From the NCBI GenBank assembly GCA_951406725.2, contig OX597819.1, positions 92,318,001 through 92,382,000 of the forward strand: a DNA stretch of 64,000 nt, read 5' to 3'. The notes below the pieces were generated by a model that ran no database searches, had not been told where the DNA came from, and saw nothing but the letters and a program-made list of their open reading frames with translations. Made by a program: the position numbers and the translations under genes. Below are positions 1-64,000 of this stretch, piece by piece (the first letter of the stretch is position 1; the number at the start of each line of letters is the position of its first letter). Origin of the DNA: Octopus vulgaris. Lineage: Eukaryota.

Positions 1-200
1 TGGCAGTGGTGGGACAGATACACACACACTCATACACATACACAGTTCTTTCAGTTTCTGTCTACCAATTCTACTAACAAGGCTTTGGTTAGCCCGAAGC
101 TATAGTAGAAGATACATGCCCAAGGTGCCACGCCGTGGAACCGAACCAAAGACCATGTGGTTAGGAAGTAAACTTCTTATCACACAGTCACACCTACGTC
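1..200 (-). mobile_element. tRNA-derived SINE, family A (partial)
   Basis: Reverse complement matches the repeated unit GGCGCAGGAGTGGCTGTGTGGTAAG...GGTTCAGTCCCACTGCGTGGCACCTTGGGCAAG...GGTAGACGGAAACTGAAAGAA seen at 23847, 27044, 48839 and 57118. Confidence 0.8.
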
Positions 201-484
201 TACATAATACGTATAAATTTATTCTTCCTCTCTTATATTAAGCTTTATAAGGATATTACATCTAAATTTCACTGTACTCTAACGGGTAATAATAAAAGCA
301 TGCTTTGATTAGTTATTTTACTACAAATTGACTCAGGTGGAGTACTGGCAAAATCATTGGTATTGTATCGGATGGTTTTTATTATACTCTTCAGATTTTG
401 GTGATTAAATCAGGCGCAGATCAAAAATTCTTTCGGAACTAGGATTTAAAATATCAGTACTGGAACTGGTTCTTTCCTGAGAAA

Positions 485-690
485 GAGGGCTAGCAGAATC
501 GTTAGCATGCCCGAAAATATGCTTAGCGGTATTTTCAGGCTTTACGTTCTGAGCTCAAATTTTACTACAGTCGGCTTTGCTTTTCATCGGTACGGGGTCG
601 ATAAAATATATACCAGTAAAATACTGGAGTTAATGTCAATGATTTGACTTTCCTCTCAAAATTGCTGGCCATGTGTTAATATTAGAAAGA
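485..690 (+). mobile_element. tRNA-derived SINE, family B (Meta/MESC-like central domain)
   Basis: GGCAGAATCGTTAGCA...TTCTGAGCTCAAAT...GCTTTTCATC...GGGGTCGATAAAA..TACCAG, homologous to copies at 27598, 30951, 31200, 45458 and 53010. Confidence 0.75.
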
Positions 691-967
691 ATTATTACAT
701 GCTTCTTGAATTTCATCGGTAATTAAGAGGGCAAGGGCGAAGAAAGGCTCAACAACAGATTATTTTGATATTTATCATTGAATTATATTTGCGATTTTAT
801 ATATATATATATATATACAATAAAAGCAATTAAGATTCAAGTCAATTCTAATGAATTTACTTGAATGCGGTACTTAACTTAGATGCACCAGAAAAACTAT
901 ATGGTGTTAACCATACAGTAATGTGGGGTGATTATAAACGAGAAAGAAGCAACAAGAATGGATTAGT

Positions 968-1058
968 TTTTAGTACAATTGTTTCGTACAAAGACAGGCT
1001 TTATTAAAAGTTGCAAATATTGCAGCAGATAAAAGTGTCCCGTACTCATCGGCTAAAA
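968..1058 (-). ncRNA. Type I hammerhead ribozyme-like motif (core variant CCGAUGA)
   Basis: Minus strand reads TTTTAG-CCGATGA-GTAC...GTAC-GAAA-CAATTG-TA-CTAAAA: stem I 6 bp, stem II closed by GTAC/GTAC, palindromic stem III, GUA cleavage triplet, U4>C in the core. Confidence 0.7.
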
Positions 1059-1099
1059 CACATATGAGTTCTTCAAACATCTTAGTGGGTGAGGCTGCA

Positions 1100-1153
<54 letters not shown>

Positions 1154-2054
1154 GATCAGATTAAAAGAAGGATAATAACGTATATATGACGTTAACGTAT
1201 CTATAAATATAGATAACTATAAATAACCATAAATATAAGTAAAAATAAAAAATATTATACTTGGTAAACTTCACAGGTTTTTCAAAGAGTTGATCTCAGG
1301 TCCATCCAGTAATACACATTAGTGAAACAGGTCTACTTAATGATGCAACAAAACAACAAAACAAAAAAGCATAAAAATTTATATTTGCATATATGTAGGA
1401 TGCAAAAGCTTCAGAGAAAGAGGTCAAATATTCAAATTTGAAACATTCTTTGAGTTGTTCCCAGACTTAAAGTCGTCCCGAAGTTGGGAGAAAGGGGAAT
1501 GACGATTTGTCAGAAAGATGAAATTGCTGGCATTGATCGTTTCTTATAGTTTAGATTCCATATTGTCCGCTTATCAATGTTGATGGTGGAAGAGAAGATG
1601 TTTAGCGATTTGCAGCTATCCCTTGATATCGGGTTTTTTATGTAGCTCTCAATGACTGGTTTTGTTTGGCATAGGGTTGACAAGGTGATGGTTTAGCTCT
1701 GCTGTCAATTTTCCGCTAAAATTCTATGGATTTTAGACACAATCTGTTTAACTTTCCTACAGTTCCTATGTAAGAGCTCTGCTTTCTGACTAAAGTAATA
1801 CTTGACAGAGCTGGTTTCACTTTGGTTTTGGAATGCCAACATATGTTTAGAAACTATACTTCCCAAAACATTACACAATTGCGCGTTTTTGATGAATAAA
1901 TTTCCAGTCATACGCTCTCCAACAATGTGTTCTTTTTGTAATTATAGGTTACACATTCCACTTATCTAAGTATAGTTATCTGCAAAGAAAAAGAGATAAA
2001 GAATCGGACAGTTATATCGTGAAGTACAAGGCACACTGCCTATGATCATATATA

Positions 2055-3256
2055 CAGGGTGGCGCAGAGAGGACGGACGTTTTTGATATGGCTATTGCTC
2101 AGCCCCAGGGAGAGATATATGTCCGACAAGTACCATTCGGTCCGTGGTGTCTTAGCATTTTGTTTTTCTTTTCAGCTGAAGCCATGGTGCTGTGGACGAT
2201 AGAGCATTGCGGGTTTGCCTACGACAGTTATGTGAAAAATAATGAATCTGTCACAATAGTTCAGCGTGAGTTTCGGCGTCACTCCAACATTCACCGAAAT
2301 CAGGCTGTTCCCACCCGTAACACACTCTTACGTTGGCTGAATGCACTTCGTACGCGAGGTAATTTAATGAATAGGAGACCCGTGGAGGCTCCACGAACTG
2401 TACGGAGGTTAAAAAATGTGGAACGCATTTCCACCCGTACAAATTAGTCATTAGGCAATAATTGAAACATGGGACTATGCACAATGGTTTAATTTCGCAC
2501 GTCAGATAGAAAAAAATCTTTGAGGCAAATGACAACCTCATTTTCTTAATACGTGATGAAGCTTATTTTCATCTTAGTGGCATGGTGAATCTACAGAACT
2601 GTCGTTATTGGACTCTTGAAAATCTGAGAGAACTGCACGATCTGGTGTGGTGTTGGAAAAGCTGCTGTCCTTGGCCCATACTTTTTTAAAGACAATTATG
2701 CTGTTACTGTGAACTCTGAGCGTTATATCGAGATGATAAGCAACTTCATTGTGCCTGAATTACGATGAAAACGTATGCCTATTCGACGTGTATGCTTTCA
2801 GCATGATGGGGTGACGGTCCACACAGCCAGAGTAGGAAGAAAATGGGTGTTCTTCGCCCTCTCTTCGGTTACCGCCTCATTTCCAGGTTTGCTGACATTC
2901 CTTGGCTCCCTCGGTCTCCTGATTTGACCATGTGATTATTTCTTGTGGGAAAATCTTAAGGCACATGGATATGTGCATAAACCGCGTACATTGGACGATT
3001 TGAAGGAAGCTATTCGCGTGGAAGTCGCCCAGATCGACAGAGTAATGCTGAAGAGAGTGGAGGCCAACTTCCAAGAACGCCTTCAGAAATGCATCAATGA
3101 AAACGGACACTACATGATGGATGTTGTTTTTCACACTTGACTCTGACAAATGCTAATTCAATAAAAACACATTGACGTCAATAAAATTTGTTTGCAGCTA
3201 AAAATTTATGATTTTGTGAATTTTTCAAAAATGTCCGTCCTCTCTGCCCTACGCCG
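2055..3256 (+). mobile_element. Tc1/mariner-superfamily DNA transposon (DUF4817-HTH, DDxD type), decayed transposase
   Basis: TIRs CAGGGTGGCGCAGAGAGGACGGACGTTTTTGA / TCAAAAATGTCCGTCCTCTCTGCCCTACGCCG flanked by TA. Fragments MVLWTIEH...VQREFRRH...PTRNTLLRW, DEAYFHLSG.VN.QNCRYW, QHDG, PRSPDL..CDYFLW, with frameshifts and stops. Confidence 0.92.
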
Positions 3257-3288
3257 TATATATATATATATATACACATATATATACG

Positions 3289-3360
<72 letters not shown>

Positions 3361-4129
3361 GATTAGATGAGTTTTCAATTTGTCCTATAGAGAAAGTAGT
3401 TAAATAAAAGTTAGTGTTTCTCTTTTGTCGAAATCCATTACATATACATCCATCCATCCATCTGTCCGTCTGTCCGTCCGACTGGCCGTCCGCCTGTCTC
3501 ACTATTTTTCTGTCTGTCTACCTGAATCTCACTTACTCTCTCTCTCTCACGCTGTCCTTCTCTCTCTGTCTCTCCCTCTGTATATATATATATATATATA
3601 TATATACATACACATACACTTTGTGTGTGTGTGTACTGGGACGGTTAGCTGAAGCAAAGGAACATTTTTTCCACAGTTTTGCAGGCCTTATGCAACAACG
3701 ACAACAACAACAACAACAACAAAGTATATGTATATTATACAGGATCCAATAAAATAATATGCGATGACTATCAATATTCTGACCAAAAACACATCATATA
3801 TCTGCACGCACTCATACACACTCACATAAACATACACTCTCATAACACACACACACACACACACACACTATTATCCTTTATTTATTCAGATATTCATAAA
3901 GATGAAGGAGCAGCGCCTTTATTTTTTCTCAGAGTTCCACGATTTATTGCAGGAAGAAAAATATTTCATACTGGAAAGTTGTGACATATAAATATCTATG
4001 TATACACGCATAGACATAGACACAGGTATACTCACACATGTATACACACATGCGCACACCCAGACAAAGACACACACACAAATACACACATATATATATG
4101 GTGTACCTTTCCTTTATTGGAATGATAAC

Positions 4130-4700
4130 AAAACTACACCCAGCGAGATATAAATGTCCTTCAAACAGGATTTAAATGCAAATTACTATAAGTTTCATGT
4201 TCTGGCAATTTTACTATTGTAGCATTTAAGAGCTCACATTTAAATCTCTTCACACAATTCCTCGCGAATACATAGAAGAGTGGGATACCTTCCATTGTAA
4301 TAATCATTGTGTAACATGGGCTTATAGCGTTCGTTCATAATGGCTCTAATAAGGAGGTTGTTGATTTCAGTAAATTGTCTTCCCAAATCTGAGGCATTCA
4401 GGAGGAGGAATATATTAGAGGAAAAAAATGAACGATATCAAACTGGTCGAACTTGCAGGTTGCTTTACTCTTGATGCCGCGTAACCAGATGATTGCTTTA
4501 ACTCTGTGATCACATTGTATCAGTACAGTAAACTCTTCGATTATCGCAGTTGATTGCATCGAAATTATGTCTTTTACTCTCAAAGGGCTTCATTTCCCTA
4601 CATTTTGGTCTGGAACGTAAGCGTAGATATGATCGTGACGTGATTAGGCGAGGCAGTTCACACGATCTTCTGCATTATTGAATGTGACTAACTCTTTTGC
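4130..4700 (-). mobile_element. Penelope-like element reverse transcriptase remnant
   Basis: ORF 4398-4583 contains W..IKSKATCKFDQFDIVHFFPLI, resembling the PLE RT motif F.QFDI.DFYPSI; heavily decayed. Confidence 0.6.
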
Positions 4701-5639
4701 TTCGGTGTTTATATAATCGTATATTGGGATGTTGGTGTTGATGCATGCTTTAGCGATGATGTTAGTAAAAATCTTTTGTGCCCGTAGATGTTTGTTTCAG
4801 ATAAGTCTTTGTTGTTTTAAAGGGGAATGTGCATATTACCCGATAATTAGAAGCGTGTCATACAACTGTTTAAAGAATTTAGAGAGGGGTTTGATCAATG
4901 CCGAAATCTTACATTAAAAAAAAATGATATTCATGTAATCAGTGTAGAAATTCTGAAGATCCTTAATCTGGAGACAGCATTTTTGTGATCTGAAGACAAC
5001 ACGAATTTAGCAGAAGTGCTGACGGCTGGATTTTCAAAGAAGCTGACTTTCGTTGAAACGCATGAACCATATTTATGTACACAGCTATACACTTCAGTAT
5101 TAAACATAGGCATCGACATTCATATATATAAACAAACAACAACAAAAGCAAATACTCGATAATACATAAAACAAAAAGAAAATGCAAAGAACCTCATCAC
5201 AGAAAAATATTAAGAGAAAAACTTCCAACTAAAATAAACAAACAACACAATCAAAAGAAAATAAAATTAAATAAATAAAGTCTTCGAAATGATGCCAATT
5301 CAACTGATTTCTTTGTTTGCTAGAGACATTATAATTTTCTTGGCACAATCCAAATTTATGATTGTTGGCTCTCTTTTCTGAAAGTGAACTATTAATTTTC
5401 CGATGTTTTGCCTTTCATTTTTGTTCCAGAAAATTCTATTGAATTTTATGTATAATAACATGATGTTAGCGAACGAACAAATTTTATCTAATAAATAAGC
5501 ATCAAGACGACGTTGTAGATTATACAGTCTATTTAGTACGAAGCAGTTAAAATAAAATAAATAATTTAATTAATAATGATAACGATAAGAATCATGACGA
5601 CGACGACAATGATGACGATAATAACATCAACGACAACAA

Positions 5640-5662
5640 CAATAATAATGATAATTATAAAT

Positions 5663-5693
<31 letters not shown>

Positions 5694-5707
5694 TAATAAT
5701 AATAGTA

Positions 5708-5776
<69 letters not shown>

Positions 5777-5805
5777 CCCTTATTATTATCATTATTATTA
5801 TCATA
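5640..5805. repeat. (AAT)n/(ATT)n microsatellite with orientation switch
   Basis: Direct reading. Confidence 0.95.
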
Positions 5806-6430
5806 ACAAGAAAATATAGTGGCAGCAAAAACGAAACAATCTCACATATTGAGTGAGTGCCTGATACCAAAAACATGCAATGAAAACGAAATAATATTAC
5901 AAGTAACTGCAGAATATGTGGAGATGGACAAGAAACAATAAATCATATTATCTCTAGCTGCCCAGTCTTGGCTAAGAAGGAATATATTCACAGACATGAC
6001 ATAGTTAGAACCTACATACATTGGAAGCTATGCCAACATTATGGAATAACAACAGAAAAAAGATGGTATAGGCACACACCAGAAAAGGTCACAGAAAACG
6101 AGAAAGCAACCATACTCTGGGATATGCCGATACACACAGATAGAGAAATTAAGGCCAACAGACCAGATATAGTAGTAGATGAAAAAAAAAACCAATATTA
6201 TAGATATTGCAATCACTGGGAATACACTAGAAAACATGGAAAAACACTACTAAAAGACAAAATTGCAAGGACGTAGGCTATGAAGAGAGTGTTTGTCATC
6301 CCAGTAGTTGTAAGGGCATTTGGAGCACTAGCAACTAATCTTGAGAAATATTTCAGAGAAATACTGGGCTTCAAACACATATATTTTACCTAGCAGTGTC
6401 AATTTGATAGCATGCACTGCTCCCGCACTC
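5806..6430 (+). mobile_element. R4/Dong-like non-LTR retrotransposon 3' fragment (CCHC + RLE endonuclease)
   Basis: CRIC...HIISSCPVLAKKEYIHRHD...IHWKLC...WY.H.PE...ILWDMPIHTD..IKANRPDIVV, VIPVVV.AFGA; flanked by (TAA)n. Confidence 0.85.
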
Positions 6431-6498
<68 letters not shown>

Positions 6499-6526
6499 TA
6501 ATAATGAATAATGGTAATAATAATGA

Positions 6527-6606
<80 letters not shown>

Positions 6607-6637
6607 ATAATGATAACAATAATAATAATAATAATAA

Positions 6638-7981
6638 ATGGAGAAATTGATGGAGAAAGAAATGACTGAAATATTTAAGGTGGAGTACTTGTGCAGACTG
6701 AGACTGATTCTAAAGTCGAAATTAAATGGACGGAATAAGATCGAAGCTATCAACCTGGGCGGTTTCATTCTTTAGATATGGAGCAGGTGTACTTGCATGT
6801 TCAGTAGACGAACTAAAGAGCTTAGACAGAAAGACAAGGAAGTTGCTAACTAGATATGGGTCACTCCACCCAAAAAGTGACACAGACAGACTGTATGTAC
6901 TAAGAAAAAGGGGGAGAATTTGGAGCAGAAGAAAACAACATAGCATGGTATATAAAAATGTCACAGAACCGCTGTTATTAGAGGTAAGAAGCTCAGGCTT
7001 GTATGATGAAAGAGGTCAAAGATAAAGCTCTATACAAGAAATTGAAAAGGAATGAAACTGAAAATAGGTGGGTAAAGAAAAGAATGCATGGTCAATTTCA
7101 TAGCGAAGTTGAAGATAAGACAGACAGAGAAAGAAGATGGCTGTGGATGACTAAATGTGATTTAAAACTGGAAACGTAGGCTCTAATCTATGCTGCCCAA
7201 GAGCAAGCACTGAGAACAAACTACTTAAATACAGAATAAACAACACAGCAGAAAGTGATGAGTGCAGAATATGTTGGACAAAACGGTGAAACCGTATGGC
7301 ATATTACTAGGCAATGTACGCCACTATTTCAGAAAGAATATAAGAGACGCCACGACAATAATGCCAGGTTTGTCCATTGGACACTTTGCAACAAGTATGG
7401 ACTTGACAGAGCAAAAAATTGGTACGACCACAAACCTGAAGTTATCGTCGAAAATGGAAATGCAAAGATCCTATAGTATTTTATGATTCAGTGCGACCAT
7501 GAGATTGAGAATAGGAAGCCGGACACTTTAGCCGGGAATATTGTTAAGCAGTGCTTAATATGTATCTAATTCATGGTTCAAGAATTCAAATATGTTATTG
7601 GCATTTCCTCGTGTTCCTTAATTGAGAAAGAAAACAAACTATGCTGGATCTTAGATATAGCATGCCCAGCTGACAACAAAGTATATGATAAGGAAGAAAG
7701 ATAAGTCGAGAGAGATATGACAGGTTAGCTTGGGAAGTTAAGCAGTTGTGGTCGATGAAAAAGGTAGTAGTAGTACCAATAGTTGTCGGTGCCCTCGGAA
7801 CAGTGAGCAAAAATCTCGAGAAGTACGTGGAACAAATAGGGGCTGCAATAAGGGTGGAGCAATTGCAGAAAACGGCACTGCTTGGAACCACTCGAATACT
7901 CCGGAAGGTGCTCGAAAAATAAGAGGTACTGAACAGCTGACTCTGTAACACATCTCCAGCGTTAGAAGCTGTGCAAAGACC

Positions 7982-7982
<1 letters not shown>
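6638..7982 (+). mobile_element. R4/Dong-like non-LTR retrotransposon, 5'-truncated (RT C-terminus, zinc knuckle, RLE)
   Basis: LDRKTRKLLT..GSLHPKSDTDRLY, MHGQF, AAQEQALRTN, CRICG...ETVWHI...C...EYKRRHD, RKPD, LDIACPAD, VVPIVVGALG, LQKTALLGT.RILRKVL; embedded between TAA/TAG microsatellites. Confidence 0.9.
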
Positions 7983-8061
<79 letters not shown>

Positions 8062-8074
8062 AATGATAATAATG

Positions 8075-8144
<70 letters not shown>

Positions 8145-8153
8145 TAATAATAA
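7983..8153. repeat. (TAA)n microsatellite (target/tail of the Dong-like element)
   Basis: Direct reading. Confidence 0.95.
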
Positions 8154-8367
8154 TCCTTTCTATAGAAAGCACAATACCTGAAATTTGGCGGGAGGGGACC
8201 TGTTGGTTGCATCGATCCTAATGTTTCACTGGCATTTATTTAAATGACTCCAAAGGGTAAAATGCAAAGTCGACACCTGCGGAATTTGACAAACAGTATA
8301 GAGAAGTGAGTCACATCAAAAAGGAGAATATAAACTTACTTGGAAATGGATGAATGGCGTTCAGTTA

Positions 8368-8430
<63 letters not shown>

Positions 8431-8678
8431 CATGCATATAGGGGTACAGGACGTCACCAACGGTTCAAACAACAAGAAATACGTAAACAACAAAAGAATG
8501 GAAAAACAGGACAAGTAAACACAGAGTAGGACTCTTTATTGGTTGTCGTCTGTCTATCTACTCCTCATTTCGAGCATTCGACGACAATAGGAGTCTTTAA
8601 AGACTTACATACATATACACACACATACATAATGCACATAATTATGTTTACACATCAAAGTATATATATGTATTTCTG

Positions 8679-8758
<80 letters not shown>

Positions 8759-8874
8759 TAAATATATATCAATATAAACGCACATATCCCTATCTTTCTA
8801 TCTAGGAATAATAATATAAATGCATACATTCATCTGTATGTGTGTATATATACATGTATGTATATGTACATATG

Positions 8875-8905
<31 letters not shown>

Positions 8906-8909
8906 GATA

Positions 8910-8959
<50 letters not shown>

Positions 8960-8961
<2 letters not shown>

Positions 8962-9235
8962 AGGCGCAATGGCCCAGTGGTTAGGGCAGCGGACTCGTGG
9001 TCGTAGGATCGCGGTTTCGATTCCCAGACCTAAAAAATACCTAAAAGCTCCACGAGGCTTTGGCAGGGGTTGGTGATCCCTGCTGTACTCTTTCACCGCT
9101 CTTTCTCTCTTTCTTCTGTTGGCCTGCTCGCTTAGCCAGCGGAGTGGCGTCATTCCAAGGCTAAAACAATGCGAACGCGTTGTGACCAGCGATGTGTAGC
9201 AACATCTGATGGTCTGGTCGGTCACGTGATCACGT
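8960..9235 (+). mobile_element. tRNA-derived SINE, family C
   Basis: GGAGGCGCAATGGCCCAGTGGTTAGGG (A box)...GGTTTCGATTCCC (B box); homologous to 46228, 46891 and 53283. Confidence 0.85.
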
Positions 9236-9865
9236 GATATATATATATATATATTATATATTTAAGTGTGCTGGGGATGTGTGCATGTGGGTGCGTGTGT
9301 ATCTGACTATATGTATATTACTAATTTCTACAATAGTGTTGCTAGCGAAAATATCTTGCCATGCTTAATGAAAAGTGCCAAGTTTTTAGCAATAGGAAAT
9401 AGTATCCGATAACGAAACTTAGATTGACATAGCATAAATTACTCAATAAGAAACGATGGCAAATTCCAGGTTATTAAGCAAGAACATTTCATCTAAAGTT
9501 TATCCAATTAAAGCAATGGTGGTGTTGAATGGATAAGAAATTTGGATAGACAGTCAAAGAGAAAAGGAACGGTATTATAGGTCTAATAATAGATGGCAGA
9601 TAGAAAGAATGAACTCTAGTTATTTAAAATTAGTTAGCGTGATGATGAAGTAAAATTTAAAATATGTAGTTAGAGGCTTGCTTGTTAATTAGCAGAAGAA
9701 AGATTGTGAGAGAATGTGAATTCGCTATATGAAGACATAGCCACACATTGATATAACGAAAGAAGACAGCTAAATTTATATATATATATATATGTATTTG
9801 CTGGCACAAATACATACTTACATGCAGAGACTTGCTGATTCATACATACATACACACGCACACAC

Positions 9866-9920
<55 letters not shown>

Positions 9921-10207
9921 ATAGACTCTCTCGTCGTTAGGAAACGGCTGAGGATTGCGCACAGATGAGTTGTTTCGAGTGATCAAATATTTGTGTTAGG
10001 CATAAGCTCAGTATCTCCATCAAGTCTACATTGCTTGTAGAGGTGTACAAGTGTGCTACATGTCAGGTGTCAAAATGTTCGCAGAACAACTGGAAATGAT
10101 GTGTTTTGCGCAAGAAAGAATGCAACACTCTAACCACTCGGCCATGCCTCTTCAAAACAGACGTTATGTTCCAATAGCTCACACGCCAACATTCACAGCT
10201 GCCCGTG

Positions 10208-10275
<68 letters not shown>

Positions 10276-11033
10276 CACATATATATATATGCGCACACTT
10301 TTTATACACGTTTCCATGACTTAAAAAAAGTAAATTGATGTTTAAAGTAATGCTATTGTTTACATAACTGTAATTAAATTGGTAGCCAGAAAGTAATTAA
10401 ATAAGAATTTTAGCTTCAGTATTCAATAAACAAAGGTTTGTAATGTAAACACGAAACTTACTGAGAAATTTGTTTTTGCAGTTTACATAAGGACCAAATC
10501 TATTTATATCCTGATTATGACTATATTAAGGTATAAAACATATGTATCAACAAAATCTCATATCATCAAATATTTACTAAAATCTTATCGTAAGTAGAAT
10601 GCCCAATTCTATTCGCTTTGACTGATGGAGTTACTTCTTGTTTTCAATCTGATAATATAGAGTATAACGGTTATGTTTTGTAGATTTTTTTTAGTAAAGA
10701 AGCTATTCACCAAGATTGGTTAATATGATTCGTGTACGTGAATATGGTATTGATGTACTCGAAGGTGATTTGGCTGGTACTTCTTGCATTTCACGCGTTT
10801 ATGTTGAACATGCGTCATTAACTATCCACAGAAGTTGTGGTTCCTGTTATTAACGTTTAACCGCAGATCACCCTTAGTCAATAACCTTCCAAATTTGGCT
10901 ACATTATCTGTTTCAGGTCAATATTATCTAATGTTTGGTTTAGAGAGCATGTGTCTCTAAACCATACAAGGCCGATTATCTGCTAAGTTTCAGAGTGTTA
11001 TGTATATATATTTGACATAGAAACTATATATAT

Positions 11034-11792
11034 ATTAGTAATGAAACAATTGTATAGAGTCAATCTATTTTATTCGTTGTATTTCACTTTCCTTCAGTTA
11101 AATGTGTGTTGATTCTAGTTGGAAACGGATCTTCTGTGGTTGCTTCGGAGCTATTTTTAGCACTAGAGTTATCCACATAGTGGATAACTCTCTAATAATT
11201 TATGTATAAATTTGTATTTTCTCCGTAGTTTTTTGTGCTAAGCCACTTGGTGTTAAATTGACGGTATTATTAAATTAATATCGATTTTTCACCCTCATTT
11301 ATAATTTTATAAATTTAACCATGCGGCAGTTAATATTTTATTTGATGCGGCATACGTTTCCAATGGAGTCTAGGCATGCTTTTGGCGCGGAATTTGAGAC
11401 ATAACTAAAAATGTAATTGGTTGGACCGCTCGTGTTTTTGACGCCCGAATCGATCTAATTAATTGCATTTCTGACAAACTCTACCGAAGATTTATGGATG
11501 CAAGTGTAAGTAAAACTACATATTGCATTAGTAATGAAACAATTGTATAGAGTCAATCTATTTTATTCGTTGTATTTCACTTTCCTTCAGTTAAATGTGT
11601 GTTGATTCTAGTTGGAAACGGATCTTCTGTGGTTGCTTCGGAGCTATTTTTAGCACTAGAGTTATCCACATAGTGGATAACTCTCTAATAATTTATGTAT
11701 AAATTTGTATTTTCTCCGTAGTTTTTTGTGCTAAGCCACTTGGTGTTAAATTGACGGTATTATTAAATTAATATCGATTTTTCACCCTCATT

Positions 11793-11803
<11 letters not shown>
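11034..11803 (+). repeat. 1.55 tandem copies of a 493-bp hammerhead-containing unit (retrozyme or Penelope pLTR-like)
   Basis: 11034-11310 is essentially identical to 11527-11803 (period 493); (TA)n on both sides. Confidence 0.9.
11478..11553 (+). ncRNA. Type I hammerhead ribozyme-like motif (core variant CCGAAGA)
   Basis: ACTCTA-CCGAAGA-(long stem II incl. ATGCAA/TTGCAT)-GAAA-CAATTG-TA-TAGAGT; stem I 6 bp perfect, GUA triplet. Confidence 0.7.
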
Positions 11804-11850
<47 letters not shown>

Positions 11851-11999
11851 ATATATATATAGTTTCTATGCCAAATATATATATATATAACACTCTGCAA
11901 CTTAGCAGATAATCGGCCTTGTATATATATATATATATATTAATATATATATATATATATATATGTGCGCAGTGGCAGAGTGATATGTATATATATTTG

Positions 12000-13060
12000 A
12001 TATACAAACTATAAGGTGGACAAGGCTTGTACTTAAAGTTCTGATCAGATGGTAATGTGGTTGTCGAAGCCCCCTAAGGTAAATCTGTTTGTATTGTCTA
12101 AGTATTTTCATATTGACATTGTTTCTATTCCCTGCCGCTAAGCAATATAGAAGAATATAGAGTATATGAAGCAATACAGGGAACACAATGAAATGCCAAT
12201 AACATATTTGAATTCTTGAACCATGAATTAGATACGTATTATACACAGCTTAACAATAATTACCGGCTAAGTTGTCGGTTCGTTGGATTATCAATTTAGA
12301 TCGTGTTTTCGTGTCATTTGTCTGAAACATCCCTCATGGATTTTCTTGCAGATTTTAGCAACTTATTGTGGCGTGTTTAAAAAACCTCTATCAACAACTG
12401 TCACTGAATTCGGGTGCAACAAACTATACAGGGTGAGACTGGTACCTTTAATGGACTATAAAGGGAAGGTAACCAAGCATGATGCTACTTATATCTCTTT
12501 GAGCGGATTGATAGTGTTAATACCGCGGATTCTACTTTGACATAGGGAATCAAAAGGCATGCCGTGCTCGTAACACAAACGATCAACCACAACGCCTTGA
12601 AGACTTTCATTTTCCTGGGCGTTCAGGATCAATGTCAAGAAACATTTGTCGCACTCTGGTAAGAGAGTGCGTGTCATACGTGGCCGATTGAATGAAGCAC
12701 TCGTAGCTGTCATGATGACCGGGTTTGCATAGTAGCTCCCAGGTATCATCAAGAACAAGCTCAGCATGTCGAAGGGGAGAAGCTTCGATTTTCCAAGTTG
12801 TCGCAGACAACTGTGTAACGTGAGATGCATAATAACATCAGGCATATACCATACGAGTGGTATGTGTGATGCAGACCTTGAGATGTGAAAAATACACTTA
12901 GATTCTTTGATTTGAACGCTTGGACTACTGCACACGAGGCGTTGTCTGAAGGAAAATAAACACATTTTGCTACGTACATTACTAGATTACAGAGAATAAG
13001 GTTTGTTATTGACAACTCTTACAGATATATTATGTAACCGTTTCGTGAAAGTCTGGAGAT
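12000..13060 (-). pseudogene. Decayed AEP-superfamily primase, herpesvirus UL52/NCLDV-primase-like (putative endogenous viral gene)
   Basis: Across frameshifts: motif I HDSYECF...VRQMFLDID (FLDID 12628-12642), motif II SIKGTSL[T]LY (12426-12449), motif III (D)xAVYNTYLIHGSRI (12211-12249), in the correct order about 55 aa apart; intronless, several stops. Confidence 0.55.
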
Positions 13061-13639
13061 TATAAGCAACGTACATGCAAACACACAAGCATGCACACAA
13101 CCAAACACAGGCATACACACACATACATATACACAGGCATACACACATGCACACACAGACATGTAAACGTGAACACACAGACACGTAGATGTAAGCACAA
13201 ACATATCCATGTTGCTTAGCGCATTCGCGTTAAAAGTTTAGTATATTTAAGTGCTTGAATGCAGGAAGTATATTTTTTTACATAACAAGCCCTGCATCAC
13301 ACATACCACAGTATCTATTGTAAAATCAAAGAGATTGCCGGTAATACCAGTGCCGATGACAATGACAGCAGCAACAACAACAGTAAAGAACAAACTCCAA
13401 ATACCTAAAAGTTAATAAAACAGGAACGAATAAAACACATATGTATTTCAAAGTAGCAAGACCATATTTCAGTGAACGTCAAACAGTGTTCAATGAACAC
13501 TTTGACCAAAACTCACTTTAACTACTTTATATTTTTTCCACTGCAGTTCAAAAGGTTATTTTATTCTTTAAAGTAAAATATAAAAGTGTTGCCATCTGTC
13601 ATTTTACTAAGTCGGCATTTAAAACAAAGCAGCAATAAT

Positions 13640-13858
13640 ATCACTACTACTATTACTACTGCTACTACTACTACCACCACCACGACCACCACGACCACCA
13701 CGACCACCACGACCACCACGACCACCACCACGACCACCACTACGACGACGACGACGTCGACCACCACCACCACCACGACTACCACGACCACCACCACGAC
13801 CACAAACGACGACGACGACCACCACCACTACTAGTACTACTACTACACCACCACCACC

Positions 13859-13916
<58 letters not shown>

Positions 13917-13917
13917 A
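13640..13917. repeat. Compound (ACC/ACG/ACT)n microsatellite
   Basis: Direct reading. Confidence 0.95.
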
Positions 13918-13919
13918 CG

Positions 13920-14085
13920 GGGGCAAATTTTGGCACAAGGTTAGGAATCTCGGGGGAGAGTGTAACTTGAGAGTGTAAGTGTTTAACAACTACTTACTTT
14001 ATCGACCTGGAGAGCATGAAAGGCAAAATCATTCCCGGCGGAATTTGAACACAGAACGTGAAGGCAAGTGAAATTCTGTTAAGCA
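13920..14085 (-). mobile_element. SINE family B, degenerate
   Basis: TTTATCGACC..GAGCATGAAAGGCAAA...CGGCGGAATTTGAACACAGAACGT is the reverse complement of family B. Confidence 0.7.
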
Positions 14086-14099
14086 AAGTCGACCAAAAA

Positions 14100-15060
14100 C
14101 GTATCCTCTTTTTGAAACAAATATTTTCTCATGCTCCTAAACCGGTCCCAAACTACTTGCGCGTGACACAACCACCAAAGTGTCAACGACCGACGCCATT
14201 GAACTCATGAGATTGATCTAAATTTTGCAACGTTATATCAAAAGCTGATCAAACTGTGACCTTCCTTGGTGTTTTGCATAAAGTGGAAATTGTGCTGAAT
14301 AGATCTGCCGGAGAGCGTACAAATGTGTGCGTTCTCACAACGCTATCAGCAACAAGCGCCAGTTTTTTCCTGAGAATAACTGGACTAAAATCTTTAACTC
14401 TGTGCACCACAAACTTACATGCCTAACTCTTTTTATAACCCGCATTTGATTACGTCTTTCGCAACAGCATCACCATTCCTAGGTTTACAGATCCAGGAAT
14501 TCTCCTAGTGTGTTTCCAGTCCTTATGCACTCCAGTCAAGCGAGGGCAAACATTATCACATACTAGCTGTAAAATTTCCAAAGGCGACTATACATTCCTG
14601 GCCACTTACCTCTCGTACAGTTCGGGTACAGCATCCGCTATTTCAAAAGCTGAAATATGAGATTTATTTTCGTTTTACACCACATAATTCGCCATGATTT
14701 GCAGCAGACAGTTGAGCTCGGCTTCGAAACTCATCATCAGCATTTTATCACTCATACCGAACATTTCTCTAATATACTTTATCAATCTTGGAATCAGGTA
14801 TCACAAATCCTCCATGGATCATCAAAGACATTATCATAGCCCTGTTACCACGTGATTTTTATCATTCGTGAATATTGAACAGCTTTCGTGTTCTCATGTT
14901 TTAGAGGACAACTGTTAGTACCAATAATGTTATTCTCATATCGTGCCATTCTAGTTTTCAGAACGTCGTGTGCGATATCATATATAATATCTTCTAAATT
15001 ATTTATTAAGTGCCTCTGCATGAACTTTCTACAGACGCTTTTCTTTTTAATGTACTATAT
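14100..15060 (-). pseudogene. Decayed intronless ORF of unknown function (part of the putative viral block)
   Basis: Hand translation gives long runs with isolated stops, e.g. MQRHLINNLEDIIYDIAHDVLKTRMARY...; EMFGMSDKMLMMSFEAELNCLLQIMANYVV*NENKSHISAFEIADAVPELYER*...VILRKKLALVADSVVRTHTFVRSPADLF. Confidence 0.5.
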
Positions 15061-16469
15061 CTTAACTAGAACTATGTGTTAACTAATTTTAAGAAGACCT
15101 TCTTAAATCACTTTCGACGTTTACAACTGCCTGACATACCTGCTTGATTACTTGCTGCACTCACAGCTGATTAGATTACGGGTTAAGGCAGTTTTAAATT
15201 TATTATCTGAAAGTGTACGGTAAATAAGTTAAGATAAAATGTAATGAACACTACTTTCTTAACTCCTCAATTTTCTGTTAAAAATTAGACAGAAAAATGT
15301 TTTTAAAATGAACAATTTTAAAAAGTGAAAATGAAAAAATAATAACCATCCACTACACACGCTAGATAACAAGTACATGTCTGTTATACAGTAATTACAC
15401 AGCAAGAATTAAAGTAAAACGAACATATTCTTAACCATTTCAAATTTTCTTAATGAATGTTCGAGTGCATTTATACGTTCTTCAATGGCTTTAAGAAGTT
15501 CCTAATGTTGTTTTGTTTCACTGAATTCTGCTCTGCATTGGCCATTTTATTTTAAGCATATGCAGCAGAATGCAAGTTGTTTCATGGACAAGCTTGGATT
15601 CTATTCAAAATAAGAAAGGATCATATCACACAATTGAGCTTTAGACCAAAATAGAATTGCTTAATTTTCATCACCATATCCAACGGAACAAAATTAGTGC
15701 ATCACGATTTTCAGGATTAAATATATTGTCAATAATCTCTTGATTGGAAAATGTTGGGTTAATTCAATATCGTTGTCAATTATAATCCCTTCGTCAATAT
15801 CGTTATCTCTGAGACTATGTTATGGATTTTCTATGGTCGATGCTTGTTCTGGCAGCATTAAGTGTTGTGATCTGCCTAACACTAAACCCATCAAGGCCTT
15901 TATCATTATCATGAATTAAACTGTCAAAGACGCAAATGTGCCAAATATTCGGCATTCTCCCGAAACAGCGACATGTTTAACAGAAGTACATGAAATTACC
16001 GATAAACAGAGCCCATCATTAATTATAAATTGGTGTTGCAAACTGAGTAGAATCTTCGCTATTAATTAATTATTTCATAAAATTATTTCTATGGTGACAT
16101 TTAAAATTAGTTTTATGAGAGAAGTAATGTAGGGTGGTATTTCCACAATCTGGAACTAATTTCTATTAAAAGTTACCCAGGAATAAAGTTTATATAGTGT
16201 GTAAATGTTTAATGTCTTGCAAATTGAGACGAACTGCTGCACGAAATCAGTAAATTATTTTGAAAGATGTTCTTTATTCAAACCTGCAATTCTGGACCTT
16301 ATAAAAAACCGGCAAATGCTCAAACCTGTAGTACTATGGAACTATCTAATTCTTAAATGCTATAGGCAGTGTGGACCAGATGTCTATATATGAGAGAAAG
16401 AAAAAGTAATTGTTCTAATACTTGACAAAATTAGCCTATGTAATGTTAAATATGTGAATACTTTTATTC

Positions 16470-16900
16470 GTCAACATTTCTATGTTCATGAATTTTGGTA
16501 TTGAGCAAAGAAATACGATCTCGAATACAAACTGCTGAGATAGGGTTCCTCCGAAGTGTAATTGGATTAACGTTATTAGATAGAGTCTGCAACTTGGAGA
16601 TCAGAGAGGTACTTCTCCGTATTGAGAGATCACATCTCCGAGAATGCTGACATGGGAGAAAAATGTCCGGGGAAAGAATCGCTGAACAGGTTTTATGGGC
16701 AAAAATCAAGCGGCAGTAAACGCTGGAGAGGACCACGAGCAAGCCGATTGAATAACATCCATGAACTCGGCTGGTTTCGCATGGATTTCAACCGAGTCAT
16801 CTGGCGATGGTTGCTTCCGACAGTTTCCGATGGAAAGCATGTTTGAGGTCTCGGTCCCTATGACCCTCCCAGAATTATGCGGGCGAAGAAGATAAGACGA
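16470..16900 (+). mobile_element. RTE-clade LINE 3' fragment
   Basis: RSRIQTAEIGFLRSVIGLTLLDRVCNLEIREVL...IERSHLR...KR.RG, typical of the RTE ORF C-terminus. Confidence 0.75.
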
Positions 16901-18314
16901 CAGATAAACGTTCCTAGTAAAGACTAGTTTCATCAGAATTTTATGAAATCATGTTTTTTACAAATTCATCAATTGATATAGCCGTTTCTGTACCAGTTGG
17001 TTGTTTTTGACAGAAACCTCCTGTTTATTTCATTCCATAACCTCTTAAATCTATTGCTCCAGTCATCCGAGAAAATAACAGATTTCAAATCTATTTACTA
17101 TTAAAAAGTATTTAGCGTTGGCTAAAATCAAGTCGATATATTTATTTTCCATGATTGCTTCAATTATAACGTTTTGCTTCATATTTTATTTACGCACATT
17201 TTCATCTATATTTTCTGATTTTCCATTTTATTGCTGGGCTTAAAGTATACTGTAATATCTAGACGCTTTTGTTTGAGTTCTTAGTGGGGTAATCCGGTGT
17301 TATATTCTCTCACAAGAATATCTACTGATGCCTCGTTCTATTTTCATGAAGGTATCTAATTCATCAACATATTTTAATGCTGGTTCACTTTGTTTCTTCC
17401 CACAGACTTGAGTCAGTCCTATAGGCTAGCTAACGAACAAAAAATATTTAAAATACAGCTGTAAGCGTTTAACATTACATACAACAGCAAGCGTTCGTAA
17501 AGGAACCGGTCGTTGTCAACAGTTAACTGTACAACCATTTTCAAAAGAACTGTTATCTTGCGTTTTTCTTTATTTCATATGGTTTTATATCCAATTCATA
17601 GAAAATCTTTAACAAATGCATTCATTGTAGCTTCTCTTAAATGAATCACCTATAAAACAAAATCGATTGGTGCTTATTAAATGAAGATTCGTTTGTCTAA
17701 AAGGAAAGCTTGGATTGCCAATTAGAATAATATTGGTTGGCAATTTGCGGGATTCTGAAATATATGTTTTGTTTATGATTTTACTTGAAATTTGTGGATT
17801 AAATTTATTTCAGGGGCTGAAAACTATCGGCGGAAATGAATTTCATATATGAAAGGAAAAAGATGCAGATATTATATTCTGATCAAGGCTGATGTGAAAC
17901 TTCATAGATAAATGATGCCTGTAAATTTGGAACTTGTTCTACAACTCAAATTTGCGATCGGATTAATGAAATTTGTAAAATTACAGATCAATTCTGTCAA
18001 ATTCCACATCGACTGTAGCAGAGTATCATCGACAGCAGCAACTTAACGATTGGAAATGGATATCATTAATTTGTTAACTCCAAACCAGAACTTCCCATTA
18101 TCAGCTCATACCTGGGTTGTCTAAAGATATTTCACTCGAACATTTAACGGAATTGTGGTATTATCATTCACTGTCAAATCTAGAAAAAACCAGCTATAGT
18201 TAATTTAACTTTCTAGTCTGGATTCTATTTATATTGAGAAAGATTTCGTAAGGATGTCATTTTCGAACTTGCAAAACTAATTAATGGCTGGTTTCAAGTG
18301 TTAGTCTGGCGCGA

Positions 18315-19587
18315 CTGGGTCATCCCATAAATAATGCGGTTCTTTTATACTCCTTTTATTTTTCAAAATTAAGATAAACAAAGTTGTTTTTTAATCTAAA
18401 ATGTACTCTTCTTCATTTTCTACATTGCTCTTTCATCAGTCTTGTAGACTTGCAAGGTGCCTCTTCCAAAATGCACTTGTTCGTCACGAAAAATACTGTT
18501 TTCTTGTAGTGTTCTGACGTCGTCTACAAAATTCATACTTTTACAGTCCAAATGATTTTGAAGAAGACAGAATAATTGATAACCAGATGGGGCAACTTTC
18601 AGTGAATATGGTGGGTGGGGTATCATTTCCCATTCGAATTGCTCCAACCTTTGGAATGTCATCCTCGCTGTATGTTGTCGAGCATTATCCTGATAGAAGA
18701 ACACCTTTCGTCTTGAAACCAAAGATGCTACCTTTTCTTCTGGCGCTGACGCAAGTCGCTCAAACCGCTCGCAGAAGATCTCCTTTCTTATTGTTGGGTT
18801 TAGGGTTCAAAAGTTCAAAGTAGACTAAGCCTTTCATATCCCACCAAATGATAACAATACTTTACGTGTGTGAAGATATTTAGCCTGGGGGGGCCGGTTT
18901 GTCTCCTTTCCTTACCTACTGTTTTGGGCGTTTGAAATTTTTGTAGAAAACCCATTTCTCGACATCAGTCACTATTCGGTCCAAAAAAGTTCATTCGGGA
19001 GACGTGACAGCAAAGAAGAGCACACATTCACTCTCTGCGCGCAAAGTTTGTGACGAACCCATTGACTCAATTTGGTGATTTATCCGATAGCGCGCAGGTG
19101 TCGATGAATGGTTGAATGACCAAATCCAAACTCCTCTACTAGTTCCTTAACAGTTACGATGGGATTTTGCTCGTCCAGGGTTTGCAGGACACGCTCGTCG
19201 AGCTAGATCTTCCAGGATGAGGCTTGTCTACTAGAATGTAGTTTCCGGCTCGGAATTTCTGGAACCACCGTTGATACTGGCTTACGTTTATTATCCGATA
19301 CTCATATACTGCATTAATATTCCTAGCACTTTCCGCTGTGTTGTTGCCTTTATTGAACTTATAAAGCAAAATATGCCGAATATGATCCTTTATCACTTCC
19401 GTTATAGCTTTGAAAAAATAACCGTTAAAATCGAGCTGCACATTTCAAAACTTGCACTAAGAAGTACAAGGTAAAATTACTACCTGCTTTTATAGCAATT
19501 TGATGCAGGTAGTTTATCCTGCGCCCCCTCTGACTTCAAGTTCATGCAATTGAAAAAAGAACCCGCATTATTTCTGGGTTGATCCAG
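18315..19587 (-). mobile_element. mariner (DD34D-type) transposon, full length, decayed
   Basis: TIRs CTGGGTCATCCCATAAATAATGCGG / CCGCATTATTTCTGGGTTGATCCAG; HIRHILLY.F.KG...RWFQKFRAG, IVTD.EKW, QDNAR.H, HPPYS..VAPS.Y. Confidence 0.93.
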
Positions 19588-21527
19588 TATACAACGAAGT
19601 AAGTATATGATACTGTCAAGTGCACGTTTCGTGATCATTTACGAAATAGCATGCATTGTGTTGTCAGGATCATCACGATTGTTTGATTATTTTCCGCAAA
19701 TACTTCCTTCCTGAAATTAAGTTGTCAGAAGTGCTATCGTGAATATAGAATACATTTTCCTCATTTGAGGATCGTGAGGAAGCCGAGGTTAACGTTGTAT
19801 CTAGTAAACATGGAATAATTAAATGAAGTTTTTGGATCTCCTTCAATTCTCACAGAACGAAAAGTACAATCCTTTACTTTGATTCTCATTCCATAAATAA
19901 GGAAATCCTCCTATTCGAAGGAGAAATATCCACTTCCAAGATCATTGATTTCATCGATAATGAAGACAATAGGTACAGTTATTTCATGCAATTCCTCAAC
20001 AAATGTATCTTCGAATCTGATGTAATGTTATTAATATATCGAAATAATCCTAACATGCTTTGTAATGTCACAGAATGCGAATAACTTATTTATTTGGACG
20101 CCTGTTCGAAGACATTACAACAGAGGGTGGACGTCCTGGAAAACATCATTGTGGTATGAATTAGACTGAGACATTCTGAAACTACTCTACCATCAACTCT
20201 TACACGATTGTAGCATTCAGTTCCAGTGATGTTTATTCTCACAATGACAGGCAATAACTCTAAACACCAATAATCGAGTAAAGTGTGTCTATTCTGGCCC
20301 AACCGATCTATTTGTGCATTATATATTCTTCTGCAGCTATTGTCACCAACATTGCGTACACCGAAGTTTTCTATCGCTGAAACTTTTTTTTACCTTTTAT
20401 ATAAATTAATTCAGGAATAGTGTGTACATATAAATATATTACCTCAGATATTTATAAAAATACAAGTGCATAGATACATTCGTTTTAGTAGTTTAAAAAA
20501 TATTTTTAATACTATTTCTTCATTTATCATCATCGTCAATAATGACAGCTATTTCCGAACACAGATGTGTCTGTAATAGCTTCTGCTGTAATTAACTAGT
20601 AAACTACCGTAAAAGTCTTTCTAAGGCCAGGCTATAAAAATATATATTTACTACTCGTCCATACAAGGATTCACGTACCAACTGGCGCAGTAAAGAGCGT
20701 TTATCAAACTCTCCAAATTCACACGATTTGAAAACCGTTCCCTTACCTTCACATTTCCTTTAGACGACAACCTACAGATGTCCAAGCTGGCCCTCGACCA
20801 CATTGACCTCACTATTTAGAGAATCAGATTAAATATTGCAGTAGCCGAACCACCACTCTTGACTGAATATTTAATTTCACACACACGCGAGCGCTCGCAC
20901 GCACGCAAACATATTCGCAAATAGTACCGTTAATTCAAGTTATATGTAAGTAAGCAGACAGTTATCGACATATGCGTACAAACACACTTCTTGCCAAGTC
21001 TACATGCAACAGTAATCATTAAAGAAAAATTGTACATGTATGAAGCTCTTCTATCACGTTTTCTCAGTGGAACTACAAATGCCCACTCATATGCATTAAT
21101 ACATACACAAACATACCACACAAAAGGCATACTTATCCCGTTTCATACGTCTTCATTTTCTCTTCCTTCTTAACAGAATAGCGCAATTCATTTGCTGTAG
21201 ACATATTTCTCTCTAAATTATTGACACTGTTCACATCTTGTCAATATTGTTGAACAATTAATCAAAAGCTTGGTGCCGTTAAGTTCGAGATCGGTAATAG
21301 TTATGCGTATATTTTTGTGCTAGCTGCAAATCGATTTGTTGCTTAGCTGATTCAAGCTTAAGCCCTTATAGATATGGGAAAGTGATTGCAATTTATAACT
21401 TTTGTCTGCGTCAGAATTGAACAAAGAGAAGCAATATTGCTTAATGTATTTTACATTTTGTATTTAGTTTCATTATTCTATTTTTTTTTTTGCTTTGTTT
21501 TGTATTTATTTGAAAAAGAGTAACATC

Positions 21528-22455
21528 ATGAAATTAATCGATACGGTTTTGGTGTACTTTTGGATATTGACAAAGACTTGAAGAAATATTAGATTTTGAC
21601 AGAAACCAAACTAAAACGATAAAGTACATCCGATCTTGAAGATAGAAAAGGGGAAAACAAAGCAGAGAGAGAAGAGAAAAGGAATTAATATGGTGCGTAA
21701 ATTTGATCCTATTACGCGGTAGCAATCGAAAGCAACTTACTTTATTTGTGCTTTGATATCTGCCCATGTTAATCCCGATAGCTCGGTACAAAACTATGAT
21801 AGGAAAACCAATATCTGCTATTACAAAGCTGCATGCAAAGGCATTATTTCTATTCAATATAATTATAATCTTACATGTGAGTAACTTTAAATATCCGTTT
21901 GTTTCATTCCACTTAATTTCAATTGAGACATTAAGCTGCATGACTTTCCCTCTGAAGAGATAAAAAAAAAACAAAAAACGACAACGTGCAGTAATGAAGC
22001 CGGCAACCGAATAGAAATATCGTATTGACATAAGTGTGAATAGTAAGAATCGTTGTTGTTTCGCCTTGAATTCGTTGGTCAACACTTTCAAATGTTTACA
22101 AGTCACATCGGCGAACACAACAAAATCAATTAGGCAACGCTTGTTTTGTTTATATCAAAGAACGAACGGAATTAATATTTTCACAGAGAAAAACCATGAA
22201 ATGAAAGGGAATGCGATTCAGTTCAAAGTGTCGGCTAAGCTTAGATTCGTCCATAAAATAACTGTAACAGAGTTGATTAACAAAGAAGGATGTTTACTGA
22301 TGCTAACATATCCAATGTGATGTGTAGCTTGAAGTAATCAGGAATTATCTTCATTGCATTTAATTGTAGGAGCGTTTGTAGATAAGCTACTGGGCGCAGC
22401 TGCAGTAGGATGCTACTTTATATATTGTTAGTTATTAAGTGAATATAAATCGTAA
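21528..22455 (+). pseudogene. Possible decayed membrane glycoprotein ORF
   Basis: MKLIDTVLVYFWIL (signal-like), REKR, Cys-rich middle, hydrophobic LHLIVGAFVDKLLGAAAVGCYFIYC in a shifted frame near the end; many stops. Confidence 0.25.
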
Positions 22456-23846
22456 ATTAAGGTTTATAAATTCTCAAAAGTGATATGTTATGATTAAGGA
22501 AAATGCACTTAATTTCTGATAATGCAGTGAAGCTAGAAAGAAAATAATAATAGTTGAATAGAAGTGATTTTATTAATAGGAAATTCAGAGTAATTAGATA
22601 ACTTAAAAGACAAGATGTAATCCCTTAAATCGAAAAATATACAATAATGGCGATTTTTCAATTTTTGTAAATCTAGACTTTTAACCATTCATAACGATCA
22701 ATCATTTCTCTTATATTTAATAACTGATATTAGTAATATATGTTTGGTTTATGTGCATCCAAAATTTACATTACAATGCTTATAGCAATGGAATTTGTAA
22801 TAGTATATAAAATAACAGTTTTCAAGTCCAAGCTTCAATAAAAACGATGCTGATATTCTGATTTTTAAGCGTGAACCGGGTGGAATGTTAGTGTATCGTT
22901 GATATCTTGTATGACAGACGGACTTGAAAAAATTATTTGTTACATCTATAGAGATGATGTTGCTTTAAGCGGTGTATTATAAAACTTATAAATACTTACT
23001 TAAATACAAGTTCCTTTTATAAAAGTTCATTGTCTTTGTTATAGGGACAATGCACTGTTAGTAACAATATGCGCATTGATTCTACGGTAACCCATTGTCT
23101 CAGTAATCGTGAATATTAATCAACCCGTAGCTGAATATAATTCTTGGTATAAGAATTTCATACGTTGAATAGAGAATAAGTTAATTAAAATTTTCCAACA
23201 GCAGTTGAGGTGATACATTAAGTTTTTGAATCTGATCTCTTAGGCGGTGGCCGTTGTGTTTGTTTATGTTTTGTGTTTGTGTTAGTATTGCATATACTAT
23301 CGCAAATTTCGTTACCAACACATTAACCAAAGCTATTTCGCAGCTGAAACTTAGATATTTCAATTTTTTGTATTTTCGTTGGGAGCAAAAATACGAAGTT
23401 TGGAATTTTGCATTATATCAGTTATACAGAAAGTTAAATCGACTTGGCGACAGGATCGCTTGAGCGTCAAACAATTCCTATAGACATGTCTTCTAATTCT
23501 TTATATTCTGATTTTGAATCACCAAAGTAAACATTGCCGTTAATCCCTCCAGGATCGATAAAACAAAGTGCAAGTATAGCAGTGGGTTCAATGTTATTGA
23601 ATTGACCCCTCCCCTTAAAAATGCTAGCTTTTTTTAAAAGTTTAAGTAAAATTAATGAAGCAAGTTTCTTTAACTTTTAAACAAGACGACGTCTTCAAAA
23701 ATTAGATTGTTTTGGTTAAATATTTCATTTATAACTGGAGCCACTGTGTCCAAATGGTTGTAAATGAATTGAAACATATAGGTATCGTAAACAAAGTCGT
23801 TCTCTGCATCAAAGAATTGGAAACAGATTTTGATTCACGTTATATA

Positions 23847-24251
23847 CTCTTTTACTCTTTTATTTGTTTTAGTCATTTGACTGCGGCCATGCTGGAGCAC
23901 CGCCTTTAGTCGAGCAAATCGACCCCGGGACTTATTCTTTGTAAGCCCAGTACTTATTCTATCGGTCTCTTTTGCCGAACCGCTAAGTGGCGGGGACGTA
24001 AACACACCAGCATCGGTTGTCAAGCAATGCTAGGGGGACACAGACACACAAACATATACATACACACTTATATATATATACATATATACGACAGGATTCT
24101 TTCAGTTTCCGTCTACCAAATCCACTCACAAGGCATTGGTCGGCCCGGGGCTATAGCAGAAGACACTTGCCCAAGATGCCACGTAGTGGGACTGAACCCG
24201 GAACCATGTGGTTGGTTAGCAAGCTACTTACCACAGAGCCACTCCTACGCC
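23847..24251 (-). mobile_element. SINE family A, full length
   Basis: Complete unit from tail (ACTCTTTTACTC) to tRNA-like head (CACTCCTACGCC). Confidence 0.9.
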
Positions 24252-24399
24252 TACTAAAAACGAAATGTCCAAAAACCATACCTCGGGTACTCTCACATGC
24301 AACGAATATACAGTAAATTAAAAATTGACTAATTTCTACTGATAATATGCGGAATTGTAGCTTTCCTTGTGTAATAACGTTTTGATTTCATAGAAAGCA

Positions 24400-25030
24400 T
24401 TTAAAGGTTTATATATCTGCACTTATGATAGTTAGCTGTGTAACTGACCAAAGTATTCTCATGGAATACATAGTCCCCATTGTGGTCCATCCAATTCTTC
24501 GCACCGGTGTTGCAATTTTTGGATCCCAGTAGTGAAGAAGCTTTTATCTTGTTGCTCAAGAAAGTGATCAACGGGAGATAGGACTTCATCATCACTGCGA
24601 TACTGGTTCACAGACAAGTGTTTTCTTTTAAGTTGGGGAACAGCTGATAGTCAAATTGGGCCAAATGGGGAGAATAGGAAGAGTGGTCAACCGGTTCAAA
24701 GCCACACTCACGGACAGGTAGCCATTGAAAGCAAGGACGGGTGTGGTGGAGCATTTTCCTGATGAAACAAGACCACTTTCGTCAGGTTTCTTGGGAGTTT
24801 GCAGTTAATAGCTTTTCGTAACTGCCTCAGGAATTTGGCATCGTAACATTGATGGTGTGGCCCTTTTGAAGTTAGCCAATAAACACGATGCCTTTTGCAT
24901 ACTAAAATACTGAGGCATTCACCTTCCCTGTAGATGAAACGACCATAGTCTTCTTTGATTCGGGTGACGCGAAGTGGTTCCACTGCATAAATTTGAATTA
25001 CCTCCTTGTCTCTGGTTCAAAGTGATGAAG
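24400..25030 (-). mobile_element. mariner transposase fragment
   Basis: LRQLRKAI..K.P..LTKVVLFHQENAPPH; HSSYSPHLAQFDYQLFPNLK (HPPYSPDLAPSDY-like); WLHHFEP. Confidence 0.8.
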
Positions 25031-25858
25031 CCAAAAAGCCAAAAAAAAAAAAAAAAGAAACAATGCAGTTATTAGATAAAAGGACTTGAAATTAATGCAT
25101 ACAAGATATCCCAGCTCTGGTATCAATCATTCATAGTTAGCCTATGAACTTTTCCGCCCACCCTTGTATTCCATCTACCACAAAGGCTTTCCAGCTGCAA
25201 TACGCTTTCTTTTCAGCCATAGTGCATCAATGAATAACGTATCTAGCGTGCTATTCCTTTTTCAAGGTGGCAGAGAGTGATTTACGAAAAAATCATTTGC
25301 TCTTTCTAATAAATCGAGTCACTGCATAGAAGCTCCTTCCTTGGTTCGTTGATCAATGATAATAAATGCGGGGAATTTTACTTATATGATTATGCAAAAA
25401 GGTTAAAATAGCTTTGGTATCAAGAATAATAATTTCGTTCCTGAGGAACAATGCCAATATTTTAGTGTAGGAGCAGGAAAGAATAATTTGATGAATCATT
25501 ACAGATTACTAAAACATAATATGAAAGATTAGATGAATTGCTATATTTTGAAGTAGGAAAGAAGAAAGAAAGCGAAATGAACTGTCGCAAATTATACTTG
25601 TACGATCAAAAATATATGGGTTTCTTCACATTTTCGATAAACTTCAGTCAACTCTGGACTTTCCACTTCATTAATCATTCAAAAGGAGTGATCTATGAGA
25701 TGTGTAATTTATAATAAAAGTTCAACTAAAGGAAGTCTCAAAAGAATTTACACCTCGAAAAGAAGTACCAAACAGACAATTTCATGCGAAATAAAACTAA
25801 GTGACTTTTGTTGATTAAATAAATTTGGAACTAATTTTACAGGCAACGCATTGTGAAA

Positions 25859-25898
<40 letters not shown>

Positions 25899-27043
25899 CA
25901 AAAAAAAGGACACGAAATGTAATAAGTTTAAAAGAGTGATTCAAATAAAAAGAAACATAAGAGTCTTAGACAATAGGTTGAGATTTTTCTTTTGTCAAAC
26001 ACATCCATCAAGAGGATATTCTACGACCCATTTAATATAGTAAATTAAAATGAGCCAATAAACGATTGACAGTTACAAATAGATATACACTGATTAAATG
26101 TTAAACTACTTCATCACTTGGCAATAAAACCTAAAATAAACACAATATATTTTCAGCGAACATACAAACACATCCACACATGCAGGTACATTTACATACA
26201 TTCATACACCTACTTACTCCTTACAACACAAGCACACACACACACACACACACACAGACACACACGCACGCACACACAGAGACAATTATACATACAAAAC
26301 ACCTAAAGACAGACTCAGTCCTCAGACACACACACACAGACATATATGTATAAGGCATACGTACAACATACAACCGTACACACACACATATTCTCATTTA
26401 TATTTGTCTTATATTGATTTCTTCTTAGATTAAAAGGTTAGGTTTTCCGATTCGTATTAGAGGATACATCTTTAAAATATTTCTTTCGCTTTGTGGTTCC
26501 ACAAATAATTATTTTCTCTGTTATTGGTTTAAGTTCTCATTCATATCTCTAAATGACTAATTGACAAATGGGTTGCTTTCTATTAAAATGCATTTCAAAA
26601 TAAGTATCTATTAAGTAGTTTCATAGATTGACACGTTTAATGCAGAGATCATTAAAACATCATTTGCTACAATTATGCATCAAAATAAAGAAAAGCTATA
26701 CTAGTCAATAATGGATGTTGTAATTATTACAAATAAGGGAGAAAACTCAAGATATGCGGTGCCCTATTTTGACGTCATCAGCTGAGCAATGATTTCTCTA
26801 TACTTGCTGAGATAAGGATGGAAGTAAATGAACGGAAATATACATTGTTTGTTGTAGATATATTTAATTGTTTAGCTGATACATTATTCGAAAGCGCAAC
26901 ATTTTCTGAGGTTAAATTCACACTCATTTCCTCGATTTCGACAATCGAGAAAATAGGAAAAAGCAGGCAAAATCTCTCCCATTCAATCAACGATACTCTT
27001 CTACGATAATTAGAACTGGTTTACATATTTAGCCCATTAATTA

Positions 27044-27305
27044 TTCTTTTACTCTTTTACTAGTTTCAGTCATTTGACTGTGGCCATGCTGGAGCACCGC
27101 CTTTAGTCGAGCAAATTGACCCCAGGCCTTATTCTTTGTAAGCCTAGTACTTATTCTATCGGTCTCTTTTGCCGAACCGCTAAGTTACGGGGACGTAAAC
27201 ACACCAGCATCGGTTGTCAAGCGATGTTGGGAGGGGGGACAAACACAGACACACAAACACATACACACACACACACATACATACATACATACATACATAC
27301 ATACA

Positions 27306-27341
<36 letters not shown>

Positions 27342-27381
27342 TGTATGTATATATATATATGTATGTATATGTATGTATATA

Positions 27382-27422
<41 letters not shown>

Positions 27423-27920
27423 ATATATATATATATATGTATGTATATATATATATATATATGTATGTATATATATATATATATATGTATGTATATATAT
27501 ATATATATGTATATATACATACGATAGGCTTCTTTCAGTTTCCGTCTACCAAATCCACTCACAAAGCTTTGGTCGGTCTAAGGCTATAGTAGAAGACTGG
27601 CAGAATCGTTAGCACGCCGGGCGAAATGCTTAGCAGTATTTCGTCTGCCGTTACGTTCTGAGTTCAAATTCCGCCGAGGTCGACTTTGCCTTTCATCCTT
27701 TCGGAGTCGATAAATTAAGTACCAGTTTCGCACTGGGGTCGATGTAATCTACTTAATCCGTTTGTCTGTCTTTGTTTGTCCTCTCTGTGTTTAGCCCCTT
27801 GTGGGTAGTAAATAAATATATAGTAGAAGACACTTGCCCAAGGAGCCATGCAGTGGGATTGAACCCAGAACCATGTGGTTGGTAAACAAGCTACGTAACA
27901 CGCAGCCACCTCTAAGCCTA
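27044..27920 (-). mobile_element. SINE family A with expanded internal microsatellite and nested SINE B
   Basis: Family A sequence is split at TATAGTAGAAGAC, which is duplicated at 27585-27597 and 27819-27831. Confidence 0.88.
27598..27818 (+). mobile_element. SINE family B nested in SINE A, 13-bp TSD
   Basis: TGGCAGAATCGTTAGCACGCCGGGCG...GAGTTCAAATTCC...; TSD TATAGTAGAAGAC. Confidence 0.9.
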
Positions 27921-28119
27921 CATGTGGTTTAATTTTCAATCTCAAATTAGTTGCAATAAATAAATAACTTGTATTGAATAAATTTCCTGTTTTGACAATA
28001 CTACATAAGAAGGAGTTAAACCATTGAAAATATAGTTTACCAGTCTTCTAGACATATAGACAGAAACAAATAACGATTTCTAACAGAAGCACAAAGCTAC
28101 AAGGTTTTACGGAGATGTA

Positions 28120-28684
28120 TTGGGTTGTCCGGAAAGTTCGTGCCGATTTTTGAAGGAAAGGGAAAGGTCAATAAATACTTGCCATTACATTTTTAATCAA
28201 CCAAATATGAACCATTTTATTGCACAATGCGTCTTCATCTTTCTTTAACTTGAAAATACCCTCTTCCCAGAATTGAGGTGGTTTCATGGCAAAGAATTCA
28301 TCAAGGTATCTTTTTACGTCATCCAAGGAATTGAAATTTTTACCATTAAGACTATTCTGCAGCAACCTGAATAAGTGGAAATCCGAAGGAACAATATCTG
28401 GTGAATATGGAGTGCAGGGTAACACATCCCAGCCGAGCTTCGGCAATTTTTGTCTGGTTCCCAAAGCATCAAGTGCCGAAAATGAAATTTCTTATCTTCC
28501 ATTTTAAAGGATTACAGAATTAACACAGGTTATAGGAACATAAACCTTATTCCACGAAAAGATAGCTTAAACTGCGCTCTAAATGGAGGTGTAGTCAAAT
28601 CCTATTTTATGGATTCAACCATGTTCTAAAATAAGTCGAAAGGAAAGCTACTATAAATCGGCAAGAACTTTCCGGACAACCCAA
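28120..28684 (-). mobile_element. Internally deleted mariner element
   Basis: TA|TTGGGTTGTCCGGAAAGTTCGTGCCGATTT ... AAATCGGCAAGAACTTTCCGGACAACCCAA|TA; MEDKKFHFRHLML joined to TRQKL..LGWDVLP.PYSPDIVPSDFHLF. Confidence 0.93.
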
Positions 28685-29359
28685 TAGATTCAATTACATA
28701 GAACCCAATACTTTCCCTGGTAACATCCTATCGATCTCGGGAAGATTAAAAGCAAAGTACGAGAGGTGATATAACTAAGAACTACAGGGCATTTTGCCTT
28801 TCGCCTTACCGATTCTCCGATCAGCAGTCTTTAGGACGAGAAACGATAGCCAGAGTAAAAAAGCCAAAAATACTTATAAATAAAGTTACGGTGGTTTTAC
28901 TTCTATACAAGAACCATATTGTATATCTCTTTAACAAATCAGAAGCTGCAATCGATCGGCAAGTTAAATACCCTTCTCTGCTAACGGGAATCAAAAGTGA
29001 CGGGATCAATACATTGTCCGTTAAGACTGCACCACTTTCGCTTTAAAACATCGATAGCTACGGATGAAACTCAAAGCGAGGTTGCTGTAGGTTGTATGTC
29101 TAAGAAGTTTATAACAAACGGACTATTACATTGGATATCGAATTAGTAACCTTAAGTAATGTTTGTAATTGATGCACCTGGTGTTCATTGGAAAATATTC
29201 CAATAATATGGGCTTTGCTTTTATAGACACACACACATACATACACCTACATGTACACCATATATGAAGATACAGAAGTATATAAACGCACACGTAAGCA
29301 CATAATAATATAGGTGTGTGCGTGCGTTGTGTTTGTTTGTGTGGGTGTGTTGTGTTTGT

Positions 29360-29411
<52 letters not shown>

Positions 29412-29501
29412 TTGTTCGTGGGCACGTCAGGAAATGTGTTCGTTCGGGTCTGCATAGGCTTCTCTTTGTGTACACACACACGTACACACACACACACACA
29501 A

Positions 29502-29534
<33 letters not shown>

Positions 29535-29642
29535 AAAACATATATACGTACATATTCATACATGTATCACATACATGAATGTACACATACAAATATATAT
29601 ATAAATATATATACACACATATATAGGCACATATTATATTTG

Positions 29643-29695
<53 letters not shown>

Positions 29696-29786
29696 TATAT
29701 TATACATGTATATATGTATATACATATATTTGAATGCATATATGTAGCTCCCAATCTATCTATCTATCTATCTATCTATTTATATA

Positions 29787-29860
<74 letters not shown>

Positions 29861-30950
29861 ATATATATCTACGTATATATAAAATATTTACAACGTGTGT
29901 GTGTGTATGTGTGTATATATAAGACTTGTATTTTAATACACCAGTTGCTGATAATATTGGAATTTTCACACTATATTGTAAACCAGCTAGAAATGCAAGG
30001 AATAGCAGAAAAAAAAGTGAAATCCTTGAAAACAATAAAATCGTAAACAAAAAGAGAGAAGAAACGAAAAAGACAAACAAGGAAAAAACCTGGAATTGAT
30101 TATTGCTTTTACTTCTTATTCAGAAATATTTGGATATCTATGTTTTTGAATAATGTAAAGCTTTGTAAGAAGACAAGCTTCCATATTTTCTGATGCCTTA
30201 AAACACTTCTTTCCTTTTATTGGTAGAAAATGCTTAAGAAATACAATAAACGTGAAGAGAGCGTGTGAAGACATATATAAAATGTTTTATTTGATATCTG
30301 GTGTATAATGATTTATATGTTATACATAAGGAAAGCTTAAAATTAAAGACAAAACAAAATAAAATTAAATGTCTAATCACAATATAGAGCTTCTTATTTT
30401 CATTATTTGTTAAAATACTCTCACCAGAAAAACATGCTAAACCAAAACTCTGAATCAAGACTAATCCTTTTGAATGAAATAAATAAGAATTAGAATGGAA
30501 ATTACATAACACAAAACAATAATATGTAGACGAAAACTCCAGCAGACAATGACATCGATTCAGTCCCATTCGCTTTCTGAAGCATTGTCAAAAAGAAAAT
30601 AGCGTATAATTATAAAAATATCTGTTTATTTCAATTATTTTCCTTTATACTACATATCTAAGTAAGTGTACAGGCCAGGATCATTAGTGAGTAATGATGA
30701 CCTTTTCGTAATAGTGAGACATTACACAATCACCCGCCACGATCAACATCATAAATCCACGAATCGACAGCATGTATTCATATAAAACTTCTGCAATGTT
30801 TCTTAACCAGGTACCTCAAGCTATACCTAGATGGACTGTGTTTTTCTAAATGTAAGGCAAGACTTTAAAAATGTAATATAGTGTTTAAGTATTCAGGGAA
30901 AGTGTAATAAGCAAAGGTATGAACCAATTTTCAATATTTTACCTTATTGA

Positions 30951-31150
30951 GGCGGCGAGCTGGCAGAAACGCTAGCACGCCGGGCGAAATGCATAGCGAT
31001 ATTTCGTCTGGCCTTACGTTCTGAGTTCAAATTCCGCCGAGACCGACTTTGCCCTTCATCATTTCGGGGTCGATAAATTAAGTACCAGCTGCGTAATGGG
31101 GTCGATCTAATCCACTGGTTTTCCTTCCCCGAAATGTAAGGCCTTGTGAA
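30951..31150 (+). mobile_element. SINE family B
   Basis: GGCGGCGAGCTGGCAGAAACG...; flanked by AATATTTTACCTTATT duplications. Confidence 0.88.
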
Positions 31151-31199
31151 AATAATATTTTACCTTATTTACCGTAGAAAATAATATTTTACCTTATTT

Positions 31200-31398
31200 G
31201 GGTGGAGAGCTGAGAAAATCGCTAGCAAAAACATTAAGGTGCTTTGCGGTATTTCGTTCAACTTCACGCTCTCATTTCAAATTACACCTATCATCCTTTC
31301 GGGGTCGATAAAATAAGTACCAGCTGAACGCTGGGGTCGATGTAATCGACTTACCCACTTTCCCGAAATTGCTGGCCTTGTGCCAATATATGAAACCG
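31200..31398 (+). mobile_element. SINE family B (older copy)
   Basis: Homology to the family; flanked by ATATTTTACCTTATTTG. Confidence 0.8.
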
Positions 31399-32204
31399 AT
31401 ATTTTACCTTATTTGTAGGCGCTTCAATATTTCATTAAAACAATATCGAATATTGATAGAATCAAAAAGATTAATAACCACTATTTACTATCTTATAAAG
31501 CGACACATTGATCCTAATGTGTATCTGGATATCCTGTCAATAGGGATCAAATAGGATGATCACGGTTGGAATGCCTTTAATCGTAGTGCTGCTTGTTCAG
31601 GGCTGAACTATTGATAAATAAGAACACAAATCAAATTTTGCCCACCATTACGACGACCACCAAAATCACTACAACCACCACCAAAGCCACCGCAACCACG
31701 AAACCCACTGCCGCTGCAATTACACAACCTCCACCACCGTCATTACAACCACTAACATCACATTTAGAACTGACCTTTGTTAAACGATGGTATCGTGATT
31801 ACTGCGACAACACCAGCATTACCACGTGTCACACTCGAGTAACGATTCCCTCTATTTATACCATTCCCAATGATAGTAGAAGATCAAATAATTTAATCAA
31901 CTGTTTGTTATTGTTTTACCATTAATCAGTAATTGGTTGCAAGAATGGTCATTCAGAGTAGGTCACTGAGCTCTACCTGTCTTGGACCCTATATTGCTGA
32001 GTGTAATAAAGACTTTCTGCCGTCATGGGACTAACCTGGGATGTCGATAACAAGCTTGAAAATATCTGGCGTTTAAGTATTTAGAGGTCATCCAGGCTGC
32101 TTTCCTCATAATATGTGTAGAATGCATTCTTCCCTTGGAGCTGCAGCTGTCATTTTGAAGATAGTATGGGTTAACAGATATCTCAATGGCACGTTAAAAT
32201 ATTT

Positions 32205-32378
32205 GTTTCAGAATTTGGCTCAAGGTCAACAAGTTCGGGGGAGGCGGAAGGTAGGAGGCTAAATCGATTACATAGGCCCCAGTGATCAACTGGTATTTTG
32301 TTTATTGACCGCCAAAGGATGAAAGGCGTAGCTGACCACGCCGGAATTTCAACACAACATAAAGACGGACGAAATGCT
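32205..32378 (-). mobile_element. SINE family B, degenerate
   Basis: AAAGGATGAAAGGC...CCGGAATTTCAACACAAC is the reverse complement of family B. Confidence 0.65.
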
Positions 32379-32382
32379 GCCA

Positions 32383-32535
32383 TCTTCTTCTTCTTCTTCT
32401 TCTTCTTCTTCTTCTTCTTCTTCTTCTTCTTCTTCTTCTTCTTCTTCTTCTTCTCTTCTTCTTCTTCTTCTTCTTCTTCTTCTTCTTCTTCTTCTTCTTC
32501 TTCTTCTTCTTCTTCTTCTTCTTCTTCTCCTCTTC

Positions 32536-32567
<32 letters not shown>

Positions 32568-32633
32568 CTTCTTCTCCTCCTCTTCTTCTTCTTCTTCTTC
32601 TTCTTCTTCTTCTTCTTCTTCTTCTTCTTCTTC
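32383..32633. repeat. (TTC)n microsatellite
   Basis: Direct reading. Confidence 0.97.
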
Positions 32634-32740
32634 GGTTACTGCTGCTTAAGTCATCAAACGTCAGAATCAAATATTTCTCTGCACCCATAAACACTACTTT
32701 TTCAGATCTGCTGCTACCTACCGAGTCTTCACAGAGGAAA

Positions 32741-32771
<31 letters not shown>

Positions 32772-33091
32772 AAGAGAAAGGGAAAGAGATAGAGAGAGAA
32801 AGAGAAAGAGAGACAGACAGACAGAAGAAACAAAAATGTTCTAACTATTTGGAGACTATGGAAATATTTACAAAATATCACATTTAGTTTTTTCTTCAAT
32901 TTAATTGTGTTTCTTCTTAATCAATATCCACCTTAGTCGAAAAGACTCAAATCAGTACTAACCGTTACAAAATGCATTTCATGATAAAATTATTTTAGCA
33001 TATTCTACCTTGGCTTATTTACCTTTTACATATCAACTGGTGTGTTACTTTTCAACCTCCTACATACACACAAACACACAAACACATACTT

Positions 33092-33127
<36 letters not shown>

Positions 33128-33133
33128 GTATGC

Positions 33134-33168
<35 letters not shown>

Positions 33169-34456
33169 CGTGTGTGTGTATGTGTGTGTGTATGTGTGTG
33201 TGTGTATGTGTGTGAGCATGTGCATGTATGTATGTATAATAATATGTATATATATATATATATAAATGTATATGCCTATGCGGGAACTTTCTATTTGGCT
33301 GCCAGCATCAATTTTCTCTTCGAATTGATTTTATATACAGTATAACCTCTTATAGAGTAATTAATGATGTGAATGTAATTTCACTATAAATCAATAAAGA
33401 GTTATTAGTTATTAAAGTTTGAAAATTTTGGCAATTTTAGCCAATCGTAAGCCATACACATTCATGTCTACTTCGATAGTAACAAGCGGAACATGAGAAC
33501 TCTTTTGCCTATTGCCATAGTAACAGTTTTTGAAAAGTCTGTGATGAAGCAGGTGTTGACAGCAGCCTTTGAAAAGTCATTTATCTGCGGGGAAGCACGT
33601 GTTAAGTATTAATTGAATGCATTTCTAACTTTCGTTTTCAATTTTAGAAATATTTTGTAATGCGTTGCTTATTGCATGTTTAAATGCTTGTTTTTAAAGC
33701 ATATTTTGTTAACTCTTAATTTCATATATAACACATAAACATATACATCTTTCGGAACATAGTTATTTTATAAGATTTTGCTGGCTAATTTTAAAATTAA
33801 CATAAACATTTATTTACACCAAAGAAAATTAGCGGAGAAGTTTCATTTAATTCTTCCAAATCTTTCTGTTAAAAATTGAAATATGTTTATCGTATATCAC
33901 GTGATATTTATCGCATTTGCATTGAGCATTGATGCAGTTGTAAGGTATGCTAAAAATAACAGCTAAATAAGATTTAATTAAATGAAAGAAAATTATCGGA
34001 GACATAACACGTGTTGTTTACAAATATTGACAAGACGTGGTATTTTCAAGATGTTGACGACAAAATGTGCAGTCGGGTACAAAATGACATCTTCCAAATC
34101 CTATTTCCCGACGTGGTGAAAATGACCAAACTTTAAACCTCTATAACCTTGTATAACCTTGTATAACCAAGTGTATCATTGTGCCAAATTTGAAAATTTT
34201 CGGGAAACTTTAGGTTTTGAAATGCTGGCAGCCAAACCGTAAAGATACCATATGCGTCCTTTGTGGTTGTTTGTCCCTAGCACCAGTTGAAAACCGGTGT
34301 TATTTTGTTTACACTCCCATAACTTAGCAGTTATAAATAAGAGGTCGATGGAATAAGTATCAACCTTTCAAAATAAGCGCAGAGTCGTTTCTTTCCTCTA
34401 AAACTCTTGAAGGCGGGCCCCAGTATGTTGACAGTCTGATGACTGAAACAAATATA

Positions 34457-34482
<26 letters not shown>

Positions 34483-34495
<13 letters not shown>

Positions 34496-37400
34496 TAAGG
34501 GTAGAAATTGATATTTATCAATTAAGACCAGTGGTCTAGCATATTAAAAAAAGAATCCGAAGATTAAAATATTTATATATACCAATTAAGGACTGAACAC
34601 GAAAAGTGGACAGTCAACATGCTAGATATAGACGTCAAATCGTCATTCTCCACAAAAGATTATGTTCTCAGATCAAACTCAACACAAAACCATAGCAATA
34701 AACAAGTGAAAAATATACGAAATAAAATAATTACCCATGTACTAACTTAGTTTCAGCTGTTATTTTCCGCAAGGAAAACTGCAGCCATCATCAGCATGGT
34801 CCGTTATAAATGTAATTTGCTGGACTAGATGCAAACACGATACCGAAATATCGCGTGCATGGAGTTCAGCCTATTACATTTGAATATATCTTTCAAATGC
34901 CTTTACCTTGGCGCGTTGAAACCTGAGAAAACTAGCCTGCAGCTAATAATTAGCAGCAGTTAATTTATCGGTTAGAGAACATATTTATTTATATAAAATT
35001 AATTAAGGGTAGAAATTGATATTTATCAATTAAGACCAGTGGTCTAGCATATTAAAAAAAGAATCCGAAGATTAAAATATTTATATATACCAATTAAGGA
35101 CTGAACACGAAAAGTGGACAGTCAACATGCTAGATATAGACGTCAAATCGTCATTCTCCACAAAAGATTATGTTCTCAGATCAAACTCAACACAAAACCA
35201 TAGCAATAAACAAGTGAAAAATATACGAAATAAAATAATTACCCATGTACTAACTTAGTTTCAGCTGTTATTTTCCGCAAGGAAAACTGCAGCCATCATC
35301 AGCATGGTCCGTTATAAATGTAATTTGCTGGACTAGATGCAAACACGATACCGAAATATCGCGTGCATGGAGTTCAGCCTATTACATTTGAATATATCTT
35401 TCAAATGCCTTTACCTTGGCGCGTTGAAACCCGAGAAAACTAGCCTGCAGCTAATAATTAGCAGCAGTTAATTTATCGGTTAGAGAACATATTTATTTAT
35501 ATAAAATTAATTAAGGGTAGAAATTGATATTTATCAATTAAGACCAGTGGTCTAGCATATTAAAAAAAGAATCCGAAGATTAAAATATTTATATATACCA
35601 ATTAAGGACTGAACATGAAAAGTGGACAGTCAACATGCTAGATATAGACGTCAAATCGTCATTCTCCACAAAAGATTATGTTCTCAGATCAAACTCAACA
35701 CAAAACCATAGCAATAAACAAGTGAAAAATATACGAAATAAAATAATTACCCATGTACTAACTTAGTTTCAGCTGTTATTTTCCGCAAGGAAAACTGCAG
35801 CCATCATCAGCATGGTCCGTTATAAATGTAATTTGCTGGACTAGATGCAAACACGATACCGAAATATCGCGTGCATGGAGTTCAGCCTATTACATTTGAA
35901 TATATCTTTCAAATGCCTTTACCTTGGCGCGTTGAAACCCGAGAAAACTAGCCTGCAGCTAATAATTAGCAGCAGTTAATTTATCGGTTAGAGAACATAT
36001 TTATTTATATAAAATTAATTAAGGGTAGAAATTGATATTTATCAATTAAGACCAGTGGTCTAGCATATTAAAAAAAGAATCCGAAGATTAAAATATTTAT
36101 ATATACCAATTAAGGACTGAACACGAAAAGTGGACAGTCAACATGCTAGATATAGACGTCAAATCGTCATTCTCCACAAAAGATTATGTTCTCAGATCAA
36201 ACTCAACACAAAACCATAGCAATAAACAAGTGAAAAATATACGAAATAAAATAATTACCCATGTACTAACTTAGTTTCAGCTGTTATTTTCCGCAAGGAA
36301 AACTGCAGCCATCATCAGCATGGTCCGTTATAAATGTAATTTGCTGGACTAGATGCAAACACGATACCGAAATATCGCGTGCATGGAGTTCAGCCTATTA
36401 CATTTGAATATATCTTTCAAATGCCTTTACCTTGGCGCGTTGAAACCCGAGAAAACTAGCCTGCAGCTAATAATTAGCAGCAGTTAATTTATCGGTTAGA
36501 GAACATATTTATTTATATAAAATTAATTAAGGGTAGAAATTGATATTTATCAATTAAGACCAGTGGTCTAGCATATTAAAAAAAGAATCCGAAGATTAAA
36601 ATATTTATATATACCAATTAAGGACTGAACATGAAAAGTGGACAGTCAACATGCTAGATATAGACGTCAAATCGTCATTCTCCACAAAAGATTATGTTCT
36701 CAGATCAAACTCAACACAAAACCATAGCAATAAACAAGTGAAAAATATACGAAATAAAATAATTACCCATGTACTAACTTAGTTTCAGCTGTTATTTTCC
36801 GCAAGGAAAACTGCAGCCATCATCAGCATGGTCCGTTATAAATGTAATTTGCTGGACTAGATGCAAACACGATACCGAAATATCGCGTGCATGGAGTTCA
36901 GCCTATTACATTTGAATATATCTTTCAAATGCCTTTACCTTGGCGCGTTGAAACCCGAGAAAACTAGCCTGCAGCTAATAATTAGCAGCAGTTAATTTAT
37001 CGGTTAGAGAACATATTTATTTATATAAAATTAATTAAGGGTAGAAATTGATATTTATCAATTAAGACCAGTGGTCTAGCATATTAAAAAAAGAATCCGA
37101 AGATTAAAATATTTATATATACCAATTAAGGACTGAACACGAAAAGTGGACAGTCAACATGCTAGATATAGACGTCAAATCGTCATTCTCCACAAAAGAT
37201 TATGTTCTCAGATCAAACTCAACACAAAACCATAGCAATAAACAAGTGAAAAATATACGAAATAAAATAATTACCCATGTACTAACTTAGTTTCAGCTGT
37301 TATTTTCCGCAAGGAAAACTGCAGCCATCATCAGCATGGTCCGTTATAAATGTAATTTGCTGGACTAGATGCAAACACGATACCGAAATATCGCGTGCAT

Positions 37401-38070
37401 GGAGTTCAGCCTATTACATTTGAATATATCTTTCAAATGCCTTTACCTTGGCGCGTTGAAACCCGAGAAAACTAGCCTGCAGCTAATAATTAGCAGCAGT
37501 TAATTTATCGGTTAGAGAACATATTTATTTATATAAAATTAATTAAGGGTAGAAATTGATATTTATCAATTAAGACCAGTGGTCTAGCATATTAAAAAAA
37601 GAATCCGAAGATTAAAATATTTATATATACCAATTAAGGACTGAACATGAAAAGTGGACAGTCAACATGCTAGATATAGACGTCAAATCGTCATTCTCCA
37701 CAAAAGATTATGTTCTCAGATCAAACTCAACACAAAACCATAGCAATAAACAAGTGAAAAATATACGAAATAAAATAATTACCCATGTACTAACTTAGTT
37801 TCAGCTGTTATTTTCCACAAGGAAAACTGCAGCCATCATCAGCATGGTCCGTTATAAATGTAATTTGCTGGACTAGATGCAAACACGATACCGAAATATC
37901 GCGTGCATGGAGTTCAGCCTATTACATTTGAATATATCTTTCAAATGCCTTTACCTTGGCGCGTTGAAACCCGAGAAAACTAGCCTGCAGCTAATAATTA
38001 GCAGCAGTTAATTTATCGGTTAGAGAACATATTTATTTATATAAAATTAATTAAGGGTAGAAATTGATAT
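34483..38070 (-). repeat. Tandem array, 7 x 508 bp plus ~30 bp, hammerhead-bearing (non-LTR retrozyme-like)
   Basis: TTAATTAAGGGTAG recurs at 34491, 34999, 35507, 36015, 36523, 37031, 37539 and 38047; copies differ at only about 3 positions; bounded by (TA)n. Confidence 0.97.
34735..34799 (-). ncRNA. Type I hammerhead ribozyme (also at +508n: 35243, 35751, 36259, 36767, 37275, 37783)
   Basis: Minus strand: CCATG-CTGATGA-T-GGCTG-cag-TTTTCC-ttgc-GGAAAA-taa-CAGCT-GAAA-CTAA-g-TTAG-TA-CATGG; intact core, stems I/II/III, GUA cleavage between 34740 and 34739. Confidence 0.88.
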
Positions 38071-38073
38071 TGA

Positions 38074-38228
38074 TATTTTATTTCGTATATTTTTCACTTG
38101 TTTATTGCTATGGTTTTGTGTTGAGTTTGATCTGAGAACATAATCTTTTGTGGAGAATGACGATTTGACGTCTATATCTAGCATGTTGACTGTCCACTTT
38201 TCGTGTTCAGTCCTTAATTGGTATATAT
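38074..38228 (+). repeat. Inverted partial copy of the 508-bp unit
   Basis: Reverse complement of about 34575-34729. Confidence 0.95.
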
Positions 38229-38249
38229 ATATATATATATATATGGAAT

Positions 38250-38445
38250 TTACAAAAAAAAAAAAACAAAGACGAAGACGGGTGTGTAAACAACAGACAG
38301 ATGTATTAGTTTAACGCTCGCGAAGTGGGAAAGTCTTTTATGTTACGTGCCTACGCTCTTCAACAGAAAGGAACTCAGAAATAAGCAGAGGGAAAGAAAA
38401 TAAGAAAGGTTTAGTGGCTAGCGAACAATCATGGCGAATCATGAT
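38250..38445 (-). mobile_element. Short repeat family with minimal hammerhead-like motif (degenerate copy)
   Basis: Reverse complement CTTTCTGTTGAAGAGCGTAGGCACGTAACATAAAAGACT...AAACTAATAC, homologous to 43290-43500 and 48560-48825. Confidence 0.65.
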
Positions 38446-39297
38446 ATATATTGCGTGTATGTAAATGTATATATGTATATATGCATGGATGTATGTATGT
38501 ATACGATGAGAGAATGAAAGTGGAGAGGGAGGAAGGAGAGTAAATGTCAAAAACATTCCACACGAATGAGAGGATAAGCAAAATAAATAATAATATGTCA
38601 ATAGGTTTTTTCCCTTTTACATTGTTAGTAATAAATTCTAATTTATAATATTTCAATTAATTCATTTCAAAATACAATAATATGCATTGGAAAACAGATT
38701 AATACAGTCATATTTTTTCAAAATACATTATTGTATATTCCAAAATATCATATCCTACTCAAAACAACTTACAACAAACAAATCATTTCAAGTTTACGGA
38801 TTCCAAAGTATCTTTTTACATTCAAATCCTTTCGAAAAGCATTATTAGACACTCTTAAGTACCTATTTGCATCAATACATAATTAAATATTTCAACCTAT
38901 ATAATTACAAACCAATTTCGTTTTTTACATAATTCATTGCAATGTACGAGAATAATGGCTTGCTACTTGTTTTCATTTAATGGACAGTATGACTTCTAGA
39001 AATAGTCTCATTATAGACCCACTAGGTAACAAGGATGGTAAAATATTACCCTGCCCATATTGGGTTGGCCAAAATTATGTGGGGCCAATTATGTTGGCCA
39101 AAATTATGTAAAGTTTCGTATTTGCAGTATTAAAATACATACGAGAAAATATATCAAAATGAATCAAAAGTAATTACAAATCGCAGTAGCATTTTATCAA
39201 CTAATCGAATCGGACGGGTATATACATATGGTTTATAATAACTGTTTCATATAGTCAGATAACAGTCAGCTCATATGAAAATTTTGTACTTCAATAT

Positions 39298-39620
<323 letters not shown>

Positions 39621-42592
39621 TATCTATATATATATTTATCTATCTATCTATCTTTCATTCTACGTATGTATATATGTATGTATCTATATATCTATCAACG
39701 TATGTAAGTATGTATGTATTTATATATGCACATGCACGCATACATACGAATGATTCAATAGACGAAAGGAAACCGCACTTAACACATAACGGAATTGGAA
39801 TTTTACTTATTTAATAAGAGAGTTGACGTATTTCCCCACAATTTAAATTTTCGTAGGCGTAGAAAACGTGGAATACGTAATGAGAGAACAGTAGTAGCTA
39901 ATATCTTAAATGATAGCCTTAGCTAAGGTTTCGCAGCGAGAGCCACTTCATAATTAACTTACTAATTACTAGCATGTAATATCATTTCACTCAGTGGATA
40001 CCGCCATCTTGTTAACGAAAGATATTTGCTATAATACAAGATTTGATATGTAGGGTCAAAAACTCTCCGTGATATTTCTTTATTCCTCACTTCTCTTATA
40101 TAGAAGGTGAAACGTTCATCGACCTACAGACATAGTAAAATAAGTGTTCCGCTATTTCCCATTCATTTAATCCTTCTAAAAAAACACGAAATAACTATGA
40201 ACGTGTGTGAAAAATAACTCAGTTCTTCACGCATTATCAATAACAAAACCACAACAAGCAAATAAATAGAAACGGATTTGAAATGTCACTGCCTTAAATC
40301 ACGTGGCCATTGTATGTTTTGAATCACATTCTTGAAATATCGAAAAGTTCAGAGTTATCTTAAGTGGTGCATGATGTAGCATCTAAATTTACTGCAGGAA
40401 CAAGCTATGACTTCCAGCGTCTATTTAGTGGCAGTAAACATTTTTTCTAACTACTAAACGTGAGCATATACAACTTCAAGATGCCTTCCATTGTCGAAAT
40501 TGGCGTAAGCAAATACCATAGTGTAATAATAAACAAACGTGCTGATAATCATCATCTCTCCTACAAGACAGACTTTGGGCGTATTGCCATTGTATGTCAC
40601 AGTGGAAGAAATTTTTTCGGTGTTTGTTACGTCATTCCTATTCACTGTTTTATAGTCTACCAAACGTTGACTGGTTTCAAACAATGTAAATAATCAATAA
40701 CCATACGTGTTGAACTGAACATGAAAACAGGAGTATGCAATTTATTTTAGTGAGTTCAATGATGGTAGTCTTTTGTAGCTTAGGAAAGAAGTTTCTGCAA
40801 TTTTCTTGTTGAACAACCTGCAAAAATGATTTGTATAATGTATGTGCGGTACATTATCGCTCTCTCTCTCTCCGTCAAAATTCTTTGAATATTGTTTTCC
40901 ATTTGATTAATCACGGATAATTTACATTTTAGGGGATTTGGAATTGGGGGAAATGTGATCTATATATTTTTCTCTTTAAGGCCCTAATCGCTTAAATGAA
41001 AGGAAATACTTTCAATGTCGGATTTGCTTTCAATATTTTCGCATATTGAGCTACTAGAAAGTCCTGAAAAGCTTAGTTGAATAGATTCCAGCTCAGTTAT
41101 GCCACCAGTTTATCTGCAATATGAAGCCGTTATACTATATAAAGTAGAATTATATAGCTCATAAAAATGAATTCGTTATTCTGAGAGAATGTCTTATGGT
41201 GGATATCAGAAAGCGGTTTCAGCCCTTCGTAGAAATTATATAAAAATATTCAATTTATATCCCCTAAGTTATATTTTGTGTTTAACGAACTAAATATTTT
41301 CTGAATATGTGATGACTATACGAATTATAAATTCTAACAGCTGCGATAACATTAGTTGCTTAGATGAAGAGAAACATGGTGATTGTCTTGAGAAATCTAG
41401 ATTGCAGTTTCAATTCTTGGACAAAAGAATTTCACATACATATCTGAAATCAAGTTTTCCATCTTTATCTTGGAACACTAATATATGAATTCTGTCTATG
41501 TAAACCAAAAACGTAGATTTGTGAAATCTTAATTCAGGTTTTAAACCTTATAGAAGTCAATTCAAATAATTTATGATGTTAATAGATCTTGAGACACGCT
41601 TGTACACCAATTCAAGCAACACGTAAAAACCTATCTTCTTCAAAACAGGAAAATTATATTGTATAATGCAGTCGTGGGGATTTGCAAGTAAGCGGATGAT
41701 CAAGACTGTAGTTCATTTGATAATAGGTCTGCTTGATTATGAATGACTTAGGGAAAAACAGCGATAGTAACAATGATGACTTTTGTGTGAAGTGAAATAA
41801 AATGAACATCCTCCATAACTCTGGAAATCAATATCGTATGACACAAAATGGGATCTATTTCCGAAATGAAATTTAACTATGATCAAATTTATCTGTCATC
41901 ATTTGTTAGTAGATATTATATAACATTACTAGATGTATATTCAACCACATAGCCAATTTCGTACAATGTTATCTACTGCAACCACAGAATCTGACATAAA
42001 AAAAACAATCTACTACCTTATTAACAAACGGATAAAGCGAACCATATAATCCCTGAAACAGAAAATCACAAGATGATTACAAGAGCTCATAGATTTTCTA
42101 GGATACCGTTGACATAGTGTCAAAGAGAAAAATAGAGCACAAAACATGCAAATGAAACAAAGATGTTTATTAATGATGTATGCACAGTGTCAGAAAGGAT
42201 ACACACACACGCACACACACACACTTATTTAGTATTCTTATACAAGAATGTTGCAGACAGTTTCGGTCAGCTAAGCCATCGTCGGTCTGAGATGTATTGG
42301 TGTCAGGTTTTGCCTTTATATAGTCTGTTTGGGTATGTGGGATTGAGTAATTTGGTTTACATGGAAAGGTGTTTTGAAAATAATTTTATTGATTATATTT
42401 AGGGTTTATGTTATTATTTAGAATTTATTCGTGCATGTAGGAATTTGTAAACAAGCTTTCACCTTTCACCTGCGTATTGTCAAAGCAAAAGGATTAAATT
42501 AAAAAATACCAAAATCAACAAAAATACTCTCACAACTGCCAATGTAACAAAAGAGAAACACCTATAGACTTCTTTACAAAAGCTTAAGATGG

Positions 42593-42629
<37 letters not shown>

Positions 42630-42633
<4 letters not shown>

Positions 42634-42900
42634 TTTGGTTTGTGTTGAGATTGCTTACAGAAAGCAAATATTCCGTAAAGTAATTGCTTCTGAAGTCTGA
42701 AATTATGAAGACGAGCAATATGATCGACATACTTCATGTGGCACTTGGTGTGATCAGTGCTCATTCTGAGACCGCTCACTTTTCTTCAGCAATCCCGTGT
42801 TTGATGTGAAAGATTTACAATTGATGATCATGAGTCGTCTAACATATTTCTGGTGAAACCTCTCAAGAATTTTGATGTGTAGGCGATTCCTCTTTTCATC
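42630..42900 (-). mobile_element. RTE/BovB-like LINE 3' fragment
   Basis: KILERFHQKYVRRLM.I...SNT.LL...YVDHIARL...RLQKQLLYG...KQSQHKPK. Confidence 0.75.
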
Positions 42901-43370
42901 TGACATTGACTTACTCTCTTCACTCCTACACGCTTGAACTCTTCATTGATACCCCTATCCCCTCAAATCCCCCACCACTCCATACACACACTAGCACTGA
43001 CCACTTCCCAGCACCCACACCACACACTATCATCCACACGCCCAACACGGTCTTCAATAGCGTCACCACACATACTGCTATATGGGCAGCCACAGGTTAC
43101 AAAAGCACACACTTACACACTTACACACCCAGACTTATCAAAGACTTGTCAAAGTAACTAGCCCCTATTCACACACGAACACTTACACATTCACACACAC
43201 CATTCTCTCACACACAGAGACGCACGCGCACATTCATTGGGATCACCAGCATTTTAATTATTTCCCTTTTTCCTACCTCTTCTTTCAAAAAAAGTTTTCT
43301 AATCAGTCACCATTCATGACCATTAAATCCACAGTTTTTTCCTTCTTTCTCTGTTTATTTTCTCGTTTTC

Positions 43371-43406
43371 CTTTCTGTTGATGAGCTTAGGCTCGAAACG
43401 TAAAAG
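43371..43406 (+). ncRNA. Minimal hammerhead-like motif, core variant CUGUUGA
   Basis: CTTT-CTGTTGA-T-GAGC-ttag-GCTC-GAAA-CG-TA-AAAG. Confidence 0.5.
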
Positions 43407-44339
43407 ACTCTTTCATTTACCATTTCCCCAGCGTCAAACTAATACACCTGGTTGTTGTTTATACACATGTCTTCATCTTTAGTTTTTCTATAAATTACAT
43501 AATTTCTTTATGTAATGCATTTGCAAAATATTCTCTCCGTTTGTTTAATAAACATAAACATAAACATCAAAACGTCGGATGTCAACTAAGTCAGCGTCAA
43601 ATCATTGATGCTGAAAGCTAAATCAACATGGCTCTGGCAAGTCATATCGCTGATTTGCTATAGGGTCATTGTGAACTCTCAGCAATTAAATATTTCTCCC
43701 GCAAAGGCTAATGATATAATTCATTGTTTCATGTGTGCCTATGTATTTGTTTACGCATGTGGTATGAGAGTGTGAAGATATGTGAAGGCAAAGACCACGT
43801 GATTATGTGCGTGATGAATTTGTGTGTGTGTGTATATGTCGGCTCACGTGTGTGTTTGTGTGCAAGTATGTGTGTTCCTTTTATTTTATTTTATGCGTAT
43901 GTGAGTGTAAATTTCCAGAATTCGATTTACTTATTTATTGGCAATGAGGTACAAAACTATCTTAGGCGTATAAGTATATAACTGAAAGAAAAAATTGAAT
44001 GCGTATAAATATTGGACATCTCTATTGTCCGAAGATGGATGTAAAATGATAGACAGAGGTGAAAATTTTGCGAAAGCGAATTCATAATAAATGTACACAA
44101 AACTAATTCACATTTAGTAGGACGATTTCCGCTACTTTACTGCTTTTAAATATCATGTGAATTGATTTATTAACATAAGCACTGGGTCGAAATCTGCAAC
44201 ATATTAAATCCAGGATCTGTTCGATATGTTCAGAAACAAATACAGTTATTAATTGCACGTTTGTTTTTGCTCTTTCTGTTCTTCCTTTTATTACATTATA
44301 TTTGCGTTTCAGGTGCAGATCGATAACTTCAACTATGTA

Positions 44340-44389
<50 letters not shown>

Positions 44390-45457
44390 TGCATAATTGT
44401 GTGTGTACATATATATATATGTATACATATTATTATATATCATATATATGAGAGGGAGATAGATATACCATTGTGTTTGAATATATATATATATGCACGT
44501 ATATATGTATCAATATATATATATATGTACACACACATGTATATATAGAGAGACATACATACATACATATATATGTAATTGTGTATTCTTTTATTGATTT
44601 TCATTATTGTTCTACGGCCATGCTGGGGCATGGCCTTTAAAAGTGTTGATCGATTATATCGACCCAAGTACATGTATAGCGTTAGATATTTGCATTGATC
44701 TCTAGCAAATGGTTTCAGGCTCCCTTTTTTCGTTTCAGGGGACGCAATATATACGCACGCATATACGTATAAATATTACGTGTATATATATATATGTATG
44801 TGAGTGTATGCGTGCTAGTGTAGGAGCATGTGGATGCCTGTGTGTGCACGCACTTCACTTATTTCTATTGAGTTTTCATCTACCACATTGATCGTAAGTT
44901 ATGGGTCACATTAAATCCATAGGGAAATACACTTACCAAAATACCTACCCGCATACATGAGGTTGCGAGTAACTATTTTGGTCCGCATATAAACTCGCAT
45001 CGGTTGTTAGCTGTCAGGACACTGCAGTATTCAAAAATTCCAAACTTCCTGAAATTCTTTAACTCTACACCTCACGTACCTACGCACAGTTTTATAACCG
45101 TGGATGGCCTACCGTTTGTTTAAACTATCTTCTTGTGCTTTATTTTGGATATTTTGAACAAGTTACTGTCTTCTCTCCCCTTTTTTACTGTTTTCTGGCG
45201 ATTAGTTGTGCACGATCAGCACTGTACGCCGTAAGATCATTATCACTACTATGCATATTTGTATGTGTAAACACAGAATCATATATATGAAGACACACGC
45301 ACATACACATATGGTGGGAATCGGTGTAAATGTAGCTAACTTCGACTTTTCTTCATCCTAGGAATTTTTAACACATAAGTTTTCTTGCTATGTTTACGTA
45401 TCTACCTCTGAATGTCTTTCTCAACTTTCATATGTACAGTAATCCCTCAACTAGAAA

Positions 45458-45750
45458 GGCGGCGAGCTGGCAGAAACGTTAGCACACCGGGCGAAATGCC
45501 TAGCGGCATTTTGCCTGCCGTTACGTTCTGAGTTCAAATTCAGCCGAGATCGACTTTGCCTTTCATTCTTTCTGGGTCTGTAAATTAAGTACCAGTTACG
45601 CACTGGGGTCGATGTAATCGACTAGATCCGTTTGTCTGTCGTTTTTTGCCCCCCCCCTGTATGTAGCACCTTGTAGGCAGTAAAAGAAATAAGAAACGTT
45701 AGCAAACCGGGCGAAATGCCTAGCGGTATTTCGTCTGCCGTTACGTTCTG
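45458..45750 (+). mobile_element. SINE family B with partial tandem second head
   Basis: Full unit followed by a repeat of AGAAACGTTAGCA..CCGGGCGAAATGCCTAGCGG...TTACGTTCTG. Confidence 0.85.
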
Positions 45751-46227
45751 GATATGTACTACTGTACTGTATATTTCTTTCATCATTTTTGCAATTTGTA
45801 TATATTTATTTTATCATGAATGCAAAACAACGTAAGCTTAAATAATAAACCGCGCTAGGTGAACTGCGATATGGCGAGGGATTGGTGTATATACATGCAG
45901 GATACATGCCTATAATTTATAATACATTTATAATTGTATGAGTGGGATATTGGGTAGCTCTGCTTTTGCATGTGCTTATATTTGGGTATGTTTATATACA
46001 TATCTGTGTGTGTGTGTGTGCGTATATTTGTTTGTGGGCTTGTTTGTTTGTTTGTGCGTGTGTGTGTTGGTCTTCATGTTTCTGTTTGTCCACCACCATC
46101 GTTTTATAGTATTGGTATTATTTACGACAACGCAATTTAGCGGTTCGTAAAAAGAGACCATTAGACTAAATAACAAGATTTAAAATAAGCACTGGAGTTA
46201 ATTTGTTTGACTAAAACCTCAAAGGTC

Positions 46228-46535
46228 GAGGCGCAATGGCCCAGTGGTTAGGGCAGCGAACTTGCGGCGTGAGGATCGCGGTTTCAATTCCCAGACCGGG
46301 CGTTGTGTGTTTACTGAGCGAAATCAACTAAAGCTCCACGAAATCCGTTAGGAGGTGGGGCGACCCATGTTGTACTCTTTCGCCCCAACTTTCTCTCAAT
46401 TTGTCCTCCTGTTTCTTGAGTAACGCTGCGATGAACTGGCGTCCTGTCCAGCTGGGGGAGGGGGGATCACATACGCCATAGAAACTGGGAGACCGGGCCC
46501 TTGAGCCTGGCTAGGCTTGAAAAGGGCGCGTAAAA
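46228..46535 (+). mobile_element. SINE family C head with alternative 3' part
   Basis: GAGGCGCAATGGCCCAGTGGTTAGGG...GGTTTCAATTCCCAGACC; the tail differs from the 8960 copy. Confidence 0.8.
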
Positions 46536-46890
46536 AATAAAAACCCTCAAAGCATTGCCCCAAAACGGCCGTAATATTACGGTCATTTCCACAACCTCAA
46601 CAGACTACTAGTGCAAATAAGTCAATGTTGTTGACTGTATTTCGGTTAAAGCCATAGCTTCAATAAGGTAAACCCAGAGTTGTCTCACTTAAGCATTTCC
46701 CATTGATAACGGCTAAAGATATCGATGTCTGGGAATCCGACAGGGGCGGGCTGCGTAGATCTATTGTTTTTACACCTTTTTACCGCAAGAGAAAATGTTC
46801 TACACTGTAGCTCCGGTAAATTTGCCTTTTAGCAGCTGCGATATGATACAAGCATAATTCAACTAAACTAAGTTCGCATATATATATATA

Positions 46891-47083
46891 CCGCGGTTTC
46901 GATTCCCAGACCGGGCGTTGTGAGTGTTTATTGAGTGAAAACACCTAAAGCTCCATGAGGCTACGGCAGGCGGTGCTGGCGATCCCTGATGTACTCTTTC
47001 GCCACAACTTCCTCTCACTCTTTCTTCTGTTGGCCTACTCGCTTAGCCAGCGTGGTAGCGTCATTTGAAGGCTAAAACAATGC
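46891..47083 (+). mobile_element. SINE family C, 5'-truncated
   Basis: CGCGGTTTCGATTCCCAGACC...GAAGGCTAAAACAATGCG. Confidence 0.8.
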
Positions 47084-47505
47084 GTGTGTGTGTGTGCGTG
47101 CGTGTGTGTGAATATGAGTGTGTGGGAGGAATGTGAGTCTTTATGAGCGTATGGGTGTAGTCTTAAACCTCGATGCAATGGCACAATGGGCAAAATATGG
47201 TCTAAAGTTGTTCTAAAGTATATTTTTTAAACACATTGATATTACAAAGCGTGCACGAAGACTGTTGAGTGTTGCTGCATGAATTAACCAAGTCTAAACC
47301 TGTAGACACGAATGTCTGAGATGTCATATTGTTCGGTTTGGTAACCGTTATACTAACAACATAAATAGCTTGTAGATTACAATAGTAAGTGACGTGTGCA
47401 AAAAAATACCATTTCCTGGACGCGTTCAGCTACAACGTAGATGTCGTGCAAAGCAACTAAGCAGTCATTAGGATGGAGTGGTTTTATAAACACATAAACA
47501 CATAC

Positions 47506-47536
<31 letters not shown>

Positions 47537-47709
47537 TGTATGTATGTATGTATGTATGTATGTATGTATATATATATATAAATATATACATATATATATC
47601 ATTGTATATCTAAGTATATATACACACATATACGCATGTATGCATGCATATATATATGTATATACATATATATTTCTATATAAATATTTACGTTATATAT
47701 GTATATATA

Positions 47710-47819
<110 letters not shown>

Positions 47820-48253
47820 TAGAAATATGTGTTTTATGTGTGTATTTCATTTCATTTTAATTTCATCTAGTTTCAGCTCATGAGCTGTAGCCATGCTGGG
47901 GGCACCGCCATTCATGTATATGAATGTATATGTTTATTTGGATGTGTGTGTGTCTATGCATGCATATATGTTTACATAAAATGAGTGATATAGAGAGACC
48001 GGCAACATACAGAATCGAAATCGAAGAAAAACTGATTGCTTGAGAAATTTACAAGTACAGCTATGTACCAATCTACATGTGTGTAGCTAAATATGCGAGC
48101 ATATCTGTGCGTGTGTCGATATATATTCCTGTATTTCTATAGATGTATTTCTATACGTATGCGTATATAGATATATATATATATATATATATGATTTAAC
48201 ATATACATATGCATTTATATATATATATACAGATGTATGTATAGATATAAGTA

Positions 48254-48361
<108 letters not shown>

Positions 48362-48384
48362 GGAGTGGCAGTGTGAAGGCGCAG

Positions 48385-48523
48385 CATTGGCTGTGTGGAG
48401 GTGCAGGAGTGACTGCGTGGTAAGAAGCTTGCTTCCTAAAGATATGGTTCCGGATTCAGTCCCACAGCGTCGCACCTTGCGCAAGTGTCCTCTACTATAA
48501 CAACGGGCCGACCAAAGACTATT
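48385..48523 (+). mobile_element. SINE family A, partial
   Basis: GCAGGAGTGACTGCGTGGTAAG...GGATTCAGTCCCACAGCG...GGGCCGACCAAAG. Confidence 0.75.
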
Positions 48524-48657
48524 ATCTCCCCTAATTTCGCTCTTGCGTCTCACGTTTGATCTTTGACTTCTGGCCGAAATCAGATCGCCATGTTGATTCG
48601 ATAGCCTCTGCACGCATTTTTTTTTCTCTCCTTCTTTCTGTGTTTCTTCTCTGTGTA

Positions 48658-48695
48658 TCTTTCTGTTGAAGAGCGTAGGCTCGAAACGTTAAAGA
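48658..48695 (+). ncRNA. Minimal hammerhead-like motif, core variant CUGUUGA
   Basis: TCTTT-CTGTTGA-A-GAGC-gtag-GCTC-GAAA-CG-TT-AAAGA. Confidence 0.5.
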
Positions 48696-49175
48696 CTTGT
48701 TTTATTTATATTTCCTGAGCGCCATACTAATACAATTGTTTGTTTGTATTCCACCTGCCTTCGTCTTTTGTTTATTTCCGTAAACCTGCCTTCGTCTTTT
48801 GTCTATTTTCATAAAGCTTCCCGTTATATATATATATGGCGCAGGAGTGGCTGTGTGGTAAGTAGTTTGCTTACCAGACAGACGTGCTGTTTTTTGCTCA
48901 GGGGAAATGTCACGTGTTAACGTGAATTATTGAACATTTTACGGCAACAGGTAGGACATTTGGGATATTTTTGGAAGCATAGTGAGGTTTATTGCTTGCC
49001 GTTAATACTTTTTTGGCATTAATGTTAATTAGTGTTAACACTTTTCTGCGCGTAATAAGCTTCACTTTGCTTCGGATGTATTTGTTCTGCCTGTTGGCGT
49101 ATTTATTGTCTCACCTTTTAGTGAGAATTGTGTATTTTGAAGAGGCATAGCCCCTCCTCAAAAATTAATTTGTTC

Positions 49176-49294
49176 GCTTGGATTTACCACGGAGAACCAA
49201 TTGTGCTTGGATTTACCACGGAGAACCAATTGTGCTTGGATTTACCACGGAGAACCAAGTGTGCTAGGATTTACCACGGAGAACCAAGTGTGCT
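49176..49294 (+). repeat. 4 x 29-bp tandem repeat in the 5'UTR
   Basis: GATTTACCACGGAGAACCAA at 49181, 49210, 49239 and 49268. Confidence 0.95.
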
Positions 49295-49459
49295 GCAACT
49301 AGGAGTACCCTGTTTCGTGAGGATTACCAGTTGCAGAACTGTGTTGCCATTATTTGAACTGTCTTCCTTCGTCCTTTTCTCTGTTCTGTCTTTCTGTTCT
49401 GTCATTGTGTTTTTTTCTTATTGGACTTTGAACTTTTAGTTGAACTTTTTTTCAAAATC

Positions 49460-50678
49460 ATGGCAACAAAAGAAACCACTGCTTTGGAATGGGAGGTTGT
49501 CCCACCCAAGCAGTGGATTGAAAGTCTTGAGAAGAGGACGGTGGTCCTACGAACCTATTCTAGGTCGCGTGGAGCTATCGCCCTCTTCGACAGGAGCACC
49601 ATAGAGAAAGAGTTGGGGGACCACCTACCAACGATAAAGTTTATTTCTCGGGGGAGTAAATTTGCAACGGTGTGGTTGCTGTTTGGTACCCCCGAGGAAG
49701 CTAGCAGATTTGCTAGCGATCCACTGGAGGGAGAGGAAATTTTGTTCCTCCCCTCGTATTGTGGCAGAAAAGTAAAAAGAGCCTGGGTTTGTGGGCTGCC
49801 CCCGGTCACGGAGGCGGAATGGATCGAGAAGACGATCCGGCGAGGCCTGGGGGATAGCGGACCCAGGCTACTGAGTGTGAAAATGGCTCCCGCGGTCGCC
49901 TGGGAGGGGTCAAAGGCAACTTTGACCCTGTGGACACCGGTGGCCGTGGGAGAAATGAAATTCCAGGACTTCCTGAGAATGGCTGGGCACAGGTACCCGG
50001 TGATACTCGAGGGACGCCCCCCAAGTGTCACCTGTGCCTGAAGCCCGGACATATCAAGAGGAATTGTCCCGGGGGCCGTGGTGGTGCCCCGGAGCATGAA
50101 GGGGAAAAGGCGCCCGCCGCCCCCTCATTGGAGGGGGAGACGGTGGAAGTCGTGGAGGAGGTTGCCTCCACGAAAAGAAAGAGACAGGCGAGCAACAATG
50201 GCTGCTCGCCAAAGAACGCTCAGGTGGCGGAGGGGGATAGCGATCCCCCGTGTCTGGTGACGGAGTCCCCTGGGTCAGCAGTCTCCCCCAAAAGAAGGAG
50301 GAGAAAAAGAAAGAAAGGTCGGGCGGCTGATATTCATGAGCCGCAGACGTTGGCGGCGGGAACTGTGCCGCCAACGAAAGAACTGAACGTATTGGTCCTC
50401 TTCTATAGAGGAGGAGAAATTGAAAAAAAATGATGGAAGAGTACCACAAGGGAGCTCCTTTAGCCTTCACACAGGACCCCGAATGGCCTCCGTAGATAGC
50501 TGTGGAGGCCGTGGCGTTCGACGTGACGCTTGGGCTAAAGGAGCTCAATGAAGATTATAGCTTGGTCCCGGGCGACGCGAACTCGGAACTTGATTACGTT
50601 CTGAGGGAGGCGTGTTTGATGGTGGAGGGCGCGGGCACAAGCTATTTCGAGGACGATATGTATTTATTGAACTGTTAG
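49460..50678 (+). pseudogene. Gag-like/ORF1 nucleic-acid-binding protein with CCHC zinc knuckle, disrupted
   Basis: ATG 49460 MATKETTALEW...VILEGRPP/KCHLCLKPGHIKRNCP (CX2CX4HX4C); frameshifts in poly-C (~50017-50022) and poly-A (~50423-50430), one in-frame TAG (~50493); basic KRRRRKRKK tract; ends at TAG 50678. Confidence 0.8.
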
Positions 50679-51339
50679 TTTTAATAATGGACTGCCAAGT
50701 CCAAAAATTGAAAAATTGAAAGAGGTTTAATACCTCGTTTTGTATTTTCATTAATAATGGACTGCTAAGTCCAAAAATTGGAAAAATTGCAAGAGGTTTA
50801 ATACCTCGTTTTGTGTTTATCTTTAAAAAGAACAATGTTTTAGAGAAGCGAAAGTCGGCGGGAGCTTTTTGTCTTCTCCCATCCTTATCATCTGTCTTTC
50901 ATTATCATTCACTTCATTAATGTCCTCGTCCAACCCGCAAAGCTAACTTAATCTGTGTACTGCCTTTATGGCAAATGTTTTGAAATAAAGTAGCTTGCTT
51001 ACCAACCACATGGTTCCGGGTTCAGTCCCACTGCGTGGCATCTAGGGCAAGTGTCTTCTGCTATAGCCCCGGGCCGACCAATGCCTTGTGAGTGGATTTG
51101 GTAGACGGAAACTGAAAGAAGCCTGACGTATATATGTATATATATATATATATGTGTGTGTATCAATGTTTGCTTTTATATTCTATTATAATCAAAACTA
51201 TTGTACATTAATGTAAAGTACAAATTTATTATTCTTAAACAATAATATTGTTGGTAGTGACACTTCGGAGGTTCGGCCAGATAAGCCATCGTCGGACTGT
51301 GCTGCATTGGAGTTAGTTAAACCTTATGTCTTTGAGCTT

Positions 51340-51935
51340 CAACCCTGTTCATTAGAAATTTCTCGCACTGGGAAAAAGTAAGTGGTAGTCTACAAAAGTA
51401 AGTGGTAACTTGGTAAAGTAGCAAGCAGTTTGAGAAAGTTCAGATTGTCCATTAAATAGCTAAGCATAAACTCCTGTAACTTCAATGTTAAAGTACAAGG
51501 AACTTGTACTTCAGCCGTAGTTGTCATCCAAGACACGTTATATATCTAAGTATCAACAGTGGATGTTTCTATGAATATAACTACAACGGCCCCGTCAAAA
51601 CCATCTGGCTTTATTAATCTCCAAATCAAAATAATTTGGAGCACAAAATCAATTTTGGACAACTGCACTAGGGCTGATCTACAGTTGGTGTGATTCTTAA
51701 TCAAATTAAGAGCTACATTTGTGACAAAAACTGCAAAACCAAATTAGGGTTAAGTGGATGGTGGAATGTCCCTAGTAGAAATGGTATCACACCTGTTACA
51801 GGCATATGTTTTCCACGAGAAAGTGGTTAAGCTGGAAATCTGTATTACGAAAACATATAATGATAAGAATGGCTAACCTACTGAAGAATACGAACTCAGT
51901 GCATTCGTAGCGTGTACATTCTTATTAAGGGAATT
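51340..51935 (+). pseudogene. Possible decayed intronless fibrinogen-related domain (FReD)
   Basis: FIRNFSHWEK...FEKVQIVH*I...CDKNCKTKLGLSGWWN...EWLTY...IRSVYILIK resembles the FReD motif order; multiple stops. Confidence 0.3.
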
Positions 51936-52184
51936 CAAGAAACATTTCCTCCTTGTGATTGAGAATTTTCATATAAGTTGGCATTTTGCAGACTGAGAGA
52001 ATTGTGTTGCGTTTGTATGTGTGTATGTGTGTGTGTGTATGTGTGTGTATGTGTGTGCGTGTGTGCGTGTGTGTGCGTGTGTGTGTGCGTGTGTGTGCGT
52101 GTGTGTGTATGTGTGTGCGTGTGCGTGCGTGTAGTACGCAGAACATGCGGTGAATCTGTGGTGAAATATATATGTGCGTGTGTG

Positions 52185-52236
<52 letters not shown>

Positions 52237-52268
52237 ATATATCAGAAAACCTAAAGCTATGTAATCGA

Positions 52269-52322
<54 letters not shown>

Positions 52323-53009
52323 GAGAGCATAAGCACAAACTACTTCTAAGCCTTTGATGTGCGGATAAAAGAGGCAGGGGGCACCTGTAAGTAGCTGCAA
52401 AATTTCCGGTTAACAGAATTTATGGCATTGCCTAATTCAATACTTGATTGTAACTCTCGTTCTTGTATTGCTAATTACTGTTGGTAAAAACAAGAATGTT
52501 TCAACTTCACTTACCCCTTCTATAAATTCACAAGATAAGTTAGTGCTGGATAACTTCAATTAATAAAGGTCAAGCAAATGGGTTTGTTTGTTTGTCTGTT
52601 CTGTGAGATAAATATTTATCTTTATATCTATTTAACGCATAAGTCTATCAGGTGACGGGCGCTCTGGAATAAAGTTTCCTACGGGGTATGTTCATAATTA
52701 CGTTTAACAGTGATAATAAGAATAGCCAGAAAACAATTATAGTTATACTATATTCACAACCCCCTCTCTATAATTCTGTAATCATGATTTTTAAGAAAAA
52801 AGTTGTTTTGTAACAGCATTTATATCCTCCTCCTCCTCCTCCCCCTCATCATCATCATCATCATCATCATGCATTTGACTGATCAACATGGGTTTTTACA
52901 AGACCACTATTTGTCCGTCCATATTTCTGATATATATGCAGCGTTGTCTTCTGGGAACTCAGAATTCTCTTTAAATACAACAGCTGTTTTGTAATATCGT
53001 TGGGGTCTA

Positions 53010-53171
53010 ATGTAGCGAATTGGCAGAATCGTTAGCATACTGTACAAATACTTAGCGGAATTTTTTCTGGCTTTGCGTTTAAGTTTAAAATGACCTGAGG
53101 TCGACTTTGTCTTTCAGGAATTTGTGATCTATGAAATAAACCCCAGTTGATGGACTCGGCTATTCTCCCCC

Positions 53172-53215
<44 letters not shown>

Positions 53216-53255
53216 CACACACAATTTTAGGCTTTGTGTCTGTAGTAGAAAGAAT
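53010..53255 (+). mobile_element. SINE family B, degenerate, with (CA)n
   Basis: GCGAATTGGCAGAATCGTTAGCA...GAGGTCGACTTTG. Confidence 0.7.
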
Positions 53256-53282
53256 TATTGTTGGGTGTAATTTGTTATCATC

Positions 53283-53580
53283 GTGATGACTGTGACCGAC
53301 CAGTCTATCAGATGTTGCTACACATCGCTGGTCACAATGCGCTTCGCACTGTTTTAGCCCTCAAATGACGCCACCCCGCTGGCTAAGCGAGCAGGCCAAC
53401 AGAAGAAAGAGTGAGATTAAGTTGTGGCGAAAGAGTTCAGCAGAGATCGTCACCACCCCCTGCCGTAGCCTCATAGAGCTTTAGGTGTTTTCGCTCAATA
53501 AACACTCACAATGCCCGGTCTGGGAATCGAACCCGCGATCTTACGACCGCGAGTCCGTTGCCCTAACCACTGCGCCATTT
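53283..53580 (-). mobile_element. SINE family C, full length
   Basis: Reverse complement of the 8960-9235 family. Confidence 0.88.
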
Positions 53581-54849
53581 GTTATATATGACGTAATTTG
53601 TCATATATGACGTTATTTCTGTGGTCTGCCTGTTGTACAGACAATGTACAATATCAACCGTTGTTTTGTTGGGTATTGGCAGTTTCATTTTAGCAGTAGG
53701 ATTGGTGTTTTGTGTTTTCGGGCAGTACGGTAATTGTATGGTGAACGTATTGTGTTAGTTTGTTGCTAGATATTATTGAGTGAAAATCATGTAGCATGTG
53801 ATTTGCATGAACTGCCAGAGTTATAGCGTTGGGTATTGATTATGCAAGAATACGTGTTGTGTCATTTTATAGGGTGTTGATTTGTGTGGTGTATGTGTTA
53901 GGATGTATTGATTGGTACGCGTACCAGATCTCTTTGAATGCTATTGGTTACATGTCATGGTATGTGCTTACCGTGTGAACTACGCTTTCTGCAGTAACTA
54001 GAATCACAATACAGTCATGTAATATAATTGTAGTAACTTTAGTGTTCCTATAGAAAATCAGTGATAGATTTCAGCGATGACGTTTTCAGGGAGACTCTTA
54101 GAGTCAAAGAAGACCATGTAGGTAATTTAATGCAGAAAACTTCTGATCTAATTACAATGGAAATATTTCCAAAATCTCTGTCCTGTCAGTTTGAAATAGA
54201 TTTTAAGGACATGGAAGAACCATGTTCTAAACCTGTATAAAATACGAGCAAAGCGATGAAACCGTGATCGTCATTCACATCTGGAGTTTTGACTTTTGGC
54301 GTGTTAAGGGCTCAAGGATATTAGTAGATGGATTGGATGGATGCCACTGTTGTCCGAATTCCTTGATTTCTTTTACGACCATATTTTTTGTGAATTAGGG
54401 ACAAGTATAGCAAACCTCACGGCTGCCACGACAAAAGTGTGGTTAGATATATTCTAGAGCAGCTGGAATAATGATCTGCCTACTTGATGTAGAGATGCAT
54501 GCTCCCTTACAGTCTGTTGATATTTTTCCCCGTGTTACCATTGTTGTCGAAATCTTACATATTAAACATATTAAATTCCTCACCTTACCTTTACTTCTCC
54601 ACTTCTTTCTCCTTAATCTACTTGTCCCCAGTGTCTTTCTCCTCTATATTAATAAGTATTTAAATCCCTACTCTAATTTTCTGTATTGCACAATCTATTG
54701 TGCTGTCTGTTCATGTATAGGACACCAGTATTGGAAATATTAAATCTAAATTTGTGTCACTTTATAACGAATTATAATATTATTACCCCCAAAATTTTCA
54801 TTTTAATACTTGCTTAGGATTTCTTTTTCATTATCAGTTTTCGTCTTTC

Positions 54850-55260
54850 TTTCACATCTGCCACTTCCATGTATGCAGTTCACAAACCATCGTTCTGCTA
54901 TTCCTGCTCTGTCCAATGCAAAGCAAGTAGGGTATCTTAGATCTAGCTATAAACGAGCAACATACCACCTCCACTGGAAATATTGTGCGTTGCCTTCATT
55001 TTGCCTTACCATACTTCCTGAGTTCCTCATATTTTAAACAATTCATTTCATGCACTCACTCTAAATTGCATTCCACAAGGACCTTTTCTTTATTATGTCA
55101 CACCAGACCAAACGGTTCAGGTTTCACTTCATTATACGGATATGGATTGAGAACGCGAGCACTTCTGGTCGGTCATCATCATCCACACATAAGCACTATT
55201 CCTTTGCCACCCTCTTGAATTGCTTTTTCTTGACTCCTCTGAAGAAGTTTGATGTTGATC
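54850..55260 (-). mobile_element. HERO/NeSL-like non-LTR retrotransposon RLE-domain remnant
   Basis: CVDDD...LAFSIHI...LVWCD, HEMNCLKYEELRK, TIFPVEVVCCSFIARS (cf. AHERK..KYEEL...FPVEVGCRGF). Confidence 0.65.
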
Positions 55261-57117
55261 TTTGTTGCATTGATGTTTTTGCATGATTAGTTTTTTTATG
55301 TGCTAGCAAAGAGGATCAAATGTTGGTTACATCTCTAGGTATATTCTTTGAATTACTTGAAGCTGGCCTGGAATGAATAAAGCATGTCACTGAAGTGGTA
55401 GTGTATGATGATGAAAACACAAGCTATTGGCTATTTAACCGGTTGATTAATCAAACAATCGATTACTTAGTTGGTTAAATAGTTAATCACTTGAGGAACA
55501 ATAAAAAAGTGAAATTAAACCAATGCGTGTATTATTACTTTTATTATGACCTTCCCAAGAAACAAAGAATGGTCTACTTATTCTTCTTGTCACCATTCTT
55601 TTCTCCCCCTGCTTCATTCCCTTGTCACAGTTAAATCACTAGGCTAATTTCCTATATAACTATCAGACATATCGATTCATACATACGATAACAACATTGT
55701 GATTATCAATTACTTAAACTTTCTGAGACATATATAATTACATCTCCGGTGCCTGAGTACATCGTTTATCTAATATTTTCCAATATTTCATTGACATCAA
55801 GTTATCAGAAAAAAGAAAACTTCTGAGAAGAGCTCTTTACTGACGTAGTCAAATAAAATTGAACTTAATCTCTGATATATATGCATGCAATATACATGCA
55901 CAAGTAAGTCATTTTATATCTATCCGGTCACTGCATTTCCATTTTTAAAAAAATTATTGGGAAATTATGTGCTAATCTTGTTCAAATTTTTTGTCAATTA
56001 TTGGAAAACATACCGAAATTTGAGAACTAGTATTAGAACTTAATTTATCAGAAAGATAATTATAAATTCCGTCTTAATTTATTTTTTATCGCACACTTGC
56101 TTGCTATCATCGATTACTGTTTTTTTTTTTCCATTTCTGCAAGGAACTTTTATGCAAATATTTAAATTATTATGCAACTCTCTTAATCCTACAACTGAAA
56201 TAAACAAAACAAATTGCTATATATCTATTCCCTTGTGTTCTAGAGTTACAAACACCCTTCAAATGTCGATCTTCTTCTTCTTCTTTTTCTTCTTCTCCTC
56301 CTCCTCCTTCTTCTTATTCTCCTCCCCTCCTCCTTCTTCCTCTTCTTACCTACTTGAATTATGGTGCAAAACATTTCATTGAAGGGCATCAGGTCGTACT
56401 AGATGATTAAAGGCTTAAATTATATAGTACATTCTTGCTTTTGTTTTAAACCGACAGGTAGTGAATTTAAATGGTTTTGGTTACTATATTTACCATGTCG
56501 AGGGATGACGTAGAGGTTCCTTCGAATGGACTTTTTTGTTCTGATCAGCTGCAATCGGCTCAGAACAAATATACCGAAAACAAGAGGTAGCCAATAAAAG
56601 AAATTGCTCTTATGTCATTTAAATCATCTTTATTGAGTTTATATTAGATGCGAAAACAAAATTGGAGGCAGCACTTCAATGTGACATGGGCATCACATTC
56701 AGCTCTTCATATTGTTGTTTTTTACTTATTGTTTTACTATGTTTATTGTGGATAGTGGAGATGAAGATGGGGACAGTGGTGAAGGTGATGAAAGTCATAT
56801 TGGTGCTATAGCAGGTGATTGTGGTGTTGTAGAGAGTGGTGATTGGCCACAGGTTAGCACTAGTCATACATTGTATCAAAGATGTTCTAACTGTGATCAT
56901 CAGTCTCTTTTATTATTTCTTGGCATATTGCATATGTTTTCTTTGATTTCACATTTATTCCTATAACCTTTGCATATCTTCCAAGACTGGCGAGTTTCAT
57001 GACATCGATGCCCATCTTGACAACGGCCGGAAGAACATGGGCGAGTACGATGGAAGGTGCGGTAGACAAAATTTCAGAGAATTAGAAAGTAGTGAGCCTG
57101 GTATATATGTGTGTATA

Positions 57118-57548
57118 GGCGTAGGAGTGGTTGTGTGGTAAGTAGCTTGCTTACCAACAACATGGTTCCGGGTTCAGTCCCACTGCGTGGCACCTTGGGC
57201 AAGTTTATTCTATTATAGCCACGGGCCGACCAAAGCCTTGTGAGTGGATTTGGTAGACGGAAACTGAAAGAAGCCCGTTGTCTAGATGTATATATATATA
57301 TAAGTGTGTGCGTGTGTGTGTGTATGTGTATGCGTTTGTGCATGTGTCTGTGTGTCTGTGTTTGTCCCCACAACATCGCTTGACAACCGATGCTGATGTG
57401 TTTACGTACCCGTAATCTAGCGTTTCATCAAAAGTGGCCGATAGAATAAGTATTACGCTTACAAAGAATAAATCCTGGGGTCGATTTGCTCGACTAGAGG
57501 CGGTACTCCAGCATGGCCACAGTCACATGATTGAAACAAGTAAAAGAG
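57118..57548 (+). mobile_element. SINE family A, full length
   Basis: Complete head-to-tail homology with 23847-24251. Confidence 0.9.
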
Positions 57549-57779
57549 TGTGTGTTTGCTTTATTGTTTGTTGTGCATTTGTGTGTGTGTGTGTGTGCAT
57601 TGTGAATGTGTGTGAGCGTTCATGCGTACGTTTTGGTGTAGATTATATGCTGCCAGCTATCTCCAAGCATCGGCGGCCATCGTAGCAGCGGCAGTTGGAT
57701 GGGATGATGAGTTCGACGACACTATACTTGCTAGCTTTCACTTAGGTATAGTCTAAAATATTCATGTAAGTAACAGGAA

Positions 57780-58520
57780 CACCAGAAACACTATTACAAA
57801 GATATAGCAGCAGTTATCATTGTGGGTATTACTTGAGTTTTGTGAAGAACCTGTAACTCTTGCGAAGTGAGCTGCATTATAGTTTTGAAGAGGACAATTA
57901 CTTTATGCGATGCAATTTACGTGGTTATGGATGTGAGATCATCCAAAGAGTTAATCAATAATTGTGCGGTCTAGCACTTTTATTAACATTGACGGTTTTA
58001 GTTGCGTGTTGTCTAAGGCCATGGAAGAAAGGAAACAAGATTATTTCCTTGATTAGTGTAATTATTGCATATTTGTGCTACTGAAAGACACAAGATTGAT
58101 ATGTATCCAACAGAGAATATTTCCGAATATTTCCAAATTTCGAACTGCCTCTTCACTGAGGCAGGTGGAGATTTGAGTTGAAAGGTCTGTTTTGGTTGTG
58201 TATGGATAATGCCTGGACAAAAGATTTTAGAAGAATGAAGAAAGTGGTATCATCTGCATAGAAATATCTTGTTTAATGTGTCATTGTTTTCATAAAATGG
58301 TTGAGTGTGATTTGAGGGATACCTGAGGTTGGTATCACTGACACAGAGAGATTTACATGCACAATCCCTTAATGACTGGTATATTATCCCCGTTAGTTTG
58401 TTGTAAAATATCGATCATTATATTCAATGGTAGAAATAATGCATGCTTAGTAGATATATGGGCCTATGTGTTTGCCATCTTCCAGACACCTCTGTATGCA
58501 GTGTTTAAAGAATTTGTACT
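57780..58520 (-). mobile_element. CR1/L2-like LINE reverse transcriptase remnant
   Basis: YADDTT at 58243-58260; downstream LCWIHINLVSFSSTNMQ (cf. W...NLV.FN..KTQ); highly decayed. Confidence 0.6.
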
Positions 58521-58899
58521 GTCAAGAAGAAAGTGATATTGGCACTTTTAGAGTGATAGGCACCGACGAAAAAGAGGTAATTTTCTTGAAAATCCCATTT
58601 TAATTTTGATTTGCTATTCATTTCAGATACACTCATATTCAAGCCGTTAATTTGGAGGAAAAGGCACGAACGTCTTACAACCTAACATATTTTAAACACC
58701 GAAAGAAACTGTCGTTACATATTTTATTGTGTCGAAGAAGACCGTGACATATAAATACAATCTGCGTTACAGAGATTGCCTGGGTGCCAAATATGTAGAA
58801 AATCGTATTTGGTTAAAGTTAAATGATCATCATTGTGTAGTTATTTTGAATGTAAATATATAACTGTGAAAAGAATAGGGGAAATAAAGAGGGAAAATA

Positions 58900-59051
58900 C
58901 TTTTATTGTTTACATTATTTATATTCGACAGATATTTGTCGTCATCTTGTATGTTGTTAACACAATGTTTCGGCTGATATACCCTCCAGCCTTCATCAGG
59001 TGTCTTGGGGAAATTTCGAAACTAAGTTCTCATTCCTGAGGTATTTTTCGA

Positions 59052-59091
<40 letters not shown>

Positions 59092-59165
59092 GTTCAGGTC
59101 ACTGCTTGGAATCGAACTCGGAATCTTGGGGTTAGTAGCCCGCACTCTTAACCACTACACCATAT
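58900..59165 (-). mobile_element. tRNA-headed SINE-like element carrying a hammerhead ribozyme
   Basis: Minus strand: GCATATGGTGTAGTGGTTAAG (A box)...GAGTTCGATTCC (B box), (AAT)n, then hammerhead and tail. Confidence 0.75.
58960..59003 (-). ncRNA. Minimal type I hammerhead ribozyme
   Basis: ACAC-CTGATGA-A-GGCTG-gagggtatat-CAGCC-GAAA-CA-TT-GTGT; canonical core, stem III CA probably a decayed CG. Confidence 0.75.
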
Positions 59166-60997
59166 GCTCGTGGGTATATGGCGTAGTGGTTAAGATGAGG
59201 ACAAATATCCGTCGAATGTAAATAATGTGCATAATTCCTCATCTCTTAAATATAGAACTCAAATGCTTTTATTATTGCGTGCTATATATTGTTTGTAATG
59301 CTATAATCGTACTTTCAGTGTGTATTTCTGTAGGTCGTGAAAAATTGCAAGAATTCTGGGCTTACAGTTCAATTACAGTTCAATAAAGTATAGCGTTATA
59401 CACTTTGCAAATATATAAAATCGATTTTTGTTTTGTTAATTTGTAGCAGATTTTGTATGCAAAATAATTAATTGAGAAAAGACGTCAAAAGAAAAATGTT
59501 ATATTTGATGAAACGATCGTTGAAAATATATAAATAAAAAAAGCTGCTCCTATATAATTCCTTTTTTTTATATTGGCACATGGCCTGCATTTTTAAAGGA
59601 GGTTTTAGTCGATCAGATAAACCCTTGTATTTTGCTTGTACTTAATCTTATCGATCCCTTACTGTTTATAATGATGTCTATCACAATTATTGTTCCCATT
59701 GTAAACTTTTTCGATCTGTTCTGTACAGCTTTGTGTGTGAGTGCGTACGTGTGTGCGTACTTGTGCGTCTGTGCCTGTGTGTCTGTTTGTGTGAGTGTTT
59801 GTGTATGTAGGTAGGTGTGTTGTGTGTCTTCAGCTAAACCTACGCATTAAGAATTTGTTGCCTTGAAGCATTTTTATATTTTGGATTTGTATTTCATTTT
59901 CTGCAAGGTCTTTTTCAACAATTATTGGGATACTTCACTACATACAAATAAGCTCTGACCTTCTTTCTATATACAGTCAATTAAATCAATTTAAAAACAT
60001 AACTAGTATTTATTTATATCGAGCCTGCGCTTTTATGTAAGGAACGCTAAACATACTTCGGGTATTATGTGACATCTATAATGTGTATGGAACACAAACT
60101 GAAAATAATTATACATTTTAGTAGTTTTTGCTTTATGTAAGCTCGCTCCACATGATATGGAAATAATGAGCGCCCCAAATTCTCTTAATTACTTGTCAAT
60201 TGATGTTATTCATTCCGTATATATCTAAAGGAAAATCTGTTCTGTTCATTTTTCTGAAGATGTTTTCGTGGAAATTTCGAATACTAATTGTAGCAAGAAT
60301 GTTTCTTTATTAGTTTTTGGAAATCTGCTTGTATATTTAATTTTAGTAATAACATTTTGAGTAATTTTGAAGGTATGTGTTTCCGCTTATTTCCCAAATA
60401 CAGATCTGTTTTGGATTGCCAACTCGTTTAAGGAAAAAATTTAAACGCAATAATGTTTTTTTTTCGTTATCTTTAGAATTAAGCTATTTAGTTTAAATTA
60501 CTTCAAAATGTGTTCTCATAAAATTTTCTGCCAAAAATCTACGAATTATGCCTTCGTGGCATAATATTGAGGCAATATTCCATTTGGCGTATAAACTAGA
60601 AGTAAGACTCTATTCGTGACTATCTCTATTCGTTTACACTTAATGTCTGTATGACTACATTATCCAATGTCCCCTTTTGAATAGAGTGTTGTCACAGAGC
60701 AAGTTTGATAGCTAGATCCAGGAAATTTCTCGTTTGATCGCGCAGAAAAATAGAGGAAAGTGAAAGCGGGTGAGGTATAGCAGTAATGGCGGAAATTATT
60801 GAAACGCCACAAAATATTACTAAATGAAGTGACAAAAATAAAATAAAAAATAGTTAGGGACATAACACCCTATATTTAGTAACTACAGAGAAAAATATAG
60901 AATGGAAACACGTTTTGAGTAAATTAAAAATAAATTCTGGAGGCTTCTCGCCCTAAAAGTTATGTAAAAACGTAAAACGTCACAAAATGTCTTTTAT

Positions 60998-61200
60998 CTC
61001 ATACTTGTTTCAGTTATTGGACTGCGCCCATACTCTAGCACCACCTTGAAATGGTTTAATCGAATGAATCGATTCTTTACTTAATTCTGGTGCTTATTAC
61101 ATCGTTTTCTTTACGAACCACTAAGGTAAGGTGGACGTAAAGAAACCAACATCGGTTGTCTAGCAGTGGTGGGGGACAAACACAAAAAAAGACATACATC
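60998..61200 (-). mobile_element. SINE family A 3' part, degenerate
   Basis: TACTTGTTTCAG...GAACCACTAAG...ACCAACATCGGTTGTC homology. Confidence 0.7.
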
Positions 61201-61278
61201 GCTATACCTATACATACATACATACATGTACACAGACGCATATATATATATATATTATGAACCCCACCCTGCATATAG

Positions 61279-61318
<40 letters not shown>

Positions 61319-63457
61319 CTATATATATATCCATCTATATACATATATTATTAAGTATGTGTGTGTGTGTGCGCGCGCGCGCACGTGTGTCTGTTTATTA
61401 TATATATACGAGCAAATCTATGCTTAAAAGGCTTTGATAAACATTTGGCTAGGTGCGAACCAGAATCTTGTGGTTGGGAGGCAAACGTCTTACCACGATC
61501 TATGACTGCACCTATATAATGAGTAAATTTTAAAGTATCCTTCACACTATACACGACTAAACTTCCATAAGGTGTTTACTCTCATTTTAAGGAGTGTTAT
61601 AGTTTGTCTCTGATTTAAAAACAATTTTGAGACAGAAAAATTGATAAATTATATGACAGACGTAATGCTTCGCTCAGAATAAGAGCTATATCAAGAGAAA
61701 TCTGCACGAGTACATTAAGTGAAATAATTGAAGCTGGGTGTTGACCATGAGAAATTATAATACAGTGTATATTCATTTATATTGGCAACCATTCAAGCCT
61801 AACACTTTTTGTTGTCTATCCAAAGCTGAAAGACCCATACTATTTACGTAATCAATATTAATACTTTTGCATTGATATTTAGAATTTATGATCAGCAATA
61901 AAAACATGCAAACTGCTGAAAAGAGAATATATAATTTCCGAGACAACTATGTAGTGTGTGATCATGGAGCGAACATATTAATTCACGAAGACAGATGTTC
62001 AAAATAACACTTTGAAAGAGTAACATAAAAGTGGAAATATGAGACTGAGAGTAAATAAATAAACAAAATGAAGGTAAGAACAACAAAGAAAAGAAATAAA
62101 TGACATAAAATGTTTCTCAGATTGTTTACATAGTTTAGTATATTAAAAGCTTTTTATTGTTTATTCAGATCAGCATAGAAAAAAAAAGATATTTACTTTT
62201 TTATTCACATAGAAAAAATATTGTTTTAGCTTCCCGAGATATTACACTATTAAAGGAATCGGCGCTGACCAAATCGATTGTGTGCTGAAGATTCAATGGC
62301 TTGTGTGTCATCGTTGGTTAAAACATGAGGCTGTCCTGGCTACTGACTTTTACAATTTCTTGTTTACAAAACTTAGATGGTTATTGCGACTTATGAAATA
62401 AAGTAGAAACCGTATATATATTTGGCTAAGTGTTTGTTTTCTTTTAGCTTTTTGTGCTTAACTAAAATAAACTGATGGGCAAATAACTTCATTTACTTCA
62501 GTTATCGTGCTATTGAGATTATGGAAAGAAACTACCGGAACATATAATTATTGGATTTATTTATTGAAAACTATTATGATGAATCCCATAGTGGCGCTAT
62601 TTTACGGCAGGAGTTACTTTAGGTCACCACAAGACATTCAAAGAAGAGGAAATATTTTTCTAAATAAATCGACAGATATACTGCATTCAACTAATAAAAC
62701 GATAACCGAGGAGAAAGGATGCTTAGAGTTATTTATTGTTGTCTACGAATAAAATTCATAGCATGAGTTTTTATTTATTTTCATTGGCAATGTTAGCATG
62801 TATATCAAATAGAAGGTTTAATACTTTCAGCAGTGTCTTATAATAATCTAATTTGCTGTGATCATGAATTATCATTTTCCTTTGGCATCATGCTATTGAA
62901 CATCCCGGTATTCAATGTTATTACACAGCTAAAGAAGTAGAGTTCAACGTTCTGTTTTAGACATTAACTCTAAAACTATTTCAGGATACCAAATCGGAAC
63001 CGACACCTGATTGCTTGACGCATTCATTGAGTAACGTCGAATTTATTTCTGACTTGCGAAAAATAAGCCATTAAAATGCTTAATATCATATTCTCATTCA
63101 TAGACATATTTGTTGTTTTATGATGTGCGATTAACAGATTCATTGGGTTGTAATTTAAATCTGTCTTTCCTTTCTGAGATATATATTTCTCCTAAAAATA
63201 CGAAAGCTGTGATGTTAGGAGTCATATATGATCATACTCGCAAACGATTCGTCGAAAATGAAAGATTCGTTTTAACACATTTGTTCTTCATGTAACCAGA
63301 ATGTGAAGCATATAACTGACATATTCCACATTACGAAATAACTAAAGCACAAACGTGTAAATATCCGTTTCTGCTGGATGCAGTTAGTAGGTATATAGAT
63401 ATTCTTCATTATGGGAGTTCATATACATTCATGCATATAATTTCATGAACATATACA

Positions 63458-63498
<41 letters not shown>

Positions 63499-63642
63499 AT
63501 ATCAATAATACAGTGATTGTTTCTTGTCAGGAACAAAAAGATTAATAGGACTGCTATAGAAGTGCTCTATTGAAAGGGACAAAAATATCAAACTAAAGTT
63601 ATAGAACAAACAAATGCAAGGTCATAGGTTATAACTTTAGTT

Positions 63643-63705
<63 letters not shown>

Positions 63706-64000
63706 TACAGGGTACACATATAGGATCCAGACGTCACTATGTGATGTACGCCACAGACATAGGGTAGACAAGATAAAGGAATAAACAGTTAGAGCCCATT
63801 ATCATAACACAGAATGAACAGATGAAGGGAAGTTCATTGTTTTTAGGTAAAGCACAACTCTAATATTATTCAAAAGTATTCACAGATGAATATAACCTTA
63901 AGCGTGGAGTAAAAACATTATAGAAATAGACAAATGTATATCCACGTTTCTTGCTTAAACACTAAATTTTATCCTTTGGTGATATATATATATATATACA

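What the first reader, a model, noticed from the sequence alone, without database searches (positions are those of the whole stretch)
34483..38070. 7 x 508-bp tandem array of a hammerhead-ribozyme unit: retrozyme / circular-RNA replicon-like system
Seen: each non-coding 508-bp unit has on the minus strand an intact type I hammerhead: CUGAUGA core plus an extra U, 5-bp stem I, extended stem II with an internal loop and UUUUCC/GGAAAA hairpin, GAAA, stem III ACUAA-g-UUAGU, and a GUA site. Copies are nearly identical, and the one variant inside the ribozyme (copy 7) falls in a loop. The array sits in (TA)n. Known: non-LTR retrozymes are tandem hammerhead-bearing repeats whose transcripts self-cleave to monomers that circularise and are thought to be mobilised by Penelope-like RTs. 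Inference: a very recent insertion of a cephalopod retrozyme giving 508-nt linear or circular RNAs, larger than the few-hundred-nt units I know of in animals.
Basis: partly seen in the sequence, partly recalled or inferred. Interest (0 to 1): 0.9.

Follow-up and report, generated by a model that had tools for sequence, protein, structure and literature searches.

The report
Two-armed ribozyme retroelement in TA repeats
The array is one of hundreds of recent copies of a protein-free, ribozyme-bearing mobile repeat whose insertions nearly always have two opposed arms starting at two fixed points, which likely records a borrowed Penelope-type enzyme copying one RNA, possibly a circle, from both sides of the cut DNA.

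Summary
Observation confirmed: 7.07 × 508-bp units, each with an intact minus-strand type I hammerhead; no Rfam model recognises it.

It belongs to a young dispersed family (635 exact ribozyme-pattern matches). Of 61 two-armed insertions, 57 have one arm starting at site A and one at site B, 94 nt apart; none is B+B. Both arms share the same haplotype. In 9 of 52, neither arm contains the other, which excludes fold-back copying there. The cut site is crossed without an indel in 141 of 141 unit copies.

Best reading: a non-LTR retrozyme inserted by a Penelope-like RT primed from both target strands, probably on a circular RNA. Cleavage, circles and expression are untested; no homologous autonomous partner was found.

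Retrozymes, Penelope tails and inverted ends are published, and 508 bp is within the published size range. The one-site-per-end rule and shared template were not in the papers I read. The scan earlier noted a similar TA-targeted repeat in another genome.

The parts
34459..34487 (.). Left (TA)n target tract; last 6 bases also match the unit just outside start site A
34488..38071 (-). Arm A: 7.07 head-to-tail 508-bp units beginning at start site A; ribozyme RNA strand is minus
34488..34581 (-). 94-nt tail between start site A (34488) and start site B (34582); repeated in every unit
34535..34626 (-). Predicted long stem (34535-34542 pairing with 34619-34626) enclosing site B; similar fold with different sequence in sister families; candidate RT-recognition module (inferred)
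   Evidence: (z -4.1)
34735..34799 (-). Type I hammerhead, copy 1; predicted cut between 34740 and 34739
35243..35307 (-). Hammerhead, copy 2
35751..35815 (-). Hammerhead, copy 3
36259..36323 (-). Hammerhead, copy 4
36767..36831 (-). Hammerhead, copy 5
37275..37339 (-). Hammerhead, copy 6
37783..37847 (-). Hammerhead, copy 7, with one change in the stem II loop (37817)
34740..35247 (-). Predicted 508-nt monomer RNA between two cuts; strongly self-paired, ends held together by stem I
   Evidence: (-143.6 kcal/mol, z -6.6, 0 of 100 shuffles)
38072..38073 (.). Inversion junction between the two arms (about 2 extra bases)
38074..38221 (+).
38222..38244 (.). Right (TA)n target tract

Best explanation
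This is a protein-free tandem repeat with a hammerhead in every unit and two opposed arms set in a TA tract, likely inserted by a borrowed Penelope-like reverse transcriptase that would prime on both cut DNA strands and copy one RNA, probably a circle. Steps: (1) read-through transcripts of arrays would self-cleave through paired (dimeric) hammerheads to a 508-nt monomer that is ligated to a circle (inferred from anatomy and published retrozymes; untested). (2) A Penelope-like RT/GIY-YIG enzyme would bind the structured module around the tail and cut (TA)n on both strands (target and end pattern shown; enzyme inferred and not identified). (3) One DNA end primes at site A and the other at site B, 94 nt upstream on the RNA (end pattern shown; priming inferred). 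(4) Each polymerase runs an independent distance, often more than one unit and straight through the cut site (shown). (5) The two cDNAs are joined head to head, often at short microhomologies or internal hairpins (junction pattern shown). (6) Later local duplication lengthens some arms and probably made this one 7 units long (inferred).
For: A+B rule: 30 of 33 two-armed loci in set 1 and 27 of 28 in a held-out set; 1 A+A, 0 B+B, 3 A+other. Same rule in 6 of 6 autonomous PLE insertions with both ends in view. Arms share a template haplotype: 14 of 736 informative mismatches (1.9%) against 10.5% permuted, minimum 7.1% in 5000; held-out set 0.9% vs 2.2% and 1.1% vs 4.0% within subfamilies, 0 of 5000 permutations as low. 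Five locus-private variants in 4 loci sit in every unit of both arms. Neither arm contains the other in 9 of 52 simple loci, 4 of them with both arms under one unit; arm lengths are uncorrelated (rho 0.12). Junction overlap of 4 or more bases in 13 of 52 against 2.3% for random ends (BLAST overlap is a generous measure). 141 unit copies span the cut site with no indel at 252-263. Ribozyme helices covary (4 pairs changed on both sides, 97% of cells paired). Stem III is self-complementary or nearly so in all 7 variants tested. At least three young RT+GIY-YIG families with intact 775-781 aa frames are present. A purified Penelope-type enzyme extends both strands and starts at two sites that define the tail (PMC11167929).
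Against: No sequence-related autonomous partner was found: the three intact families have their own 31-38 nt tails and no DNA similarity to the unit in the two families compared directly, and an older family tested as parent has a different 3' end. Inner arm ends clustered next to the cut site in set 1 (7 of 71) but not in the held-out set (0 of 69), so ends give no sign of in vivo cleavage. A homogeneous uncleaved multimer would also give seamless crossings and shared haplotypes; in vitro, unprocessed RNA was the main PAc substrate (PMC11167929). In 3 loci (L052, L060, L066) a variant is in the arm-A units but not in arm B, which fits two sibling RNAs or later duplication. 43 of 52 loci are nested and 9 of 52 have mirror junctions (2.1 expected), so fold-back may contribute. 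18 of 79 loci show one arm only by BLAST. Eight of nine predicted Xenopus retrozymes failed to cleave in vitro (preprint).
Confidence: 0.62

Rival explanations
1. Same double priming, but the template is an uncleaved linear read-through multimer; arrays are kept long by local duplication and the hammerhead is not needed for insertion.
For: PAc hammerhead mutants insert normally in vitro (PMC11167929). No replicated end cluster at the cut site. Nine private variants are shared by a subset of units, 8 within one arm, showing local duplication. The lone ribozyme is predicted to fold poorly.
Against: Linear copying can only shorten arrays (median held-out arms about 1 and 0.7 units), yet several haplotypes each have their own 4-5 unit uniform arrays, which needs a single-unit bottleneck. 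103 private variants are single-unit, so most units predate their mutations. Ribozyme pairing is conserved with compensation; none of 20 multi-locus variants lies in it (about p 0.05 by my arithmetic, weak).
Confidence: 0.22
2. The inverted arm is made by fold-back or self-priming of one cDNA and trimmed by the endonuclease at the internal TA run of the other site.
For: Self-priming was proposed for head-to-head Penelope repeats with junction palindromes (PMC3846280, passages), and the tail was attributed to endonuclease resolution (PMC8557442, passages). It explains shared haplotypes directly. 9 of 52 mirror junctions; 43 of 52 loci nested.
Against: In 9 of 52 loci neither arm can be copied from the other, 4 with both arms below one unit (L219, L226, L227, L237). 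B is longer than A in 17 of 52. Mirror junctions fall on palindromes or hairpins of the unit where inspected, which is where two separate cDNAs could anneal.
Confidence: 0.08
3. The two arms come from two sibling RNA molecules of the same donor locus held in one particle, for example paired through the palindromic stem III.
For: Stem III self-duplexes of -6.7 to -13.6 kcal/mol. Three loci with an arm-A-only shared variant. Dimer predicted for the PAc protein (PMC11167929).
Against: Three loci end both arms at the same point in the same register (L038, L213, L214). No locus combines clearly different haplotypes apart from the poorly matching L031 arm. It does not by itself explain why one end is always A and the other B.
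Confidence: 0.15
4. The family is real but the 7-copy length at this locus is an assembly artefact or a recent local expansion unrelated to retrotransposition.
For: Period-two pattern at unit position 118 in copies 2-7. It is the longest arm among 79 loci. No contig in four laid runs spans the laid stretch.
Against: Other loci hold arms of 5.0-6.6 units. Both ends obey the family rule. The unit is held by 20 runs of 8 studies.
Confidence: 0.15

Closest known systems
Non-LTR retrozymes of animals (PMC7229834; bioRxiv 10.64898/2026.07.22.740005)
   Same: ORF-less, low-GC tandem repeats with a type I hammerhead in each unit, dispersed, self-paired monomer with the ribozyme free to fold; unit length within the 51-972 bp range.
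   Different: The word 'inverted' does not occur in PMC7229834; here nearly every insertion is two-armed with fixed ends in (TA)n. Stem II is long (12 pairs with an internal loop). No Rfam match. Expression and cleavage not shown here.
EN+ Penelope-like elements, Neptune-type insertions (PMC8557442, PMC3846280)
   Same: Partial tandems, an inverted truncated copy, a tail at one end only, microsatellite targeting, hammerhead with an extra base between positions 9 and 10.1 and a palindromic helix III (PMC4209133, passages).
   Different: No ORF. Tail is 94 nt, against 30-40 in print and 31-38 in this genome's autonomous families. No sequence similarity found to those families.
PAc (Poseidon of Anolis) in vitro mechanism (PMC11167929)
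   Same: Two internal RT start sites defining the tail; both target strands cut and extended; AT-rich target.
   Different: PAc showed no difference in start site between strands and no homology to the target. Here the two ends of one insertion use different sites, and each site has 6-8 nt of TA that matches the target.
L1 twin priming (recalled, no call)
   Same: Two primers from one target break, an inversion, microhomology at the junction.
   Different: In L1 the two pieces are consecutive parts of one linear RNA; here both arms re-copy the same unit and their ends are unrelated.

Membership tests
Non-LTR retrozyme | Tandem repeats with a type I hammerhead in at least two consecutive units | tested here: met
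   7 of 7 units
Non-LTR retrozyme | No protein coding; GC below 50% | tested here: met
   GC 33%, no long frame. LTR/PBS/PPT features were not searched for explicitly.
Non-LTR retrozyme | Dispersed multi-copy family | tested here: met
   178 matches at 38 scored of 1668 candidates; 635 ribozyme-pattern matches including sister families
Non-LTR retrozyme | Monomer predicted to be highly self-paired | tested here: met
   z -6.6, 0 of 100 shuffles
Non-LTR retrozyme | Self-cleavage of the transcript | not testable with these tools
   Needs an in vitro assay; only folding and covariation available
Non-LTR retrozyme | Expressed as unit-length linear and circular RNA | not testable with these tools
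   Only assembled contigs of runs of uncertain type were available
Type I hammerhead ribozyme | Conserved core, three helices, NUH cut site | tested here: met
   Core invariant in 10 of 10 aligned variants, helices 95-100% paired
Type I hammerhead ribozyme | Match to an Rfam hammerhead model | tested here: not met
   No match; likely the long stem II, not tested
PLE-mobilised element | Tandem plus inverted truncated copy, tail at one end, microsatellite target | tested here: met
PLE-mobilised element | Homology to the pLTR of an autonomous PLE | tested here: inconclusive
   None found among four PLE families examined; other families not reached, one search failed twice
Autonomous PLE | RT + GIY-YIG ORF in the element | tested here: not met
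   No ORF in the unit; PLE protein hits in the 177 loci scanned were fragments outside the arms where checked
Viroid-like RNA replicon | RNA-to-RNA replication, ribozymes in both polarities | tested here: not met
   Hammerhead on one strand only; other ribozyme classes gave no Rfam match; replication itself not testable

The most novel reading that the evidence does not exclude
The genome records rolling-circle reverse transcription of a ribozyme-made circular RNA by a dimeric Penelope-like enzyme whose two active sites start 94 nt apart on the same circle, one per target strand. A whole clan of ORF-less retrozyme families shares this long-tail recognition module and is moved by an enzyme whose own element does not carry it, or has not yet been found.
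Probability: 0.4. Interest if true: 0.78.

Novelty: new member of a known kind. Interest (0 to 1): 0.55.

Why it matters
How Penelope-like elements make tandem and inverted insertions is named as an open problem (PMC8557442, passage). That retrozyme circles are RT templates is a hypothesis (PMC4209133, PMC7229834). This family gives hundreds of young insertions of a 508-nt unit whose two ends, haplotypes and junctions can be read directly. They argue against fold-back as the only route and for one start site per target strand on a shared template. With at least three intact young RT families in the same genome, the model can be tested in the published in vitro system. The element itself is an ordinary retrozyme.

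Tried and rejected
Rfam: two E-value scans gave no hammerhead match, only microsatellite-driven miRNA hits.

End cluster at the cut site: 7 of 71 inner ends at unit 245-257 in set 1 (p 0.002 for that window, 0.08 as a scan), but 0 of 69 in the held-out set; dropped.

Expression: no RNA holder listed. Four runs were laid as contigs, three of them only guessed to be RNA. One contig of X16 stops at 34739, the predicted cut, but other contigs bridge the site in copy 2 and contigs cannot show ends; not used as evidence. No inserted base at the cut site was listed.

Autonomous partner: the 781-aa family and one 775-aa family show no DNA similarity to the unit; both 775-aa families have unrelated 3' ends by inspection. 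A degraded PLE abutting a sister-family arm (L284) belongs to an older family with a different 3' end; only 1 of 24 other copies had a clan fragment nearby. One further family search failed twice. Pfam PF26215 is not in the library. No tree was built, so 'Neptune-type' rests on the CX4CxxC linker alone.

Phage collection: no match. Earlier findings by sequence: none.

Literature searches showed no paper on cephalopod hammerheads or on the one-site-per-end rule. PMC13282606 has 0 occurrences of hammerhead, retrozyme or ribozyme in its main text. Subscription papers and all supplements, including that paper's repeat library, were not seen and may hold this family.

Full report
Observation. The window holds 7.07 units of 508 bp at 34482-38071 with three variable columns. 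Rfam does not recognise it. The whole insertion is TA, arm A, junction, arm B, TA.

Ribozyme. A pattern from the ribozyme's ends matches 635 places in the genome, control 0; the count includes sister families. In 10 hand-picked variants the core is invariant, 97% of helix cells pair and 4 of 21 pairs change on both sides. These sequences are related, so the shuffle control overstates this. Stem III is self-complementary or nearly so in 7 of 7 variants with different sequences, does not fold alone, and forms self-duplexes. This is the published signature of dimer-acting hammerheads, as is the extra base after position 9 (PMC4209133, passages). The predicted monomer folds far better than shuffles (z -6.6) with stem I holding its ends together. 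Cleavage is untested.

Family. The unit matched 178 places at 38 scored loci of 1668 candidates, nearly all at 98-100% identity. Set 1 is those 38 loci including the window; it is biased to long, close copies. Set 2 is 41 further loci from the first 100 of 635 pattern matches (contigs C1-C2), leaving out set 1 loci and the F2 family; it is biased to copies with an intact ribozyme. The unit is held by 20 runs of 8 studies and four organism labels.

End rule. Outer ends fall at two points of the unit, A and B, 94 nt apart, each beside a short internal TA run. Two-armed loci are A+B in 30 of 33 and 27 of 28. One is A+A, none B+B, three A+other. Eighteen of 79 loci look single-armed by BLAST; at least three of these (L036, L218, L225) carry a 6-10 base remnant of the other site. 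In both arms the strand growing out of the target is antisense to the ribozyme RNA, as expected if each target end primed reverse transcription. Autonomous PLEs of this genome follow the same rule in 6 of 6 insertions with both ends in view, with 31-38 nt tails.

Template. The two arms of a locus match each other better than arms of other loci: 1.9% against 10.5% (33 loci), and in set 2 0.9% against 2.2% and 1.1% against 4.0% within subfamilies (25 of 28 loci with enough overlap). The own arm was the nearest in only 11 of those 25, so this shows a shared lineage, not always a unique molecule. Five private variants in four loci occupy every unit of both arms; 103 are single-unit; 9 are in a subset, 8 of them in one arm (L031 left out as poorly matching). 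Fold-back copying needs one arm to lie within the other. That fails in 9 of 52 simple A+B loci, 4 with both arms under one unit. Junctions often have short overlaps, and 9 of 52 are mirror junctions. No indel occurs at the cut site in 141 spanning copies, which argues against template jumps between cleaved monomers and fits a covalent circle or an uncleaved multimer. An apparent cluster of ends beside the cut site did not replicate.

Clan and enzyme. Sister ORF-less families share the layout, among them F2 with a 591-bp unit and two more with hammerhead-like motifs. A long stem enclosing site B is predicted in 6 of 7 families folded, with different sequences (judged by eye, one further query returned empty). 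I infer it is the enzyme's recognition element. The genome has at least three young RT+GIY-YIG families with intact frames and a CX4CxxC linker, the motif tied to Neptune and microsatellite targeting (PMC8557442, passages). None is related in sequence to the unit, and an older candidate parent failed. The enzyme is therefore inferred by insertion signature only.

Mechanism. Shown: target, two fixed ends, one of each per insertion, shared haplotype, independent arm lengths, seamless passage through the cut site. Inferred: dimer cleavage, ligation to a circle, double priming by a Penelope-like enzyme, microhomology joining, later duplication. My odds: PLE-mobilised retrozyme 0.9, two independent primings 0.8, circular template 0.55.

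Comparison. Retrozymes and their proposed circular intermediates are published (PMC7229834, parts 2-4 of 6 plus passages). Their derivation from pLTRs and the 51-972 bp size range are in a 2026 preprint (parts 1-3 of 5). Tandem/inverted structure with a tail at one end is a PLE hallmark (PMC8557442, passages). Two start sites and extension of both strands were shown for PAc (PMC11167929, parts 1-2 of 4). Self-priming was proposed for the inversion (PMC3846280, passages). In those texts and searches I did not find the one-site-per-end rule, the shared-template test, inverted arms in retrozymes, or a 94-nt tail. Supplements were not read.

Verdict. New member of a known kind, with a mechanistic by-product worth testing. 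Interest 0.55.

Noticed in passing
L120, L115, L104-L143 (family F2): Sister retrozyme family with a 591-bp unit, the same stem I and GUA site, a palindromic GC-rich stem III, and sites A and B about 97 nt apart; 1838 first-look candidates.
   Followed up: partly
L071:430-1000; L284:1666-2160; L121; L156; L100:7650-7880: Further TA-inserted families sharing the long-tail layout; two carry hammerhead-like motifs. None was linked to an ORF.
   Followed up: partly
L088:3245-5587, L186:2137-4461, L238: Three very young PLE families with intact 781, 775 and 775 aa RT+GIY-YIG frames, each preceded in several copies by a second open frame of 450-480 aa (781-aa and first 775-aa families); the one scanned had no Pfam match.
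   Followed up: partly
L076:208-454; L097:1633: Another hammerhead family with a very long stem II, in inverted arrangement at L076.
   Followed up: no
L284:1666-3600: A sister-family arm directly abuts a degraded PLE frame; the PLE family's own 3' end is different, so probably a chance neighbour in a TA hot spot.
   Followed up: yes
window 38245-38400: The right flank is itself a repeat seen beside TA tracts at several other loci (L073, L075, L109), so TA tracts collect stacked insertions.
   Followed up: no
window 5884-6276, 18420-18806, 49358-50433: Open frames that look like an RT-element fragment, a mariner-like transposase fragment and a zinc-knuckle ORF1 (by eye, not searched).
   Followed up: no

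Follow-up and report, generated by a model that had tools for sequence, protein, structure and literature searches.

How does a tandem array come to alternate between two letters at a single position, and does such a pattern record the template from which the array was copied? Within the window, by which we mean the whole 64,000-nucleotide stretch of DNA that was analysed, the sequence GAACA(C/T)GAAAAG occurs in seven plus-strand copies spaced 508 bp apart, and its variable letter (at 34600, 35108, 35616, 36124, 36632, 37140 and 37648) reads C, C, T, C, T, C, T. These letters and coordinates agree exactly with a preliminary description of the stretch, which had taken the pattern for a 1016-bp period and for the trace of a two-unit template such as an RNA circle, or else of unequal exchange by two units. 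An eighth, inverted copy of the site carries C at 38203. The alternation is present in the assembly but thin, and a lone base cannot settle its origin; duplication of two units at the DNA level explains it somewhat better than does copying from a two-unit RNA circle.

The features of the array and its ends are collected in Table 1. When the unit is circularised, its longest stop-free frame spans 60 amino acids on the plus strand and 36 on the minus strand, and no other copies of the 508-bp unit were found elsewhere in the 64-kb window. The match to the unit starts at 34482, within a 6-nt TA tract common to the unit and the left (TA)n tract, and the outer ends of the insertion coincide with the unit's two longest TA tracts (34482-34487, 6 nt; 38222-38229, 8 nt), which lie 92 bp apart. 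Judged by its sequence, the array was inserted recently and represents a non-autonomous retroelement of the non-LTR retrozyme type that carries a hammerhead. Its mobilising enzyme was probably a Penelope-like reverse transcriptase, an identification made by analogy. We infer target-primed copying from both strands of the (TA)n site, in which a second primer would yield the inversion. We liken this presumed mode of inversion to twin priming; a literature search found no link of twin priming to Penelope-like elements. The inverted arm breaks off 10 nt before it would reach the predicted hammerhead cut, which suggests, in this one case, a linear, cleaved template for that arm.

Table 1. Coordinates of the array, its ribozyme motif, its variable sites and its ends (positions in the window; a dot marks features given without a strand).
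Feature	Position	Strand	Remarks
Head-to-tail array, 7.07 copies of the 508-bp non-coding unit	34482..38071	- (RNA-sense)	33% GC
(TA)n tract, left end	34459..34487	.	TRF, 14.5 copies; probably both target and primer for the first cDNA
Type I hammerhead motif, copy 1	34735..34799	-	Repeats every 508 bp, in 7/7 full units; own motif scan
Alternating site, unit position 125	34600..37648	+	CpG/TpG; 140 nt 3' of the predicted cut on the RNA, outside the ribozyme
Private CpG>TpG change, copy 1 only	34924..34924	+	C>T
Private CpG>CpA change, copy 7 only	37817..37817	+	G>A; loop region of stem II
Perfect 1016-bp periodicity	34925..37816	.	2892 bp, 2.85 dimers
Inversion junction	38064..38078	.	6-bp TTGATA duplication and 5-nt TATTT microhomology between direct and inverted arms
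Inverted truncated copy, 156 bp (= 34574-34729)	38074..38229	+	C at the alternating site
(TA)n tract, right end	38222..38244	.	Overlaps the longest TA tract of the unit (8 nt); probably primed the second, inverted cDNA

The hammerhead motif consists of stem I (CCAUG/CAUGG), the core CUGAUGA and GAAA, a long stem II whose closing pair is G.U, after a bulged U, and a stem III formed by the near-palindrome ACUAAGUUAGU. Motif-scan matches in the window were confined to the seven unit hammerheads, and cleavage is predicted between 34739 and 34740 and at the same place displaced by multiples of 508. Stems I and II are present in the minimum-energy fold (z -2.05). Rfam returned no matches at the gathering score on the window and four chance-level matches on one unit, none of them to a hammerhead, and exact hammerhead-core patterns had no matches in metagenome, viral and prokaryote collections. 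At hammerhead position 11.1 this copy has U, in place of the canonical C found in some family members, and the ribozyme of this array may be a weak cutter, to judge from this base. Left of the insertion, on the plus strand at 34426-34450, we also noticed a core-like string (CTGATGA..GAAAC) that lacks stem II and failed the motif scan; its occurrence is probably due to chance.

Tandem units with a type I hammerhead define non-LTR retrozymes (PMC7229834; bioRxiv 10.64898/2026.07.22.740005), and we take the array, on these features, for an ordinary member of this known class with Penelope-type ends. Metazoan non-LTR retrozymes (Cervera and de la Pena 2020, PMC7229834; Li, Clavereau and Pollet 2026) likewise form tandem, non-coding units of low GC content (limit below 45-50%, compared to 33% here), with one type I hammerhead per unit (7/7 here by motif scan) and a high copy number. 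With about 7 units the array falls among the 75% of retrozyme families that have 7 or fewer (bioRxiv 10.64898/2026.07.22.740005), and its 508-bp unit lies above the 150-450 bp of PMC7229834 but inside the 51-972 bp of bioRxiv 10.64898/2026.07.22.740005. In contrast, stem II of non-LTR retrozymes is usually closed by G-C rather than G.U, and, with respect to the cleavage and circles of retrozymes, the array described here is known from sequence and folding alone. The excerpts of PMC7229834 and bioRxiv 10.64898/2026.07.22.740005 describe no alternating variants within a retrozyme array, and none were found in the titles and abstract openings listed by literature searches, which is a weak negative.

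The ends of the array resemble those of Penelope-like insertions (Craig et al. 2021, PMC8557442; Frangieh et al. 2024, PMC11167929), which likewise have an inverted truncated copy adjoining the 5' end, a (TA)n target, two internal start sites of reverse transcription and an extension at one end; Penelope-like elements are described as pLTR tandems with an inverted, 5'-truncated copy (PMC8557442). Unlike an autonomous Penelope-like element, the array has no open frame for a reverse transcriptase or endonuclease, and no reverse transcriptase or GIY-YIG-type domain that might mark an autonomous partner was found in the 7 of 32 long window frames scanned against Pfam. The start sites are also 92 bp apart here, compared to 30-40 bp in Penelope-like insertions, and they match the target TA over 6 and 8 nt, whereas those of the anole element are without target homology (PMC11167929). 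Starts at TA tracts that match the genomic (TA)n suggest homology-assisted priming, unlike that of the anole Penelope-like element. Both ends at the longest TA tracts, together with an arm that stops short of the cut, support Penelope-type mobilisation of retrozymes, at one locus.

Evidence on the family to which the unit belongs comes from contigs of four out of 24 listed public runs, all of them sets of contigs (one of the four, X7, is RNA by guess only), aligned to copy 1 and its left flank (33900-34995) with the TA tract excluded. Summed contig depth over the unit was about 8,000-900,000 compared to 8-80 on the single-copy flank 34344-34454 in all three DNA-type runs, and, while summed depth is not a copy number, the unit belongs to a dispersed, very high-copy family with other (TA)n junctions. 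Other family copies start near 34569 behind a TA run, as seen in loose contig ends from runs X13 and X7. T at 34600 was below 3% (no row at threshold) in each of the four runs, all of which covered the bin; since contigs drop rare variants, this marks T as uncommon and is not proof of its absence. At 34924, every aligned contig in the four runs carries C, and the private T of copy 1 appears in none. Common family variants lie at CpG in 2 of 17 cases, one being 34924. Variants of loop III (34743-34787), identified by visual inspection of an indel table and of the loose ends of a few contigs, include the self-complementary AAUU, GAUC and AAAUUU, as well as AAAGUU, which is not fully so.

Two further observations were made in these contigs. 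One contig of run X7 holds a diverged family copy joined in opposite orientations, 34732 to 34835, and this junction (34749-34835 / 34655-34732) is a second inversion junction at most 10 nt from the predicted cut. The left flank at 33937-34343 is a high-copy diverged repeat with summed depth of up to about 35,000.

Variation among the copies is sparse. Inside the array, 3 of 508 positions per unit vary (unit position 125, 34924 and 37817), there are no indels among the seven units, homopolymers included, and two more columns differ solely in the TA flank of copy 1. The variable sites are CpG transitions in all three cases, with 12 of the 15 CpGs per unit constant across copies. At the alternating site, 1 of 5 comparisons mismatch at a lag of 1016 and 5 of 6 at a lag of 508, and together with the perfect run from 34925 to 37816 this bears out part of the proposed 1016-bp period. 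The period nonetheless hangs on one CpG site and breaks at copy 1; just one of the three variable sites alternates in phase, and the array holds no second supporting site. Established higher-order repeats carry many diagnostic sites.

The order of the letters can be compared with chance directly. Four C and three T can be arranged in 35 orders, of which 3 (0.086) alternate equally well, 7 have at least six runs, and 12 show a period of 2 or 3 with at most one mismatch; the order by itself is not beyond chance and is at most suggestive. With five CpG changes over 30 strand-sites, the probability of three hits on one site is 0.7% at even rates, 3% if CpG rates are moderately uneven and 13% if they are strongly so, and the three hits at one site are less readily due to chance than their order. 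The joint probability of independent CpG decay and alternation is 0.06-1.1%. Both private changes fall in the two end units, for which the chance is (2/7)^2 = 0.08.

Because T is below 3% in four runs of a high-copy family, the three Ts probably share one origin, and T is most simply explained as a single local DNA change that was afterwards copied. A CpG transition is a DNA-type signature and is not expected to be favoured by RNA copying. Two other sources of the T were considered. That T is an allele common in the family and distributed over the units by chance is disfavoured by the lack of a row at 3% in any of the four runs (bearing in mind the loss of rare variants from contigs), and a reverse-transcriptase error on a monomer circle is rejected by argument, since such an error would not be carried to later rounds.

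The restriction of the changes to CpG is itself unusual for the window. In older repeats, transitions affect 118 of 713 CpG sites compared to 381 of 5286 other sites, an excess of about 2.3-fold (36 overlapping alignments), and under this spectrum three CpG transitions out of three would be expected about 3 times in 10,000. The CpG observed/expected ratio of the window is 0.87, and in two 98%-identical repeat pairs (11021-11317/11513-11810 and 39431-39633/41059-41260) none of the seven substitutions lies at CpG. Set against this spectrum, CpG-only variation implies either that the array or its parent is specifically methylated or that the calls are technical. To the eye, the microsatellites of the window have a pattern that may be of cephalopod type. 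In octopus, methylation is found on gene bodies and is absent from transposons (PMC9476566). If that pattern applies here, CpG decay in place becomes less likely outside a methylated gene, and readings that invoke a parent array or an artefact gain.

We put it just short of an even chance, which makes it the best of the explanations weighed, that one CpG change was spread by two-unit DNA duplication, in this array or in a parent array; this probability and those given to the alternatives are judgements rather than computed posteriors. One CpG would have become TpG in one unit, and the C-then-T block of two units would have been duplicated by unequal exchange, slippage or reiterated copying to give C-(C-T)x3. 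The duplication could have taken place here, once the array had inserted, or earlier in a parent array that gave rise to an uncut multimeric transcript, from which the present array was copied; a copy of the parent's uncut multimer would look the same as a change in place and would shift the DNA event to the parent. Uncut RNA is the main insertion substrate of a Penelope-like protein in vitro (PMC11167929). In satellites, variants spread by unequal crossing-over and conversion, and higher-order repeats arise by joint amplification of adjacent monomers (PMC5615363). The amplification of two neighbouring monomers as a block would be shared with the array, but here a single base in 508 separates the monomers of the dimer and the block recurs fewer than three times, while higher-order repeats reach far more copies.

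A toy model of duplication and deletion (200,000 trials per setting, with block weights of our own choosing) yielded 1076-3296 outcomes with seven units and three Ts. When blocks of two and three units were allowed, 15-26% of outcomes alternated as well as the array and 5-8% had its exact order. Duplication and deletion of one unit at a time was rejected, as none of the 3296 and 1076 qualifying outcomes alternated. One-unit steps never alternate in this model, so a step of at least two units is needed if the three Ts share an origin and there was no gene conversion; under those two premises, the two-unit step proposed in the preliminary description is upheld.

An internal two-unit duplication also leaves an out-of-phase end unit without extra assumptions, and the position of both private changes in the end units is in its favour. 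Against such a duplication, it draws on one site, requires two two-unit events or one reiterated event, and requires the absence of one-unit events that would have placed two Ts next to each other. Two 1016-bp duplications would leave a perfect period of at least 3048 bp, compared to the 2892 bp seen, so at least one private change would be younger than the last duplication; we infer the duplications and this order of events from the array as it stands. Array-specific methylation must also be assumed, given the 2.3-fold CpG excess and the observed/expected ratio of 0.87 in the window.

Among the alternatives, the one that survives best, though we think it unlikely, is that gene conversion carried T from one unit to two others, or that a hot methylated CpG changed repeatedly, with the order due to chance and no true period. 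The counts of 3 in 35 orders that alternate equally and 12 in 35 that show a period of 2 or 3 fit this account, as does the finding that the variants are all CpG transitions, for which strongly uneven rates would bring three hits to 13%. For conversion, however, the alternating order must still arise (0.086), and a hot spot has to contend both with the 0.06-1.1% for independent decay plus alternation and with the 12 of 15 CpGs per unit that are invariant. Random CpG decay, which had been named as one of the findings that would overturn a two-unit period, is a partial match: all three variants, the alternating one included, are CpG transitions, but purely independent decay is improbable.

It is quite unlikely, in our view, that the pattern is an artefact, whether a C-to-T miscall at a modified CpG in units that short reads cannot polish or a mixture of haplotypes. 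All three changes are C>T or G>A at CpG, at the 3 in 10,000 expected under the older-repeat spectrum, and the 98%-identical pairs elsewhere in the window have 0/7 substitutions at CpG; the private T at 34924 is in none of the aligned contigs; and C-to-T and G-to-A miscalls at modified bases are described in nanopore R10.4.1 bacterial assemblies (PMC11610603). On the other hand, the lack of indels over seven units, homopolymers included, points to an accurate assembly, and the cited miscalls lie at bacterial motifs in nanopore data, while the platform of this assembly may differ. CpG calls also improved on R10.4 according to the same source (PMC11610603), and, as rare variants drop from contigs, the missing T at 34924 shows no absence.

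The least likely of the four readings, in our estimate, is a heterodimeric RNA template, that is, a transcript of one C and one T parent unit, cut at the outer hammerheads and either circularised or re-used as a linear molecule. Copying would be primed on another molecule at the TA tract, would cross at the hammerhead cut and would continue through about three rounds of the C/T dimer, ending with a second, inverted cDNA made from cleaved linear RNA. With the predicted cut as the starting point, 34740-37787 amounts to exactly three C/T dimers, from which 34924 alone deviates, the differing pieces lie outside that interval, and the inverted arm holds an in-phase C. The fit of the register is weak, however, as the permitted start window covers 168 of 508 bp, and the C of the inverted arm is the majority letter of the family. 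Furthermore, a dimer circle predicts strict alternation, with T in copy 1, whereas copy 1 is C and out of phase, so that an extra event, either a template switch or a later change, is needed.

Precedents for such a template are at hand: dimer and trimer RNAs occur in axolotl tissues, circular dimers are a minor product in vitro (PMC7229834), and tandem cDNA made from circles is the proposed route for retrozymes (PMC7229834, PMC4209133). The inverted arm that stops 10 nt from the cut nevertheless suggests, as one case, a template that was linear and cleaved. The folding of the ribozyme also bears on this reading. Stem III is self-complementary; predicted energies are +0.8 to +2.2 kcal/mol for the monomer hairpin and -8.6 kcal/mol for the duplex, and for an RNA of two units the double fold is more stable by 2.0 kcal/mol than a pair of single folds, though it stands 4.0 kcal/mol above the free ensemble. 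These models indicate that stem III favours a double hammerhead, in line with the earlier proposal that a weak stem III promotes dimeric folding. The double hammerheads found in Penelope-like elements and in repeats of newt and axolotl (PMC4209133, PMC7229834) likewise have a helix III that is unstable in the monomer, and its self-complementary loop gives a long helix between two ribozymes. In contrast with the 1-2 pairs of the described cases, 3-4 pairs are possible in the monomer helix III here, at +0.8 to +1.6 kcal/mol, so that a strict dependence on dimer folding would not be implied.

The further step from dimeric folding to a dimeric circular template is not supported. Double hammerheads permit cleavage in multimers and avoid it in monomer circles (PMC4209133), and dimer constructs release monomers (PMC7229834). 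By analogy with these systems, the modelled double fold would cut both sites and reduce dimers to monomers, and would favour no dimer circle. It is predicted to be equally accessible in a dimer circle (4.1 kcal/mol above the free ensemble) and in a linear dimer (4.0 kcal/mol), and the circle would be cut as well. Hammerhead accessibility is 4.64 kcal/mol with the C allele and with the T allele, so that T provides, in this model, no reason for a skipped cut. The related proposal that a T would block the ribozyme next to it and thereby generate C/T dimers was rejected on the same equality.

The distinction would matter if the alternation were RNA-derived, for then the origin of retrozyme and Penelope tandems, whether from a circle, a multimer or later DNA exchange, is at stake. 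A rolling-circle step has been proposed for both, and is not shown in the excerpts of the texts cited here. Should a heterodimeric template prove correct, the phase of variants in young arrays would reveal directly, from genomic sequence, both the size of the template and the rolling-circle step, and many young family copies would allow variants to be phased across arrays. One site in one array is too little for a claim about an RNA template.

Traces of other elements were observed elsewhere in the window. A frame at 18420-18806 presumably resembles mariner and had no Pfam match, and a zf-RVT-like fragment at 5884-6276 scored below the cut-off. Two frames at 49358-50433 form a gag-like pair in which a weak zinc knuckle was noted, and a DUF4817 helix-turn-helix fragment is located at 2046-2447.

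What the first reader, a model, noticed from the sequence alone, without database searches (positions are those of the whole stretch)
58900..59260. SINE-ribozyme hybrid: Pol III tRNA head + (AAT)n + hammerhead, with an inverted deleted copy
Seen: the minus strand has a tRNA-like head with A and B boxes (~59100-59165), (AAT)n, a canonical-core minimal hammerhead (58960-59003) and a tail. Head-to-head on the plus strand (59172-59235), the first ~20 nt of the head is fused directly to the tail, making inverted repeats with 58902-58948. Known: schistosome Sm-alpha repeats combine a Pol III promoter and a hammerhead, and inversions typify Penelope-type integration. Inference: a self-transcribing, Penelope-mobilised SINE class.
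Basis: partly seen in the sequence, partly recalled or inferred. Interest (0 to 1): 0.7.

Follow-up and report, generated by a model that had tools for sequence, protein, structure and literature searches.

The report
Penelope retrotransposon end with tRNA-type promoter
This is not a separate small jumping element but the end repeat of a common protein-coding jumping gene, inserted back to back; the unusual part is a tRNA-like start signal at the front of the repeat, which likely lets RNA polymerase III, an enzyme that normally makes short non-coding RNAs, read the element.

Summary
In detail: tRNA-like head, (AAT)n, minimal hammerhead and tail on the minus strand, with a deleted head-to-head copy. 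The unit has thousands of copies, so it is not chance nesting. The reading 'SINE class' is not supported. The unit is the pseudo-LTR of an autonomous Penelope/Poseidon-type element: the head follows the RT/GIY-YIG ORF's stop codon in 29 of 30 loci picked by the ORF end, and the hammerhead and 'tail' encode the ORF's N-terminus. The insertion shows Penelope signatures: one long and one short end, a palindromic junction and a 13-bp target-site duplication. Solo and ORF-linked copies share the same variants. What is unusual is the tRNA-Arg-like A/B-box head at the repeat's 5' edge. 45 of 57 loci reaching that edge stop there, and the 2.5-kb sense strand has no TTTT run (3-4.7 expected, P 0.004-0.03); relatives show no such depletion overall. 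Pol III transcription is inferred, not shown. This copy's hammerhead has a broken stem III. The scan noted the same family earlier in this genome (e1-8669850).

The parts
58895..58907 (+). Left target-site duplication (13 bp; last 3 nt overlap the element end)
   Evidence: 1 mismatch to 59261-59273
58908..59175 (-). Solo pseudo-LTR of a Penelope-like element, short 3' end (about family position 149 after the microsatellite)
   Evidence: 92-93% to family reference
59095..59175 (-). tRNA-Arg-like head plus 6-nt leader; 5' edge of the pseudo-LTR
59152..59162 (-). A box
   Evidence: sequence; aligns with the tRNA D-arm region
59108..59119 (-). B box
   Evidence: sequence; aligns with the tRNA T-arm
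59054..59093 (-). (AAT)n spacer between head and start codon; variable length among copies
58908..59033 (-). 5' end of the element's ORF (ATG at 59031-59033; stop at codon 4 in this copy); contains the hammerhead and the 'tail'
   Evidence: family frame matches P0008 residues 18-96 at 54%, E 2.5e-19
58960..59003 (-). Minimal type I hammerhead; stem I 4 bp, stem II 5 bp; predicted cut between 58964 and 58963; stem III tetramer broken by CpG decay in this copy
59160..59181 (.). Palindromic head-to-head junction of the two arms (loop 59170-59171)
   Evidence: (z -7.65 for 59140-59200)
59172..59259 (+). Inverted partner arm: first 24 nt of head joined by 4-nt microhomology to the tail; long 3' end (family position 182); B box, (AAT)n and hammerhead deleted
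59261..59273 (+). Right target-site duplication

Best explanation
[quoted passage not shown] Shown: the family unit is ORF stop, short 3' UTR, palindrome, head, (AAT)n, ATG, hammerhead, tail, with the tail running on into the RT/GIY-YIG ORF. Inferred: transcription starts at the palindrome, 13 nt before the A box. The element's protein nicks AT-rich DNA and starts reverse transcription at two internal sites about 40 nt apart in the tail, as shown for the anole element PAc. Copying from the 5' repeat reaches the RNA's 5' end after about 300 nt, which would give the many SINE-sized copies. The two cDNAs, or one fold-back cDNA, join at the palindrome, giving a head-to-head pair with one long end, one short end and a target-site duplication. 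The hammerhead would cut only as a dimer and is probably not needed for insertion; in this copy it is likely inactive.
For: Head directly after the ORF stop in 29 of 30 loci picked by the ORF end, and hammerhead/tail after it in 26 of 30. Direct repeat-ORF-repeat copy L069 and inverted-plus-direct copy L062/L065. RT hit PF00078; RT stretch 40% and C-terminal nuclease 29% (E 6e-22) to Anolis protein P0043. Hammerhead and tail in frame with a relative's N-terminus. Inverted partner in 60 of 88 loci; 56 of 60 pairs have one long and one short end, p 2.5e-14. Duplications of 10 bp or more in 35 of 60 pairs versus 1.7% of random pairs. Exact 20-mer counts: hammerhead 6,868, head 5,148, ORF end 690. 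45 of 57 loci reaching the head start stop there, 4.2 ends per 100 nt versus 0.06-0.45 elsewhere. No TTTT in the sense strand versus 3.0-4.7 expected; copies 0.52 per kb versus 2.38 in 43 T-matched relatives; a second Penelope-like family of this genome has 12 versus 8-10 expected. Contigs of four differently labelled organisms bridge the ORF-end-to-head junction.
Against: No transcription data. The TTTT deficit is modest: P 0.028 under synonymous shuffling, and 3 of 43 T-matched relatives are as low, 2 of them at zero. Pseudo-LTRs that start with a palindrome and turn there occur in Adineta Penelope families, where the paper names no tRNA part (PMC3846280, passages), so clustered 5' ends do not prove a Pol III start. 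Drosophila Penelope uses a LINE-like internal promoter (PMC2377424, abstract). Pol III RNA lacks the usual cap, which is a problem for translating about 825 codons (recalled). Pfam did not call the nuclease GIY-YIG in this element or in P0043. No intact ORF copy was identified among the 30 best.
Confidence: 0.6

Rival explanations
1. Ordinary Penelope element with a passenger tRNA/SINE fragment: a tRNA-like piece was once captured in the 3' UTR, transcription is by Pol II, and copies stop at the head because the palindrome promotes stalling or self-priming.
For: Palindromes at pseudo-LTR 5' ends and inverted junctions are described for Adineta (PMC3846280, passages). The native junction folds as a modest hairpin (z -1.67). 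Two relatives with no head found also have no TTTT in the matched ORF stretch.
Against: The repeat's edge falls within about 6 nt of the tRNA's first base. The whole unit, UTR included, is TTTT-free, whereas 17 of 18 relatives have TTTT between ORF end and hammerhead and 0 of 18 have a B box there (these relatives are not all independent).
Confidence: 0.27
2. One reading: short copies are a self-propagating SINE lineage, transcribed by Pol III from solo copies and mobilised in trans by the Penelope protein.
For: Head copies outnumber ORF-end copies about 7 to 1. Solo copies keep A/B boxes and both reverse-transcription start sites, so they could be templates.
Against: No solo-specific allele among 99 solo versus 47 ORF-linked arms; shared variants at similar frequencies (33 of 97 versus 15 of 37; 13 of 99 versus 5 of 45) and similar divergence, 3.8% versus 4.3%. 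No sequence in the short unit is missing from the autonomous element.
Confidence: 0.1
3. The RNA's 5' end is made by RNase P-like cutting at the tRNA-like head of a longer Pol II transcript.
For: Ends cluster near the tRNA's first base.
Against: Many copies keep the 6 nt upstream of tRNA position 1. The head does not fold as a cloverleaf and scores no Rfam tRNA hit even in a near-consensus copy.
Confidence: 0.02
4. Chance nesting of a SINE and a hammerhead repeat at this locus only.
For: None found.
Against: 24 of 30 loci picked by the head alone carry the hammerhead part downstream; 66 of 88 loci picked by the hammerhead alone carry the head.
Confidence: 0.01

Closest known systems
Poseidon_Ac (PAc), Penelope/Poseidon element of the green anole (PMC11167929; parts 1-2 of 4 read: abstract, main text, start of methods)
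   Same: Single RT plus C-terminal nuclease ORF; hammerhead overlapping the ORF start; two reverse-transcription start sites that define an optional 30-40-nt tail; AT-rich targets. P0043 (Anolis) is probably this protein (inferred from its size and host).
   Different: No tRNA-like head or Pol III promoter in the parts read. Here the ATG lies upstream of the whole hammerhead and an A/B-box head precedes it.
Adineta vaga Penelope families Pen2, Pen2a, Pen3a (PMC3846280; 12 passages seen)
   Same: Direct and inverted pseudo-LTRs, tail on one end, 8-10-bp duplications, palindrome at the repeat's 5' end, repeat includes the first codons, solo repeats.
   Different: TATA/Inr-like Pol II motifs are proposed; the word tRNA does not occur in that paper's main text.
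Minimal type I hammerheads of metazoan PLEs (PMC4209133; part 1 of 4 read)
   Same: Short stem I, no stem III loop, predicted dimer cleavage; many single or opposite-strand copies from truncated elements.
   Different: No tRNA head in the part read.
Schistosoma SM-alpha / Sj-alpha SINE-like repeats (passages in PMC8490949; the 1998 primary paper was not held)
   Same: Short repeat with a type I hammerhead, called SINE-like.
   Different: Here the unit is the terminal repeat of a coding element. The Pol III promoter of SM-alpha is recalled, not checked.
TRIMp3 elements Cassandra, Helenus, Ajax (PMC10886601; 12 passages seen)
   Same: A small-RNA-derived Pol III promoter inside a terminal repeat of a retroelement.
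   Different: Those are short non-autonomous LTR elements, and the author expects their autonomous partners to use Pol II. Here the head sits in the repeat of the autonomous element itself.

Membership tests
EN+ Penelope-like element (Penelope/Poseidon type) | Single ORF with RT and C-terminal GIY-YIG nuclease | tested here: met
   PF00078; nuclease region aligns to P0043, E 6e-22; no Pfam GIY-YIG call for either protein
EN+ Penelope-like element (Penelope/Poseidon type) | Pseudo-LTRs in direct and inverted arrangement, including the first codons | tested here: met
   L069, L062/L065
EN+ Penelope-like element (Penelope/Poseidon type) | 30-40-nt tail at one end only | tested here: met
   56 of 60 pairs; also the window copy
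EN+ Penelope-like element (Penelope/Poseidon type) | Minimal hammerhead in the pseudo-LTR | tested here: met
   motif only, cleavage untested
EN+ Penelope-like element (Penelope/Poseidon type) | Clade placement by RT phylogeny | not tested
   Similarity only; no tree built
tRNA-derived SINE | tRNA-derived head with A and B boxes | tested here: met
   Best match tRNA-Arg(TCT), z about 10, among 36 tRNA genes covering few isotypes; no Rfam or ARAGORN call
tRNA-derived SINE | Non-autonomous family distinct from its partner, sharing only a 3' tail | tested here: not met
   The entire unit, head included, is part of the autonomous element; no solo-specific alleles
tRNA-derived SINE | Transcription by Pol III | not testable with these tools
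   Indirect only
tRNA-derived SINE | LINE-type 3' end (poly-A or simple repeat tail) | tested here: not met
   Ends fall at two internal positions of coding sequence
Non-LTR retrozyme | Tandem non-coding units each with a type I hammerhead | tested here: not met
   Copies are single or head-to-head in most of 88 loci and the hammerhead is inside an ORF

The most novel reading that the evidence does not exclude
An autonomous, protein-coding retrotransposon whose full 2.7-kb RNA is made by RNA polymerase III from a captured tRNA promoter in its terminal repeat, with the ORF purged of TTTT terminators; the same RNA yields tens of thousands of SINE-sized copies, showing one route by which a Penelope element can look like, or give rise to, a SINE.
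Probability: 0.33. Interest if true: 0.8.

Novelty: new variant of a known kind. Interest (0 to 1): 0.5.

Why it matters
Autonomous retroelements are generally held to rely on Pol II (or Pol I read-through), and Pol III to drive only short non-coding parasites (recalled; stated for LTR partners in PMC10886601). A Pol III-driven Penelope element would break that split and pose a testable question about cap-independent translation. It would also fit the PAc finding that reverse transcription starts inside the RNA, so the RNA's 3' end need not be defined. At the least, a large repeat family that looks like a SINE is really a Penelope terminal repeat. I found no paper describing a tRNA-headed pseudo-LTR in 8 searches (listings only, except the papers cited as read). 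Repbase, Dfam, SINEBase, the 1994 octopus SINE paper and supplements could not be seen and may already hold this family.

Tried and rejected
Rfam on 57000-61000 and on a near-consensus head: no tRNA or hammerhead family hit. ARAGORN on the window: none; at a relaxed threshold it gave noise. Random sampling of 40 x 10 kb gave only 2 loci, too few for end statistics; it suggests roughly 10^4 loci. IMG/VR scan: no relatives. Sequencing runs: no RNA holder listed. Contig depths were not used as evidence of expression or start sites. Rfam on 8 metagenome relatives found no tRNA-like part. One fold (L183) was on the wrong strand and is ignored. One search used an empty head reference and was redone; one search crashed and was redone. 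Rows dropped before counting: L150 (same locus as L149) and L157 (duplicate of L158), leaving 88 of 90 loci, all from the first listed matches on contig C1. The octopus genome paper and the SM-alpha primary paper were not held. Twelve positions differed between ORF-linked and solo arms at p<0.02; all showed more gaps or decay in the ORF-linked set rather than a solo allele, so they were not taken as subfamily marks.

Full report
Observation. The described parts are present. On the minus strand lie a head with A box (59152-59162) and B box (59108-59119), an (AAT)n run, a hammerhead core (58960-59003) and a tail. On the plus strand the first 24 nt of the head are joined to the tail by a 4-nt microhomology, and the arm runs to 59259. 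The arms meet in a palindrome (59160-59181; fold z -7.65). A 13-bp duplication with one mismatch flanks the insertion. The window lies in a 2.8-Gb animal genome, probably an octopus (my inference from size and recalled repeats; not tested).

Copy number. The unit had 3,681 candidates. A 33-nt hammerhead stretch matched exactly 2,166 times, its reversed control 0 times. 24 of 30 loci picked by the head alone have the hammerhead part downstream, and 66 of 88 picked by the hammerhead alone have the head. Chance nesting is excluded.

What it is. Five of the first 30 loci continued upstream of the head into shared sequence that translates as a nuclease-like C-terminus. Of 30 loci picked by that ORF end, 29 have the head right after the stop codon and 26 the hammerhead and tail. 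Further upstream is an RT (PF00078), 40% identical to Anolis protein P0043; the nuclease region aligns to it at E 6e-22. Pfam gave no GIY-YIG call for either. Downstream, the tail runs on into the ORF's 5' part. The ATG lies between (AAT)n and the hammerhead, and this frame matches relative P0008 at 54%. L069 is repeat-ORF-repeat; L062/L065 has an added inverted repeat. The 'SINE' is therefore the pseudo-LTR of an autonomous Penelope/Poseidon-type element. Contigs from four differently labelled organisms bridge the ORF-end-to-head junction; one or more may be the window's own species. Non-CpG divergence is about 4%, and no intact ORF was identified among the 30 best copies, so the family is probably old.

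Insertion signature. In 88 loci picked only by the hammerhead (90 fetched from contig C1, 2 duplicates dropped), 60 have an inverted partner, and 56 of those pair a short end with an end about 40 nt longer (p 2.5e-14). Duplications of 10 bp or more flank 35 of 60 pairs, against 1.7% of random pairs. This matches the one-sided tail, palindromic junctions and duplications described for Penelope elements (PMC8557442 and PMC3846280, passages) and the two internal start sites of PAc (PMC11167929, parts 1-2). Paired arms mostly share subfamily alleles (18 of 20 at one site), so both likely come from one source element.

Is there a separate SINE? Short copies dominate: exact 20-mers number 6,868 (hammerhead), 5,148 (head) and 690 (ORF end). 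But 99 solo and 47 ORF-linked arms share the same variants at similar frequencies and divergence, with no solo-specific allele. The simplest reading is that short copies come from the same masters, by reverse transcription that starts in the 5' repeat and runs off the RNA's 5' end (inference). Some self-amplification of solo copies is not excluded.

The unusual part. The head aligns best to this genome's tRNA-Arg(TCT) (z about 10 among 36 genes of few isotypes), though Rfam and ARAGORN do not call it. It sits at the repeat's 5' edge: 45 of 57 loci reaching that edge end there, 4.2 ends per 100 nt against 0.06-0.45 elsewhere. Of 76 arms with an intact head start, 11 continue into the native UTR and 65 were not scored as doing so. 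The edge is 13 nt before the A box, the spacing typical of SINE starts (recalled). The 2.5-kb sense strand has no TTTT run, the Pol III stop signal (recalled), against 3.0 (P 0.028), 4.7 (P 0.004) or 4.5 (P 0.012) expected under three shuffles; A runs are as expected. Controls: 79 related loci have 496 runs against 448 expected; a second Penelope-like family here has 12 against 8-10; 17 of 18 relatives have TTTT between ORF end and hammerhead and none has a B box. Against this: 3 of 43 T-matched relatives are as low as this family's copies, 2 at zero; palindrome-started repeats occur in Adineta with no tRNA part named; Drosophila Penelope has a LINE-like internal promoter (PMC2377424, abstract); and translation of an uncapped RNA is unexplained.

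Hammerhead. It is a minimal type I motif that would need a dimer (PMC4209133, part 1). The family's stem III tetramer is self-complementary (85 of 170 copies keep the majority form); the window copy has the CpG-decayed form seen in 33 of 170 and is likely inactive. In PAc, cleavage was not needed for insertion in vitro (PMC11167929).

Prior art. Eight searches showed no tRNA-headed pseudo-LTR. Also seen: part 1 of 5 of bioRxiv 10.64898/2026.07.22.740005 (retrozymes as PLE derivatives) and passages of PMC13282606, PMC4758252, PMC7229834, PMC8490949 and PMC10886601. Repeat databases and supplements were not seen.

Verdict. A Penelope-type terminal repeat (about 0.95) with a tRNA-derived head that likely acts as a Pol III promoter (0.6 for the whole model; 0.33 that the full coding RNA is a Pol III product). 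New variant of a known kind; interest 0.5.

Noticed in passing
window 34473-38234: Tandem array of about 7.4 units of 508 bp (99.6% alike) between (TA)n runs; each unit has a type I hammerhead on the minus strand with a closable stem III. Looks like a young non-LTR retrozyme array.
   Followed up: partly
L183:1338-1372 and other ORF-linked copies: The native 3' UTR just before the palindrome resembles a decayed inverted copy of the head's first 17 nt, as if the head had been captured by the element's own fold-back step (alignment; inference).
   Followed up: partly
L164, L175, L181, L184, L195, L196, L156, L207: Copies truncated in the (AAT)n spacer are joined to (AAT)n runs that end other recurring repeats, probably LINE 3' ends, suggesting microhomology joining at those tails.
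   Followed up: no
L285-L314: A second Penelope-like family with a different C-terminal nuclease (Neptune-like, label recalled), 866 candidates, T-run rich; used as control.
   Followed up: partly
L318, L329: Two metagenome relatives have no TTTT in the matched ORF stretch and no tRNA head was found; L318 has a T-rich 3' UTR.
   Followed up: partly
L056-L058 (contig C31); L031/L032 (contig C1): Apparently the same insertion at several places, i.e. segmental duplications.
   Followed up: no
window about 24740-24790, minus strand: A weak hammerhead-like core preceded by sequence resembling this family's stem I context; not examined further.
   Followed up: no
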